Part shown: positions 1-36,855 of the stretch, piece by piece | How the letters are laid out: each line of letters begins with the position of its first letter | Numbering within the stretch: the first letter of the stretch is position 1 | Source of the DNA: an uncultured Eubacteriales bacterium | GTDB taxonomy: Bacteria; Acidobacteriota; Aminicenantia; Aminicenantales; Saccharicenantaceae | Direction: 5' to 3' | Length of the DNA stretch: 36,855 nucleotides | Assembly (NCBI GenBank): GCA_964517245.1 | Contig: CAZFBC010000001.1 | Location: 1-36,855 of the forward strand | The notes under the pieces: model-generated | Database searches by the model: none | What the model was told of the DNA's origin: nothing | Seen by the model: the letters and a program-made list of their open reading frames with translations, nothing else | Made by a program: the position numbers and the translations under genes

Positions 1-55
1 CCGCTCTGGGCGTTCATCTTCACCGACTGGACCTCGTACTTGATGTGGTTGGTCC
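1..55. repeat. 55-bp terminal direct repeat, identical to 36801..36855 (circular-assembly overlap)
   Basis: Nt 1..55 (ccgctctgggcgttcatcttcaccgactgg...ggtcc) are repeated exactly at 36801..36855. A minus-strand reading frame continues across the junction. Confidence 0.9.
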
Positions 56-605
56 TCTCGTCGTAGGTCAGGGCGTCCATCTGGGCGGACGTGTTGACCA
101 CCGAGGAATCGATGACCTTGTTCCCGCGGAGCTTGAGCTCGGACTGGACGAAGCCCCCGGCCGAGCTCTTGAGCGACCACTCGGTCGGCTTCGCGCTCGG
201 GCACTCGAAGATGATGTCCGGGTACTCGGCGGCGATGGTCGCGAACTTCCCGTTGTTCGAGTCGGCCCACTGAAACGTGTGGGTGTAGGCCGAGGTATCG
301 CTCATCACCGGCGCCCCGGCCGTCCCGAAGAGAAGGGCGATCAGCGTCCCCAGGGCTCCCGGCGAATAGAGCATGTCCGAGGTGATGACGATGTCCTGGG
401 GCTTGTAGACGTTGAGCGCTCCAGAGAACGGCAGCGGCGAATCCACCTCCTGGGCGACCAGGAGGTCCCGGCTCGGGTTGAGGCCCGAGATCGCCTTGCA
501 GTTGAGCCCGTAACCCGCGCCCAGGGCCACGGCCGTCCTCCACGTCGCCGCCTTCTTGGCGCCCGCCGCGAGGAACCTTCGTTCCGGTCCGGTAGGTGTA
601 GACAT
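1..605 (-). CDS. major tail (tube) protein, N-terminal part; gene wraps across the window ends
   Basis: ATG at 605..603 follows AGGAGGG. The ORF (MSTPTGPERRFLAAGAKK...) runs off the window start and, through the 55-bp overlap, continues in frame into 36350..36823, giving 351 aa. It lies directly upstream of the tail chaperone pair and the tape measure gene. Confidence 0.6.
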   Translation of the reverse strand, partial: MSTPTGPERRFLAAGAKKAATWRTAVALGAGYGLNCKAISGLNPSRDLLVAQEVDSPLPFSGALNVYKPQDIVITSDMLYSPGALGTLIALLFGTAGAPVMSDTSAYTHTFQWADSNNGKFATIAAEYPDIIFECPSAKPTEWSLKSSAGGFVQSELKLRGNKVIDSSVVNTSAQMDALTYDERTNHIKYEVQSVKMNAQS

Positions 606-617
606 GTTGCCCTCCTA

Positions 618-890
618 TTAGGCAATGACCTTGAAAAGAAAATCCAGATCATCCTCGTAACCGAGGTTGGTTTTGAAGTGGAACCTGACCGTGTAGTCCG
701 TCCCGGCCGTCCCGCCTTCGACGAACTGGGTGATCCGGTTGCCGGAGATCTGCACCAGCCCGGTCAGGGTCAGGCCGGCCGGCGTGGCCGCGGCCGTGCA
801 CGTGCTGATCGTCTCGAGGTCGTCCAGGCCGACGAGCTCGAACCCGTAATACCCTTTACCGCTGACGTGCTTCTGGCGTTGAGCATCCAT
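618..890 (-). CDS. hypothetical virion-module protein (90 aa)
   Basis: ATG follows GGAGGATC and overlaps the upstream stop as TAATG. The protein is beta-rich (TDYTVRFHFKT...). It sits between the repeat fibre gene and the tail tube gene. Confidence 0.55.
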   Translation of the reverse strand: MDAQRQKHVSGKGYYGFELVGLDDLETISTCTAAATPAGLTLTGLVQISGNRITQFVEGGTAGTDYTVRFHFKTNLGYEDDLDFLFKVIA

Positions 891-2485
891 TAGATCCTCC
901 GCGCGTGGACTCGGACGACCCGCTCGTCCAGTTCGACCGCCTCGATCGTCGGCCTGAGCCTGGCCGTCTCGACCTTCGAATCCAGCTCGACCGCCTCGAC
1001 CCTCGGCCTGAGCACGGCCCGCCTGACCTTCGCTTCGAGGATGATCCGCTCATAATACTCGTAAGCGGTGAGCTCTCCGACGATGAGCTCAGCCCCGTCC
1101 CCGGCCTGGGACTGGCTCCCCCCTTCGGCCACGAGGTCGGTCCCCGTGACCATCTCGAGCGTGGCCTGGTCCCCGGCCTGCGCCTGCGCGCCTCCGGCCG
1201 CGGCGATCTCGTGCGTCTGGACCAGGGCGGCCTCATCGCCAGCCTGGGCCTGCCCGCCTCCGGCCGGCGCCAGGACATGGGTTTGGATGAGCGCGGCCTC
1301 GTCTCCCGACTGAGCCTGGACCCCGCCTTCGGCCACAAGGTAGACGTCGACCCGCAAGCTCATCTCATCGCCGGCCTGCCCCTGAGACCCGCCGGCAGCC
1401 TCGAGGACGTGCGTCTGGACCAAGGTCGCCCCATCCCCGGCCTGGGACTGTTCGCCTCCGGCCGGCTCGAGGGCGATGATCCCGAGCTCGAGCGTGGCTT
1501 GGTCCCCCGCCTGGGACTGATCCCCGCCGGCAGCCTCCAGCACGTGAACCTGGGTCAGATCCGCCGAATCTCCGATTTGGCCCTGGGAGCCCGCCTGCGC
1601 CTCGATCTCGACCGACCCCACCTCCAGGGTAGGGGTATCCCCGGTTTGGCCCTGGGAGCCCTCCTGGGCCTCAAGAACGTGAGTCTGGACCAGGGTCGCC
1701 TGGTCTCCAGCCTGCCCCTGGCTCCCCTCGGCCGGCAGAAGGTCGGCGAACGTCTCGAGCTCCACCCCGTCACCCGCCTGCGCTTGCGCGCCCCCGGCCG
1801 CCTCGAGTTGGACGGCGATCTCCAGGACCGCCCCATCGCCCGCCTGAGCCTGGCTCCCCTCCTGGGACGCCAGGACATGAGTCTGGACCAGGGCCGGCAC
1901 GTCCCCCGACTGAGCCTGGCTCCCCTCGGCCGGCACGATGTTGTGCGTCTGGACCAGGCTCGAATTATCCCCGGCCTGGCCTTGGGAACCCTCGGCCGGG
2001 ACGAGGTCGATCCCCGCCTCCGTGTAGTAGACCGTGACGCGGATGTGGTCGACGTACTTGCTATACGAGGTCGGCGCCGTGAGAATGACCCCGAAAGTCG
2101 AGGCCTCCACCTCCGACTCGCTCCAGGTCGTTCCCCAGAGAGAAGTCGACCCGCCCGCCGAGACGTAAGCTTCGGAGCCGGTATAAGGCAGGGTTATGGT
2201 GACGCCCGTCCCGGCCGGAGTCGTCCCGTCCTTCGTCAGCTCGACCGTAAGCTGGCGGCGGGAGCTCGGCGACGAGGTCGTGCCGTAGCCTTCGACCTCG
2301 ACCAGGATTCCATCGATGGTAGCCCCGGCCGGAATCGAGAAAGAGAAGGCCGTCCACGAGGCCTCGGCTCCTGCGGAGCTCGAGAGGGCTCGGTTATCGT
2401 CGGACGAATAGCCGTAAGTGAGATAGGTCCACCCGGTCGCGATGCTGGTCGATGCGGACGGACTATTCGGCCCCGTGGACGCCAT
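890..2485 (-). CDS. repeat-rich fibrous virion protein (putative neck or side fibre)
   Basis: 531 aa. An N-terminal beta-rich domain of about 165 aa is followed by about 14 tandem repeats of about 22 aa containing AEGGSQAQAGD..LVQTHVL. The C-terminus has short RP..EAVELD repeats. Confidence 0.6.
   Translation of the reverse strand: MASTGPNSPSASTSIATGWTYLTYGYSSDDNRALSSSAGAEASWTAFSFSIPAGATIDGILVEVEGYGTTSSPSSRRQLTVELTKDGTTPAGTGVTITLPYTGSEAYVSAGGSTSLWGTTWSESEVEASTFGVILTAPTSYSKYVDHIRVTVYYTEAGIDLVPAEGSQGQAGDNSSLVQTHNIVPAEGSQAQSGDVPALVQTHVLASQEGSQAQAGDGAVLEIAVQLEAAGGAQAQAGDGVELETFADLLPAEGSQGQAGDQATLVQTHVLEAQEGSQGQTGDTPTLEVGSVEIEAQAGSQGQIGDSADLTQVHVLEAAGGDQSQAGDQATLELGIIALEPAGGEQSQAGDGATLVQTHVLEAAGGSQGQAGDEMSLRVDVYLVAEGGVQAQSGDEAALIQTHVLAPAGGGQAQAGDEAALVQTHEIAAAGGAQAQAGDQATLEMVTGTDLVAEGGSQSQAGDGAELIVGELTAYEYYERIILEAKVRRAVLRPRVEAVELDSKVETARLRPTIEAVELDERVVRVHARRI
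1031..1990 (-). repeat. intragenic tandem repeat, about 66-nt period, about 14 units
   Basis: The translated units recur as (V/E)(P/A)AEGSQ(G/A)QAGD-x-(A/T)-x-L-(VQTHVL or LE....L). The recurring nucleotide blocks gggagcc/gggactg...ctggaccag are visible by eye. Confidence 0.85.
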
Positions 2486-2499
2486 CGGTCAGACCCCGC

Positions 2500-2874
2500 T
2501 CAAGCGTAATCGCCGATCTCGTCGACGTCGGTCGCCGGGAAGTTGACCGAGTTCCCGAGCGAGAGGACCTGGCTCGTGACCGTCCCGACCAGGAGAAGCG
2601 TCGAGCTCCCGGTGATGGTCAAGGCGTAATGCGCGGCCGTTCCCGCGTTCGTGACGCTGAGGCTGTTCTGGGCCGCCAGCGTGATCTTCCGCCCGCTCGA
2701 GTCCCCGTTCGCCTTCGAGAAATCCCCACTGGTCAGGACGTGGTTCACGAGCATATAGGTCGTGTGGGCCTCGGCATAGGTCGTCGGCTGCGTCGAGCAG
2801 ATCGTGAGCTCGGTCGCCGCGGCCAGGACGTCGAGCATGAGGTCGATGGTAGCGTCCGGCATGTACTTGGCCAT
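2500..2874 (-). CDS. hypothetical structural-module protein, paralog A of 27946..28323
   Basis: 124 aa. It shares the blocks CSTQPTTY-EA-TTY, ANGDSSGRK, GTAAH-AL and EIGD with the 125-aa product of 27946..28323. RBS is AAGGAGGAC. Confidence 0.7.
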   Translation of the reverse strand: MAKYMPDATIDLMLDVLAAATELTICSTQPTTYAEAHTTYMLVNHVLTSGDFSKANGDSSGRKITLAAQNSLSVTNAGTAAHYALTITGSSTLLLVGTVTSQVLSLGNSVNFPATDVDEIGDYA

Positions 2875-2877
2875 TGG

Positions 2878-3075
2878 TCAGTCCTCCTTCGCCGGCTTCG
2901 CCTTGCCGGCCTCGAACTTGAGATGCCCGGTCCTCTCCCACTCGGCGAGGACTTCGGCCGGCCATCCGGCCGCGTCGTAAACCTGGCCCTTCTCCAGGAA
3001 GCGGGGCTTCCCGCCTCCGAAGGTCCTGGTGTAAGTCGACTCCCCGATCCACGTGAACTTCGCGTTCTTGCTCAT
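2878..3075 (-). CDS. hypothetical small protein (65 aa), weak paralog of 28316..28573
   Basis: ORF MSKNAKFTWIGES... The F-W..E and G-VY...W...G-(L/V)-(K/R)-F pattern is also present in the 85-aa protein upstream of paralog B. Confidence 0.55.
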   Translation of the reverse strand: MSKNAKFTWIGESTYTRTFGGGKPRFLEKGQVYDAAGWPAEVLAEWERTGHLKFEAGKAKPAKED

Positions 3076-3086
3076 GATGATCTCCT

Positions 3087-3575
3087 TCAGATCTCGCCCC
3101 AGTCTCCCGTGAGGCAGATCTCGACGTTCTGCCGGAAGGCCGCGACCCCGTCGACCTGGAGCTCCCCCTCGTCGGTCACGACCATCCCGAGGTGCCCCCA
3201 GCCGACCAGCGTCGAAAGGCTCCCGGTCTCGCCGCTCGCGAGGTCCTCCTCGAGCGCCTTCTGGACGTCGGCCAGATGCTTGAGGAGGCGCGTCACCGAC
3301 TCCCCGCCTTCCGAGTCCACGACCCCCGTGACAACGATGGTCGGATAGCGGTGGACCGGCCCGTTCGGAATGTGCTCCGGGCTCCTGTGATCCGAACCGA
3401 CGTAGACCATGTCGAACGGATAGCCCGGCGCCTCAAAGAAGTTGCGGAGGCCGAGGACGGCCTTCCCATCCCCGACCGTGATGTGGTACTCGTCGCCCTG
3501 GACGATATCGGTCAGGACTCGGACCACCCGCTCGAGGCACTGAAGGAGGACGGGATCGTCTGGGACGCTCATCAT
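3087..3575 (-). CDS. putative tail terminator or tail completion protein (162 aa)
   Basis: ATG follows GGAGGTAA and overlaps the upstream stop as ATGA. The call rests on its position, last of the head-tail joining genes; no diagnostic motif was recognised. Confidence 0.4.
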   Translation of the reverse strand: MMSVPDDPVLLQCLERVVRVLTDIVQGDEYHITVGDGKAVLGLRNFFEAPGYPFDMVYVGSDHRSPEHIPNGPVHRYPTIVVTGVVDSEGGESVTRLLKHLADVQKALEEDLASGETGSLSTLVGWGHLGMVVTDEGELQVDGVAAFRQNVEICLTGDWGEI

Positions 3576-4189
3576 TTACCTCCCTGAGCCAGCCTCGTGG
3601 CCGTGGCCAGGACCCCGGCCTTGCTCATCATCTTCTCGAGCGCCGGCTTCCGCTCCTCGATCGGCCGCGAAAACCAGCGACGCGCCGGCAGCTCGACGAA
3701 CCGCCTGAGGAGGAATAGCGGCCTGATCCCCGTCTTGCCCTTCGGTTCTGCCAGGAGCCACTGCCCGCCGGCCGTGGTCGCCAGGAAGGCCCTCGGGTAC
3801 TGGCTCGCCGAGCCCTTGACCCCCGGCAGCGGAATGGTCAGGAACGGGTGGCCCTTCGGACGGATCGGCCCGCCATGCTCCTGGATGGCCGCATAGACCA
3901 CCTCGTCCCGGCCGATGTGCCGGCCCGTCCCCAGCAGGATCACGGCCTGGTCGGGAAGGTGCTTCCCGTACTCGTCGAGCGCCGGCGTGACCTTCGCGCC
4001 CAGCCTGAGGTCGAGGTCCTTCGGGGGCCGCTTGAACGTCCGGCCGCCCTTGTAACTCCGCTTGATGTGAATGATCGTCTGGTCGGCCCAGCTCTCGGCG
4101 TTGCGGAAGAAGGCCCGAGGAAGGAGGCGCGCGATGGCCTGCTTCCTGGTCGCCTCCGCGAAGTCGCCCGTGAGCTTGAGCTCGAGCAT
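3572..4189 (-). CDS. head-tail joining / virion morphogenesis-type protein (HK97 gp10 / Mu gpG-like)
   Basis: Internal start MLELKLTGDF... overlaps the connector stop as ATGA. The motifs EHGGPIRPKG..FLTIPL and ELPARRWF resemble this family. The upstream 255 codons of the 460-aa track ORF are Arg/Gly-rich overlap and were rejected. Confidence 0.45.
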   Translation of the reverse strand: MLELKLTGDFAEATRKQAIARLLPRAFFRNAESWADQTIIHIKRSYKGGRTFKRPPKDLDLRLGAKVTPALDEYGKHLPDQAVILLGTGRHIGRDEVVYAAIQEHGGPIRPKGHPFLTIPLPGVKGSASQYPRAFLATTAGGQWLLAEPKGKTGIRPLFLLRRFVELPARRWFSRPIEERKPALEKMMSKAGVLATATRLAQGGK

Positions 4190-4773
4190 CAGATCGTCCT
4201 CCGCCTGTACCGCGCCAGAACGGACCTGACGAAGGGAAGGAGGTCCTGGTCGGAGATCGATACGCTTTGGCCTCCGGCGCTCCGCGAGAGCTCGGCCCAG
4301 CTCTTGGTCATGAACTTCTGCCAGAGGTGGGCCGTCTGCATGAGGCACGCCAGGACCATGTCGGCCGGGACCGAGCCTTCCGCGTACCCGGCCTCGAGGC
4401 TCACGACCACGGCCTTGGGCTTGGTCGTCCACGCGGCCGGCTCCCCGTCGATGACCGAGGCCGCCCGCCTGAGCCGACCCGTGGTCAGATAGGCATAGAA
4501 GTCCGTCCCCTCGACCAGGGTCGCCCCGTCCTCGACGACCGAGGTCAGGGTCGTAACGGGATAATTGGGAAGCCAGAGGTCGGCCCTCCCCGTCCCATCC
4601 AGCTCGAGGCCTGTATACTCCGTCGACTTGAGCGTCCGGTCCGTGGCCGCATTGAAGGCCCCGGAGACCCCGTCGACGATCGCCTCCATGACCGCGAGGT
4701 CCTCGTCGTCCCGCTTCTTGAGGAACTCCTTGGCCTGCTGGACCGTGACCAGGGCGATTGAGGAAAGGGCCAT
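4189..4773 (-). CDS. head-tail connector (gp6-like adaptor) protein
   Basis: 194 aa. The N-terminus VTVQQAKEFLKKRDDEDLAVMEAIV is typical of gp6-like head-tail connectors. It lies downstream of the capsid genes. Confidence 0.6.
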   Translation of the reverse strand: MALSSIALVTVQQAKEFLKKRDDEDLAVMEAIVDGVSGAFNAATDRTLKSTEYTGLELDGTGRADLWLPNYPVTTLTSVVEDGATLVEGTDFYAYLTTGRLRRAASVIDGEPAAWTTKPKAVVVSLEAGYAEGSVPADMVLACLMQTAHLWQKFMTKSWAELSRSAGGQSVSISDQDLLPFVRSVLARYRRRTI

Positions 4774-4785
4774 GTCGACCTCCTG

Positions 4786-5142
4786 CTACTTCTTCCCGGC
4801 CGGCGGAGGAGGCTCCGGCGCCGTTCCCTGGAGGACCTCGAGGGTGACGTTGGGGCCGCTCCTCACGGCCGACTTCCCCGGCTGCGGACCGGCCTTCACC
4901 TCGGGCGCCCCGTCGATCATCTTGTCCTCCTCGGCCAGCCCGTACCCGATCCACGTCCTGGCCGTATCGACCGGCAGCCTGGCGACCTCGCCCGGCCGGT
5001 AGATCTTCCCCCTCCAGGTCAGGACCTTGAGGATCCTGACCCGTCTCGAGGTCTCGCCCTCGGCGACGGCCGGAGGCTGCGGCGCCAGCTCGACCGGGGC
5101 CGGCGCATCCTTCACCCCGTGCTTCTTGATCTTGATCGGCAT
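4786..5142 (-). CDS. hypothetical head-module protein (118 aa)
   Basis: Start chosen at MPIKIKKHG, behind GAGGGGAG. The protein has Pro/Ala-rich linkers and no recognised motif. Confidence 0.5.
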   Translation of the reverse strand: MPIKIKKHGVKDAPAPVELAPQPPAVAEGETSRRVRILKVLTWRGKIYRPGEVARLPVDTARTWIGYGLAEEDKMIDGAPEVKAGPQPGKSAVRSGPNVTLEVLQGTAPEPPPPAGKK

Positions 5143-5221
5143 TATCTCCCCTCGCATGCGCCCGGCCGGAGGAGGGGAGGCCCTCCCCCGGCCTGCGCTT
5201 CTCTTCAGTCAGCTCGGTCTA

Positions 5222-5662
5222 TCAGCCCCCGAGCTCGGTGACCTGGGTCGTCGGCACGCGCCAGGGGCGGCCGAGAACGATGAGCCCCGCGATGGGCGTC
5301 CCGTTCGTGTGGGTGCCGGTGGCGGTCCACAAGATCCGCAGGTACTTCTTGGTGCCGCGGTAGCCCCGGATGATGGTCGTGGGATCCTCGGCCGCGGCGT
5401 CGATCACGTGATCGTTGACCCCGCCCTCGAGGTCGGCCGCCGCGATGTTGGCCCAGGACGAGTTGTCGTCCGACTCCTGGAACGAGATGGTCCAGAGCAG
5501 GGCCCCGGAGAGCGTGTCCCCGGAGATGCCCTGCATGGCGACCATCACCGCATCCTGGAAGCCGGTCCGATCGACCCCGACCCCCGTCCCCTCCGAGGTG
5601 TTGTTCGCCAGGATGGGGACGACCGTGATGACGGACTTGGTGGCTTTGAGCGTCGCTTCCAT
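5222..5662 (-). CDS. putative capsid accessory (decoration or cement) protein
   Basis: 146-aa beta-rich ORF immediately downstream of the major capsid gene. The function is inferred from position only. Confidence 0.35.
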   Translation of the reverse strand: MEATLKATKSVITVVPILANNTSEGTGVGVDRTGFQDAVMVAMQGISGDTLSGALLWTISFQESDDNSSWANIAAADLEGGVNDHVIDAAAEDPTTIIRGYRGTKKYLRILWTATGTHTNGTPIAGLIVLGRPWRVPTTQVTELGG

Positions 5663-5672
5663 GTTAGCCTCC

Positions 5673-6878
5673 TTAGCTCGTCTGGTTCTTCAGGAGCTGG
5701 ATCGCGGCCGGCAGCGTGACGGCTCCCCCGTGGCGCATGCGCACGTTGAAGCCGATGAAGCCATTGGCCGCGTAGAGCTCGACCAGCCTCTGGATGGAGA
5801 CCCCGATCCGGTCCACGATCGTGTACCCCTGCCGGAAGTCTCCGAAGGCCAGCACGATCCCCGCATCGCCCGGCGTGGTGCCGAGCGAGGTCGAGGTGAT
5901 GGCCGGGAAGTCCGACCATTCGTAGACCGGCTTGCCCAGGATGTTGGCCGGCTGGCCCTGCTGGACGTTCGGCTGCAGGAGGTAGGTCCCGGTCGTGGCG
6001 TTCTTCAACGTGACCGCGACCCCCATGGTCGTCCTGTTCATGGTCCAGACCGCGTTCTTCGCGTAGGCCGACTCGAGCTGGTACATGGTCCCGATGAAGT
6101 CGTCGAAGGCCAGGGTGTTGTCCGTCAGGACGTCGCGGGCATCGGCCAGGACCGTGGCGTTCGTGATGATGCCCTCGGGCGCATCGATCCCGTCGCCGGA
6201 ATAATAGGCCGTCCCCTCCTTGAGCCCGAACCCGATCCCGGCCGCCTCGGAGATCTCCGCCTCGAGGTTGAACTTGGAATCCTCCAGCATCTTCTGCGTG
6301 GCCTTGTAGAGGACGTACATCTCGAAGGTCGGGATCTTGATGAGGGCGTACTCGAGACCCGTGGTCTCGCTCTTGGAGCCCGTCTCGTTGACGTAGGCCG
6401 CGGTGCCGATCGAGGACCGGCTCGGGAACTCGGCCTCGTAGCTCCCGATCTGCTTGATGTTGGCGATCTCCCGCATGGGGGAGAAGGCCGTCGCGGCCTT
6501 GATGATCTGGTTCACGTACTCGGGCGTGGCCAGGACGCCGGCCGCGGCCGAGTCGGAGATCTGGAGCTTCTGCTCCGGCACCTCGCCGGTCGCTCCCATG
6601 ATGGCCGCCAGGCCGATCTTGCGGCTGATCTCGAACCAGCTCTTGAACTTGCGCTGGGCCTCGGCCTCCGCGTCCCTGGCCAGCGGCATGCCCCCGGTCC
6701 GGACCTCGGCCATCGCCTTGTCGATGGCCTCGAGCCTGGCGTTGACCTTCCCCTGGAAGGTATCGAAATCGCCCTGCTTGATGCGGCTCTTGTCGAGGTC
6801 CTCGTACTTGGACCGGATCTCCATGAGGAGGCGGTTGCTCTCCTCCTGGAGGTCGATCAGTTTCTTTTCGTCGCTCAT
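5673..6878 (-). CDS. major capsid protein, HK97 fold
   Basis: 401 aa. It has an N-terminal coiled-coil delta-like region (MSDEKKLIDLQEESNRLLMEIRSKYEDL) and a typical HK97-family body. It directly follows the prohead protease. Confidence 0.85.
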   Translation of the reverse strand: MSDEKKLIDLQEESNRLLMEIRSKYEDLDKSRIKQGDFDTFQGKVNARLEAIDKAMAEVRTGGMPLARDAEAEAQRKFKSWFEISRKIGLAAIMGATGEVPEQKLQISDSAAAGVLATPEYVNQIIKAATAFSPMREIANIKQIGSYEAEFPSRSSIGTAAYVNETGSKSETTGLEYALIKIPTFEMYVLYKATQKMLEDSKFNLEAEISEAAGIGFGLKEGTAYYSGDGIDAPEGIITNATVLADARDVLTDNTLAFDDFIGTMYQLESAYAKNAVWTMNRTTMGVAVTLKNATTGTYLLQPNVQQGQPANILGKPVYEWSDFPAITSTSLGTTPGDAGIVLAFGDFRQGYTIVDRIGVSIQRLVELYAANGFIGFNVRMRHGGAVTLPAAIQLLKNQTS

Positions 6879-7543
6879 AATGCGACCTCCTTGTGGAATA
6901 GTTCCGCGATCTGGTCGCGGATCTTCTCAGCGAGGTGGATCGACTCCGGGCTCGCCTCTATGCCCGCGGCCTTCTCCGGAGGGGTGGGATCTCCCGGGCC
7001 CTCCTCGATGAGCCGCTTGCACGCTTCGCAGTATACGCCATGGCCGTCCTCATCCTCGGCCCCTTCGCCCTTGACCCCGGCGATCCTGGCCGGATCGCAG
7101 GCCGGGAAGACGACCGGCGAGATCTCGTAGAGCTTGATCTCCTTGAGCCGGCGCGTCTTGCTCACCGCGTCGATCTCCTCGGTGATCGTCTGGTACCCGA
7201 ACGAGAGCCCCATGGGCGCCCCGGCCTCCTTCATCTGGACCATGAGGCTGCGGACCTCCCGGGCCCTCTGGACCTCGAGGTTGAGTTGGCCCTCGACCGC
7301 CAGGCCGACCTCGTCCTCCTGGCCCTTGATGACCCCGATCGGCTCCATCATGGAATGGGACCAGAGCATGGGAAAGGCTTTCCTGGCCTTGAGCGTGCGC
7401 TTGAACGCGCCCTTGACGACCTGGTCCCCGTACGAGTCGACGTCGTTCCAGATCGACGCGTAACCTGTGAAGCTCCCGGCCTTCTCGTCGAGCTCGGCCA
7501 GCGTGAACTTGAAGTCCTTGGTCTCCATGATCGGCTTTCCCAT
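6875..7543 (-). CDS. prohead maturation protease, HK97 family (S78-like)
   Basis: 222 aa. FTGYASIWNDVDSYGDQVVKGAF ... MLWSH matches the HK97 prohead protease signature. It lies between the portal and capsid genes. Confidence 0.85.
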   Translation of the reverse strand: MGKPIMETKDFKFTLAELDEKAGSFTGYASIWNDVDSYGDQVVKGAFKRTLKARKAFPMLWSHSMMEPIGVIKGQEDEVGLAVEGQLNLEVQRAREVRSLMVQMKEAGAPMGLSFGYQTITEEIDAVSKTRRLKEIKLYEISPVVFPACDPARIAGVKGEGAEDEDGHGVYCEACKRLIEEGPGDPTPPEKAAGIEASPESIHLAEKIRDQIAELFHKEVAL

Positions 7544-7553
7544 GATCCCCTCC

Positions 7554-7751
7554 TCACTCCTCCGCGTCCTTGGGTTCGAAGAACAGCCCGTCCACCTCCC
7601 CGCCGATCGCCTTGTCGTGGCGAACCGTGCCGGCGATGATGGCGAACGGGATCCCCTTCCCCTTCGGGAAGGCCTCGCAGAATATCGGCGGCGGCGCCCC
7701 GAGCTTGCTCTTGAGGCGCTTGCACTCCCAGCAACTGTCGGTCGGCTTCAT
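7554..7751 (-). CDS. hypothetical small Cys-containing protein (65 aa)
   Basis: Internal start MKPTDSCWECKRL... follows GAGGAG, 8 nt after the portal-fusion stop. The upstream part of the 95-aa track ORF overlaps the portal gene. Confidence 0.5.
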   Translation of the reverse strand: MKPTDSCWECKRLKSKLGAPPPIFCEAFPKGKGIPFAIIAGTVRHDKAIGGEVDGLFFEPKDAEE

Positions 7752-7758
7752 GCTCTCC

Positions 7759-10380
7759 TCACTTGACCACCGTGACGTTCTTCGGGTCCAGGGACACGTA
7801 CCACGTCTGCCCGTACCCGGGATAGACCCTGATGGTATCATAACCCTTGGCGCGAAGGTACCTCGATACCATGTCGCCCCTCGAGAGATTGTAAAGATTT
7901 ACCTGCGGGTCGTTGGCCCAGTCCCAGGCCTTGGCCAGGAGGTTCTGGTTGTAGTCGGCGATCTTCTTGGCCAGGATCCTGAGCTTGAGGTTGGCCGGCC
8001 CGTAATCCGACTCGACCTCGGTACTCGAATAGACGCCCCGGCCGTACACCATCCCGTCACCGACGACGAACCCTTCCCGGCCGATGTGGGCGGCGTTATA
8101 CCCGGACGTGTTGTGGTTGAGCGTCTCCTTGACCTCGCTATCCTTGGCCCAGGCGTCGGCCTCCTCCTTGGTCATGGACGGCTTCCACTGCGGGAGCTCG
8201 GCCTGGACCGGCTCGTCCTGAGGCTCCTCGACCTCGGACTTGTCAACCAGGGGATAGGTCGAGCACCGGCAGTTACAGACGTTCCAGGCGCTGGCCGCCG
8301 GATCGCCCGGGCCGTACATCTGCTCCCCTCCCACCAGGAAGTTCTCGGTCAGCTTGATCTCGACCCCGTCCATCGCCACGTGCTCCGGCCGGCTGGTCGC
8401 CAGCATCTGGCAATTCCAGCCCTTGTACTCGACGTGCTTGGTTTGCTCGTAGCCCCTGAGGTTCGACCAGTTCTCGAGCTTGGTCGACTCGGTCTCGGCC
8501 CAGAGGCGCGACCTGGCCGGACTCATCCAGTCGACCTGCTCCCAGATCTGCTGGGCGAGGTGGTCGATGGTCGACTTCGGGTCGTTCTGCGCGGCCAGGA
8601 GGGTCTCATAGATCTGGTCGATGGTCGAGGCGCAGACCTTGGTCCCGGAATTGAAGACCATCTGCATGAGCTCTTCTTCGAGCTCCGGGGTCAACCGGAA
8701 GGTCCACCCGTCCTTCGTCTCCGGCGCCCCGTCGAAGAGCTCGCCCTTGGCCGCCCGGATGCCGGCCTCCCCCCCGCGCTTGGCCCCGTCGACGTACCAG
8801 GGCTTGAACGCCTTGGCATAAGCCTCGGCCTCGGCCTTCTTGTCGAAGACCGCCTCGAGCGTCACCTGGGAGACCGAGTCGAAGCGCCTCACCGCGGCGT
8901 CGACCTTCTCCGCCTGGCGCCTCATGTACCGGTTCTGGATGATCTTGAAGGACCTCTCGGCCGCCCGGGCCCGGGCGTCGGCCGCCTTCCAGAGCTTGAG
9001 CTTCCTGACGGGGTCGGCCCAGAAGGACGGCTTCGTGCCGGCCGCCTTCCGGGAATGGGCCCGATTTGCCACTCCAGGCCCCGTCAGGGACGTTTTCTCG
9101 CCTTCCCCCTCCTCCTCGCCTTCATCCTCGCCCCCGGCCCCTCCTGCGCCATCCTGGGCCCCTCCGGAGTCCAGGGGAACCAGGGTCGACACGTCCTCGA
9201 GCGAGATCTCCGAGATGGGGACCAGGACCACGTCCCCCTTCTTCCCCAGCGAATCGAACCCCAGCTCGGCCCTCTGCTCGTTGATGGAGAGGCAGCGAGT
9301 CTGGGAGACGTAGACCCACTTCTGGCCCCGGTCCTCCTGGAGGGCGTCGATGGAATCCCGGTCGTAATCGAGCCTCGAGCCGTCCCCGTATGCCGGCACA
9401 AGCCAGGAGTTGAGCTCGTCCCTGACGAGGTCGGCCAGGGGAAGGACCGTCTCCTCGTACAGGGCCCGCCTGGCCTCCTTGTAGTTGTTGTAGGTCGTCG
9501 CCTCGGTATCGCCCAAGAGCATGGACGGCACGCCGAAGATCGAACAGATCTCCCGGAAGGTCATCTTCTGGCCGTTGATCCAGTCCAGGTCCTTGGCCGT
9601 GAGAGAGGTCGGCGTCCAGGTCGCCTTCCCCTCGGTGATGAGGAACCGGCCGGCGTTGAGCGTCCCGGCCTGCTTCGCCTGGAGCTCGGCCTTGAGCTTC
9701 TCGCGGTCGTCCTCCATGAGCTCCGCCTCGAAGTTGAGGACGCCCGAGGGGGTCATGTTGTTCTGGAGGAGGCTTTTGTTCCAGCTCCGGGCATCGTTCG
9801 AGATGTCGACCTGATAGGCCGCGACCTGGACCCTCGAGAGCCCGTACCAATCGTCGAGGGGATTGAACTCGGTGATCTGGAGAACGTCGTCGGCCTTGAG
9901 CTGGACCGGCGTCGACCCGGCGCTATACTGCCAGCCGGCCACGGGTTCGATCCAGTTCCCCGGGATGACCTTCATCCGGTCGGGCCTCAGCGAGTAGAGG
10001 AACTTGGGAGGCTCGCTGAGCGAGATCCCGTGGGCCTTGAGGAGATAGGAGTTCCCGGCCAGGAGGATGAACGAGTAGACCTTCTCCATGAACCGCGTCC
10101 CGCTCTCCCGCTTGTTAGGCCTCGCGAGCAGGGCCAGGAGCGTGCTCTTCTCGAGCTCGTTCCCCGCCTTGTCGAAGTGGACCCAGCGGAGACGGCTCCC
10201 CGTCTTGGCCACGATCGAGACGCTCGCGAACACGGCCGCGCAGTTCTTATACCCGGCCTCGGCCAGCGACGCGTAATCCTTCGGCGTCCAGATCGCCTGG
10301 CCCGGAGCGACGTTCGCGAAGACGGACCGCATGGCCGGATTGTCCTTGCGCCCGAACAGGCTCTTGAGTATAGGCATCAT
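7759..10380 (-). CDS. portal protein fused to a MuF/SPP1 gp7-like minor head domain, with an extra C-terminal domain
   Basis: 873 aa. Residues ~1-415 are HK97-type portal-like and are followed by an acidic GGEDEGEEEGEGE linker. A MuF-like region ends in the motif NCRCSTYP. The last ~170 aa (LNHNTSG..YGRGVYSS...) are of unknown function. Confidence 0.75.
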   Translation of the reverse strand: MMPILKSLFGRKDNPAMRSVFANVAPGQAIWTPKDYASLAEAGYKNCAAVFASVSIVAKTGSRLRWVHFDKAGNELEKSTLLALLARPNKRESGTRFMEKVYSFILLAGNSYLLKAHGISLSEPPKFLYSLRPDRMKVIPGNWIEPVAGWQYSAGSTPVQLKADDVLQITEFNPLDDWYGLSRVQVAAYQVDISNDARSWNKSLLQNNMTPSGVLNFEAELMEDDREKLKAELQAKQAGTLNAGRFLITEGKATWTPTSLTAKDLDWINGQKMTFREICSIFGVPSMLLGDTEATTYNNYKEARRALYEETVLPLADLVRDELNSWLVPAYGDGSRLDYDRDSIDALQEDRGQKWVYVSQTRCLSINEQRAELGFDSLGKKGDVVLVPISEISLEDVSTLVPLDSGGAQDGAGGAGGEDEGEEEGEGEKTSLTGPGVANRAHSRKAAGTKPSFWADPVRKLKLWKAADARARAAERSFKIIQNRYMRRQAEKVDAAVRRFDSVSQVTLEAVFDKKAEAEAYAKAFKPWYVDGAKRGGEAGIRAAKGELFDGAPETKDGWTFRLTPELEEELMQMVFNSGTKVCASTIDQIYETLLAAQNDPKSTIDHLAQQIWEQVDWMSPARSRLWAETESTKLENWSNLRGYEQTKHVEYKGWNCQMLATSRPEHVAMDGVEIKLTENFLVGGEQMYGPGDPAASAWNVCNCRCSTYPLVDKSEVEEPQDEPVQAELPQWKPSMTKEEADAWAKDSEVKETLNHNTSGYNAAHIGREGFVVGDGMVYGRGVYSSTEVESDYGPANLKLRILAKKIADYNQNLLAKAWDWANDPQVNLYNLSRGDMVSRYLRAKGYDTIRVYPGYGQTWYVSLDPKNVTVVK

Positions 10381-11606
10381 GCACTCCAGATCCGCGCCCT
10401 CGCCTTGGCGCAGTGGCTAAAGATCCCGTACCGCACCGCGTCGATCGCGTGGTTCTCATCCTGGACCGGCTCGCCGACCGACTGGCCCGAGCGGTCCTTC
10501 CGCCAGCAATACCCGCTCACCTCCCGGAAGAGGTCGGGGTTTCCCTGGAGGATGTGGACCTTGCACCTGCCCTTGATGAAATCGATCCCGGCCCTGACCG
10601 AGTCCGGCCCCTTCTCGGCCGGCCTGACCCGGAAGCCCATGCGCCTGAGCTCCTCGTTCGACTTAGGCTCGGCCGAGTCGAAATAGACCGGCTCCTGGCC
10701 GACCCCGCGCTCGCGCATGAGCTCGCCGAGATCCTGGTTGGTCAGGCCGACCCGGTAGATCACCTGCTCGAGCCAGAACTCCCAGGCCTTGCGGTAGATC
10801 CTGACCACGGCCGAGGGGTCCACCGAGTACCCGTAATCGCCCCCGTACCAAACGTCGTCGAACCAGGCAACCGGCCGCGGCCGGCCGGCCTCGTCCACCG
10901 GCCAGGGCACCACGTCCCACCCGAAGATCTGGCCGCTCCGGACGGCCCAGACCCCGAGCCTGGCGATCTGGTACAGGGCCTCATCCTGGCCCTTGAGCTG
11001 GTCGAGGACCTTGATGTACCCCTCCCTGACCTCTGGGACGGGGTTGTCCTCGACCGTCGAGCGGTGGACGTGGGAGTCTGGGTACGGCGACGGCCCGAAG
11101 AACATCTCCTTGAGCCAGCGCGCCTCGGCCTCCTGGGGATTGAAGGTCAGCATGATCTGCTTATAGCTCGGGCCCGGCTCGCGGAGGCAGAGGTCGACCT
11201 TGAGGAAGTCGTCCCTGGAGAACTCGGTCGCCTCCTCGATCCAGATCGAGGTGATGCCCTTGATGCTCTTGAGCTTCTCCGGGTCGTCGAGGCCCTCGAA
11301 CAGGAACCAGAAAACGCCCCGCGGCCCCTTGACCATGATGGTCCGGTCCGACTTGTTGTAATCGTAGGGGATCTGGTTCTCCTCGAGCTTGGTCAGGATA
11401 ACCCGGATGACCGAATCGGCCAGCGTCTTGCGGACCTTCCGCATGACCAGGAACCGGTGGCCGCCCTCCTTCCACCCTCGGGCCAGGAGCTTGTTGGCCG
11501 CGGCCTCGGACTTGCCCGACCCCCGGCCCCCGCACATGACGAGGTAACGGGCGACGACCTCCAGGAGGCCGAAGAAGGCGTCACTGAAGAGGAGCTTGAG
11601 CTTCAC
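10377..11606 (-). CDS. terL: terminase large subunit (PBSX / Terminase_3-like)
   Basis: GTG start overlaps the terS stop as GTGA. It has Walker A (GGRGSGKS) and Walker B-like (SIWIEEA) motifs. The longer 514-aa track ORF is an out-of-frame overlap with terS. Confidence 0.85.
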   Translation of the reverse strand: MKLKLLFSDAFFGLLEVVARYLVMCGGRGSGKSEAAANKLLARGWKEGGHRFLVMRKVRKTLADSVIRVILTKLEENQIPYDYNKSDRTIMVKGPRGVFWFLFEGLDDPEKLKSIKGITSIWIEEATEFSRDDFLKVDLCLREPGPSYKQIMLTFNPQEAEARWLKEMFFGPSPYPDSHVHRSTVEDNPVPEVREGYIKVLDQLKGQDEALYQIARLGVWAVRSGQIFGWDVVPWPVDEAGRPRPVAWFDDVWYGGDYGYSVDPSAVVRIYRKAWEFWLEQVIYRVGLTNQDLGELMRERGVGQEPVYFDSAEPKSNEELRRMGFRVRPAEKGPDSVRAGIDFIKGRCKVHILQGNPDLFREVSGYCWRKDRSGQSVGEPVQDENHAIDAVRYGIFSHCAKARARIWSA

Positions 11607-12082
11607 TCCCCGCCTCCGTTCCCGTTGCCCTTCCCGTTCCCCTTCCCGTTCCCGCCCTCGGCCGGCGCGGCCCTGACGTGGACGACCTCGATCCTGAGGC
11701 TCGACTCCCCGGCCCCGTCGGACCCGAAGAAGGTGTCGCGGCGGTCGCGCCAGCGGTCGGCCTGCCGGTTCTTGAGCCAGAAGAAGCAAGCGGTCACGTT
11801 CGGCAGAACGCCCCTCGACCGATCCCCGAGGCACGACTCGTAAAGCGCCCGGGCGACCTGGGCGTCGGCCTTCAGCTTCCCGGCTTTTAAGGCCTGACAA
11901 AAGTCCGGCTTCTTGTTCCACCTGATGACCGTCCGGTCGCTGATCCCGAGGGCCAGGCCGATCTCGACGTTGGTCAGGCCCAGGGAGGCCAGGGCCTTGA
12001 CCTGCTCGAGGTCGACCTTCTCGAGCTTGGTCGGCCGGCCCATCTTGGCCGGCGCCGCGGCCTTCGTTTTCGCCGGCTTCAT
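11603..12082 (-). CDS. terS: terminase small subunit (HTH)
   Basis: 159 aa. The HTH is LGLTNVEIGLALGISDRTVIRW and the C-terminal tail is a GNGKGNGKGNGNGGG repeat. It lies directly upstream of terL. Confidence 0.7.
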   Translation of the reverse strand: MKPAKTKAAAPAKMGRPTKLEKVDLEQVKALASLGLTNVEIGLALGISDRTVIRWNKKPDFCQALKAGKLKADAQVARALYESCLGDRSRGVLPNVTACFFWLKNRQADRWRDRRDTFFGSDGAGESSLRIEVVHVRAAPAEGGNGKGNGKGNGNGGGE

Positions 12083-13173
12083 CCTGCGGCCTCCTGGGGC
12101 CTCGTCCTGGCCTGCCCCTTCCCTGCCCCTTGGCCCCTGGGCCGTTTGGCCTCCTGGCTCGTCCTGGGCCCGTTCTGGGCCGTTCTGGAGGCTCCCGCCT
12201 GGTCCAGGACCCCCTCCTTGACGGCCCTGGCCACGTGGTACATGAACCGGGGCATGACGGCGTTCCCGATCCGCTCGACGGCCCGCTTCCGGTCGGTGAA
12301 CTGGAAGTCGTCCGGGAAGGTCGAGAGGCGCTTGAGCTCGGCCTGGGTCAGATACCGGTCCTCGTCCGGGTGGATGAGGCCGGCGTGGCCGAACTCAGAT
12401 TTGACGATGGTCGGCGACGGCCGGCCCCAGACGAGCCTCGAGGTCGCGATGGACCCGGCCGCGGACCCCTTCTCCTCGATGAAGACCGTGGCGATCTTCC
12501 AGACGCCCATCCCGGGCGAGATCCTCCGGCACGCCTTCCGCATCCAGGCCGGCATCTCCCGATCCTCGGCCTGGGGAGGCAGCCCCTCGAGGGCCTTCCG
12601 GACCGTGACCAGCCCGGGGACCGGCTTGGGCCAGGCCGGCTTGAGGCCGAGGTCGCGCCGGACCCCGATGAAGATCAGGCGCTTCCGGGACTGAGGGACC
12701 TCGTAATGTCTGGCATCCATGAGCCGGCACTCGACCACGTAGTCCAGGGACTTCAGCGTCTGGATGATCTCCAGGAAGCGGCCCTTCATCCGGCCCGAGG
12801 CCATGCCCTGGACGTTCTCCATGACGAAGACCCTCGGCTCGAAGTCGCGGATGAGCCTGACGAACTCGCGGAAGAGGTCGTTGCGCTCGTCCCTGACCTT
12901 GCGCCGGCCGGCCGTGGAGAACCCCTGGCACGGCGGCGACCCATCCAGCACGTCGAGCTCCCCCCGCTTGAGGCCGGTCGCCTCGAGGACCCGCTCGGCC
13001 GTCACCTGACAGATGTCCTCCTGCCAGCACGGGACGCGCGGGAAGTTGCGCCGGAAGGTCAGGACCGAATCCTCGTCGAAGTCGATGGCCAGGAGCTCCT
13101 TGAAGCCGGCCCAGCGGTAACCGAGGGAGGACCCCCCGCATCCGGCGAAGGTCGAGACCACCGTCGGCTTCAC
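12079..13173 (-). CDS. dcm: DNA (cytosine-5) methyltransferase
   Basis: The motifs are FAGCGG (I), SPPCQGFS (IV), ENV (VI), QSRKR (VIII) and GNAV (X). The start is uncertain among GTG codons at 13173, 13176 and 13197. Confidence 0.9.
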   Translation of the reverse strand: MKPTVVSTFAGCGGSSLGYRWAGFKELLAIDFDEDSVLTFRRNFPRVPCWQEDICQVTAERVLEATGLKRGELDVLDGSPPCQGFSTAGRRKVRDERNDLFREFVRLIRDFEPRVFVMENVQGMASGRMKGRFLEIIQTLKSLDYVVECRLMDARHYEVPQSRKRLIFIGVRRDLGLKPAWPKPVPGLVTVRKALEGLPPQAEDREMPAWMRKACRRISPGMGVWKIATVFIEEKGSAAGSIATSRLVWGRPSPTIVKSEFGHAGLIHPDEDRYLTQAELKRLSTFPDDFQFTDRKRAVERIGNAVMPRFMYHVARAVKEGVLDQAGASRTAQNGPRTSQEAKRPRGQGAGKGQARTRPQEAAG

Positions 13174-13691
13174 CACTTGTAACCGCACTCCTTGCACTCA
13201 TGCGTCGTCGGGAGGGATTCGTCAAGCTCCTTCTCCTGGACCATCGACCCCGGCCCGAACTTCTTGAGGAAGTCCGGCACCTTCTCCTCGTCCCCCAGGG
13301 CCACGTGGTAATCCTCCAGCACGACCCTGTCCTTGATCGGATCAAGGGCCTTCGCCAGGGCCTCGAGGTCGTACCGGCCGACCCGGTCGTTATCGCTGAG
13401 CGCGTACTCGAGCGCCTCGGCCTCCGTCTTGGGATGGACCACCGAGATCTCGACCTCCTTGTGGCCGAGCTCCCGGTAGGCCCTGAGGCGCATGTTCCCG
13501 CCCAGCACGACCCACTTCTTCCCGGCCGGCATGACGACCAAAGGCTTAAAGACCCCGTGGCGCTCGATCTGGCGCTTGAGGCGCTGGAAGCCGGCCTCGG
13601 AGATCCCGCGGGGGTTCCTGGGCCATGGTTCGACCTGGGAGATCGGGACCGTCTTGAGCTCCGGGCTACCTGCACCCTGCATGCTATTCAT
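13170..13691 (-). CDS. ParB-like nuclease domain protein (copy 2)
   Basis: The motifs are PWPRNPRG, VLGGNMRLRAYRELG and ALSDNDR. The C-terminus carries a CxxC (HECKECGYKW). Confidence 0.75.
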   Translation of the reverse strand: MNSMQGAGSPELKTVPISQVEPWPRNPRGISEAGFQRLKRQIERHGVFKPLVVMPAGKKWVVLGGNMRLRAYRELGHKEVEISVVHPKTEAEALEYALSDNDRVGRYDLEALAKALDPIKDRVVLEDYHVALGDEEKVPDFLKKFGPGSMVQEKELDESLPTTHECKECGYKW

Positions 13692-14190
13692 CGACCACCG
13701 CTCCACAATTCGGACAGACGACCGGCCCGGATCCGGGCGGGTTTTTCATGGGATAGGCCAGGGTCTCCTCGACCTTCCCGCCCAGGGTCTCGATGACCCA
13801 TCCGAGGGCCGAATCGATCCCCGTGTCCACGCGGTAGAGGTCGTGCTCGAGCGCCTCGCGGTGCTCCCAGAGGAGCTCAGCCAGCTCCTGCTCCTCGTAG
13901 TACCCGGCCCGGTCGTTATCGGCCAGGGAGATCTCGAGCTTCTCGGCCTCGTCCCGCGGCTTGACCACCGAGAGGACGACCTCCCGGAAGCCCAGCTCGC
14001 GGAGCACCTGGAGGCGCATGTTCCCGCCGAGGACCGTATAACCCCCGTTCTCCTTGAAGGCGACCAGGGGCTTGTAGAGCTTGAGCTTCGAGATCTGGGC
14101 CTTGAGGCGCGCCAGGTCCTCCGGCTCGGCCGTCCTGGGATTGCGGTCCCAGGCCCGGACCTTCTCGAGCGGCGCGGTCGCGTAGGTCAC
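13684..14190 (-). CDS. ParB-like nuclease domain protein (copy 1)
   Basis: GTG start overlaps the upstream stop as GTGA. It has the motifs AWDRNPRT, VLGGNMRLQVLRELG and SLADNDR and a C-terminal CPNC. It is a paralog of 13170..13691. Confidence 0.75.
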   Translation of the reverse strand: MTYATAPLEKVRAWDRNPRTAEPEDLARLKAQISKLKLYKPLVAFKENGGYTVLGGNMRLQVLRELGFREVVLSVVKPRDEAEKLEISLADNDRAGYYEEQELAELLWEHREALEHDLYRVDTGIDSALGWVIETLGGKVEETLAYPMKNPPGSGPVVCPNCGAVVDE

Positions 14191-14459
14191 GGCAGCGGCC
14201 CGTCCATGTGCCCGTTGATCTTCTCGACCAGCCGGTCGATCTTCTTCGAGAGGTCCTTCATCTCCTCGCGTTGCTCCCCCCGGTTGTCCTTGATCTCCGC
14301 GGCGCATCGGTTCAAGATCTCGATGACCGACCTGGTCCTCTCTTCGAGCGCCGTGATCCTGTTCGTGTTCGATAGGATCTGGCCGACGAAGACCCCGAAG
14401 AGGAGAACGGAGATCCCGGCGATGACGCGCTTGGTCGTGCCATTCCCCGGGAGCGTCAC
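14187..14459 (-). CDS. membrane-anchored coiled-coil protein (lysis cassette)
   Basis: 90 aa. It has one N-terminal hydrophobic helix (VIAGISVLLFGVFVGQIL) followed by a charged helical region. Confidence 0.5.
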   Translation of the reverse strand: MTLPGNGTTKRVIAGISVLLFGVFVGQILSNTNRITALEERTRSVIEILNRCAAEIKDNRGEQREEMKDLSKKIDRLVEKINGHMDGPLP

Positions 14460-14472
14460 GGCCAGCTCCCGC

Positions 14473-14667
14473 TCAGTCCTTCTTCAGGATCGTCGCGGCG
14501 CCCCAGGCCAGCGCGGCGAAAACGACGTGGAGGAGGACCACCGCGAAGTAGGCCGTGGCCGGCCCCATCTGGTGGGGCTTGCCCAGGAACCAGAACGCGA
14601 TGATAAACGCGGCATATGCCACGAGGAACCCGGCGCCCTTCTTCTGCGTGTCGCTCAGCTTCGCCAT
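14473..14667 (-). CDS. small two-TM membrane protein (holin or antiholin candidate)
   Basis: 64 aa with two hydrophobic helices (FLVAYAAFIIAFWFL and YFAVVLLHVVFAALAWGAA) and a charged C-terminus. Confidence 0.5.
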   Translation of the reverse strand: MAKLSDTQKKGAGFLVAYAAFIIAFWFLGKPHQMGPATAYFAVVLLHVVFAALAWGAATILKKD

Positions 14668-14674
14668 GGTGACC

Positions 14675-15325
14675 TCACTTGCCGAAGATCAGCCCGAGCC
14701 CGAAGGCCACGGGCGGCCCCCATTTTCCGAGCTTCGCCCAGAACTTGGAGGACTTGTACCGGCTCTCGAGGTTGAGCGTGAGCGCATCTCCGGAGAGGCG
14801 CAAGGCGTGCTCGTCCTCGTATTGCTTCTTGAATATCAGGACCTGCACGGCGGCCGCCACGTAGGCCTTGTAGTAACCCTGCCCCTCCTCGATCGCCCGG
14901 TCCCGCTCGAGGGTCAAGGCTTTGATCTGGACGTCCTTGTTGAAGAGCCTGAGGTCGAAGCTCCTGACGAGCTCCTTGAGCCTGGGATTCGCGTCGATCA
15001 CGGGCTGGAGCTCGGTCCTGAGGCGGGAGTTCTCGGCCTCCAGGACTCGCTCCTCGCGGCGGGCCGCGGCTTCCCTGGCCTCGGCCTCGAGGCGCTTGGC
15101 CTTGGCCTCCTCAGCCTCACCGAGCGCCTGGGCGATCTCCAGGTCCTTCTTCCCGACCTCCTCGAGCGCGGCCCGGAGCGCCACGTCCCGGTCGGCCACG
15201 TCCCGGTCATAGGCCGCCCGCTCGATCCAGTACTCCCGATCCGGGCCCTGGACGGCCCGGTCCAGGGTGTACAGGACCAGCCCGACAAGGGCGACGATGA
15301 CGGACCAGAAGATGATCTTTTTCAT
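14675..15325 (-). CDS. membrane-anchored coiled-coil protein (spanin-like candidate)
   Basis: 216 aa. It has an N-terminal TM helix (IIFWSVIVALVGLVLY), a long Glu/Arg/Ala coiled coil and a C-terminal hydrophobic segment (PPVAFGLGLIFGK). Confidence 0.4.
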   Translation of the reverse strand: MKKIIFWSVIVALVGLVLYTLDRAVQGPDREYWIERAAYDRDVADRDVALRAALEEVGKKDLEIAQALGEAEEAKAKRLEAEAREAAARREERVLEAENSRLRTELQPVIDANPRLKELVRSFDLRLFNKDVQIKALTLERDRAIEEGQGYYKAYVAAAVQVLIFKKQYEDEHALRLSGDALTLNLESRYKSSKFWAKLGKWGPPVAFGLGLIFGK

Positions 15326-15561
15326 CCCTTGACCTCCGCTCCGGCTTTGAGCTCGGCCTTGGTCAGCGAGACCTTCGTGTACGTCCTCTGGCCCGTCTGG
15401 ACCCCGAGGCCGGCGAACAGGGCCGAGGCCGCCTCAAGAAAAGACGCCTTGATGAGCAGGGCCAGGATCGTACACAAGGTCATGTACAAGATGAACGCGA
15501 ACCCGTTGCCGACCTTCGACTCCAGGAGCCAGTTGACCAGGGCCTTCAGCTTCTCGATCAC
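15322..15561 (-). CDS. holin candidate (79 aa membrane protein)
   Basis: It has hydrophobic helices (FAFILYMTLCTILALLI and ASALFAGLGV) and lies immediately downstream of the endolysin. Confidence 0.5.
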   Translation of the reverse strand: MIEKLKALVNWLLESKVGNGFAFILYMTLCTILALLIKASFLEAASALFAGLGVQTGQRTYTKVSLTKAELKAGAEVKG

Positions 15562-15564
15562 GTC

Positions 15565-15981
15565 TCACTCCATGAACGGGTCGACGTATACCCTCGACCC
15601 TATCCGCGAAGCCAGGGGCCTGATCTTCACGAAGGCCGAAGCGGCCCAGGCCGCGTCGGAAGAGACCGTCCCCGATCCGCCTCCGCTCGCCTGGATGACG
15701 AGGTTGTTCTCCAGGACGATGCCGACGTGGACGATCTTCCCCGACTGGTTGGCGTAGAAGACCAAGGCCCCGGGCCGCGGCGTCGCGACCAGCTTACCGC
15801 TCAGCCTGGTGAAGAGCCCGGCGGCGGTGTTGTCGTAACCGTGTGGAAGGATCCCGACCGCGGTCAGGACCTCGATCGCGAAGCCCGAACAGTCGATCCC
15901 GGCCGGATCGTCGCCGCCCCAGACATACGGCCGGCCGAGCCAGCTCCACGCATACGCGAGCGCCTGCTCCCGGATGGTCAT
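15565..15981 (-). CDS. endolysin, NlpC/P60 (C40) peptidoglycan endopeptidase
   Basis: GRPYVWGGDDPAGIDCSGF contains the catalytic Cys and HVGIV the catalytic His. It is the first gene after the late promoter and terminator. Confidence 0.85.
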   Translation of the reverse strand: MTIREQALAYAWSWLGRPYVWGGDDPAGIDCSGFAIEVLTAVGILPHGYDNTAAGLFTRLSGKLVATPRPGALVFYANQSGKIVHVGIVLENNLVIQASGGGSGTVSSDAAWAASAFVKIRPLASRIGSRVYVDPFME

Positions 15982-15998
15982 GGCCTAACCCCTCGGAC

Positions 15999-16040
15999 AA
16001 AAAAAAAGGGGGGCCGCCGGTGTCCGTCCAGCGGTCCCCC
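15999..16040 (-). terminator. Rho-independent terminator between the late promoter and the first late gene
   Basis: The minus strand reads GGGGGACCGC...GCGGCCCCCC (GC-rich stem) followed by nine U. It lies 18 nt upstream of the endolysin ATG. Confidence 0.75.
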
Positions 16041-16097
16041 ATCACGGAGGAGTACTAAAACACTGTCGCGCGGTGCGCCTCGGGCTTCCACTCCTCC

Positions 16098-16125
16098 GTT
16101 ATAGCACGGGCCGACCCCTTGTCAA
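16098..16125 (-). promoter_or_regulatory. sigma70-like promoter (candidate late promoter)
   Basis: The minus strand reads TTGACA, a 16-nt spacer, then TATAAC. It starts 5 nt after the stop of the 173-aa gene. Confidence 0.65.
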
Positions 16126-16135
16126 GAGGCCGCGC

Positions 16136-16657
16136 TCACCTGAGCGGCAGCGTCCCGTCCCGCTCCATCCTCCTGCGCTCGGCCTCCATGACGGCCTTCT
16201 GAAGCGACCCGGCGATCTCCTCAGCGCTCGCCGCGATCATCCTGGCCGCCCTCGCGGCCTCGGCGATCCGGTCGATGTCCGTCTGCTCCATGGTCGGCCG
16301 GCCAGGGCCCGGCTTCGTGATCTCGACCTTGGTCGTCTCGGTGATCTTGTAGACCCGGAAGACCCAGCGGCCCTGCTTCTCGCCCTGGTAATCGCCGTCC
16401 ACGTGCTCGATCCACCAGAGAAAGCTCTTCCCGCCGTCAGCCTGGGACGCCCTGGCGATATCGTGGATGACGTCCCCGGCCTTGATCCTCGGGTCGGCCT
16501 GCCTCTGGTGCATGATCGCGGTCAGCCCGTAGGCGTTGAAGACCTCCCCGTCCTTGAGCTTGAGGCCTCCGACGATCTCCTCCAGGATCTGCCGCGCCCT
16601 GGCCTTGGCCGTCGGGACCTGCTCCACCTTACCCTTCGTCGATCTTTTTTTGGACAT
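16136..16657 (-). CDS. hypothetical protein in the position of a Q-like late-gene antiterminator
   Basis: 173 aa with RBS GGGAGGAG. It is the last gene before the promoter-terminator pair. The function is inferred from synteny only; no motif was recognised. Confidence 0.3.
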   Translation of the reverse strand: MSKKRSTKGKVEQVPTAKARARQILEEIVGGLKLKDGEVFNAYGLTAIMHQRQADPRIKAGDVIHDIARASQADGGKSFLWWIEHVDGDYQGEKQGRWVFRVYKITETTKVEITKPGPGRPTMEQTDIDRIAEAARAARMIAASAEEIAGSLQKAVMEAERRRMERDGTLPLR

Positions 16658-16892
16658 GTGCTCCTCCCGTTGAAATATCGGCGCGGCCGAGCTTGCCCTC
16701 GGCCCCGCACGTCTTGCACCTGAAAGTCGCCCTCATCCCGCCGACCGCTCCGGCCGCGTAGAGGACGAACGACCCGTCCGCGCAGAACGGGCACCGGCCC
16801 GACCATTCGAGCGGCCGCCTCGAGCCGGTCCTGAGCCCGAGGTTCTTGATGGCCTCGGCCGCCACGTCGGCCGGCCGCTCCCGGCCCTTCAC
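16629..16892 (-). CDS. zinc-ribbon protein (87 aa)
   Basis: GTG start overlaps the upstream stop as GTGA. It carries CPFC...CKTC cysteine pairs. Confidence 0.5.
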   Translation of the reverse strand: MKGRERPADVAAEAIKNLGLRTGSRRPLEWSGRCPFCADGSFVLYAAGAVGGMRATFRCKTCGAEGKLGRADISTGGAHVQKKIDEG

Positions 16893-17206
16893 GACTCGAG
16901 CCTCCCGACCACCTCCAAGGTCGGCTCCTTCGCGCCGATCCCCTTGCCTTCGATGGTCAGGTCCATGAAGACCTTGCCGACCGCGTCCATCACCATGGCC
17001 GGCCCCGACTCGTCCATGAGGACCTGGTCGGCGATGACCAACCTGATCCCGTAGACCAGGGCCCCAGGGAGCGGCCCCCATTCGAGCCGGCCCTTGAAGC
17101 CGAGGTTGTAATCGACCGGCACCTGGACCCTCCGGTACTCGGGATGCTCGATCTCGCGGCCGTCCGGGCCGTAGAGTAAGCCCTCGCAGTAGATCGTCGT
17201 GGTCAT
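16889..17206 (-). CDS. hypothetical protein (105 aa)
   Basis: Internal start MTTTIYCEGLLYG... overlaps the upstream small ORF stop as ATGA. The upstream part of the 160-aa track ORF is Arg-rich overlap. Confidence 0.5.
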   Translation of the reverse strand: MTTTIYCEGLLYGPDGREIEHPEYRRVQVPVDYNLGFKGRLEWGPLPGALVYGIRLVIADQVLMDESGPAMVMDAVGKVFMDLTIEGKGIGAKEPTLEVVGRLES

Positions 17207-17364
17207 CTCGGCCCCGCCCCGGTCAGCTCTTCGAGCCTGGCCTTGAGCGTCTCGAGCTCGTACTCGAGGTCCTTGAAAGCCCGATAGTAACCGGCGTGCC
17301 AGGCGTAATAATGCACGACCAGCGCCAGGACGGCGACGACCAGCATGATTAAGATCGCGTTCAA
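17203..17364 (-). CDS. small single-TM protein (about 53 aa), not in the ORF track
   Basis: A TTG at 17364 (or ATG at 17346) follows GGAGGAGG. The product is LNAILIMLVVAVLALVVHYYAW...LKARLEEL. It is coupled at both ends by TG/ATGA overlaps. Confidence 0.45.
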   Translation of the reverse strand: MNAILIMLVVAVLALVVHYYAWHAGYYRAFKDLEYELETLKARLEELTGAGPR

Positions 17365-17765
17365 TCTTCACCTCCTCCGTGATTCATCCGTGACCCCTCC
17401 CCCCGCTCCGTCGATCGCCGGCTCGCCATGCCGGCCCGTCGATCCGGTAACCCCAAGGTTGCTCTCGGTCCGTTCCTGTAAAGGGCCTTGCGCTTCGTCC
17501 CCGGCTCGAGCGCCAGGATCCCGGCCCTGACCCGGTCCTCGTCGAAGCCGAGATACCGGCAAATGAAGACGAACCCGAAGACGTAGGTCTCCGAGCTCTT
17601 CCCGCCCTCGAAGATCCAGCGGCGCGCCTGCTCGACCGACCGTCTTTGCTGACCGCTCCCGGACGGCCGAAGCGGAAGGAACTGGCGCGCGGCCTCCAGA
17701 ACTATCGACGCCATGAAGACCCTCTCGTAATGGTCGGGCCTCGATTCGAACGCCCCGCGACACAT
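17361..17765 (-). CDS. hypothetical protein (about 134 aa)
   Basis: Frame of the 165-aa track ORF. The start was chosen at MCRGAFESRPDHYERV, downstream of the resolvase stop. The start is uncertain. Confidence 0.4.
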   Translation of the reverse strand: MCRGAFESRPDHYERVFMASIVLEAARQFLPLRPSGSGQQRRSVEQARRWIFEGGKSSETYVFGFVFICRYLGFDEDRVRAGILALEPGTKRKALYRNGPRATLGLPDRRAGMASRRSTERGEGSRMNHGGGED

Positions 17766-17809
17766 CCGCTCGAGGTCGTCCCCCGGGCGTGGCGGCCGCC
17801 ATCCTCGCT

Positions 17810-18151
17810 TCACGCGCCCCCGCCTCCCGCCGCGGGCTCGATCCTGAGCTCGCGCCACGTCCCGGTCCGACCCTGCGGCATGAGGTAGGAGATCTTACCC
17901 CTGGCCGGCCGCGTGGCCACGACCGGGACGGCCCCGGCGACGGCCGCCAGGGCGATGAGCTCGGCCCAGGCCTCCGGGCTCATGCGCCCGAGCTTGAGCT
18001 TGCACTGCACCAGGAGGACGACGCCCTTCCGCACGGCCAGCACGTCGACCGGCCCGCGGCTGCCGGCCGCCCTGACCGCGAAGTACCCGGCCGCGGCGAG
18101 GCCGGCCTGGACCTTCCGCTCGAAGTCGGCGCCTCTCGAATAGTTGGTCAC
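17810..18151 (-). CDS. Holliday junction resolvase, archaeal Hjc-like PD-(D/E)xK nuclease
   Basis: 113 aa. The pattern RGADFERKV...GYFAVRAAGSRGPVDVLAV...LVQCK matches the E...D...(E/Q)xK resolvase layout. GTG start overlaps the upstream stop as GTGA. Confidence 0.65.
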   Translation of the reverse strand: MTNYSRGADFERKVQAGLAAAGYFAVRAAGSRGPVDVLAVRKGVVLLVQCKLKLGRMSPEAWAELIALAAVAGAVPVVATRPARGKISYLMPQGRTGTWRELRIEPAAGGGGA

Positions 18152-18339
18152 CGCTCGGACCTCCCGGCCGTCCGCTCCTCATCCTCCACCACCCGCTTGA
18201 CGGCTTCCCGGAACTCGCTCTCCTTCCGCTCCTCGCTCCCGGCCCCAGTGATGAGGTTCCAGGCGACGACCAGGAAGACGATCCCCGCGACCCACGCGAA
18301 AGCCACGAGCACGACCGTTCCGACGCTGGCCCAGCTCAC
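18148..18339 (-). CDS. small single-TM protein (63 aa)
   Basis: It has the hydrophobic helix VGTVVLVAFAWVAGIVFLVVAW and an acidic tail. The start overlaps the upstream stop as GTGA. Confidence 0.5.
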   Translation of the reverse strand: MSWASVGTVVLVAFAWVAGIVFLVVAWNLITGAGSEERKESEFREAVKRVVEDEERTAGRSER

Positions 18340-18506
18340 CGCTCGACCTCCTGGACGAACGCCACGGGCGCGGAATCGAGCCAGGCGTCAACTCTGCGGC
18401 TGGCACGCTCGTCGATCATGATCGCGGCCAGGGCCGCGCCCAGGGCCATCATGGCCACGGCGAAGGCGACCAGGGCCAGGGTCCTGCGCCATCCCCCGGC
18501 GCCCAT
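18336..18506 (-). CDS. small single-TM protein (56 aa)
   Basis: Internal start MGAGGWRRTLALVAFAVAMMALGAALAAIM overlaps the upstream stop as ATGA. Confidence 0.45.
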   Translation of the reverse strand: MGAGGWRRTLALVAFAVAMMALGAALAAIMIDERASRRVDAWLDSAPVAFVQEVER

Positions 18507-18868
18507 CAGTTTCCACCGACCGGGACGATCCTCCTCGGGTCCTTCTTCACGAGCGGCGATCCGCACTTGGGGCAGAACTCGAACAGAGCCGGCGAGTTGG
18601 TCCCGCATCTCCTGCAGTGGGACGCCTGGGAGGCCTCCTCTTGGGCCCTCTTCTTCTTCTCCTCCTCGGCCACCCAGTCGGCGTCGTCCTGGTACTCGCG
18701 GCAGAACACGTCCTTAAGGCGGAACCTGAGCACGTGCCCGTTGAGCGCCTCGGCGTAGACGATTCCCCTCAGCCTCGCCAGGAGCCCCTTCGACATGAGC
18801 GCCTTCTTCTCCGTGTCGCCCTTCACGGCGACGTTCGACCCGGCCCTGAAATAGATCTTCATCGGCAT
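18506..18868 (-). CDS. zinc-ribbon protein (120 aa)
   Basis: The C-terminus carries CRRC...CPKC. No other motif was recognised. Confidence 0.5.
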   Translation of the reverse strand: MPMKIYFRAGSNVAVKGDTEKKALMSKGLLARLRGIVYAEALNGHVLRFRLKDVFCREYQDDADWVAEEEKKKRAQEEASQASHCRRCGTNSPALFEFCPKCGSPLVKKDPRRIVPVGGN

Positions 18869-18907
18869 GATGCCCTCCTGTAATTGGATGTCGGCCTAAC
18901 CGTAAGG

Positions 18908-19783
18908 TCAGGACCGCTTCGACCTCGTCTCCTTCTCCCAGGCCGCCAGCGCCTCCTTGAGCCAGGCCTCGGCCTTCTCCGGCCCAGCCTCCAGGATCTG
19001 CTTGAACCTGGCCGACGCCCTGAGCTCCTTCTCGACCGTCGCCTTCCAGCCCGAGATCTCCTTCTCGCTCATCGGCTTCGCCGGCTCGTTGAGCCCGACC
19101 TTGTCCGGCGGCCTCCGGCCAGCATAGGAACCGCCCCGCTCCTGGGCCCTCGAGAGCCAGTTGAACAGGAACCGGCGATAGTTCTTCTTTTTCTTCTCCG
19201 GGTTGGCCTTGAGCCATAGCCCGGCCTTGGCGACCTCCTCACGAACGTTCACGGCCGGGAAGGCCGCTCCCCATTCGGAGACGTCTGCCGGCTCGATCCC
19301 CTCCCACTTCCCATCATTGAAATTGAATTGAATGAATGACTTAGGATTCGCGTCCGGGTTTGTCCGGACAGAACCGGACGGAGTCCGGGTTTGTCCGGAC
19401 TCCTCTGCTTCTGCTTCTTCTTCTTCTTCTCTCTTACTCTTGGTCCGGTAAAGCCTCTTCCGCTCGGCCTCGGCAGCCTTGAGCGACCTCGTCCGGTACA
19501 CGTGGTAGTTGATGATCTCGAAGCCTCCGTCGACCCTCCGGACCCTTCGCCCATCCTCCTCGAGCGACCTCGAGAACGGATCGGGATCCTCGAGCTTCTG
19601 GAGAGACCTCGAGACGACGTCGAGGTCCATCCGGCAGATCGAGCTTATGAAGACCGGCGAGACGTAGGCGACCCCGTTCTCCTTGCACGCGGCCAGGAGC
19701 GTGATCCAGATCTTGAACGTGTCCGAGTCCTCGGCCATTATCGAGGACTGGAGAATACCCTCATCCAGCTTGGTGAATCCCAT
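18908..19783 (-). CDS. replication initiator / replisome organiser-like protein
   Basis: 291 aa. It has an N-terminal winged-helix-like domain, an acidic E-rich linker encoded over the iterons, and a C-terminal region (..NYRRFLFNWLSRAQERGG) resembling DnaD/phage replication proteins. Confidence 0.5.
   Translation of the reverse strand: MGFTKLDEGILQSSIMAEDSDTFKIWITLLAACKENGVAYVSPVFISSICRMDLDVVSRSLQKLEDPDPFSRSLEEDGRRVRRVDGGFEIINYHVYRTRSLKAAEAERKRLYRTKSKREEEEEAEAEESGQTRTPSGSVRTNPDANPKSFIQFNFNDGKWEGIEPADVSEWGAAFPAVNVREEVAKAGLWLKANPEKKKKNYRRFLFNWLSRAQERGGSYAGRRPPDKVGLNEPAKPMSEKEISGWKATVEKELRASARFKQILEAGPEKAEAWLKEALAAWEKETRSKRS
19352..19400. repeat. iteron-like phased repeats inside the replication gene (candidate ori)
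   Basis: The 18-mer gtccgggtttgtccggac occurs twice (19352..19369 and 19383..19400). Five (t/a)ccgg(a/g) cores lie at 10, 10, 11 and 10 bp spacing. An AT-rich attgaaattgaattgaatgaatga tract and a pyrimidine tract flank them. Confidence 0.6.
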
Positions 19784-19882
19784 GCGGTGCTCCTGTTTAT
19801 TTCGGGGACCGGCCGCCCTGCTCTAAGGCTGATACCGGAGGTGCTTCATGTCTGCGGCACACGGACGGCCGGCCCCCGACCA

Positions 19883-20566
19883 TTATTTGCTCGATACCTT
19901 GGCGATCTTCTCGCTCCAGATCCTGACGCCCGGGATCTCGATCCGGCCCTGGAGGTTCCTCACGAGCTTGTCGATGTAGACCTGGTCGGGCTTGCAATAC
20001 TTCCTGGGCACGAGATCCGGCTCGACGACCTCGGACTTCCAGATCGTCTGGACCGACACGCCGGCGGTCGCGACCCTCTCGGGGATCGCGGCCTCGGCCT
20101 CCGATCTGAGCGTGTCGGCCTTGGCCACGGCCCGGTTGATGACCGAGGCGGCCGCCCCGGCGTGGCCCTGCTCGATGAGCTCCGAGGCCTTGTCGACGGC
20201 CTGGTCCTTGACCTTCTCGGCCCGCTCCTTCGCCAGTTGGGCCTCCCGCTCCTTCTGCCTTCTGGCCTCGTCCCGCTCATCCAGGAACCGCGCGACCTTC
20301 GGCCGGAGGACCACGTCGACCTCGTCGGCCACGGCGAGGATCGCCTTCTTGAGCTCGAGGATCGACCGGTGCGCCAGGAAGGCCCGCTTGACCGGCTCGG
20401 CGAAGGCCTCCTCGACCCGCTCCCGGCCGGCCTTCACATCCTTGAGGATCCTGGCCGCCTCGTCGAGGCCGGCCTGGTCGACGACCACGAGGTCCCGGGC
20501 CAGGCCGGCCAGCGTCACGAGCTCCTGCTTGTACGGCGCGGCAAGCGCCAGCTCGTCCCCGCTCAC
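19883..20566 (-). CDS. Gp157 / Gam-like recombination-associated coiled-coil protein
   Basis: 227 aa. It has a long coiled coil and a C-terminal LVPRKYCKPDQVYIDKLVR..IPGVRI resembling the siphovirus Gp157/Mu Gam-like tail. It is coupled to recT by a GTGA overlap. Confidence 0.45.
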   Translation of the reverse strand: MSGDELALAAPYKQELVTLAGLARDLVVVDQAGLDEAARILKDVKAGRERVEEAFAEPVKRAFLAHRSILELKKAILAVADEVDVVLRPKVARFLDERDEARRQKEREAQLAKERAEKVKDQAVDKASELIEQGHAGAAASVINRAVAKADTLRSEAEAAIPERVATAGVSVQTIWKSEVVEPDLVPRKYCKPDQVYIDKLVRNLQGRIEIPGVRIWSEKIAKVSSK

Positions 20567-21648
20567 TTCTTCCCGCCCTTGGCGGCGTCGGCCTTGGCCG
20601 CCCGGAACCAGCGCTTGAGATAATCAACGACCCATTTGGCCTCGCCCTGGGTGAGCCCGGACGGCTCGCCGAACTCCTTGCCGTAATTCTCCATGACCTT
20701 CTTCGCGATCGACCGCCAGACCATGTCCTCCTTGATCCCCATCTCGGTCATGGCGGCGACCCCGTCGAAGATCCTCTGGGCCTGGTCCGGGGAGGCCAGC
20801 TCGTCTCCGAGCTCGGCAGCCAGGGCCTCACCTTCGGCCGCGATGTCCACGTCCGGGTCGGGCTTGGAGAAGGGGCTGACCTTCGGGTTCGTGAGGTCCG
20901 AATGGGAGCCGGGATCCTCTCCGTACTCCTCTCCCCGTCCTGGCCCAGGCGCGTCCGCGTCCCACTTTTTCTTCGGCTCGGCCGGCGCCTTGAAGCTTTC
21001 GGGATCGGTGAACTCATCCTTGACGTGCTTGACCGTCCCCCGCTCCGGCTCGATGTGGGTGGCCGGCAGCTTGTCGGGCTCGGCGATCCGCTCCTCCGAG
21101 ATGTAGGGCATCCCGGCCATCTCGTCCGGGAAGGCCATCCTGAAGGCCTGGGCGATGGCGACCTTCTTGAGCATGGTCCGGGGCTTATCGGCCCAGAAGC
21201 GGGTCGGGACCTTCCGGCCGGTCCTCTGCCCTTCGACCCATTCGTCCTTCATCTGGATATACTCTTCCAGGAAGACCTCGTGGTAAAGGGGCCGCTCCCA
21301 GTCCTTCCGGTAGACCTTGACCCAGGCCGAGACGGGCTTCCCGTCGGGCCCGTCGGTCGTCCCCGACTCCATCCCGGACCACTTCTCCGTCCGCTCGGCC
21401 CGCTTCAAGTACGTCTCGTACCCGACGACGAAGGTCGCCGGCTCGGTCGACTTGTACTTGATGAGGTAGATCTCGCGCTTGAACGGGTTGAGCCCGAACA
21501 TCGCGCATTGATTCAGGAAGAGGGCGACCTCCTCCCCCGTGGCCAAAGCGTTGACGAACCGCTTGACCGTCTCCGGCGTGATCCCGATCATCGCCGACTC
21601 GGAGGCCTTGACGACGGCCGCCGAGCTTTCCTTGTTGACTACGGACAT
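20563..21648 (-). CDS. recT: RecT-family single-strand annealing recombinase
   Basis: LFLNQCAMFGLNPFKREIYLIKY...FVVGYETYLKRAE...TMLKKVAIAQAFRMAFPDE is characteristic of RecT. An acidic C-terminal extension follows. Confidence 0.85.
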   Translation of the reverse strand: MSVVNKESSAAVVKASESAMIGITPETVKRFVNALATGEEVALFLNQCAMFGLNPFKREIYLIKYKSTEPATFVVGYETYLKRAERTEKWSGMESGTTDGPDGKPVSAWVKVYRKDWERPLYHEVFLEEYIQMKDEWVEGQRTGRKVPTRFWADKPRTMLKKVAIAQAFRMAFPDEMAGMPYISEERIAEPDKLPATHIEPERGTVKHVKDEFTDPESFKAPAEPKKKWDADAPGPGRGEEYGEDPGSHSDLTNPKVSPFSKPDPDVDIAAEGEALAAELGDELASPDQAQRIFDGVAAMTEMGIKEDMVWRSIAKKVMENYGKEFGEPSGLTQGEAKWVVDYLKRWFRAAKADAAKGGKK

Positions 21649-21668
21649 GTACTCCTCCTCGGTTGATA

Positions 21669-21893
21669 TTAGCCCTTCCGGGTCTCCCCGGTCGTGACTT
21701 CAAACATGAGAACGGCCGCGACCTTCCGCGCGGCCTCGTCGGTCGGCCTGACCCCTTCGTGCTCCCAGTAGGAGAGGGTCCGATAGCTCAGCCCGGTGAG
21801 CTTGGCCAGCCGGTACTTGTTGAGCTTGAACCGGCGCAACGTCTTGGCCAGCGCCGGCCCGGTGATCTTATCCTTGAGCTCCTCGATCATCAT
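21669..21893 (-). CDS. XRE/Cro-type helix-turn-helix regulator
   Basis: Start MMIEELKD follows AAGGAG. The HTH is YRLAKLTGLSYRTLSYWEHEG. It is the first gene after the promoter at 21917..21943. Confidence 0.7.
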   Translation of the reverse strand: MMIEELKDKITGPALAKTLRRFKLNKYRLAKLTGLSYRTLSYWEHEGVRPTDEAARKVAAVLMFEVTTGETRKG

Positions 21894-21916
21894 GGCTCGC
21901 TCCTTCCGCAACCATT

Positions 21917-21943
21917 CTTATATGAAGCCGCGGAACCTGTCAA
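21917..21943 (-). promoter_or_regulatory. sigma70-like promoter (middle/recombination operon)
   Basis: The minus strand reads TTGACA, a 15-nt spacer, then TATAAG (or TAAGAA with a 17-nt spacer). It lies just downstream of the terminator at 21981..22019. Confidence 0.6.
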
Positions 21944-21980
21944 GGGGTTTTTTCCTGCGGCCAGACCGCGATCCGGGCGC

Positions 21981-22019
21981 AAAAAAAAAGGGCCGGAGAC
22001 CCTCGTGGATCCCCGGCCC
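21981..22019 (-). terminator. Rho-independent terminator ending the early operon
   Basis: On the minus strand a 10-bp stem (GGGCCGGGGA / UCUCCGGCCC) is followed by nine U. It lies 15 nt after the DUF932-like gene stop. Confidence 0.8.
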
Positions 22020-22034
22020 TTGCGGCCTCCGGTC

Positions 22035-23396
22035 CTACTTGGACCGCTTGCGCTTGCCGATCCCGGCCGCCTCCTTCCGCCCTTCGTTGCACCTGAGGCA
22101 GACGATGTCCGTCCCGGACTTGACCGTCTCGGCCGGCGAGAACTCTCCACAGCAATCCATGCAGAAGTAGAGGTCCCCGTCGTCGGCCTTGGCCTTCTTC
22201 CGGGCCGCGGCCTTCGCGGTCGTGACCTTCTCGGCCCGGACCTTCTTCGACTTGGCCGGCCCCGTCACGACGACCGGCCCGATCCCCGGGACGTTGACCA
22301 GCCCGGCCTTGCGGCCGGCCGGCTTCGACTCGGCCGCGATCTTCTCGCGGATCTTGACCCGGGCCGTCCGGCGGGGCTTCTTCCCGGCCTTCTCCTTCGG
22401 CTTCGCCTCGGGCTTCGCCTTGGCCTTCTTCGCGGCCTTCTCCATGAGCGCCTCGGCCTCGGTCGGCTTGGCCGCCTTCGCGGCCTCCTTGAGCCTGGCC
22501 TGGACCTTGTCCTTCACGGCCTGGACCTCGACCCTCGCGGCCGCCTTGCCCTCGGCCTTGCTCCCGTCGCGGAGCTCCTTGGCCTCGTCCTGGATGATCT
22601 CGAACGGGACCCGGCCCGGCTGCCAGACCGTGGCCGACTGCGCCTCGCCCAGGAGGAGCGGGGCCTCGTGGTCCAGGAAGTCGACCAGGAGCCCGGACCG
22701 CCACGAGTAATCGACCAGATGGGTCTCGTGCCACATCTCGGTGATCGCCCCGTGGAACCCGTGGAGGGTCGGCGTGTACTTCGACCCGGCGCCGAAATAG
22801 AACTCGTGGAACTGGTCGTACTTGGCCGGCGGGATGAGCGGGTACTTCCGGTGCATGGCCGCCACGGCCAGAAGCGCCGCCTGCTCGGCCCTGAGCTCGA
22901 TCTTCTTGAGCCCGTCGTGCCACTCGGCGACCCGGGCGAACCGGCCCCTGAGCGCTCCGAGCGCCTCCTCGGCCATGACCTCAAGCTCGAGCTCCTCGAG
23001 CCCCGCGGTGTGCTTCCGGAACAGGACGAAGTCGCCGCGGAAGACCATGTTGTCGCAGACGAAGACCCGGACGCCGGCGCAGAGGCCGACGCTCATCGAC
23101 TTGTTGAGCCCGTTCCTGATGCCCAGGCTCAAGGTCGTCTCCTCGCCCTTGACGATCTCGCTCCCGATCCGCTCGAGGTCCCAGACCCCGAACATCTTGG
23201 AGCCCGGCCGGATGGCGTACTGCTTCCGCTCGACCTTCCAGTCCAGCTTCGAGCACGCCTGGCCGACCGCGTCGATGACCTGGCCGTGGGTGTACGGCCG
23301 GAAGGTCGCCGTCCTGGCGATCGGCAAGGGCTCGGCCCTGACCACCGCCTCCGGGACGATCGACGTGTCCTTGTGAGATAAAAGAGCGCCTGACAT
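22035..23396 (-). CDS. DUF932-like protein with a Lys/Ala-rich basic tail and a C-terminal zinc ribbon
   Basis: 453 aa. The N-terminal ~270 aa (..LSLGIRNGLNKSMSVGLCAGVRVFVCDNMVF..) resemble DUF932 proteins. A KAAKKAKAKPEAKPKEK histone-H1-like tract and CMDCC...CLRC follow. Confidence 0.6.
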   Translation of the reverse strand: MSGALLSHKDTSIVPEAVVRAEPLPIARTATFRPYTHGQVIDAVGQACSKLDWKVERKQYAIRPGSKMFGVWDLERIGSEIVKGEETTLSLGIRNGLNKSMSVGLCAGVRVFVCDNMVFRGDFVLFRKHTAGLEELELEVMAEEALGALRGRFARVAEWHDGLKKIELRAEQAALLAVAAMHRKYPLIPPAKYDQFHEFYFGAGSKYTPTLHGFHGAITEMWHETHLVDYSWRSGLLVDFLDHEAPLLLGEAQSATVWQPGRVPFEIIQDEAKELRDGSKAEGKAAARVEVQAVKDKVQARLKEAAKAAKPTEAEALMEKAAKKAKAKPEAKPKEKAGKKPRRTARVKIREKIAAESKPAGRKAGLVNVPGIGPVVVTGPAKSKKVRAEKVTTAKAAARKKAKADDGDLYFCMDCCGEFSPAETVKSGTDIVCLRCNEGRKEAAGIGKRKRSK

Positions 23397-23425
23397 TAAA
23401 GCACCTCCGAATTGGATTTACGGAC

Positions 23426-23510
23426 CCCCGGGCTTGGGACCGGGGTGCCGCATTAGTCAAGGGCGAAAGCCGGAGTTTTTCTTCCGGCTTTCGCCACTCG
23501 ACCCCTCTGC
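23426..23510 (-). ncRNA. twister-like self-cleaving ribozyme motif, copy A (extended P1)
   Basis: RNA: GCAGAGGGG-[UCGAG-U-GGCGAAAGCCGGA..UCCGGCUUUCGCC-CUUGA]-C-UAAUGCG-GC-A-[CCCCGG UCCCAAGC CCGGGG]. Predicted cleavage is between 23455 and 23454. Confidence 0.6.
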
Positions 23511-23512
23511 GA

Positions 23513-23923
23513 TCATCCATACATGCCGGGGAAGTCGACCGAGGCCATCGAAGCCTCGTCGATGAGGGCGGCGACCTCGTCGAACTCCGTCTCGTCGGTC
23601 GCCTCCGGCAGCGCCCCGCCGGCCGAGCGGAGGCCCTCGGTGATCTCGTCGAGCTCCTCCATGGCCGACTGGAGCGCCTCCCCCTTCGACCCGTTCTGGA
23701 AGCTCTCGGGGAGGTTGTCGTACCAGCTCTCGAGCTCGTCGTGGAGCTCCTGGACGGACGACTCGACGGATGAGAGGGTGTTGACGACCCCTTCGACCTT
23801 GTCCCGGTCGATCCCCTTAAGCTCCCCTGCGGCCTGGGCCAGCTCCTCGACGACCTCGTGGGCCGGCCCGAGCTCGGCCAGCGCCTCCTCGAGCCTTCTC
23901 GCCCTTGACACGTGCTTGGCCAT
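23513..23923 (-). CDS. hypothetical acidic helical protein (136 aa)
   Basis: ATG follows the conserved leader ..ACGGAGGUGUUUCA. The protein is very Glu/Asp-rich (..ELHDELESWYDNLPESFQ..). Confidence 0.6.
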   Translation of the reverse strand: MAKHVSRARRLEEALAELGPAHEVVEELAQAAGELKGIDRDKVEGVVNTLSSVESSVQELHDELESWYDNLPESFQNGSKGEALQSAMEELDEITEGLRSAGGALPEATDETEFDEVAALIDEASMASVDFPGMYG

Positions 23924-23947
23924 TGAAACACCTCCGTATGATGCGTG

Positions 23948-24003
23948 CCGGGGGTTGGGACCCGGCCTCCCGCATTAGAGGCCCCGAAGGGCCTCCCCTC
24001 TGC
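23948..24003 (-). ncRNA. twister-like self-cleaving ribozyme motif, copy B (compensated T1 variant)
   Basis: RNA: GCAGAGGGG-[AGGCCC UUCG GGGCCU]-C-UAAUGC-GG-GAGG-[CCGGG UCCCAACC CCCGG]. The loop ends in CC instead of GC, and the junction dinucleotide is GG instead of GC. Predicted cleavage is at 23977|23976. Confidence 0.7.
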
Positions 24004-24076
24004 GATCCTGAGCCTCCCCCTGCCGACCCCTTGGCCGGCCTGAGGAAGGCCCTCCTGGGCCCTCCCGGGCCCGTTC

Positions 24077-24400
24077 TCAGCCGATCTGGACCACCGCCCT
24101 GGTCTCGCGGTCGACCCATCCATGCCAGCGGGAGAAGAAGACGCCTCCGTCCTTGAGCTCGACCACGTAAAGGTCGACGTAGACCGGCTCCGGGCTCTTC
24201 TTCTCGGTCCAGGAGTTGTGGACGTGGCGCCGGAACTCGACCGGGGTCACGGCCCCGAACAGGCCTCCGCACGCCTCGCACGTGACCGTCCAGGCCTTCG
24301 TCGTCCAGTCCTCCTTCTTGACCTCGTGGGGCCGGCCGCACGCCGGACATTCCACGACCGCGAACGGGTACTCGACATTGAAGCCTCGAAGATAGAACAT
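24077..24400 (-). CDS. hypothetical zinc-ribbon protein (107 aa)
   Basis: True start is MFYLRGFNVE, behind GGAGGUG. It carries CPAC...CEAC. The 17 upstream codons of the track ORF are a translation of ribozyme copy C. Confidence 0.6.
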   Translation of the reverse strand: MFYLRGFNVEYPFAVVECPACGRPHEVKKEDWTTKAWTVTCEACGGLFGAVTPVEFRRHVHNSWTEKKSPEPVYVDLYVVELKDGGVFFSRWHGWVDRETRAVVQIG

Positions 24401-24422
24401 AGAAGCACCTCCGTTTTGGATT

Positions 24423-24479
24423 GGCCTGGGCTTGGGACCAGGCCCGCGCATTAGACGGCCTTCCGGCCGTCCCCTCTGC
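24423..24479 (-). ncRNA. twister-like self-cleaving ribozyme motif, copy C
   Basis: RNA: (UA)GCAGAGGG-[GACGGCC GGAA GGCCGUC]-UAAUGC-GC-G-[GGCCUGG UCCCAAGC CCAGGCC]. The upstream stop UAG shares its G with the motif. Predicted cleavage is at 24453|24452. Confidence 0.7.
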
Positions 24480-24913
24480 TAGAGGCTCCCCTTCTCGTTG
24501 AGGAAGTACTCGATCCGGTCGCCGTACTTCCCGACCATCCGGTCCTTGACCTCCGGTCCGAAGGGGACCTTGACCGTCCGGTACTCGCCCTCGCGGTCGC
24601 CCTTGAGCTTGAAGACCGTCCGGTTCTTGGTGAGCCGGGAGAACTCCTTGTCCCGGACCCACTTGTCCAGGAGGTCGCCGAGGAAGAGCTCGAGGTCCAT
24701 CGCCATGACGCCCCAGGGCGTCTCGACGGCGCCGAGGCCCTTACAGTAAGCCTCGAGCGGGCGGGTGTCGAAGTCGTAATCGTTCGACCCGCCGTGCCCT
24801 TCGTTGGAGACCATCCCGACCCGCTTCCCGTCGACGAAGACGGCCGCGTCGAAGAGGGCGGTCTCTTGCGAGAACCGCGCCGAGTAGTGGATGTTCCGAA
24901 GCTCGATCATCAT
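24479..24913 (-). CDS. hypothetical protein (144 aa)
   Basis: ORF MMIELRNIHYSARFSQETALFDAAVFVDGKRVGMVSNEGHGGSNDYDF... follows the conserved leader. No function is assignable. Confidence 0.6.
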   Translation of the reverse strand: MMIELRNIHYSARFSQETALFDAAVFVDGKRVGMVSNEGHGGSNDYDFDTRPLEAYCKGLGAVETPWGVMAMDLELFLGDLLDKWVRDKEFSRLTKNRTVFKLKGDREGEYRTVKVPFGPEVKDRMVGKYGDRIEYFLNEKGSL

Positions 24914-24937
24914 TGAAGCACCTCCTAAGATTTACGC

Positions 24938-24993
24938 GGGAGGGCTTGGGACCTCCCCTGCGCATTAGACGGCCCGAAGGCCGTCCCCTCTGC
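24938..24993 (-). ncRNA. twister-like self-cleaving ribozyme motif, copy D
   Basis: RNA: GCAGAGGG-[GACGGCC UUCG GGCCGUC]-UAAUGC-GC-AG-[GGGAGG UCCCAAGC CCUCCC]. It starts 1 nt after the upstream UGA. Predicted cleavage is at 24967|24966. Confidence 0.7.
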
Positions 24994-24994
24994 A

Positions 24995-25291
24995 TCATCT
25001 GATCCGGTGGACCGCCAGCACGACCTCCCGGTCGCCCTTGCCGGTCCTGCGGATCGCCTGCTGGCCGGGAACGAGGGTCCGGACCCTCCGCGAATCGGCC
25101 GGCCCGAGGACCTCGGAGATCTCCGGGTTCCCGCTCATGGGTTCGTCGGTGTACTCCTGGACCTCGTGACGGACGGCCTCCGGCAAGCGGTCGGGCGACC
25201 AGCGGTGGATCAAGTAGGACCCTCCGGTCGGCCGGTCCGGCCCTTCGCTCAGCCAGTCCATAGGCTCGCCCAGAATGCCAAGTCTCATCAT
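24995..25291 (-). CDS. hypothetical protein (98 aa)
   Basis: ORF MMRLGILGEPMDWLSEGPDRP... follows the conserved leader AAUGGAGGUGCUUCA. Confidence 0.55.
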   Translation of the reverse strand: MMRLGILGEPMDWLSEGPDRPTGGSYLIHRWSPDRLPEAVRHEVQEYTDEPMSGNPEISEVLGPADSRRVRTLVPGQQAIRRTGKGDREVVLAVHRIR

Positions 25292-25314
25292 TGAAGCACC
25301 TCCATTTAAGATTG

Positions 25315-25375
25315 CCGGGGCTTGGGACCCGGCTCGCGCATTACCGGACGGCCCTTAGGCCGCCCGCCCCTCTGC
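25315..25375 (-). ncRNA. twister-like self-cleaving ribozyme motif, copy E
   Basis: RNA: GCAGAGGGG-[CGGGCGGCC UAAG GGCCGUCCG, one G.U]-G-UAAUGC-GC-GAG-[CCGGG UCCCAAGC CCCGG]. Predicted cleavage is at 25343|25342. Confidence 0.7.
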
Positions 25376-25501
25376 TTCCGGCCAGTAGTGCTTGGCGTCA
25401 CGGCGGCGGCGCCAGGCGCCCTTCCGGGCCGCGACCTTCTTCTGCTCCTTGAGGAGGACCCTGAGGATCCTGCGGTCTCGCTCGGTGAGGGTGATCTTCA
25501 C
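25355..25501 (-). CDS. possible small basic ORF (48 aa, GTG start) reading into ribozyme copy E
   Basis: The GTG overlaps the upstream stop as GTGA. The product is VKITLTERDRRILRVLLKEQKKVAARKGAWRRRRDAKHYW.... Its stop UAA is the loop of the copy E P1 hairpin. It is not in the ORF track. Confidence 0.3.
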   Translation of the reverse strand: MKITLTERDRRILRVLLKEQKKVAARKGAWRRRRDAKHYWPEAEGRAA

Positions 25502-25818
25502 GACCGGCCCTCCTGCTCGCGCCTGAGCTCCCGCCTCTCCTCGAAGAGGGCGTCCTCGTCCGGGCCGGCGAAGGCCTCCAGGACCCGGCCCGTCGACTCC
25601 TCGTAGACCGTCCCGGAGACCGGATCGGTCAGGGACCCATCCGCGTCGTCGCGGATGAACTGGTCGACGTCACAGATCTGGCCGCAAGCGGCGCAGACGT
25701 CGACGGGCTCGTCCGGGTCGAGCCAGGACCGGCTCGGCTTGGTCCCTTCGAGGACGTCCGCCCGGCAGCACGCCGACCGCTCGACGAGCTCCTTCCCGCT
25801 TTGGTACATGGTCGCCAT
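25498..25818 (-). CDS. hypothetical Cys-rich acidic protein (106 aa)
   Basis: ORF MATMYQSGKELVERSACCRAD...CAACGQIC... follows the conserved leader ACGGAGGUGUUUCA. Confidence 0.6.
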   Translation of the reverse strand: MATMYQSGKELVERSACCRADVLEGTKPSRSWLDPDEPVDVCAACGQICDVDQFIRDDADGSLTDPVSGTVYEESTGRVLEAFAGPDEDALFEERRELRREQEGRS

Positions 25819-25845
25819 TGAAACACCTCCGTGAAAGATTTGCTC

Positions 25846-25901
25846 GGCCCCGGCTTGGGACGGGACCCGCGCATTACAGGGCCTCAGGCCCTGCCCTCTG
25901 C
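25846..25901 (-). ncRNA. twister-like self-cleaving ribozyme motif, copy F
   Basis: RNA: (UA)GCAGAGGG-[CAGGGCC UGA GGCCCUG]-UAAUGC-GC-G-[GGUCCCG UCCCAAGC CGGGGCC, one U.G]. Predicted cleavage is at 25876|25875. Confidence 0.7.
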
Positions 25902-26131
25902 TACCAGCGACGGAACTTGACCACCTTGGCGTCCCCGTGGGTGACCTCGATCAGGGTCCTGCCCTGGAAGTCGGTCGTCGAGATCCGGAGGCTGCCGGCC
26001 GGGGTCTCGATCCAGACGCACTCGTCGGTCGCCATCCTGAGGTCGATGATGTGCTCGGGCTTCCGCTCGACCATCACCGTCTTGACGACCTTGCTCGCGG
26101 GCTCCATGACGTGGGTTTGAATAAGTTGCAT
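25901..26131 (-). CDS. hypothetical protein (76 aa)
   Basis: True start is MQLIQTHVMEPASK, behind AAGGAGGUGCUUCG. The rest of the 216-aa track ORF reads through ribozymes G and H and upstream genes in wrong frames. Confidence 0.55.
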   Translation of the reverse strand: MQLIQTHVMEPASKVVKTVMVERKPEHIIDLRMATDECVWIETPAGSLRISTTDFQGRTLIEVTHGDAKVVKFRRW

Positions 26132-26158
26132 CGAAGCACCTCCTTGAGATTTGCTCCG

Positions 26159-26213
26159 CTCGGGCTTGGGACCGAGCTTGCGCATTAACCGGCCCGGAGG
26201 CCGGCCCCTCTGC
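26159..26213 (-). ncRNA. twister-like self-cleaving ribozyme motif, copy G
   Basis: RNA: GCAGAGGGG-[CCGGCC UCCG GGCCGG]-U-UAAUGC-GC-AAG-[CUCGG UCCCAAGC CCGAG]. It starts 1 nt after the upstream UAA. Predicted cleavage is at 26187|26186. Confidence 0.7.
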
Positions 26214-26214
26214 G

Positions 26215-26409
26215 TTAAGCGAGAATGGCCTTGAAGTCCTCGAGCAGGCCGGCCGCCGGACCCTGGACCGGCTGGCCCTCCGCCTTCACGACGAAGGCCT
26301 CGAGGCACCAAGCGATGAGGTCGAGCTCGTCCTTCTTGAGCTTGACCTCGACGACGACGTCCTTGACCCGGCCGCCGTCCCGCTCCTTGAACATGCTGAA
26401 GACCATCAT
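26215..26409 (-). CDS. hypothetical protein (64 aa)
   Basis: ORF MMVFSMFKERDGGRVKDVVVEVKL... follows the conserved leader ACGGAGGUGCUUUC. Confidence 0.55.
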   Translation of the reverse strand: MMVFSMFKERDGGRVKDVVVEVKLKKDELDLIAWCLEAFVVKAEGQPVQGPAAGLLEDFKAILA

Positions 26410-26431
26410 GAAAGCACCTCCGTTTAAGATT

Positions 26432-26484
26432 GGACGGGCTTGGGACCGTCCTGCGCATTACACGGCCGAAGCCGTGCCCTCTGC
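26432..26484 (-). ncRNA. twister-like self-cleaving ribozyme motif, copy H
   Basis: RNA: (UA)GCAGAGGG-[CACGGC UUCG GCCGUG]-UAAUGC-GC-A-[GGACGG UCCCAAGC CCGUCC]. The upstream stop UAG shares its G with the motif. Predicted cleavage is at 26460|26459. Confidence 0.7.
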
Positions 26485-26735
26485 TACTTCCGGCGCCGCG
26501 CCTCGGCGACGAGCTTCGCCGTGGCCAGGGCCGCGTCGTACATCCCCGCAACCGTCCGGGGGTCTCTCGCGGCCGCCTTCTTCTCGATCTCCTCCGAGAG
26601 GTAGGAGATGTAGGAGACCGAGGTGCTGTACCCGAGGTCGTCCATCCGCCTCCGGGCCTCCATCATCTCGCGCTCGGTGTCGAAGAGGACCTGGACGACG
26701 CCTTCACCGTTCCGCCAGTAAAGAAGCTCGAACAT
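26484..26735 (-). CDS. hypothetical protein (83 aa), first gene of the early operon
   Basis: ORF MFELLYWRNGEGVVQVLFDTEREMMEARRRMDDLGY... It has the same leader (AAAUCUUCAAGGAGGUGUUUCA-AUG) as the ribozyme-preceded genes, but no ribozyme lies upstream. Confidence 0.6.
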   Translation of the reverse strand: MFELLYWRNGEGVVQVLFDTEREMMEARRRMDDLGYSTSVSYISYLSEEIEKKAAARDPRTVAGMYDAALATAKLVAEARRRK

Positions 26736-27257
26736 TGAAACACCTCCTTGAAGATTTGAGGAACGCTCCTCATTGAAGGGTCGAGCTCGTCGGCGGCGAT
26801 CCGCTCGGCCCTTTAATGAGGAGGCGGACCTTGCGGCCCGCCATCCTCGAGGTGATTCTTTGGTGCTTCTCGCGATGTCCTCGGCCCCGCTCCTTCCAGG
26901 GTTTTGTTCCGAGAGCCTTCCGGCCTCGGCCTGTTTGCTTCGGACATTCGTTCTGCTAAGTCGCCTAGGTTAGGCAGGTTCTCCCGCTTTCTTCCATCCC
27001 GACTTAGCTTTTCAAGGATCTGTCCCGCTGCCCCCCGGGCAGCGTCAACTACACCCCTATACTGCCGGGGTTCTTATAGGAAGTCAATGGGGGGGACGAA
27101 AATAATTGTCTTATAAGTTGCAGATAACGAAGGGCTTACAAAGAATCTTTCGGAGGCGGGGTTTTCCTGGCCTAGTGGATGATAAAAACCGGCTAATCTA
27201 CAGGCTCGACAATTCGGCCTTCACCGGCCGGCCCGAGGCCTCGGTCGGGCGCTCGCG
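26736..27257 (-). promoter_or_regulatory. ~520-bp non-coding boundary between the end of the late module and the start of the early operon
   Basis: This is the only long gap without a credible ORF. It has an AT-rich core at about 27090..27200 and a perfect inverted repeat GCTGCCC-ccc-GGGCAGC at 27029..27045. A weak minus-strand candidate promoter reads TTGACT (27087..27082), N17, CAGTAT (27064..27059). Confidence 0.5.
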
Positions 27258-27602
27258 CTACTCTTCGAACGTGGCCGGAAGCTCGCCCTCCGGCAGCACG
27301 TCGACGGCCTCGAGCCCGATCTCGAACGGAGGCGCCACGGGCCAGCCCGACGTATCGATGCTGAGCTTCGACGCGCCTCCGCCGGCCGGCACCGGATTGG
27401 GCGCGAACTCATGGCCGCCGGCGAGGTTGACGCACCTCAGGAAGATAGGCCCAGCAAATCCATCAAGCGGTTGAACGTCGAGGTTATAAACCGCCAGATC
27501 GCCGCGCTCAGCCTGCAAAGCCAACGGATCAGCCGTAAGAAACGCGCCTGGGGCTGCCAGGACCTCCAGCGTCACGGTCGCGACTCCCTTCTGAAAAGCC
27601 AT
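27258..27602 (-). CDS. hypothetical tail-module protein (114 aa)
   Basis: It is the last ORF of the late module and overlaps the upstream gene as TAATG. The protein is beta-rich and Pro/Gly-rich. Confidence 0.5.
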   Translation of the reverse strand: MAFQKGVATVTLEVLAAPGAFLTADPLALQAERGDLAVYNLDVQPLDGFAGPIFLRCVNLAGGHEFAPNPVPAGGGASKLSIDTSGWPVAPPFEIGLEAVDVLPEGELPATFEE

Positions 27603-27946
27603 TATATCCTCCTCGTCGATCTTCTTACCAGCACCGCAAACCCGCCCTCGAACGTCATGCGCATCCCTGACCGGCCGACCATCTTATCGCCGAAGTAGGT
27701 GACGTTCCGCGGCTTCTCGTGGACCGCGGTCCTGATCGCCTCGGCCAAGTTGACCAGCGTCTTGGATTGCCAGAGCAGGATCTCGACGACCATCGTCGCC
27801 ATCGGCGGCGAATAGCTCGTCTCGAGCTCCTTGAACGCGTAGAGCTGGAAGAGGTGCTTCTCCACGGCCATCGCCCGGAGAAGGTTCTTGAGCCCGGCTT
27901 GGTTCATGTCCTCCACGGCCGCCCTCGCTTTCGCTTCGTCGATCAT
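27602..27946 (-). CDS. hypothetical tail-module protein (114 aa)
   Basis: Internal start MIDEAKARAAVEDMNQAG overlaps the stop of paralog B as TAATG. The protein is helical. Confidence 0.5.
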   Translation of the reverse strand: MIDEAKARAAVEDMNQAGLKNLLRAMAVEKHLFQLYAFKELETSYSPPMATMVVEILLWQSKTLVNLAEAIRTAVHEKPRNVTYFGDKMVGRSGMRMTFEGGFAVLVRRSTRRI

Positions 27947-28323
27947 TAGGATGGATCCCCGATCTCCACGTCCCAAGTCGAGATGGTGATCGTGTTCGAG
28001 GCCGTGATGGAGACGTTATTGCACGTGGTAACGAAGAGGAGCTTCGACGTGGCCGAATCGCTGAGCGCCACATGGGCCGCCGTCCCGGTCGTATCAACAG
28101 TGATGGACGCGTGCTCGTTCGAGGTCAGCTTCCGGCCGCTCGAGTCGCCATTGGCCGGCCCCGTGAAGTCCGTACTGGAGATCGTCTTGATCGCCAGCTT
28201 GTAGGTCGTGACCGCCTCCGTGTACGTGGTCGGCTGCGTCGAGCAGACCGAGATCCTGGTCGCGTTGTTCTTGATGTAATTCAGCGCCGAATCGAGAACA
28301 TCGTCGTGAACCGACTTAGCCAT
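27946..28323 (-). CDS. hypothetical structural-module protein, paralog B of 2500..2874
   Basis: 125 aa. It shares CSTQPTTYTEAVTTY, ANGDSSGRK, TGTAAHVAL and VEIGD with the 124-aa product of 2500..2874. RBS is GAAGGAGGG. Confidence 0.7.
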   Translation of the reverse strand: MAKSVHDDVLDSALNYIKNNATRISVCSTQPTTYTEAVTTYKLAIKTISSTDFTGPANGDSSGRKLTSNEHASITVDTTGTAAHVALSDSATSKLLFVTTCNNVSITASNTITISTWDVEIGDPS

Positions 28324-28573
28324 TGGACCCTCCTTCGGCCTTGGGCTCGAGGCCGCGCGTGCGGACCGACGCGTCGTGGACCTCGATCACGACGTCCCGC
28401 GGAACATCCTCCCCGTCGACCTCGAGGAAGCGGACCTTCCCATCCCTGGCCCACCCGACCAGGATCGAATCCGAGACGGCCGACGTCGGGTAGACGGCGC
28501 CCTTCCGGAGGGCGAGGTGCGTCGAGGTCGAATCGTCCTCGGCCTCCCAGATGAACCTTCGCGGCAAGCGCAT
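28316..28573 (-). CDS. hypothetical small protein (85 aa), weak paralog of 2878..3075
   Basis: ATG follows AGGAGC, 10 nt after the tail-protein stop. The product begins MRLPRRFIWEAEDD... and contains ..GWARDGKVRF. Confidence 0.55.
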   Translation of the reverse strand: MRLPRRFIWEAEDDSTSTHLALRKGAVYPTSAVSDSILVGWARDGKVRFLEVDGEDVPRDVVIEVHDASVRTRGLEPKAEGGSNG

Positions 28574-28582
28574 GACATGCTC

Positions 28583-31500
28583 CTATGAAAAGACGATGAT
28601 GACCTTCCCGATCGCGCCGGCTCCTCCGCTCTTCGGAGACCCCAGGTCCTCGCCGGCCCCCCCGCCTCCGCCTCCCGGCGCCGTCCCGGCCGACCCGGCA
28701 TTATAAGCCAGGCCTCCCGTCCCGCCGGCCCCGCCTCCGGTCGGCGCCGTGGCCCCGGTCCTCGAGGTCGCGTCGTTCCCGTCCGCGGCCGGCCCGGCCG
28801 ACGACCCTCCGCCTCCTCCGGCCGTCCCGGCCAGATAGATGTACCCGTCACCCCCGGAGTACTTCGTGTCCCCGACCCCCGTGGACGCCAGGCCTCCAGC
28901 CCCGCCGGCCTCATCCGTCCCGGCCGACCCGGCCTCGGCCTCGCAGATCGTCGTGTCGTTCTTCTTGACATAGGTCGGGGTCCCCGCCCCGCCGGCCGGC
29001 ACGTACACGTACAAGGTATCGGTCCCGCCGGCGACCGTGGCCGTGACCTTCGAATAGGCCCCGCCTCCCCCTCCTCCACCGAGCGGCCCGTCCCCGCCTC
29101 CCCCGTTCCCGCCCGGGCCCCAGCACTCGATGACCGCCTGGGTGAACCCGGACGGCACGGCCAGGGACGCCCCCGCCTGGGCGGTCGTGTAGGTGACCGT
29201 CCTCGAGATCCCGGCCGCCTCGGCCGCCATGGCCATCGACGCGTCGGCCGTCTCGATGAACCCGTCCCGCTGGACCGTGGCCTGGTCCGAGGTCATGGCC
29301 AGGGAGGCGTCGTTCACCGTCAACACCGTATTGGTCGGGACGAAGATCTCACAGAGGTACTTCGCCGAATGATTCGAGACCGAGACCTCCCGGACCAGGA
29401 CCTTCTTGGTGACCGTCACGGACCCGACCGGGATCTCCACCTGGACCGTGTCCCCGATCTCCAGGGGGATGGCCGAAAAGGGCATGTCCAGGTCCACGTA
29501 ATACTTCGGCTCCTTGAACTCGGCCAGGAGCTCGGCGGCCATGTCGTCCACCGAATCCTGGTCCTGGAAGAGGTCGCTCGACAAGGCGTAAGTCTTTTCG
29601 AGATAGGCCGCGATCGAGGTCGCGTCCTCGGCCTCCCCGCGCCAGCGGACCCTCTCGACCTTCAACGTCGAGATGTTGAAGACCGACCGCTCCTCCCCCT
29701 CGATGATGACGTGGTTGCGGACCTCATTGACCGACTGGAAAAGCCCCAACCCGCCAAGGGCCGCCTCGTCCTCGAGCGTGAGGTGCGCCGGCGTGGTCAG
29801 GGCCGGGGCCGGCTTGAAGTTCGGCGTCCCGTCCCAGGAACGCCAGAAGCGGTAATTGCATCGCGCGCAGATCTCGGCCACGGCCGCCAGGGCCGAGGTC
29901 CCCTGCTCGAACCAGACCCGCTCGATCACGATCCCGGTCGCCTCGTAATCCATCGCGGCCAGGGCGGCCGCCCGGGTGGCGTACCTCCCGGCAGCCACGA
30001 GCAGATCCGCGACCACGTTCTCCGGCGCCTGGTCCGTGTAATAATAGACGACGAGGTTCGCGGTCCCGTCGTCGATGACCATGTCCTCCGAAAAGTAGAG
30101 GGCATTGGCCTGCCGGTCGTAATGCCATCCCCCCTCCCGGTCCTCATCGCCCTCGGGGATCTGCTCCCCGTCGAGCTCGACCCGGTAGACCCCGTTACAC
30201 TCGGGGTCGAGGTCGTAGATCATCCACGAATCCGGGTCGTAGAGCTTGATGGAGATGTTGTCCAGGTCCCAGATATCCCCGGAGGTCGCGTACTTCCCGC
30301 CGGCGTAAAGCCTGAGCCGGCAAGCCCCGGCCGACGTGCAGGACACGATCACCGAATAGGCATGCCACCCGGCCCCGGGCGTGATGTACCTCTCGCCGAT
30401 GAGCTCATAGGAGGCCCCGACCGTCTGCCAGACCTCGAGCTTCGCGTACCCTCCGTCGCTTATGATCCCCCGGCCGTCGAACTGGACGGCATACCTAGAC
30501 CCGGCCGCAAGCGTCCCGACGTTCGTATTCTCGACCGTCTCCTCGGACCCCAGCCCGACCACGTCCCTGACGAAGTGGAGATAATAGTCCGACCCGTTCC
30601 CAACATCCTCGGAAGAGGCCGACCCGGTCCCGGCGACCGACCAGTTGGTAATGTTGTCCGCCTCGCCCGTCCCGACCTCCAGGGCGTCGGCCTCCGCGTA
30701 AAGCTCGGTCCCGGTCCCTCCCGGCGAGGCCTGGGAGTCGAAGGTCTCCGAGGACCCCCAGGCCGTCCACGGCGAGTAAAGCCGGAGGTCGGCCAGCTCC
30801 TTCGAATAATCGGTCCCGGAGATCGCGATCGCGCCCGTCTTGTGGTCGAAGGACGGGTTGTCCATGTAACCGACGATCCTCTGCCAGAAGACCCGCTCCA
30901 GCACCTCCTCGCCTTCATCGAGATCGACCAACGAGAGGTCGTCGAGGTACATGGTCAGCCCGGTCGCAGAGGAGATCCCGGCCGCGATCAGATAGGCGTT
31001 ATGGTCCTTGTGCGTTTGAAACACGATCTCGGCCCGGGTCCAGTCGGCGGCGGCATCGAAGTCGAGCCATCCCGAGCCGGAAGCCCATTCGAGCTCATCC
31101 ATCGCCCCCCGCTTAAGCATGACCTGGAAGGACGCCCCGCCATAGACCCAGGCCCGCGCGGCGCCGGTAGACTTGTACCAGAAAGAAAGCCGGTGGAGGT
31201 GCCCCGGCTTCAGCGTCACCTGCTGATACATATTGCAAGTTACATCGTCCACCGTGACGAGCTTGGCCGACGCCCCTCGGCCGTTATGGGTCTCGGTCGT
31301 CTCCTGGGTGATCGTGTTCGATCCTGGCGTCTGCTCGATCCATCCATAGCAATCGGAGGAGGACGCCCAGCGCTCAAGCCCCGAGTTGGTCAGAAGCTGA
31401 GGCCTCGACCTCCAGGCGCCCTCGAGGTACCCGTCGAGGTCGTTGCCCGAATCATCGTACGCGACCGGCCCCTGCTCCGCGAACGTCCAGAGACCCTCGA

Positions 31501-32797
31501 GGTCCGTCTCGTTCTGGTAGACGTGCCGGTAATGCTCGGCGATCTCGGCCTCGGTAAGGTCCCGCGAATAGATCCTGACCTCGGCCAAGTCCCCGCAGAA
31601 GTTATCCGTGTAACCGTCATCGGACCCGAACCGGAGCACCTGGGAGTTGGCCGTGGGCGTGACCGTCCTGGTCGCGTACTTCTTCAGGACCCCGTCGATC
31701 CAGACCGTGATCTGCCCAGAGCTCGGAACGACGGCCACGACATGATGCCAGGCCCCCAGCTCGAGCTCGTCCCCGGCATCGACCACGACCCGGTCGGCGC
31801 CCCAGCGGAAGTCGACCCGGCCGGCATAAAGCCCGAGGACGTAGTTGTTCGACGACCAAGTGGTCGAGGTGCCCTTCGTGACCAAGGTCGCCCAGGTGTC
31901 CCGGTACGTCTGCTTGACCCAGGCCTCGACCGTGATCGCTCCCGTGATATCCATGGCGGCCGCGTCCGGGACCTCCACGTAATCGTCGGACCCGTCGAAC
32001 CGGACCACCTCTCGCGAGAGGACCCCCAGGGAGACCCTGGCCTGCTTCCCCATCCCGATCAGGCCGGCGTACTCCGAGGTCGGATGGAACGGGTGGAAGA
32101 TCCCCTCGGGGTTGTCGAGCGTGACGCTCCAGCTCCCGGCCACGGGTTCCGAATCCCGGCCGGCCCCGGCCGCCTCGACCGACCCGGCGACGAGGTAGCT
32201 CGGGAGCGGCGCCAGGGAGATCTTGTCGAACCAGATCGAGGAACTGGCCGACGAGCTTCCGGACGCGAAGGAGCAGTTGTGCTGGTACCCATCGTAATCG
32301 GTGACGATCTCCAGCTCATACAGGGTCCAGTCGGTCGCCTCCGGAAGCGTGATGGCCGCGGCCCAGGCCTGCCACGCGCCGGACGAATTGAGATACCTTC
32401 CCGTCTGAATATTCATCATATAGAAGGCCGCGTTCTTCCCGGCCTCCGTCTTGTAATAAAAGGTCAGAAAATACCGGTGAAGGGGTGGCAACTTGACGGA
32501 CTGATAAAAGTAGGTCAGGGTCCCCGACGCGTCGACGTCGATCCTGGCCGAGTAGTCCCCCGAATAGACCTCAGTCCCATCCCGGTTGACCGTGCCGGCC
32601 CCTCCTAGGACGGGGATCCACTTCGACGGATGGGTCGAATCGTACCACTCGTCAAGCTCCACGTCCTGGAAGGCCTCGGCCGGCGCGATCTGGGAGAGGT
32701 CCAGCCACTCGGCCCCGTCGTAGACCTCGAACCGCATGGCGATCTGCTGGGTCGCGGCCAGGAGCTTGTCCGGGCTGAGCGGTCCGAGGCTTTGCAT
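28583..32797 (-). CDS. large tail host-recognition protein (central fibre / tip) with LamG-like and CBM-like domains and a Gly-rich C-terminus
   Basis: Start MQSLGPLSPDKLL overlaps the upstream stop as TAATG; 1404 aa. It has a LamG-type segment (FDGSDDYVEVPD...LAEVRIYSRDLTEAEI) and three beta-sandwich, carbohydrate-binding-like segments. The C-terminus has GGGGGG and GGAGG runs. Confidence 0.7.
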   Translation of the reverse strand: MQSLGPLSPDKLLAATQQIAMRFEVYDGAEWLDLSQIAPAEAFQDVELDEWYDSTHPSKWIPVLGGAGTVNRDGTEVYSGDYSARIDVDASGTLTYFYQSVKLPPLHRYFLTFYYKTEAGKNAAFYMMNIQTGRYLNSSGAWQAWAAAITLPEATDWTLYELEIVTDYDGYQHNCSFASGSSSASSSIWFDKISLAPLPSYLVAGSVEAAGAGRDSEPVAGSWSVTLDNPEGIFHPFHPTSEYAGLIGMGKQARVSLGVLSREVVRFDGSDDYVEVPDAAAMDITGAITVEAWVKQTYRDTWATLVTKGTSTTWSSNNYVLGLYAGRVDFRWGADRVVVDAGDELELGAWHHVVAVVPSSGQITVWIDGVLKKYATRTVTPTANSQVLRFGSDDGYTDNFCGDLAEVRIYSRDLTEAEIAEHYRHVYQNETDLEGLWTFAEQGPVAYDDSGNDLDGYLEGAWRSRPQLLTNSGLERWASSSDCYGWIEQTPGSNTITQETTETHNGRGASAKLVTVDDVTCNMYQQVTLKPGHLHRLSFWYKSTGAARAWVYGGASFQVMLKRGAMDELEWASGSGWLDFDAAADWTRAEIVFQTHKDHNAYLIAAGISSATGLTMYLDDLSLVDLDEGEEVLERVFWQRIVGYMDNPSFDHKTGAIAISGTDYSKELADLRLYSPWTAWGSSETFDSQASPGGTGTELYAEADALEVGTGEADNITNWSVAGTGSASSEDVGNGSDYYLHFVRDVVGLGSEETVENTNVGTLAAGSRYAVQFDGRGIISDGGYAKLEVWQTVGASYELIGERYITPGAGWHAYSVIVSCTSAGACRLRLYAGGKYATSGDIWDLDNISIKLYDPDSWMIYDLDPECNGVYRVELDGEQIPEGDEDREGGWHYDRQANALYFSEDMVIDDGTANLVVYYYTDQAPENVVADLLVAAGRYATRAAALAAMDYEATGIVIERVWFEQGTSALAAVAEICARCNYRFWRSWDGTPNFKPAPALTTPAHLTLEDEAALGGLGLFQSVNEVRNHVIIEGEERSVFNISTLKVERVRWRGEAEDATSIAAYLEKTYALSSDLFQDQDSVDDMAAELLAEFKEPKYYVDLDMPFSAIPLEIGDTVQVEIPVGSVTVTKKVLVREVSVSNHSAKYLCEIFVPTNTVLTVNDASLAMTSDQATVQRDGFIETADASMAMAAEAAGISRTVTYTTAQAGASLAVPSGFTQAVIECWGPGGNGGGGDGPLGGGGGGGAYSKVTATVAGGTDTLYVYVPAGGAGTPTYVKKNDTTICEAEAGSAGTDEAGGAGGLASTGVGDTKYSGGDGYIYLAGTAGGGGGSSAGPAADGNDATSRTGATAPTGGGAGGTGGLAYNAGSAGTAPGGGGGGAGEDLGSPKSGGAGAIGKVIIVFS

Positions 32798-33180
32798 TAT
32801 TCGGCCTCCTCGAGGGTCATGGCCACCGAAAAGAACGGGGTCGCGGCCTGGGTCGTCTCGATGGTGTTCACGTCCAGGCCGGCCACGTAGACCCATCGCC
32901 ACGTCGAGTCGAGGCGGTTGTCCTGGTATCTGAGCTTCTGGTTGAGGTCGGCCAGCCCGCGTAAGGTCAGGACGTCGGAGAGGACCAGGAGGTCCCAGGC
33001 CAGCTCAAAGGTCCGTTGGTGCTTCGACTTGATGAGGGCCCGCTTCCCACCGTCCAGCATGCCGGCCGTCTCGACGTTCTTCTTGAGCCCGATCGGAAGC
33101 TCCCGGTCGCCCGGCGCCCGCCAGTTGATCGGAGGAAGCGTCGTCTCCTCGCCCTGAGGCCCGAGCTTGATGTCCGGCAT
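32797..33180 (-). CDS. minor / distal tail protein (127 aa)
   Basis: It lies between the tape measure and the large tail protein. The function is assigned from position. Confidence 0.5.
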   Translation of the reverse strand: MPDIKLGPQGEETTLPPINWRAPGDRELPIGLKKNVETAGMLDGGKRALIKSKHQRTFELAWDLLVLSDVLTLRGLADLNQKLRYQDNRLDSTWRWVYVAGLDVNTIETTQAATPFFSVAMTLEEAE

Positions 33181-33182
33181 GG

Positions 33183-35657
33183 TTACCTCCCCCTGGCCCT
33201 GAACCTGCGCTCGATCGCCCGATACATCCGCTCGCCGGCCGCCTCGAGCTGGGCGTCATTGAGCCCGCTCGTGACGACCAGGGGCGAATTAATGGAGACG
33301 TGGACCGACCTCGAGCCGGCCCCCGCGGCGGCCAGCCGGCCGCGCGCCAGCGCCGGGGCGAGGTGCTTCTCGGGGATGAGGTACTCGACCCCGGCCTCGC
33401 CCATCTCGAACGAGGTCCCCTCGTCGGTCGTGACCCTCGTCCGCTTCTTGAAGACGGCTCCCCTCGCCAGCGGGATCGGCTGCTTGGCGATGAGGGCGAT
33501 CTGGACGGCGCCCAGGGCCCCGACGATCCCGGCCATGATCGGGGCGATCCAGAGAGGGAAATCCTTATAGGCCCGGGCCACGCCCGAGGCCGTGCTGACG
33601 ATGGCCTCCATGAGGGCGATGGCCTTCGCCTGCTTCGCCCCGGCCGCCTGGGCCGAGCTCCGCTTGACCTGGTACTCGGCCTCGAGCGCGGTGATGGCCG
33701 CGTTCTTCTTCTCCTCGTCGGTGACCGTCCGGTTGATGTAATCGAGCCGCTTCTTGTACTCGTTCTCGATGGAGATCTCCCGGTTGGCCTGGGCCTGCAT
33801 CACGACCGCGCTCATCGACGCCGAGACCGTGGCCCAGACCTTCTGGACCATGTCCATCGCCGTGGCCGCCTTCTCGGCCCATCCCGGGATGGACTTGTCC
33901 CCGGCCAAGAGGCGCTGAAGGCGCTTGATCTCGGCCTCCATCTCCTTGATCCGGTCGACCGGGATATCGTCGCCGGCCTTCTCGAGCGCCCTGGCCATGT
34001 CCTCCATCTGCTTCTTGAGCTCGTCCTTGGTCGGGCCGGCCAGCTCCTTCATCCTGGCGTCGAAGGCCCGGGCCTTGTCGGCCGCCTGCCGGAGCCCTTC
34101 CGCGACGTCGTCGACCGGCACCTTGGCCTTGCCGAGGTCGAGCATCGCGGCCAAGGATCCGTACAAGGCCTCCTTCAGGGCCAGCGAGTCGTTGGTGATC
34201 TTGTCCGTATCGAACCCGATGCTGATACCGGAGAAGCCACTCCCGAGCTCGGCCTTGAGGTCGGCGATCTTCTTCGTGAGGTCGGCGACCGCGGCGGCCG
34301 TCATCTTCGGGCCGAGACGGACCAGGGCCTCCTCGTACTTCGCCAACTGGGCCCTGACGTCGTCGGCGAAGACGAGCTTGAGCTCATCCTTCAGCGCCCG
34401 GGCCCGCTTCTCCGTCTCCGTGAGGGAGCTCCCCGTCTCGTCGACCTTCCCCTGCACGGCCTCGAAGGACATGGCGACCTTGAGCGCCTCGCCCCCGACG
34501 ACCTCGAAGGCCGCCTGCGCGGCCGGCCCGAACTTCCCCGTGGCCAGGGCGACATAGGTCGCCCGGTCCCCGATCCTGTCGAAGCTGTCCAGGAGCTTGA
34601 CGCGGAGGTCGTCGCCCGCCTTGATCCACTCCGCCGTGTATTTGTTCGAGGCGATCAGGAAGCCGGTGATCTTATTGATGGCCGGGGAAAAGCCTCCCAT
34701 GACCTCGTACGAGAACTTGGTCCAGGCCTTGGTCGCCTCGTCCACCGCGCCCTTGTGGCCGCCGATCTCCTCGCGAAGCTCCCGCATAGCCTTGAGGAAC
34801 GCGGCGCCGGCCTTGGCGATCGTTCCGATGAAAGCGACCAGGCCCTCCATCCACTCCTTGATTTCGGGCGTCACTTCGCGAATGGAGTCGCGGATATCGT
34901 AGATCGACTCCTTGACGTCCTCGTTCTTGACCAGGGCGTTCCCGACCTCCTCCATGGCGTCGCCCCAGGTGTTCTTGAGCTGGGCCATGGCGCCTCGGAA
35001 CGTATCGACCTCGGCGGTCGTCTGGCCGTACAGAACGTCGAGCTTCTCCAGAAGCTGAGCCCGCTTCCCCTCGGCCGAGAGGTTCTCGTCGAGCACGATC
35101 CCGTACCTCGAGAGCGTGGCGAACTGGCCGGCCATGGCCTTCTGGACCAGGGTCGCCGCGGCGTTGAGGTCCATCCCCAGCGCCGAGGCCAGGCCCATCG
35201 TGCCCTTGGTCGCCCGGTCGATCCCGTTCTGATCGAGATCGGTCATCTGGATCAGGAGGGCCTGGATCGATTGAATCTGCTCGTCCCCGTACTTGGTCAC
35301 GGCCTGCTGGGCCGCGGCGAACTTGGTGTAATGCTCGAAGTTCCCGGCGATCGAACGGCCGGTCAGCTCGAGCGACGCCCTCAGCTTCTTGTCCGCGTCC
35401 TCCTGATCGGCGGCCGATTTGATGATATCCCCGATCCCCTGCTTGAGCTCGCGCCAGGCCCACATGGTCGCCTGGGCCACGAGTTGCCCGCCCATCATCG
35501 ACTTCCAGAGGCCGCCGGCCGACTGGCCCATGGAGCCCATGGCCGCGCCCGTGGCCGTGCTCTCGGCCTTGAGCGCGTCGAACGCCTTGTCGAGCTTCTC
35601 GACGGACTTTACGGCCCCGGTGGCGTCGACCGTGAAAACATATTTGACGTCGGCCAT
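33183..35657 (-). CDS. tail tape measure protein
   Basis: 824 aa, Ala/Lys/Glu-rich and helical, with hydrophobic Gly/Ala segments near the C-terminus. It lies directly after the frameshifted chaperone pair. Confidence 0.85.
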   Translation of the reverse strand: MADVKYVFTVDATGAVKSVEKLDKAFDALKAESTATGAAMGSMGQSAGGLWKSMMGGQLVAQATMWAWRELKQGIGDIIKSAADQEDADKKLRASLELTGRSIAGNFEHYTKFAAAQQAVTKYGDEQIQSIQALLIQMTDLDQNGIDRATKGTMGLASALGMDLNAAATLVQKAMAGQFATLSRYGIVLDENLSAEGKRAQLLEKLDVLYGQTTAEVDTFRGAMAQLKNTWGDAMEEVGNALVKNEDVKESIYDIRDSIREVTPEIKEWMEGLVAFIGTIAKAGAAFLKAMRELREEIGGHKGAVDEATKAWTKFSYEVMGGFSPAINKITGFLIASNKYTAEWIKAGDDLRVKLLDSFDRIGDRATYVALATGKFGPAAQAAFEVVGGEALKVAMSFEAVQGKVDETGSSLTETEKRARALKDELKLVFADDVRAQLAKYEEALVRLGPKMTAAAVADLTKKIADLKAELGSGFSGISIGFDTDKITNDSLALKEALYGSLAAMLDLGKAKVPVDDVAEGLRQAADKARAFDARMKELAGPTKDELKKQMEDMARALEKAGDDIPVDRIKEMEAEIKRLQRLLAGDKSIPGWAEKAATAMDMVQKVWATVSASMSAVVMQAQANREISIENEYKKRLDYINRTVTDEEKKNAAITALEAEYQVKRSSAQAAGAKQAKAIALMEAIVSTASGVARAYKDFPLWIAPIMAGIVGALGAVQIALIAKQPIPLARGAVFKKRTRVTTDEGTSFEMGEAGVEYLIPEKHLAPALARGRLAAAGAGSRSVHVSINSPLVVTSGLNDAQLEAAGERMYRAIERRFRARGR

Positions 35658-35666
35658 GAAGCCCTC

Positions 35667-35975
35667 CTAAGTGACCTCGTCCGCATAGGCCGTCCCCGGC
35701 CTCTCGGACGCCTTAGCCGACACGGCCATGTCCGCCTTCTTCTCGACGGCCGCATGGATCAGGGACAAGCGGAACAGGAAGATCTCCATGTCTACACCCT
35801 CAAGCCCCGTCCCGGCCACGATCCCCGGCATGAGCCCGTACTCCTGGACGAACGTGGTCGCCGTCCTGTGGTAGAACGCCCATGCCTCGAACTCATCGTT
35901 CTCGAGCCTCGGCCCTGCTTCCTCCCGCCGGCCGTCCGCGGAGACGTACCAGGAGAGGAAGCCGGTCAGTTTTTT
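35667..35975 (-). CDS. tail assembly chaperone, -1 frame extension (gpT-like part of the G-T fusion)
   Basis: The -1 frame opens at the slippery site and reads KKLTGFLSWYVSADGRREEAG...ADEVT, ending 10 nt before the tape measure ATG. No independent RBS or start is evident in this part. Confidence 0.65.
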   Translation of the reverse strand, partial: KKLTGFLSWYVSADGRREEAGPRLENDEFEAWAFYHRTATTFVQEYGLMPGIVAGTGLEGVDMEIFLFRLSLIHAAVEKKADMAVSAKASERPGTAYADEVT

Positions 35976-36337
35976 AGGAACCGCTCCCGGTCGTTGGCGT
36001 CCCTGAAGATCGCGACCGCCAGGAGGTCGCCCGCCCCTCCGCCTTCGACCTTCTCGGCCAGAAGCGGCCGCAACCATCCGGCCTTGTTCTCCTCGGTGCA
36101 CGGGATCGGGACCCCGCCATGGTCGAGGTCCCACCCGGCCACGGCGCCGATGACCGCTTCTTCGGTCGCCTTCCCGTACTTGAACGTCCCGTCCTCCCCG
36201 ACGCTATCCACCAGGGAGTAGAAGGTGATCGGCTTGAGCCTGAGCTTCAGCACCGGGGGGTCGAGCAGATCGGTCACGAGCCGGTACTCGATCCACTCGG
36301 AGAGCGGAGCGAGGGGCCTGTATTTCACGTTCCCCAT
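35966..36337 (-). CDS. tail assembly chaperone (gpG-like)
   Basis: 123 aa. It sits between the tail tube and tape measure genes. It ends ..RERFLKN with the slippery heptamer at its last codons. Confidence 0.7.
   Translation of the reverse strand: MGNVKYRPLAPLSEWIEYRLVTDLLDPPVLKLRLKPITFYSLVDSVGEDGTFKYGKATEEAVIGAVAGWDLDHGGVPIPCTEENKAGWLRPLLAEKVEGGGAGDLLAVAIFRDANDRERFLKN
35969..35975 (-). promoter_or_regulatory. -1 programmed ribosomal frameshift slippery heptamer A-AAA-AAC
   Basis: The minus strand reads CUA AAA AAC UGA. The XXXYYYZ heptamer is in the correct zero-frame register, and the -1 frame stays open for 102 more codons. Confidence 0.7.
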
Positions 36338-36349
36338 GTCTCGCTCCTA

Positions 36350-36855
36350 TCAGGCCAGATAGTCGGTCGTCCGCTTGTTGACGAGCTGGGCGTACGGCCG
36401 CACGTAGGACATGCCGGTCGGCGCGGCCGAAGCCTCCTCGGCCACGAGCTCGAGGCCCAGGCTGACGATCTCCTCCCAGCTCGCCTCCGGGCAGAGCATC
36501 CTCATCCGGGGGAAGAAGAGGCTCATCGAATAATAGACCGTCGCGGCGCCGGCCAGGACCGTGTGGGTGTACTTGATGAGGAGCTTCTGGGTCGTCTCGG
36601 CGATGGCGGTCGCGAGGTGGAGGTTGTTGACCGCATCCATGTGCGGGAACTTGAGCTTCACCCGGATATCCGGGTACCCGGCCTCCGCCGACTCCTTGAT
36701 GTCGGAGTAGCCCGAGACCGCGATCCCGTCGTGCCCCGTCCGCTTGTACTCGACGTCGACCCCGGTCACCTCGAGGGCGGTCTCGCTCGCCACGTCCCCG
36801 CCGCTCTGGGCGTTCATCTTCACCGACTGGACCTCGTACTTGATGTGGTTGGTCC
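36350..36855 (-). CDS. major tail (tube) protein, C-terminal part (continues from 605..1 through the circular junction)
   Basis: The frame is continuous with the ORF starting at 605. The track ORF start at 36823 is an internal GTG (..YEVQSVKMNAQSGG..). The stop is at 36350..36352. Confidence 0.6.
   Translation of the reverse strand, partial: TNHIKYEVQSVKMNAQSGGDVASETALEVTGVDVEYKRTGHDGIAVSGYSDIKESAEAGYPDIRVKLKFPHMDAVNNLHLATAIAETTQKLLIKYTHTVLAGAATVYYSMSLFFPRMRMLCPEASWEEIVSLGLELVAEEASAAPTGMSYVRPYAQLVNKRTTDYLA
36801..36855. repeat. 55-bp terminal direct repeat, identical to 1..55
   Basis: This is an exact copy of the first 55 nt of the window. Confidence 0.9.

What the first reader, a model, noticed from the sequence alone, without database searches (positions are those of the whole stretch)
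23426..26484. Eight twister-like self-cleaving ribozyme motifs sit between the genes of an early phage operon
Seen in sequence: eight intergenic elements lie between consecutive small minus-strand genes. In RNA sense they read 5'-(C)GCA-GAGGG-[hairpin 1]-N-UAA-UGC-GC-N(1-4)-[hairpin 2 with 8-nt loop UCCCAAGC]-3'. The single-stranded blocks are essentially invariant. The stems differ between most copies but always stay complementary. Hairpin 2 stems are GGACGG/CCGUCC, CUCGG/CCGAG, GGUCCCG/CGGGGCC, CCGGG/CCCGG, GGGAGG/CCUCCC, GGCCUGG/CCAGGCC and CCCCGG/CCGGGG. Hairpin 1 stems are CACGGC, CCGGCC, CAGGGCC, CGGGCGGCC, GACGGCC and AGGCCC, plus an 18-bp extended version. This pattern indicates selection on RNA pairing rather than on sequence. 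Established knowledge: these invariant blocks are what I recall as the twister ribozyme core. That core has a U^A cleavage step followed by A, a GAGGG internal-loop strand, and a terminal loop UCCCAAGC. The loop CCC pairs with the GGG (pseudoknot T2), and its final GC pairs with the junction GC (pseudoknot T1). From memory, the rice Osa-1-4 twister contains ..GCCGGUCCCAAGCCCGG..AGUGGAGGG... Here P1 is closed by a loop, P2 is UGC/GCA, and the chain is open beyond P4, so this is a permuted, P5-type-like topology. Predicted cleavage sites (U|A, minus strand) are 23455|23454, 23977|23976, 24453|24452, 24967|24966, 25343|25342, 25876|25875, 26187|26186 and 26460|26459. Inference: the polycistronic early transcript would cut itself into single-gene mRNAs. 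Each would end in the P1 hairpin with a 2',3'-cyclic phosphate and begin with a 5'-OH followed by the P4 hairpin, which could stabilise the cistrons and uncouple their expression. I am not aware of an eight-copy in-operon twister array in a complete phage genome with a defined gene context, and the biological role of bacterial and phage twisters is still unknown.
Basis: partly seen in the sequence, partly recalled or inferred. Interest (0 to 1): 0.93.

Follow-up and report, generated by a model that had tools for sequence, protein, structure and literature searches.

The report
Eight twister ribozymes splitting a phage operon
Eight copies of a known self-cutting RNA (the type-P5 twister ribozyme) sit between the small genes of one operon in a complete phage genome, where they probably cut the long transcript into single-gene messages; the same layout recurs in many uncultivated soil phages, so this is a clean example of a known kind rather than a new one.

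Summary
All eight elements match Rfam RF02684 (Twister-P5) at 47–59 bits against a gathering score of 37.6. There is no ninth copy and no other Rfam family in the window.

Across 90 homologous copies (this window plus 29 IMG/VR loci), 20 of 21 pairs show compensatory changes, including both pseudoknots. Copy R7 carries a compensatory swap in pseudoknot T2.

The window is a circular 36.8-kb tailed-phage genome. The ribozymes lie in one unit of about 5 kb that ends at a strong terminator. Each starts at or within a few bases of the upstream stop codon and ends 22–32 nt before a uniform GGAGGUG ribosome-binding site and AUG.

The layout is general: two related phages keep arrays at the same genome position with shuffled genes, and a Vicinamibacterales MAG has 16 copies in 8 kb.

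Most likely function (inferred, not shown): co-transcriptional cutting into mono- or bicistronic mRNAs. Each would end in the P1 hairpin with a cyclic phosphate and begin with a 5'-OH followed by the P4 hairpin, a natural counterpart of the synthetic pRAP design.

Verdict: new member of a known kind, moderate interest.

The parts
27059..27087 (-). Tentative promoter: TTGACT (27087-27082), 17-nt spacer, CAGTAT (27064-27059), inside the only AT-rich non-coding stretch upstream of the operon
   Evidence: Read from the sequence. The strict sigma-70 consensus scan did not pick it up, so it is a lead only.
26736..27058 (-). Leader of about 320 nt before the first gene, with no coding-type ORF and no Rfam match
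   Evidence: It is only weakly alignable to the leader of relative L008.
26758..26771 (-). Plain hairpin GAGGA-GCGU-UCCUC, followed by AAAUCUUCAAGGAGGUGUUUCAAUG. The first gene has the same hairpin-spacer-SD layout as the processed 5' UTRs, but no ribozyme.
26484..26735 (-). Gene 1 (83 aa, no family match). Its TAG stop overlaps the first bases of R1.
26432..26485 (-). R1, twister type P5. Cleavage U26460|A26459. P1 CACGGC-UUCG-GCCGUG; P4 GGACGG/CCGUCC.
   Evidence: Rfam 56.0 bits; parse
26215..26409 (-). Gene 2 (64 aa, no family match)
26158..26214 (-). R2, twister type P5. Cleavage U26187|A26186.
   Evidence: Rfam 59.3 bits
25901..26131 (-). Gene 3 (76 aa, no family match). Its TAG stop overlaps R3.
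25846..25902 (-). R3, twister type P5. Cleavage U25876|A25875.
   Evidence: Rfam 54.3 bits
25355..25818 (-). Genes 4 and 5 (106 aa and 48 aa). They overlap by GTGA (translationally coupled) with no ribozyme between them. The stop of gene 5 (25357-25355) lies in the P1 loop of R4. Homologues occur in L008 and L017.
25314..25376 (-). R4, twister type P5. Cleavage U25343|A25342. P1 has 9 bp.
   Evidence: Rfam 49.0 bits
24995..25291 (-). Gene 6 (98 aa, no family match)
24938..24994 (-). R5, twister type P5. Cleavage U24967|A24966. P1 has a UUCG loop.
   Evidence: Rfam 57.4 bits
24479..24913 (-). Gene 7 (144 aa, no family match). Its TAG stop overlaps R6.
24423..24480 (-). R6, twister type P5. Cleavage U24453|A24452. 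P1 has a GGAA loop.
   Evidence: Rfam 56.8 bits
24077..24400 (-). Gene 8 (107 aa). It has a zinc-ribbon with weak sub-threshold Lar-like and Zn_ribbon hits, and a homologue in L008. A 73-nt G-rich spacer follows before R7.
23947..24004 (-). R7, twister type P5. Cleavage U23977|A23976. The junction is GG and the loop is UCCCAACC, a compensatory C:G to G:C swap in pseudoknot T2.
   Evidence: Rfam 59.1 bits
23513..23923 (-). Gene 9 (136 aa; phrog_4068, unknown function). Homologues occur in L008 and L017.
23426..23511 (-). R8, twister type P5. Cleavage U23455|A23454. P1 is extended by a 13-bp perfect helix, and P2 has 4 bp.
   Evidence: Rfam 47.4 bits; fold z-score -5.2
22035..23396 (-). Gene 10 (453 aa, no family match), the last gene of the unit. 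Its homologue in L038 (the same contig as L017) is also directly preceded by a Twister-P5.
21988..22021 (-). Intrinsic terminator (15-bp stem with 10 G-C pairs, then U7) that ends the transcription unit

Best explanation
The eight elements are genuine type-P5 twister self-cleaving ribozymes embedded in one phage transcription unit of about 5 kb. That unit runs from the non-coding region near 27.1 kb to the terminator at 21.99 kb.

As RNA polymerase finishes each P4 hairpin, the ribozyme folds (P2, P1, P4, pseudoknots T1 and T2) and cuts at U|A. This converts the polycistronic transcript into seven monocistronic mRNAs, one bicistronic mRNA (the two overlapping genes 25355-25818), and a last mRNA for the 453-aa gene.

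Because the chain is open at the P5 position, the two halves of each ribozyme stay with different messages. The upstream mRNA ends 12-60 nt after its stop codon in a G+C-rich P1 hairpin, then one U with a 2',3'-cyclic phosphate. The downstream mRNA begins 5'-OH-AAUGC(G)GC, then the P4 hairpin, an A/U/C-rich spacer (AAAUCUUAAA-like), GGAGGUG and AUG, giving a uniform 5' UTR of 50-58 nt.

After the cut only P2 (3-4 bp) and T1 (3 bp) hold the halves together, so they should separate.

The proposed pay-off has three parts. Each small gene gets its own message with hairpin-protected ends. Each gets an identical translation-initiation region insulated from the neighbouring coding sequence. Expression no longer depends on translational coupling or on decay of the neighbours.

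Shown here: family membership, covariation, the stop-ribozyme-SD geometry, and conservation of the array in related phages. Inferred: catalytic activity of these copies, co-transcriptional timing, end chemistry, and the effects on stability and translation.
For: Identity
- All eight copies score 47.4-59.3 bits against a gathering score of 37.6 for RF02684, full length, with every strongly conserved core position present.
- On 90 copies, 96.3% of cells are paired against 70.9% in shuffles. 20 of 21 pairs have changes on both sides, including T1 (G:C to C:G, U:A, A:U) and T2 (13 A:U, 6 G:C swaps). Slid controls give 31-44% paired.
- With the register corrected, T2 dinucleotide types are GC:GC 67, AC:GU 10, AG:CU 3 and GG:CC 3. 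R7 is one of the GG:CC cases.
- Minimum-free-energy folds in native context recover P2, P1 and P4 in 7 of 8 copies.

Layout
- All eight are co-oriented with the genes.
- Upstream stop codons sit at -1 to -4 of the ribozyme 5' end in 6 of 8. In R4 the stop is inside the P1 loop, and R7 follows a 73-nt spacer.
- SD plus AUG follow 22-32 nt after the 3' end.
- No terminator-like site lies inside the array, and a strong one follows the last gene.
- The only junction without a ribozyme is an overlapping GTGA gene pair. The same rule holds in relatives L008 and L017.

Generality
- Of 87 evaluable copies, 63 have a stop codon within 12 nt upstream (null 9.7%), 72 have SD plus a start within 45 nt (null 14.8%) and 54 have both (null 2%). 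Arrays are always co-oriented.
- Relatives L008 and L017/L038 (27-66% amino-acid identity in flanking genes) keep 5 and 7 copies at the same genome position, with different stems.
- L037 has 16 copies in 8 kb, 15 of them followed by SD plus AUG.

Mechanistic precedent
- The synthetic pRAP system puts a twister between cistrons in E. coli and obtains monocistronic mRNAs with balanced expression. It worked only after a stem-loop was added just 5' of the cut to protect the upstream cistron (PMC9872166). The type-P5 permutation supplies that stem-loop (P1) by itself.
- Clustered hammerheads flanking genes in prophages cleave roughly 2-kb native transcripts in vitro (PMC3088659).
Against: - No experiment bears on these copies. 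Activity, kinetics and end chemistry are assumed from family membership.
- Six of the eight copies have only three Watson-Crick pairs in P2. Crystal structures show four, and changing that number was suggested to disturb the active site (PMC5408937). However, 59 of 90 phage copies share this register, so it is a common natural form.
- The host is unknown. In bacteria with RNase J a 5'-OH end can be a decay signal, as for the glmS ribozyme (Collins 2007, cited in PMC6765202), so cleavage could shorten rather than lengthen mRNA life.
- Predicted SD accessibility is modest (0.09-0.5) and does not change on cleavage.
- The promoter is not established.
- More distant phages with a homologue of the 453-aa gene have no ribozymes and no substitute element, so the arrangement is dispensable.
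Confidence: 0.7

Rival explanations
1. The ribozymes are active, but cleavage mainly limits message lifetime. Cutting removes the 5'-triphosphate and exposes 5'-OH ends to 5'-exonucleolytic decay (RNase J-type hosts). The small genes would then be expressed only in a short burst and shut off quickly.
For: The operon sits where a first-expressed unit would lie. It follows the only large non-coding region and consists of small genes with no family match, upstream of the RecT/exonuclease module. The 5'-OH product of the glmS ribozyme is degraded by RNase J1 (Collins 2007, cited in PMC6765202). MAG hits for this ribozyme type are in Acidobacteriota, Gemmatimonadota, Planctomycetota and similar groups, not E. 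coli-like hosts.
Against: Both new ends are built as stable hairpins. P1 is -9.7 to -34 kcal/mol, with UUCG or GNRA loops in four copies, and P4 is 6-7 bp with T2 able to tie down part of the 5' tail. That looks like protection. In pRAP, hairpin-ended twister products are stable and well translated. All cistrons carry a very strong, identical SD, which fits maximal rather than throttled output.
Confidence: 0.12
2. The ribozyme plus leader is chiefly a module boundary. The roughly 25 invariant core bases and the shared AAAUC..GGAGGUG leader give short homologies at every gene junction. Recombination between phages can then swap, add or delete single-gene cassettes. RNA cleavage would be secondary, or would only keep any new combination expressible.
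For: Related phages keep the array but with different and reordered genes. The homologue of gene 9 lies before that of gene 8 in L008, and genes 1-3, 6 and 7 have no counterpart there. Copy number differs between relatives (8, at least 5, and 7). L037 has two copies 59 nt apart with no gene between them, as a deletion would leave. A 73-nt non-coding remnant precedes R7, where L008 has a 106-aa ORF.
Against: Homology for recombination needs sequence, not structure. Yet P1, P4, T1 and T2 are maintained by compensatory changes, and each copy keeps its own cis-compatible P2/T1 (84 of 90 copies). That shows selection on the folded RNA. Stems differ between copies, which reduces homology. The strict placement between stop codon and SD is an RNA-level feature.
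Confidence: 0.1
3. The gene-length RNAs released between two ribozymes are re-joined end to end. Their 5' end carries the 3' half of one twister and their 3' end the 5' half of the next. The ends could dock through P2 and T1 and be sealed, by the reverse reaction or by host RtcB, giving circular, exonuclease-resistant, translatable mRNAs (a natural counterpart of the engineered Tornado design, recalled from my own knowledge).
For: In this window P2 (GCA/UGC) and T1 (GGG/CCC) are identical in all eight copies, so every internal RNA has mutually compatible half-ribozymes. The ends would have the chemistry RtcB uses (5'-OH and 2',3'-cyclic phosphate; established knowledge).
Against: Across arrays where P2 or T1 vary, the neighbouring halves that would have to dock are compatible in only 6 of 21 informative junctions. 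The cis halves are compatible in 84 of 90 copies, so selection acts on the cis fold only. No RtcB, RNA ligase or kinase was found among the 40 window proteins scanned with Pfam. The first and last RNAs of the unit could not circularise this way.
Confidence: 0.04
4. The elements are non-catalytic structured repeats: intergenic hairpin repeats, protein-binding sites or attenuators that merely resemble twisters.
For: Cleavage has not been assayed. Six copies have a 3-bp P2.
Against: All eight exceed the curated family threshold by 10-22 bits, with every conserved core nucleotide present. Both catalytically essential pseudoknots covary. No U-tract follows P1 or P4, so they are not intrinsic terminators. 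A simple stabilising hairpin would not need about 25 invariant unpaired bases.
Confidence: 0.04

Closest known systems
Type-P5 twister ribozyme (Rfam RF02684, clan CL00120; class described by Roth et al. 2014, cited in PMC5408937 and PMC10085705)
   Same: Same core sequence, the same P1/P2/P4 helices, the same T1 and T2 pseudoknots, the same circular permutation with the chain open at the P5 position, and the same U|A cleavage step. All eight copies are above the family threshold.
   Different: Nothing categorical. No P5 helix forms from the flanks. Six copies have a 3-bp rather than 4-bp P2. R8 has a long P1 insert. What this case adds is a complete, circular phage genome with a defined transcription unit.
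Clustered hammerhead ribozymes flanking single genes in prophages (Perreault et al. 2011, PMC3088659)
   Same: Several co-oriented self-cleaving ribozymes flank individual genes or short gene blocks of variable identity in phage DNA. The proposed role is processing of long phage transcripts into single-gene mRNAs, and cleavage of native polycistronic fragments was shown in vitro.
   Different: A different ribozyme class. The published examples have two or three ribozymes, whereas this array has eight (up to 16 in L037) and is of one type only: 51 hits in 14 loci were all Twister-P5. The stop-ribozyme-SD packing is tighter and more regular here.
pRAP, ribozyme-assisted polycistronic co-expression (synthetic; PMC9872166), and ribozyme insulators of the RiboJ type (the latter from my own knowledge)
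   Same: A twister sits between cistrons just upstream of a standard ribosome-binding site. Co-transcriptional cutting gives monocistronic mRNAs with identical 5' UTRs, and a stem-loop at the new 3' end is needed for stability of the upstream cistron.
   Different: pRAP is engineered, uses a twister that cuts at its own 5' edge, and needs an added stem-loop. The natural type-P5 permutation cuts in its middle, so its own P1 becomes the 3' hairpin and its own P4 the 5' hairpin.
glmS ribozyme (5' UTR, Gram-positive bacteria)
   Same: A self-cleaving ribozyme in a bacterial mRNA whose 5'-OH product end determines the fate of the message (cited in PMC6765202).
   Different: glmS is ligand-dependent, occurs as a single copy, lies in a 5' UTR, and its cleavage destabilises the message. 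The twister arrays show no sign of a ligand pocket and sit between genes.

Membership tests
Twister ribozyme, type P5 (Rfam RF02684) | Covariance-model score at or above the curated gathering score (37.6 bits) | tested here: met
   Eight of eight copies, 47.4-59.3 bits, full-length matches 1-58/58
Twister ribozyme, type P5 (Rfam RF02684) | Helices P1, P2 and P4 maintained by compensatory change | tested here: met
   On 90 copies, P1 has 7 of 7 pairs, P4 5 of 6 and P2 3 of 3 with changes on both sides. 96.3% of cells are paired against 70.9% shuffled and 31-44% slid. Within the window there are 7 different P1 and 7 different P4 sequences, all complementary.
Twister ribozyme, type P5 (Rfam RF02684) | Double pseudoknot: T1 (loop L4 CCC with L1 GGG) and T2 (junction GC with loop GC) | tested here: met
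   All 3 T1 pairs and both T2 pairs covary. T2 types are GC:GC 67, AC:GU 10, AG:CU 3 and GG:CC 3. Window copy R7 carries GG:CC.
Twister ribozyme, type P5 (Rfam RF02684) | About ten near-invariant nucleotides in L1 and L4, including the A 3' of the scissile bond and the conserved guanine of L1 (PMC5408937) | tested here: met
   GAGGG, U|AA and UCCCAAGC are identical in all copies, except for the compensated G to C in the R7 loop
Twister ribozyme, type P5 (Rfam RF02684) | Circular permutation with P1 closed by a loop and the chain ends at the P5 position | tested here: met
   The order P2(5')-L1-P1 hairpin-U|AA-P2(3')-T2-P4 hairpin holds in all copies. The optional P5 helix itself is absent: flank pairing is -3.97 against a null of -4.12 kcal/mol.
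Twister ribozyme, type P5 (Rfam RF02684) | P2 of four Watson-Crick pairs, as in the crystal structures (PMC5408937) | tested here: inconclusive
   R8 has 4 bp, R7 probably 4, and R1-R6 have 3 bp with T2 directly adjacent. 59 of 90 phage copies share the 3-bp register, and the Rfam consensus shows the fourth pair in lower case, so this is a common natural subtype whose activity has not been measured.
Twister ribozyme, type P5 (Rfam RF02684) | Site-specific self-cleavage giving 2',3'-cyclic phosphate and 5'-OH ends | not testable with these tools
   Needs in vitro transcription or end-specific RNA-seq
Clustered phage ribozymes that process polycistronic transcripts (arrangement of PMC3088659) | Several co-oriented ribozymes flanking single genes or short gene blocks of variable identity inside phage DNA | tested here: met
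   Eight copies lie in one unit of a tailed-phage genome. The array is kept with shuffled genes in L008 and L017.
Clustered phage ribozymes that process polycistronic transcripts (arrangement of PMC3088659) | The transcript is actually cut at each ribozyme | not testable with these tools
   No transcript data for this phage
Intrinsic (Rho-independent) terminators | G+C-rich hairpin followed directly by a U-run | tested here: not met
   P1 is followed by UAAUGC and P4 by AAUC-type spacers. The scan finds no terminator-like site inside 23426-26485, only one at 22021-21988 after the last gene.

The most novel reading that the evidence does not exclude
In this phage all eight ribozymes share identical inter-half contacts (P2 GCA/UGC, T1 GGG/CCC). 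Every RNA released between two cuts therefore carries, at its two ends, halves that can reassemble into a complete twister active site. That would hold a 5'-OH next to a 2',3'-cyclic phosphate. These gene-length RNAs could be closed, by the reverse reaction or by host RtcB, into circular, exonuclease-proof, SD-driven translatable mRNAs. Natural circular mRNAs have not, to my knowledge, been reported for a DNA phage. The evidence does not exclude this for the window, but the family-wide test speaks against it being selected: neighbouring halves are compatible at only 6 of 21 informative junctions.
Probability: 0.04. Interest if true: 0.9.

Novelty: new member of a known kind. Interest (0 to 1): 0.45.

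Why it matters
The biological role of bacterial and phage twister ribozymes was still described as unknown in 2019 and 2023 (PMC6765202, PMC10085705).

This window offers a compact, complete test bed:
- a circular 36.8-kb genome;
- one roughly 5-kb unit with a clear terminator;
- eight ribozymes with exact predicted cut sites;
- an internal control junction (the overlapping gene pair) that lacks a ribozyme.

The comparison made here adds a general rule that can be tested. In uncultivated soil phages and prophages, type-P5 twisters sit in a fixed order: stop codon, ribozyme, 11-35 nt, SD, start codon. They form one-type arrays of up to 16. This particular permutation leaves a hairpin on both new RNA ends, which is the solution synthetic biologists reached independently in pRAP.

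If cleavage and its effect on expression are confirmed, these arrays would be a natural operon-splitting device and a source of orthogonal insulator parts.

It is not a new class of element. The arrangement has a published hammerhead precedent.

Tried and rejected
- **Ninth or degenerate copy, or another ribozyme class in the window:** none at Rfam E<=1 and none in an unfiltered search with my own model. The extra GCAGAGGG at 9277 is inside the portal gene and has no loop motif.
- **P5 helix from the flanks:** not present.
- **Cleavage unmasks the SD:** rejected. The predicted unpaired probability of GGAGG is the same in uncleaved contexts (0-120 nt of upstream sequence) and in the 3' product.
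- **Selected end-to-end reassembly or circularisation:** not supported family-wide.
- **Terminator function:** no U-tracts.
- **Function of the operon genes:** PHROGs, Pfam and NCBIfam give nothing usable. Only phrog_4068 (unknown function) and sub-threshold zinc-ribbon/Lar hits appear.
- **RNA-repair enzymes in the phage:** none among the 40 proteins scanned with Pfam.
- **Close GenBank phage relatives:** none; only about 4% of the query is covered at about 70% identity.
- **Source of the window:** exact-protein look-ups found nothing.
- **A substitute element in more distant phages that share the 453-aa gene (L039-L041):** no Rfam hit at E<=0.1 and no intergenic repeat family.
- **Primary papers:** Roth 2014, Weinberg 2015 and Felletti 2017 are not held in the library. 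What they say about type-P5 gene context could not be checked. Their content is taken from reviews that cite them.
- **MAFFT alignment of the eight copies:** it mis-aligns the variable P1, so model-based alignment was used instead.

Full report
**Observation**

The stems it quoted are correct: there are seven different P1 and seven different P4 sequences among the eight copies, all complementary.

The motif words are essentially confined to these elements. TCCCAAGC occurs 7 times in 36.8 kb, all inside elements, and 8 of the 9 occurrences of GCAGAGGG are inside elements.

**Identity**

A scan of the whole window against Rfam 15 gives exactly eight matches above gathering score. All are to RF02684, the type-P5 twister ribozyme, at 47.4-59.3 bits (threshold 37.6) with E-values of 4.8e-10 to 5.6e-07. 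All are full-length and all are on the minus strand. Relaxing to E<=1 adds no further twister and no other ribozyme family. There are no tRNAs.

I built a covariance model from five window copies. It recovered all eight copies and found 82 more in 29 IMG/VR loci that had been fetched with a core-sequence pattern.

On this 90-sequence alignment:
- 96.3% of cells form standard pairs, against 70.9% in column shuffles and 31-44% when partners are slid.
- 20 of 21 pairs show changes on both sides.
- Pseudoknot T1 (L1 GGG with loop CCC) changes to C:G, U:A and A:U.
- Pseudoknot T2 (junction GC with loop GC) changes 13 times to A:U and 6 times to G:C.

With the register corrected, T2 dinucleotide types are GC:GC 67, AC:GU 10, AG:CU 3 and GG:CC 3. 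Window copy R7, with junction GG and loop UCCCAACC, is one of the GG:CC cases, so the one deviation from the core in the window is compensated.

By the published nomenclature, CCC:GGG is T1 and GC:GC is T2 (PMC5408937).

No P5 helix forms from the flanks, so the chain is simply open at that position.

One caveat concerns P2. Six window copies have three Watson-Crick pairs, whereas the crystal structures have four. However, 59 of 90 phage copies share that register.

**Setting**

The first 55 bases of the window repeat at its end, so this is a circular assembly of 36,800 bp.

The window encodes small and large terminase subunits, a portal fused to a Mu-F-like domain, a prohead protease, an HK97-type capsid protein and large tail and fibre proteins. 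It also encodes RecT plus an exonuclease, an Hjc-type resolvase, ParB-like nucleases, a C5 methyltransferase and an NlpC/P60 enzyme. With one possible small exception, all genes are on the minus strand. No close relative exists among GenBank phages.

The ribozyme operon follows the only sizeable non-coding, AT-richer stretch, which contains a promoter-like TTGACT-N17-CAGTAT. That site was read by eye and was not found by the consensus scan. The operon ends at a strong intrinsic terminator at 22021-21988, right after the 453-aa gene.

The unit holds eleven genes. Ten are small, and none has an informative family match. 'Early operon' is therefore a reasonable reading of position and content, but it is not demonstrated.

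**Anatomy of the junctions**

- Six ribozymes begin 1-4 nt after the first base of the upstream stop codon. In three of these the stop is a TAG whose AG is part of the element.
- In R4 the stop codon lies in the P1 loop.
- R7 is preceded by a 73-nt G-rich spacer.
- Each ribozyme is followed after 22-32 nt by AUG, preceded by an A/U/C-rich spacer (AAAUCUUAAA-like) and the same strong SD, GGAGGUG.
- After cleavage the 5' UTRs would be 50-58 nt long.
- The first gene of the unit has the same spacer and SD preceded by a plain hairpin instead of a ribozyme.
- The one junction without a ribozyme is an overlapping GTGA gene pair.

**Comparison with related sequences**

Two IMG/VR contigs are relatives of this phage: L008, and L017/L038 (the same contig). 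They share 27-66% amino-acid identity over tail genes, RecT, the exonuclease and the 453-aa protein. They keep arrays of five and seven Twister-P5 copies at the same genome position. Their small genes differ or are reordered, and their stems differ. In them too, overlapping gene pairs lack a ribozyme. More distant phages that share only the 453-aa gene have no ribozyme and no substitute element.

Many unrelated viral contigs hold co-oriented arrays of 4-9 copies. All 51 Rfam hits in the 14 loci scanned were Twister-P5, so the arrays are of one type.

In GTDB genomes the pattern occurs only in MAGs of soil-type phyla. One Vicinamibacterales chromosome carries 16 copies above threshold in 8 kb, 15 of them followed by SD plus AUG within 8-21 nt.

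Over 87 evaluable copies:
- 63 have the stop codon of an ORF of at least 45 codons within 12 nt upstream (null 9.7%).
- 72 have SD plus a start within 45 nt downstream (null 14.8%).
- 54 have both (null 2%).

The order stop codon, ribozyme, SD, start codon is thus a property of phage type-P5 twisters in general, not of this genome alone.

**How it most likely works**

From family membership and topology, each ribozyme should cut at U|A soon after its P4 is transcribed.

In the P5 permutation the cut falls between two self-contained hairpins. The upstream message therefore ends in the P1 hairpin, followed by one U carrying a 2',3'-cyclic phosphate. P1 stability is -9.7 to -34 kcal/mol, and four copies have UUCG or GNRA loops. 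The downstream message starts with 5'-OH-AAUGC, followed by the P4 hairpin.

Only P2 (3-4 bp) and T1 (3 bp) bridge the halves, so release should be easy.

Established knowledge of bacterial mRNA decay suggests these ends would resist attack. A 3' hairpin with almost no tail and no 3'-OH is a poor substrate for 3' exonucleases and for poly(A) polymerase. A structured 5' end without a monophosphate is a poor RNase E substrate.

The synthetic pRAP system supports this. Twisters placed between cistrons in E. coli gave monocistronic mRNAs and balanced expression only after a stem-loop was added just 5' of the cut (PMC9872166). The natural type-P5 form has that stem-loop built in.

I therefore favour an operon-splitting and insulating role (confidence 0.7 for the whole chain, and higher for identity alone). 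Cleavage, timing, end chemistry and the effect on expression are all inferred.

**Rivals and negative results**

- *Shut-off role through 5'-OH-triggered decay.* This is possible in RNase J hosts, by analogy with glmS, but it fits poorly with hairpin-protected ends and maximal SDs.
- *Cassette-boundary or recombination role.* Gene shuffling between relatives, a gene-less 59-nt interval between two copies in L037, and the 73-nt remnant before R7 suggest it. It cannot explain selection on pairing and pseudoknots.
- *Circularisation of the released RNAs by reassembly of neighbouring half-ribozymes.* This is not excluded here, because all eight copies share P2 and T1. Where these vary in other arrays, neighbouring halves match at only 6 of 21 informative junctions, while cis halves match in 84 of 90 copies.
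- *SD unmasking by cleavage.* Predicted accessibility does not change.
- *Terminator function.* There are no U-tracts.

**Known or new**

The element class is known and curated.

Clustered ribozymes flanking single genes in prophages, with the proposal that long phage transcripts are cut into single-gene mRNAs, were described for hammerheads in 2011 and shown to cleave in vitro (PMC3088659). Twisters and hammerheads are reported to be enriched near Mu-like phage genes and near other ribozymes, 'although the biological reason is still unknown' (PMC10085705; see also PMC6765202).

I found no paper in the held library that describes type-P5 arrays of this size or the stop-ribozyme-SD rule. The primary twister papers were not available to check.

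**Verdict**

The case is moderately interesting as an unusually clean, complete and testable example. It also offers a rationale for why the P5 permutation is the one used between genes.

Noticed in passing
window 1-55 and 36801-36855: The first 55 bases are identical to the last 55. This is the signature of a circular assembly, so the window is a complete genome of 36,800 bp.
   Followed up: yes
window 24005-24076 (-): A 73-nt G-rich non-coding spacer (GGGCCC-GGGA-GGGCCC hairpin and more) lies between the stop of gene 24077-24400 and R7. It is the only long stop-to-ribozyme gap. Relative L008 has a 106-aa ORF at the equivalent place, so it may be the remnant of a lost gene.
   Followed up: partly
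window 23456-23502 (-), inside R8: P1 of R8 is extended by a perfect 13-bp helix with an A-rich 8-nt loop. The fold z-score is -5.2. Long P1 inserts recur in other arrays (L008:8013-8093, L027, L024:9646-9718). A second function, such as an RNase III site or protein binding, is not excluded.
   Followed up: no
window 26736-27258 (-): A leader of about 320 nt plus an AT-richer region precede the operon. No coding-type ORF, no Rfam match and no consensus sigma-70 promoter were found, apart from TTGACT-N17-CAGTAT read by eye. In relative L008 the first ribozyme sits in this leader, whereas the window has only a plain hairpin before the first SD.
   Followed up: partly
window 19837-19979 (+): The only plus-strand ORF with coding-type composition and a strong start (43 aa) carries the operon-type leader GGAGGTGCTTCATG. 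It lies antisense to the 3' end of the exonuclease gene.
   Followed up: no
L037 1135-7796 (Vicinamibacterales MAG chromosome OY762226.1): There are 16 Twister-P5 copies above the Rfam threshold in 8 kb, all co-oriented, and 15 of them are followed by SD plus AUG within 8-21 nt. Two copies are only 59 nt apart with no gene between them. This array is larger than the one in the window, in a 5.85-Mb chromosome-level MAG assembly.
   Followed up: partly
alignment A4 (window plus L001-L029): Two registers of P2 coexist, sometimes in the same array: 59 copies with 3 bp and T2 directly adjacent, and 21 with 4 bp. Several copies in L015 and L017 have C instead of U 5' of the scissile bond. L004 and L022 arrays mix different T1 or P2 sequences between neighbouring copies.
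   Followed up: partly
window 27946-28323 (-) and 2500-2874 (-): Two 124-125-aa proteins of the window both match the same protein of relative L008 (65.6% and 42.7% identity). They are therefore paralogues placed about 11 kb apart on the circular map, at either end of the tail region. Their function is unknown.
   Followed up: no
window 7759-10380 (-): The portal protein is fused to a Phage_Mu_F-like domain. The literature reports the strongest ribozyme associations for genes of Mu-like phages (PMC10085705).
   Followed up: no

What the first reader, a model, noticed from the sequence alone, without database searches (positions are those of the whole stretch)
23948..24003. Copy B carries a double change that preserves the predicted T1 pseudoknot
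Seen in sequence: seven copies have the loop UCCCAAGC. Six of those seven have GC right after UAAUGC; in copy A the GC follows UAAUGCG, which fits a 4-bp P2 (UGCG/CGCA). Copy B alone has the loop UCCCAACC, and it has GG after UAAUGC. Pairing junction nt 1-2 antiparallel to loop nt 8-7 turns G-C/C-G into G-C/G-C, so the two substitutions compensate each other across about 15 nt. Inference: this is the kind of long-range covariation expected only if the loop really docks on the junction, as in the twister T1 pseudoknot. It is hard to explain for a simple terminator or operator hairpin.
Basis: partly seen in the sequence, partly recalled or inferred. Interest (0 to 1): 0.6.

Follow-up and report, generated by a model that had tools for sequence, protein, structure and literature searches.

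The report
Compensated pseudoknot in a phage twister ribozyme
One of eight self-cutting "twister" RNAs between the early genes of an uncultured phage carries two matched base changes that keep a known two-base-pair tertiary contact intact; this confirms the fold, but it is an ordinary feature of a well-described ribozyme family.

Summary
The window has eight minus-strand elements that score 47-59 bits against Rfam Twister-P5 (RF02684, cut-off 37.6). Seven have junction GC and loop UCCCAAGC. Copy B (23949-24004, one base off the given coordinates) has junction GG and loop UCCCAACC, which turns a C-G pair into G-C. These are the only two changes in copy B's conserved core, and they are pairing partners.

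In 133 distinct homologues from viral contigs, this two-base-pair contact is kept in 95% of cells. It occurs as A-U/C-G, G-C/C-G, G-C/G-C and A-U/G-C, and the flipped pair never changes on one side only. A syntenic relative phage shows the same swap at a different gene junction. An independent sample from cellular genome assemblies adds three more GG/CC cases.

One correction concerns the name. In the crystal-structure nomenclature this contact is pseudoknot T2 (PK1 in one later paper). T1 is the GGG/CCC contact.

The fold, both pseudoknots and their covariation were published in 2014. Ribozyme runs between phage genes have been described since 2011. This is therefore a new member of a known kind.

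The parts
23949..24004 (-). Copy B, complete type-P5 twister ribozyme (56 nt)
   Evidence: RF02684 at 59.1 bits against a cut-off of 37.6, full model 1-58; 62.5 bits with own model R1
23969..23971 (-). Junction GGG after UAAUGC. It supplies the 5' strand (GG) of the 2-bp pseudoknot: 23970/23969 if P2 has 4 bp, 23971/23970 if it has 3 bp
   Evidence: Sequence. The other copies have GC here. Column 66 of A3 is C in 115 and G in 8 distinct homologues, always matched by column 87
23953..23954 (-). Loop L4 nt 7-8 = CC (GC in the other seven copies); 3' strand of the same pseudoknot
   Evidence: Sequence; pair counts
23976..23977 (-). Predicted cleavage site, U23977 | A23976 (the U-A step of UAAUGC between P1 and P2)
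   Evidence: Position follows the twister consensus and crystal structures (PMC5408937). Inferred, not measured
23978..23995 (-). P1 hairpin GAGGCCC-UUCG-GGGCCUC, closed by a loop as in type P5
   Evidence: cmscan structure line; MFE fold; P1 pairs covary strongly in A3
23996..23998 (-). GGG of GAGGG, the 5' strand of the 3-bp pseudoknot T1, pairing with C23959-C23957 of the loop
   Evidence: Invariant in the window. Homologues show GAG/CUC and GUG/CAC compensated variants
23949..23964 (-). P4 stem CGGG/CCCG (23964-23961 and 23952-23949) enclosing the loop UCCCAACC (23960-23953)
   Evidence: cmscan alignment; P4 pairs covary
23921..23948 (-). Leader with Shine-Dalgarno GGAGG (23936-23932) and ATG (23923-23921) of the 136-aa gene that copy B would release
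   Evidence: Sequence; ORF list; the same leader type follows all eight copies
23428..23511 (-). Copy A: 4-bp P2, junction GC, loop ..GC, long P1
   Evidence: 47.4 bits
24426..24480 (-). Copy C (GC/GC)
   Evidence: 56.8 bits
24940..24994 (-). Copy D (GC/GC)
   Evidence: 57.4 bits
25316..25376 (-). Copy E (GC/GC)
   Evidence: 49.0 bits
25849..25902 (-). Copy F (GC/GC)
   Evidence: 54.3 bits
26160..26214 (-). Copy G (GC/GC)
   Evidence: 59.3 bits
26434..26485 (-). Copy H (GC/GC)
   Evidence: 56.0 bits

Best explanation
Copy B is a functional type-P5 twister self-cleaving ribozyme. In twister, two nucleotides of loop L4 (nt 7-8) bulge out and pair with a dinucleotide that directly follows P2, forming a 2-bp pseudoknot that stacks on P2.

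In seven copies this contact is 5'-GC-3' with 5'-GC-3' (G-C and C-G). In copy B it is 5'-GG-3' with 5'-CC-3' (G-C and G-C). The second pair is flipped and the contact is kept. By my recollection of the nearest-neighbour parameters, the stacking energy is about the same.

The RNA is predicted to cut itself between U23977 and A23976 while the early operon is transcribed. That would separate the upstream cistron (24077-24400), which would end in the P1 hairpin and a 2',3'-cyclic phosphate. The downstream 136-aa cistron (23513-23923) would begin with a 5'-OH, the P4/pseudoknot remnant and a standard Shine-Dalgarno leader.

Shown: family membership by score, the compensated pair, and family-wide covariation. 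Inferred: cleavage in vivo and what it does to the mRNAs.
For: Eight RF02684 matches at 47-59 bits, cut-off 37.6, and none elsewhere in the 2.8-Mb assembly. Apart from covarying stem positions, copy B departs from the conserved consensus letters only at the two partner positions.

A pattern that leaves those positions free gave 190 unique viral sequences. Junction/loop combinations were AC/GU 103, GC/GC 38 (plus 14 in the 4-bp-P2 register), GC/GU 11, GG/CC 8-9 and AG/CU 2. In all, 183 of 190 were paired, against 129 +/- 3.5 (maximum 144) in 2000 shuffles.

On a CM alignment of 133 distinct sequences, the pair at columns 66/87 is C-G 115, G-C 8, one-sided 0. The pair at columns 64/88 is A-U 86, G-C 40, G-U 4. 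The helix is 95% paired, and sliding the partner columns drops the whole structure to 25-46% paired.

Single contigs mix AC/GU, GC/GC, GG/CC and AG/CU copies. A syntenic relative with 40-60% aa identity has its GG/CC copy in front of the 453-aa gene homologue and a GC/GC copy in front of the 136-aa gene homologue. That is the reverse of the window.

An independent sample from cellular genome assemblies has three more GG/CC twisters among 29. High-throughput assays of natural type-P1 twisters show that this 2-bp pseudoknot is the element least tolerant of mismatches: mean fraction cleaved falls from 0.76 to 0.53 to 0.36 with one and two imperfections (PMC11662667). This explains why single changes are not seen.
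Against: The run GGG in the junction leaves the register ambiguous. The C-rich 3' side (CCCAACCCCCG) could allow slipped alternatives to P4, and the MFE fold, which cannot model pseudoknots, draws such an alternative. No P5 stem is formed by the flanks, but P5 is optional and is not part of the Rfam model. Part of the GG/CC count reflects one shared sub-lineage rather than independent events.
Confidence: 0.9

Rival explanations
1. Copy B did not undergo a double mutation in this array. It is a member of an older GG/CC sub-lineage of twisters that arrived by recombination or cassette exchange between phages. On this reading the within-window contrast is lineage sorting, not a local compensatory event. 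The structural conclusion is unchanged.
For: Copy B's 3' half (UAAUGCGGGAGGCCGGGUCCCAACCCCCG) differs by a single inserted base pair in P4 (an extra G in the 5' strand, an extra C in the 3' strand) from L062, and closely resembles L059, L103 and L016. It is much less like its seven neighbours. GG/CC copies precede unrelated genes in different contigs. Gene order within the array differs between the window and its syntenic relative.
Against: GG/CC also occurs in other sequence contexts: a 3-bp register in L068 and L164, and uGG with an A-U fourth P2 pair in L067. AG/CU occurs too. The flip has therefore arisen more than once. Fifty-five-nucleotide sequences cannot resolve a tree.
Confidence: 0.5
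2. The two substitutions are unrelated chance changes, and the elements are plain hairpins (terminators, operators or RNase sites), not ribozymes.
For: GC-rich hairpins in intergenic gaps are common, and only one copy of eight shows the change.
Against: Rfam scores are 10-22 bits above the cut-off for all eight. No T-run follows any hairpin, and the terminator and promoter scans over 23300-27400 are at or below the shuffled expectation. The family-wide covariation of exactly these two columns has zero one-sided changes.
Confidence: 0.02
3. Copy B is a decaying, inactive copy. The changes are tolerated because selection on it has lapsed.
For: It is the only copy separated from the upstream stop codon by a ~72-nt spacer (24005-24076).
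Against: It has the second-best Rfam score of the eight (59.1 bits), intact P1, P2 and P4, and all conserved loop nucleotides. A lapse of selection would not yield exactly two complementary changes.
Confidence: 0.05

Closest known systems
Type-P5 twister ribozyme, Rfam RF02684 (twister class; Roth et al. 2014, as cited in PMC5408937)
   Same: Same order of elements: P2 3' strand, GAGGG, P1 hairpin, U^AA, P2 5' strand, dinucleotide, linker, P4 with loop UCCCAAGC. Same conserved nucleotides and both pseudoknots. Scores are well above the cut-off.
   Different: Six of the eight window copies, and most viral homologues, have a 3-bp rather than a 4-bp P2. The flanks form no P5 stem. Copy B has the minority G-C orientation of the second pseudoknot pair, seen in 8 of 133 distinct homologues.
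env22 and Oryza sativa twister crystal structures (4RGE/5DUN and 4OJI, as reviewed in PMC5408937)
   Same: The L2 'conserved GC' dinucleotide pairs with the two bulged L4 nucleotides (T2) and stacks on P2. CCC(A) of L4 pairs with L1 (T1). The cleavage site is U-A.
   Different: Those are type P1 or P1/P3 constructs with GC/GC. The window copies are circularly permuted (type P5), and copy B has GG/CC. No structure or assay of a GG/CC variant was found in the papers I read.
Clustered self-cleaving ribozymes flanking genes in prophages (hammerheads: Perreault et al. 2011, PMC3088659; general statement in PMC6765202)
   Same: Several ribozymes lie in close proximity between single genes or short gene blocks of phage origin. 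The proposed role is to cut long phage transcripts into gene-length mRNAs.
   Different: Here all eight are one class (twister-P5). They occupy eight intergenic gaps along one early gene run, seven of them consecutive, and each is followed by the same type of translation leader.

Membership tests
Twister ribozyme, type P5 (RF02684) | Covariance-model score above the curated gathering score | tested here: met
   Copy B 59.1 bits against 37.6; all eight copies 47.4-59.3 bits, full-length matches
Twister ribozyme, type P5 (RF02684) | Stems P1, P2 and P4 present and supported by covariation | tested here: met
   In 133 distinct homologues, 99% of cells are paired, 17 of 19 pairs show changes on both sides, 0 of 500 shuffles reach the observed values, and slid controls give 25-46% paired
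Twister ribozyme, type P5 (RF02684) | Highly conserved nucleotides of L1 and L4 (GAGGG, UAA, G-UCCCAA-..-C) | tested here: met
   All are present in copy B and in the seven other copies
Twister ribozyme, type P5 (RF02684) | 3-bp pseudoknot T1 (L1 GGG with L4 CCC) | tested here: met
   GGG 23998-23996 with CCC 23959-23957. Homologues carry compensated GAG/CUC and GUG/CAC variants; the three pairs are 99.7% paired
Twister ribozyme, type P5 (RF02684) | 2-bp pseudoknot T2 (dinucleotide after P2 with L4 nt 7-8) | tested here: met
   GG/CC in copy B and GC/GC in the others. Family-wide 95% paired with four Watson-Crick combinations and no one-sided change at the flipped pair
Twister ribozyme, type P5 (RF02684) | Type-P5 permutation: P1 closed by a loop, and termini between P4 and the 3' strand of P2 | tested here: met
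   Order of elements in the cmscan alignment. The optional P5 stem itself is absent: flank duplex energies are no better than shuffles in 7 of 8 copies
Twister ribozyme, type P5 (RF02684) | Site-specific self-cleavage at the U-A step, giving 2',3'-cyclic phosphate and 5'-OH ends | not testable with these tools
   This needs a cleavage assay or end-specific RNA-seq.
Intrinsic (rho-independent) terminator | GC-rich hairpin followed directly by a run of U | tested here: not met
   The only terminator-like site in 23300-27400 is at 23405-23385, outside every twister copy. The shuffled expectation is 3.1. The P1 hairpins are followed by UAAUGC

The most novel reading that the evidence does not exclude
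The pseudoknot variant itself is ordinary, but its setting may not be. In a widespread group of environmental tailed phages, a type-P5 twister plus a standard Shine-Dalgarno leader appears to form a repeated 'punctuation cassette' in front of most small early genes. This would convert one early transcript into a set of monocistronic mRNAs. Each would be capped by a 5'-OH structured remnant and closed by a P1 hairpin with a cyclic phosphate, giving every early gene its own stability and translation independent of its neighbours. A further speculation is that the differing stems and pseudoknot dinucleotides within one array keep neighbouring copies from mis-pairing with each other.
Probability: 0.4. 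Interest if true: 0.55.

Novelty: new member of a known kind. Interest (0 to 1): 0.25.

Why it matters
The compensated pair adds independent natural evidence that these eight elements fold as twisters. It also provides a ready-made mutant cycle for testing them: GC/GC, GG/CC and the two mismatched singles. It adds little beyond that. The two pseudoknots and their covariation were part of the original description of the class and are seen in four crystal structures. The more useful by-product is the survey. Arrays of type-P5 twisters, with 8 to 13 pattern matches in single viral stretches, are common in uncultured phage genomes, and the biological role of such arrays is still unproven. This phage and its syntenic relative would be clean material for asking what ribozyme punctuation of an early operon does.

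Tried and rejected
No in vivo evidence could be obtained.

(2) A MAFFT alignment of the eight copies (A1) misaligned copies A and E because of their long P1 inserts. I replaced it with a gap-free 14-sequence seed (A2) and a covariance model (R1).

(3) The same pattern in genome contigs returned mostly chance matches. By my estimate, a 20-base pattern with two variable gaps is expected to occur about 300 times by chance in 596 Gb. Only 29 of the stretches in 100 loci were real twisters by the CM, so I used only those.

(4) My crude stem filter was too strict, keeping 20 of 126, and I dropped it in favour of the CM.

(5) I looked for a P5 stem between the flanks and found none.

(6) I looked for a link between the GG/CC type and a particular downstream gene and found none.

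(7) A permissive Rfam scan of 23300-27400 for other ribozyme classes found nothing beyond the eight twisters.

(8) PHROG searches of the small array genes gave only two weak unknown-function hits.

Full report
**What is there**

The window is a complete contig of a metagenome-assembled genome, but its content is a tailed phage. All genes run on the minus strand and include terminase, portal, major head protein, RecT-like annealing protein, exonuclease and a DNA methyltransferase.

A scan against Rfam at curated thresholds finds eight matches, all to Twister-P5 (RF02684) and all on the minus strand. Scores are 47.4-59.3 bits against a cut-off of 37.6. No other copy exists in the 2.8-Mb assembly. 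A permissive scan of 23300-27400 finds no other RNA family.

The eight copies lie in intergenic gaps between small genes of unknown function, 64-144 aa. Each is followed by a similar leader with GGAGGUG and a start codon. Inside the array there are no promoter-like sites. The only terminator-like site, at 23405-23385, lies outside every copy.

**The observation**

Read as RNA, copies C-H are (N)GCA-GAGGG-[P1 hairpin]-UAA-UGC-GC-linker-[P4 with loop UCCCAAGC]. Copy A has CGCA...UGCG-GC, which is a 4-bp P2. Copy B (23949-24004, one base off the coordinates given) reads:

CGCA GAGGG GAGGCCC UUCG GGGCCUC UAA UGCG GG AGGC CGGG UCCCAACC CCCG

- **Loop:** nt 7-8 are CC (23954, 23953) instead of GC.
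- **Junction:** the dinucleotide is GG instead of GC, at 23970/23969 with the 4-bp P2 or 23971/23970 with a 3-bp P2.
- **Pairing:** read antiparallel, G-C/C-G becomes G-C/G-C.

These are the only two departures of copy B from about 26 core positions that are invariant in the other seven copies. By simple counting, two random substitutions would hit this one pair with complementary bases about once in a thousand.

**Test in homologues**

I scanned IMG/VR with a pattern that fixes GCAGAGGG, TAATGC and TCCCAA but leaves the four positions in question free.

*Regex tally.* The 190 unique sequences give these junction/loop combinations:

| Junction/loop | Count |
|---|---|
| AC/GU | 103 |
| GC/GC | 38 (plus 14 more when the 4-bp-P2 register is allowed) |
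| GC/GU | 11 |
| GG/CC | 8-9 |
| AG/CU | 2 |
| CG/CG | 1 |

In all, 183 of 190 are paired, against 129 +/- 3.5 (maximum 144) in 2000 shuffles.

*Covariance-model alignment.* I built a model from a gap-free seed. It found 280 matches in the window plus 99 loci, and the best 150 were aligned. The named structure, including both pseudoknots, was then counted on 133 distinct rows.

- The pair that is flipped in copy B is C-G in 115, G-C in 8, and never changed on one side only.
- Its 10 unpaired cells are G/G, mostly (by inspection of the aligned rows) sequences with a 4-bp P2 that sit one column out of register.
- The neighbouring pair is A-U 86, G-C 40, G-U 4.
- The helix is 95% paired.
- For the whole structure, 0 of 500 shuffles reach the observed values. 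Sliding the partner columns by 1-3 drops pairing to 25-46%.

*Independent sample.* A second sample from cellular genome assemblies was mostly chance matches to the pattern. The model recovered 29 real twisters there. Three of them are GG/CC, from MAGs labelled Nitrospira, Acetobacteraceae and Chloroflexota.

**Are the flips independent?**

Single viral contigs mix AC/GU, GC/GC, GG/CC and AG/CU copies.

The contig IMGVR_UViG_3300037486_000364 is a syntenic relative of this phage, with 35-66% protein identity along the genome. Its array has one GG/CC copy among seven. That copy stands in front of the homologue of the 453-aa gene, where the window has the GC/GC copy A. The copy in front of the homologue of the 136-aa gene is GC/GC, where the window has copy B.

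So at two gene junctions shared by the two phages the state differs, and both partners differ together.

On the other hand, copy B's 3' half is nearly identical to GG/CC twisters of unrelated contigs such as L062, L059 and L103. GG/CC copies precede unrelated genes. Copy B may therefore belong to an older GG/CC sub-lineage that moves between phages, rather than being a fresh double mutant. GG/CC also occurs in at least three sequence contexts (cGGG, GGU in the 3-bp register, uGG), and AG/CU occurs as well, so the flip has arisen more than once.

**What it is and how it works**

The contact is a known part of the twister fold. The review of the four crystal structures (PMC5408937) gives this account:

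- P4 is extended by an invariant G-C pair and a U-A trans pair.
- The two L4 nucleotides between them bulge out and pair with the conserved 'GC' dinucleotide of L2. This forms pseudoknot T2, stacked on P2.
- The remaining CCCA of L4 pairs with L1 to form T1.

The CHiTA paper calls it PK1 (PMC11662667).

CHiTA measured natural type-P1 twisters from 2625 candidates and found this 2-bp element the least tolerant of mismatches. Mean fraction cleaved falls from 0.76 to 0.53 with one imperfection and to 0.36 with two, and only G-U wobbles are tolerated. That explains the absence of one-sided changes.

The cleavage site is the U-A step between P1 and P2, which in copy B is U23977 | A23976. This position is inferred from the consensus, not measured.

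Cleavage would leave the upstream message ending in the P1 hairpin with a cyclic phosphate. The downstream message would begin with a 5'-OH, the P4 hairpin and the standard leader. Processing of long phage transcripts into gene-length mRNAs has been proposed for clustered hammerheads in prophages since 2011 (PMC3088659). It has also been proposed for twisters (PMC6765202), and it remains unproven.

**Departures from the textbook picture**

- Six of the eight copies, and most viral homologues, have three rather than four Watson-Crick pairs in P2.
- The flanks form no P5 stem. P5 is optional and is not part of the Rfam model.
- MFE folding recovers P1 in seven of the eight copies and P2 in seven, but it often draws alternatives to P4, as expected for a pseudoknotted RNA.

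**Verdict**

The finding is a clean natural example of a feature already established for this ribozyme class, in new members of a known family. Its interest is modest. The setting is more interesting: one-class arrays of type-P5 twisters coupled to a standard leader, common in uncultured phages. That arrangement is itself a known kind and is covered by other findings on this window.

Noticed in passing
L088:7722-7776, L064:1707-1761, L165:567-625, L190:2907-2963 and 3798-3860: The other pseudoknot (T1, GGG/CCC) also shows compensated variants in homologues: GAG with CUC, and GUG with CAC.
   Followed up: partly
window 23428-26485 (all eight copies): Two P2 architectures coexist in one array. 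Copies A and B can form a 4-bp P2 (CGCA/UGCG) before the pseudoknot dinucleotide. C-H have 3 bp, and the Rfam alignment shows a one-base deletion there. The review of the crystal structures notes a suggestion that changing the P2 length might disturb the active site.
   Followed up: partly
window 24005-24076: Copy B is the only copy separated from the upstream stop codon, by a ~72-nt G-rich spacer. In the other copies the stop codon lies within a few bases of, or inside, the ribozyme's 5' end. No Rfam match falls in the spacer.
   Followed up: partly
window 24426-24480 and 24940-24994: Copies C and D have identical P1 stems (GACGGCC/GGCCGUC) with different loops (GGAA, UUCG). This suggests a recent duplication or gene conversion between neighbouring copies.
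   Followed up: no
L031 + L067 (IMGVR_UViG_3300037486_000364): This is a syntenic relative phage with seven twisters. The small genes of its array are partly the same as in the window but stand in a different order, as if gene-plus-ribozyme units were shuffled.
   Followed up: partly
L051 (IMGVR_UViG_3300014204_000010), L036, L082, L043, L088: Some viral stretches carry very long arrays of type-P5 twisters: 13 pattern matches in 12 kb of L051, and 5 to 8 in L036, L082, L043 and L088. The covariance model finds further copies in several of these.
   Followed up: partly
window 25355-25501: A possible 48-codon ORF runs into the P1 region of copy E. The junction between it and the preceding 106-aa gene (25498-25818) is the only gene junction in the array without a twister.
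   Followed up: no
L129-L247 (genome-contig scan): True type-P5 twisters with this core turn up in assemblies labelled with many bacterial phyla (Nitrospira, Acetobacteraceae, Chloroflexota, Caldisericales, Gemmatimonadaceae, Smithella, Saccharimonadales and others). They probably lie on phage or prophage contigs. Most raw pattern hits in that collection were chance matches.
   Followed up: partly
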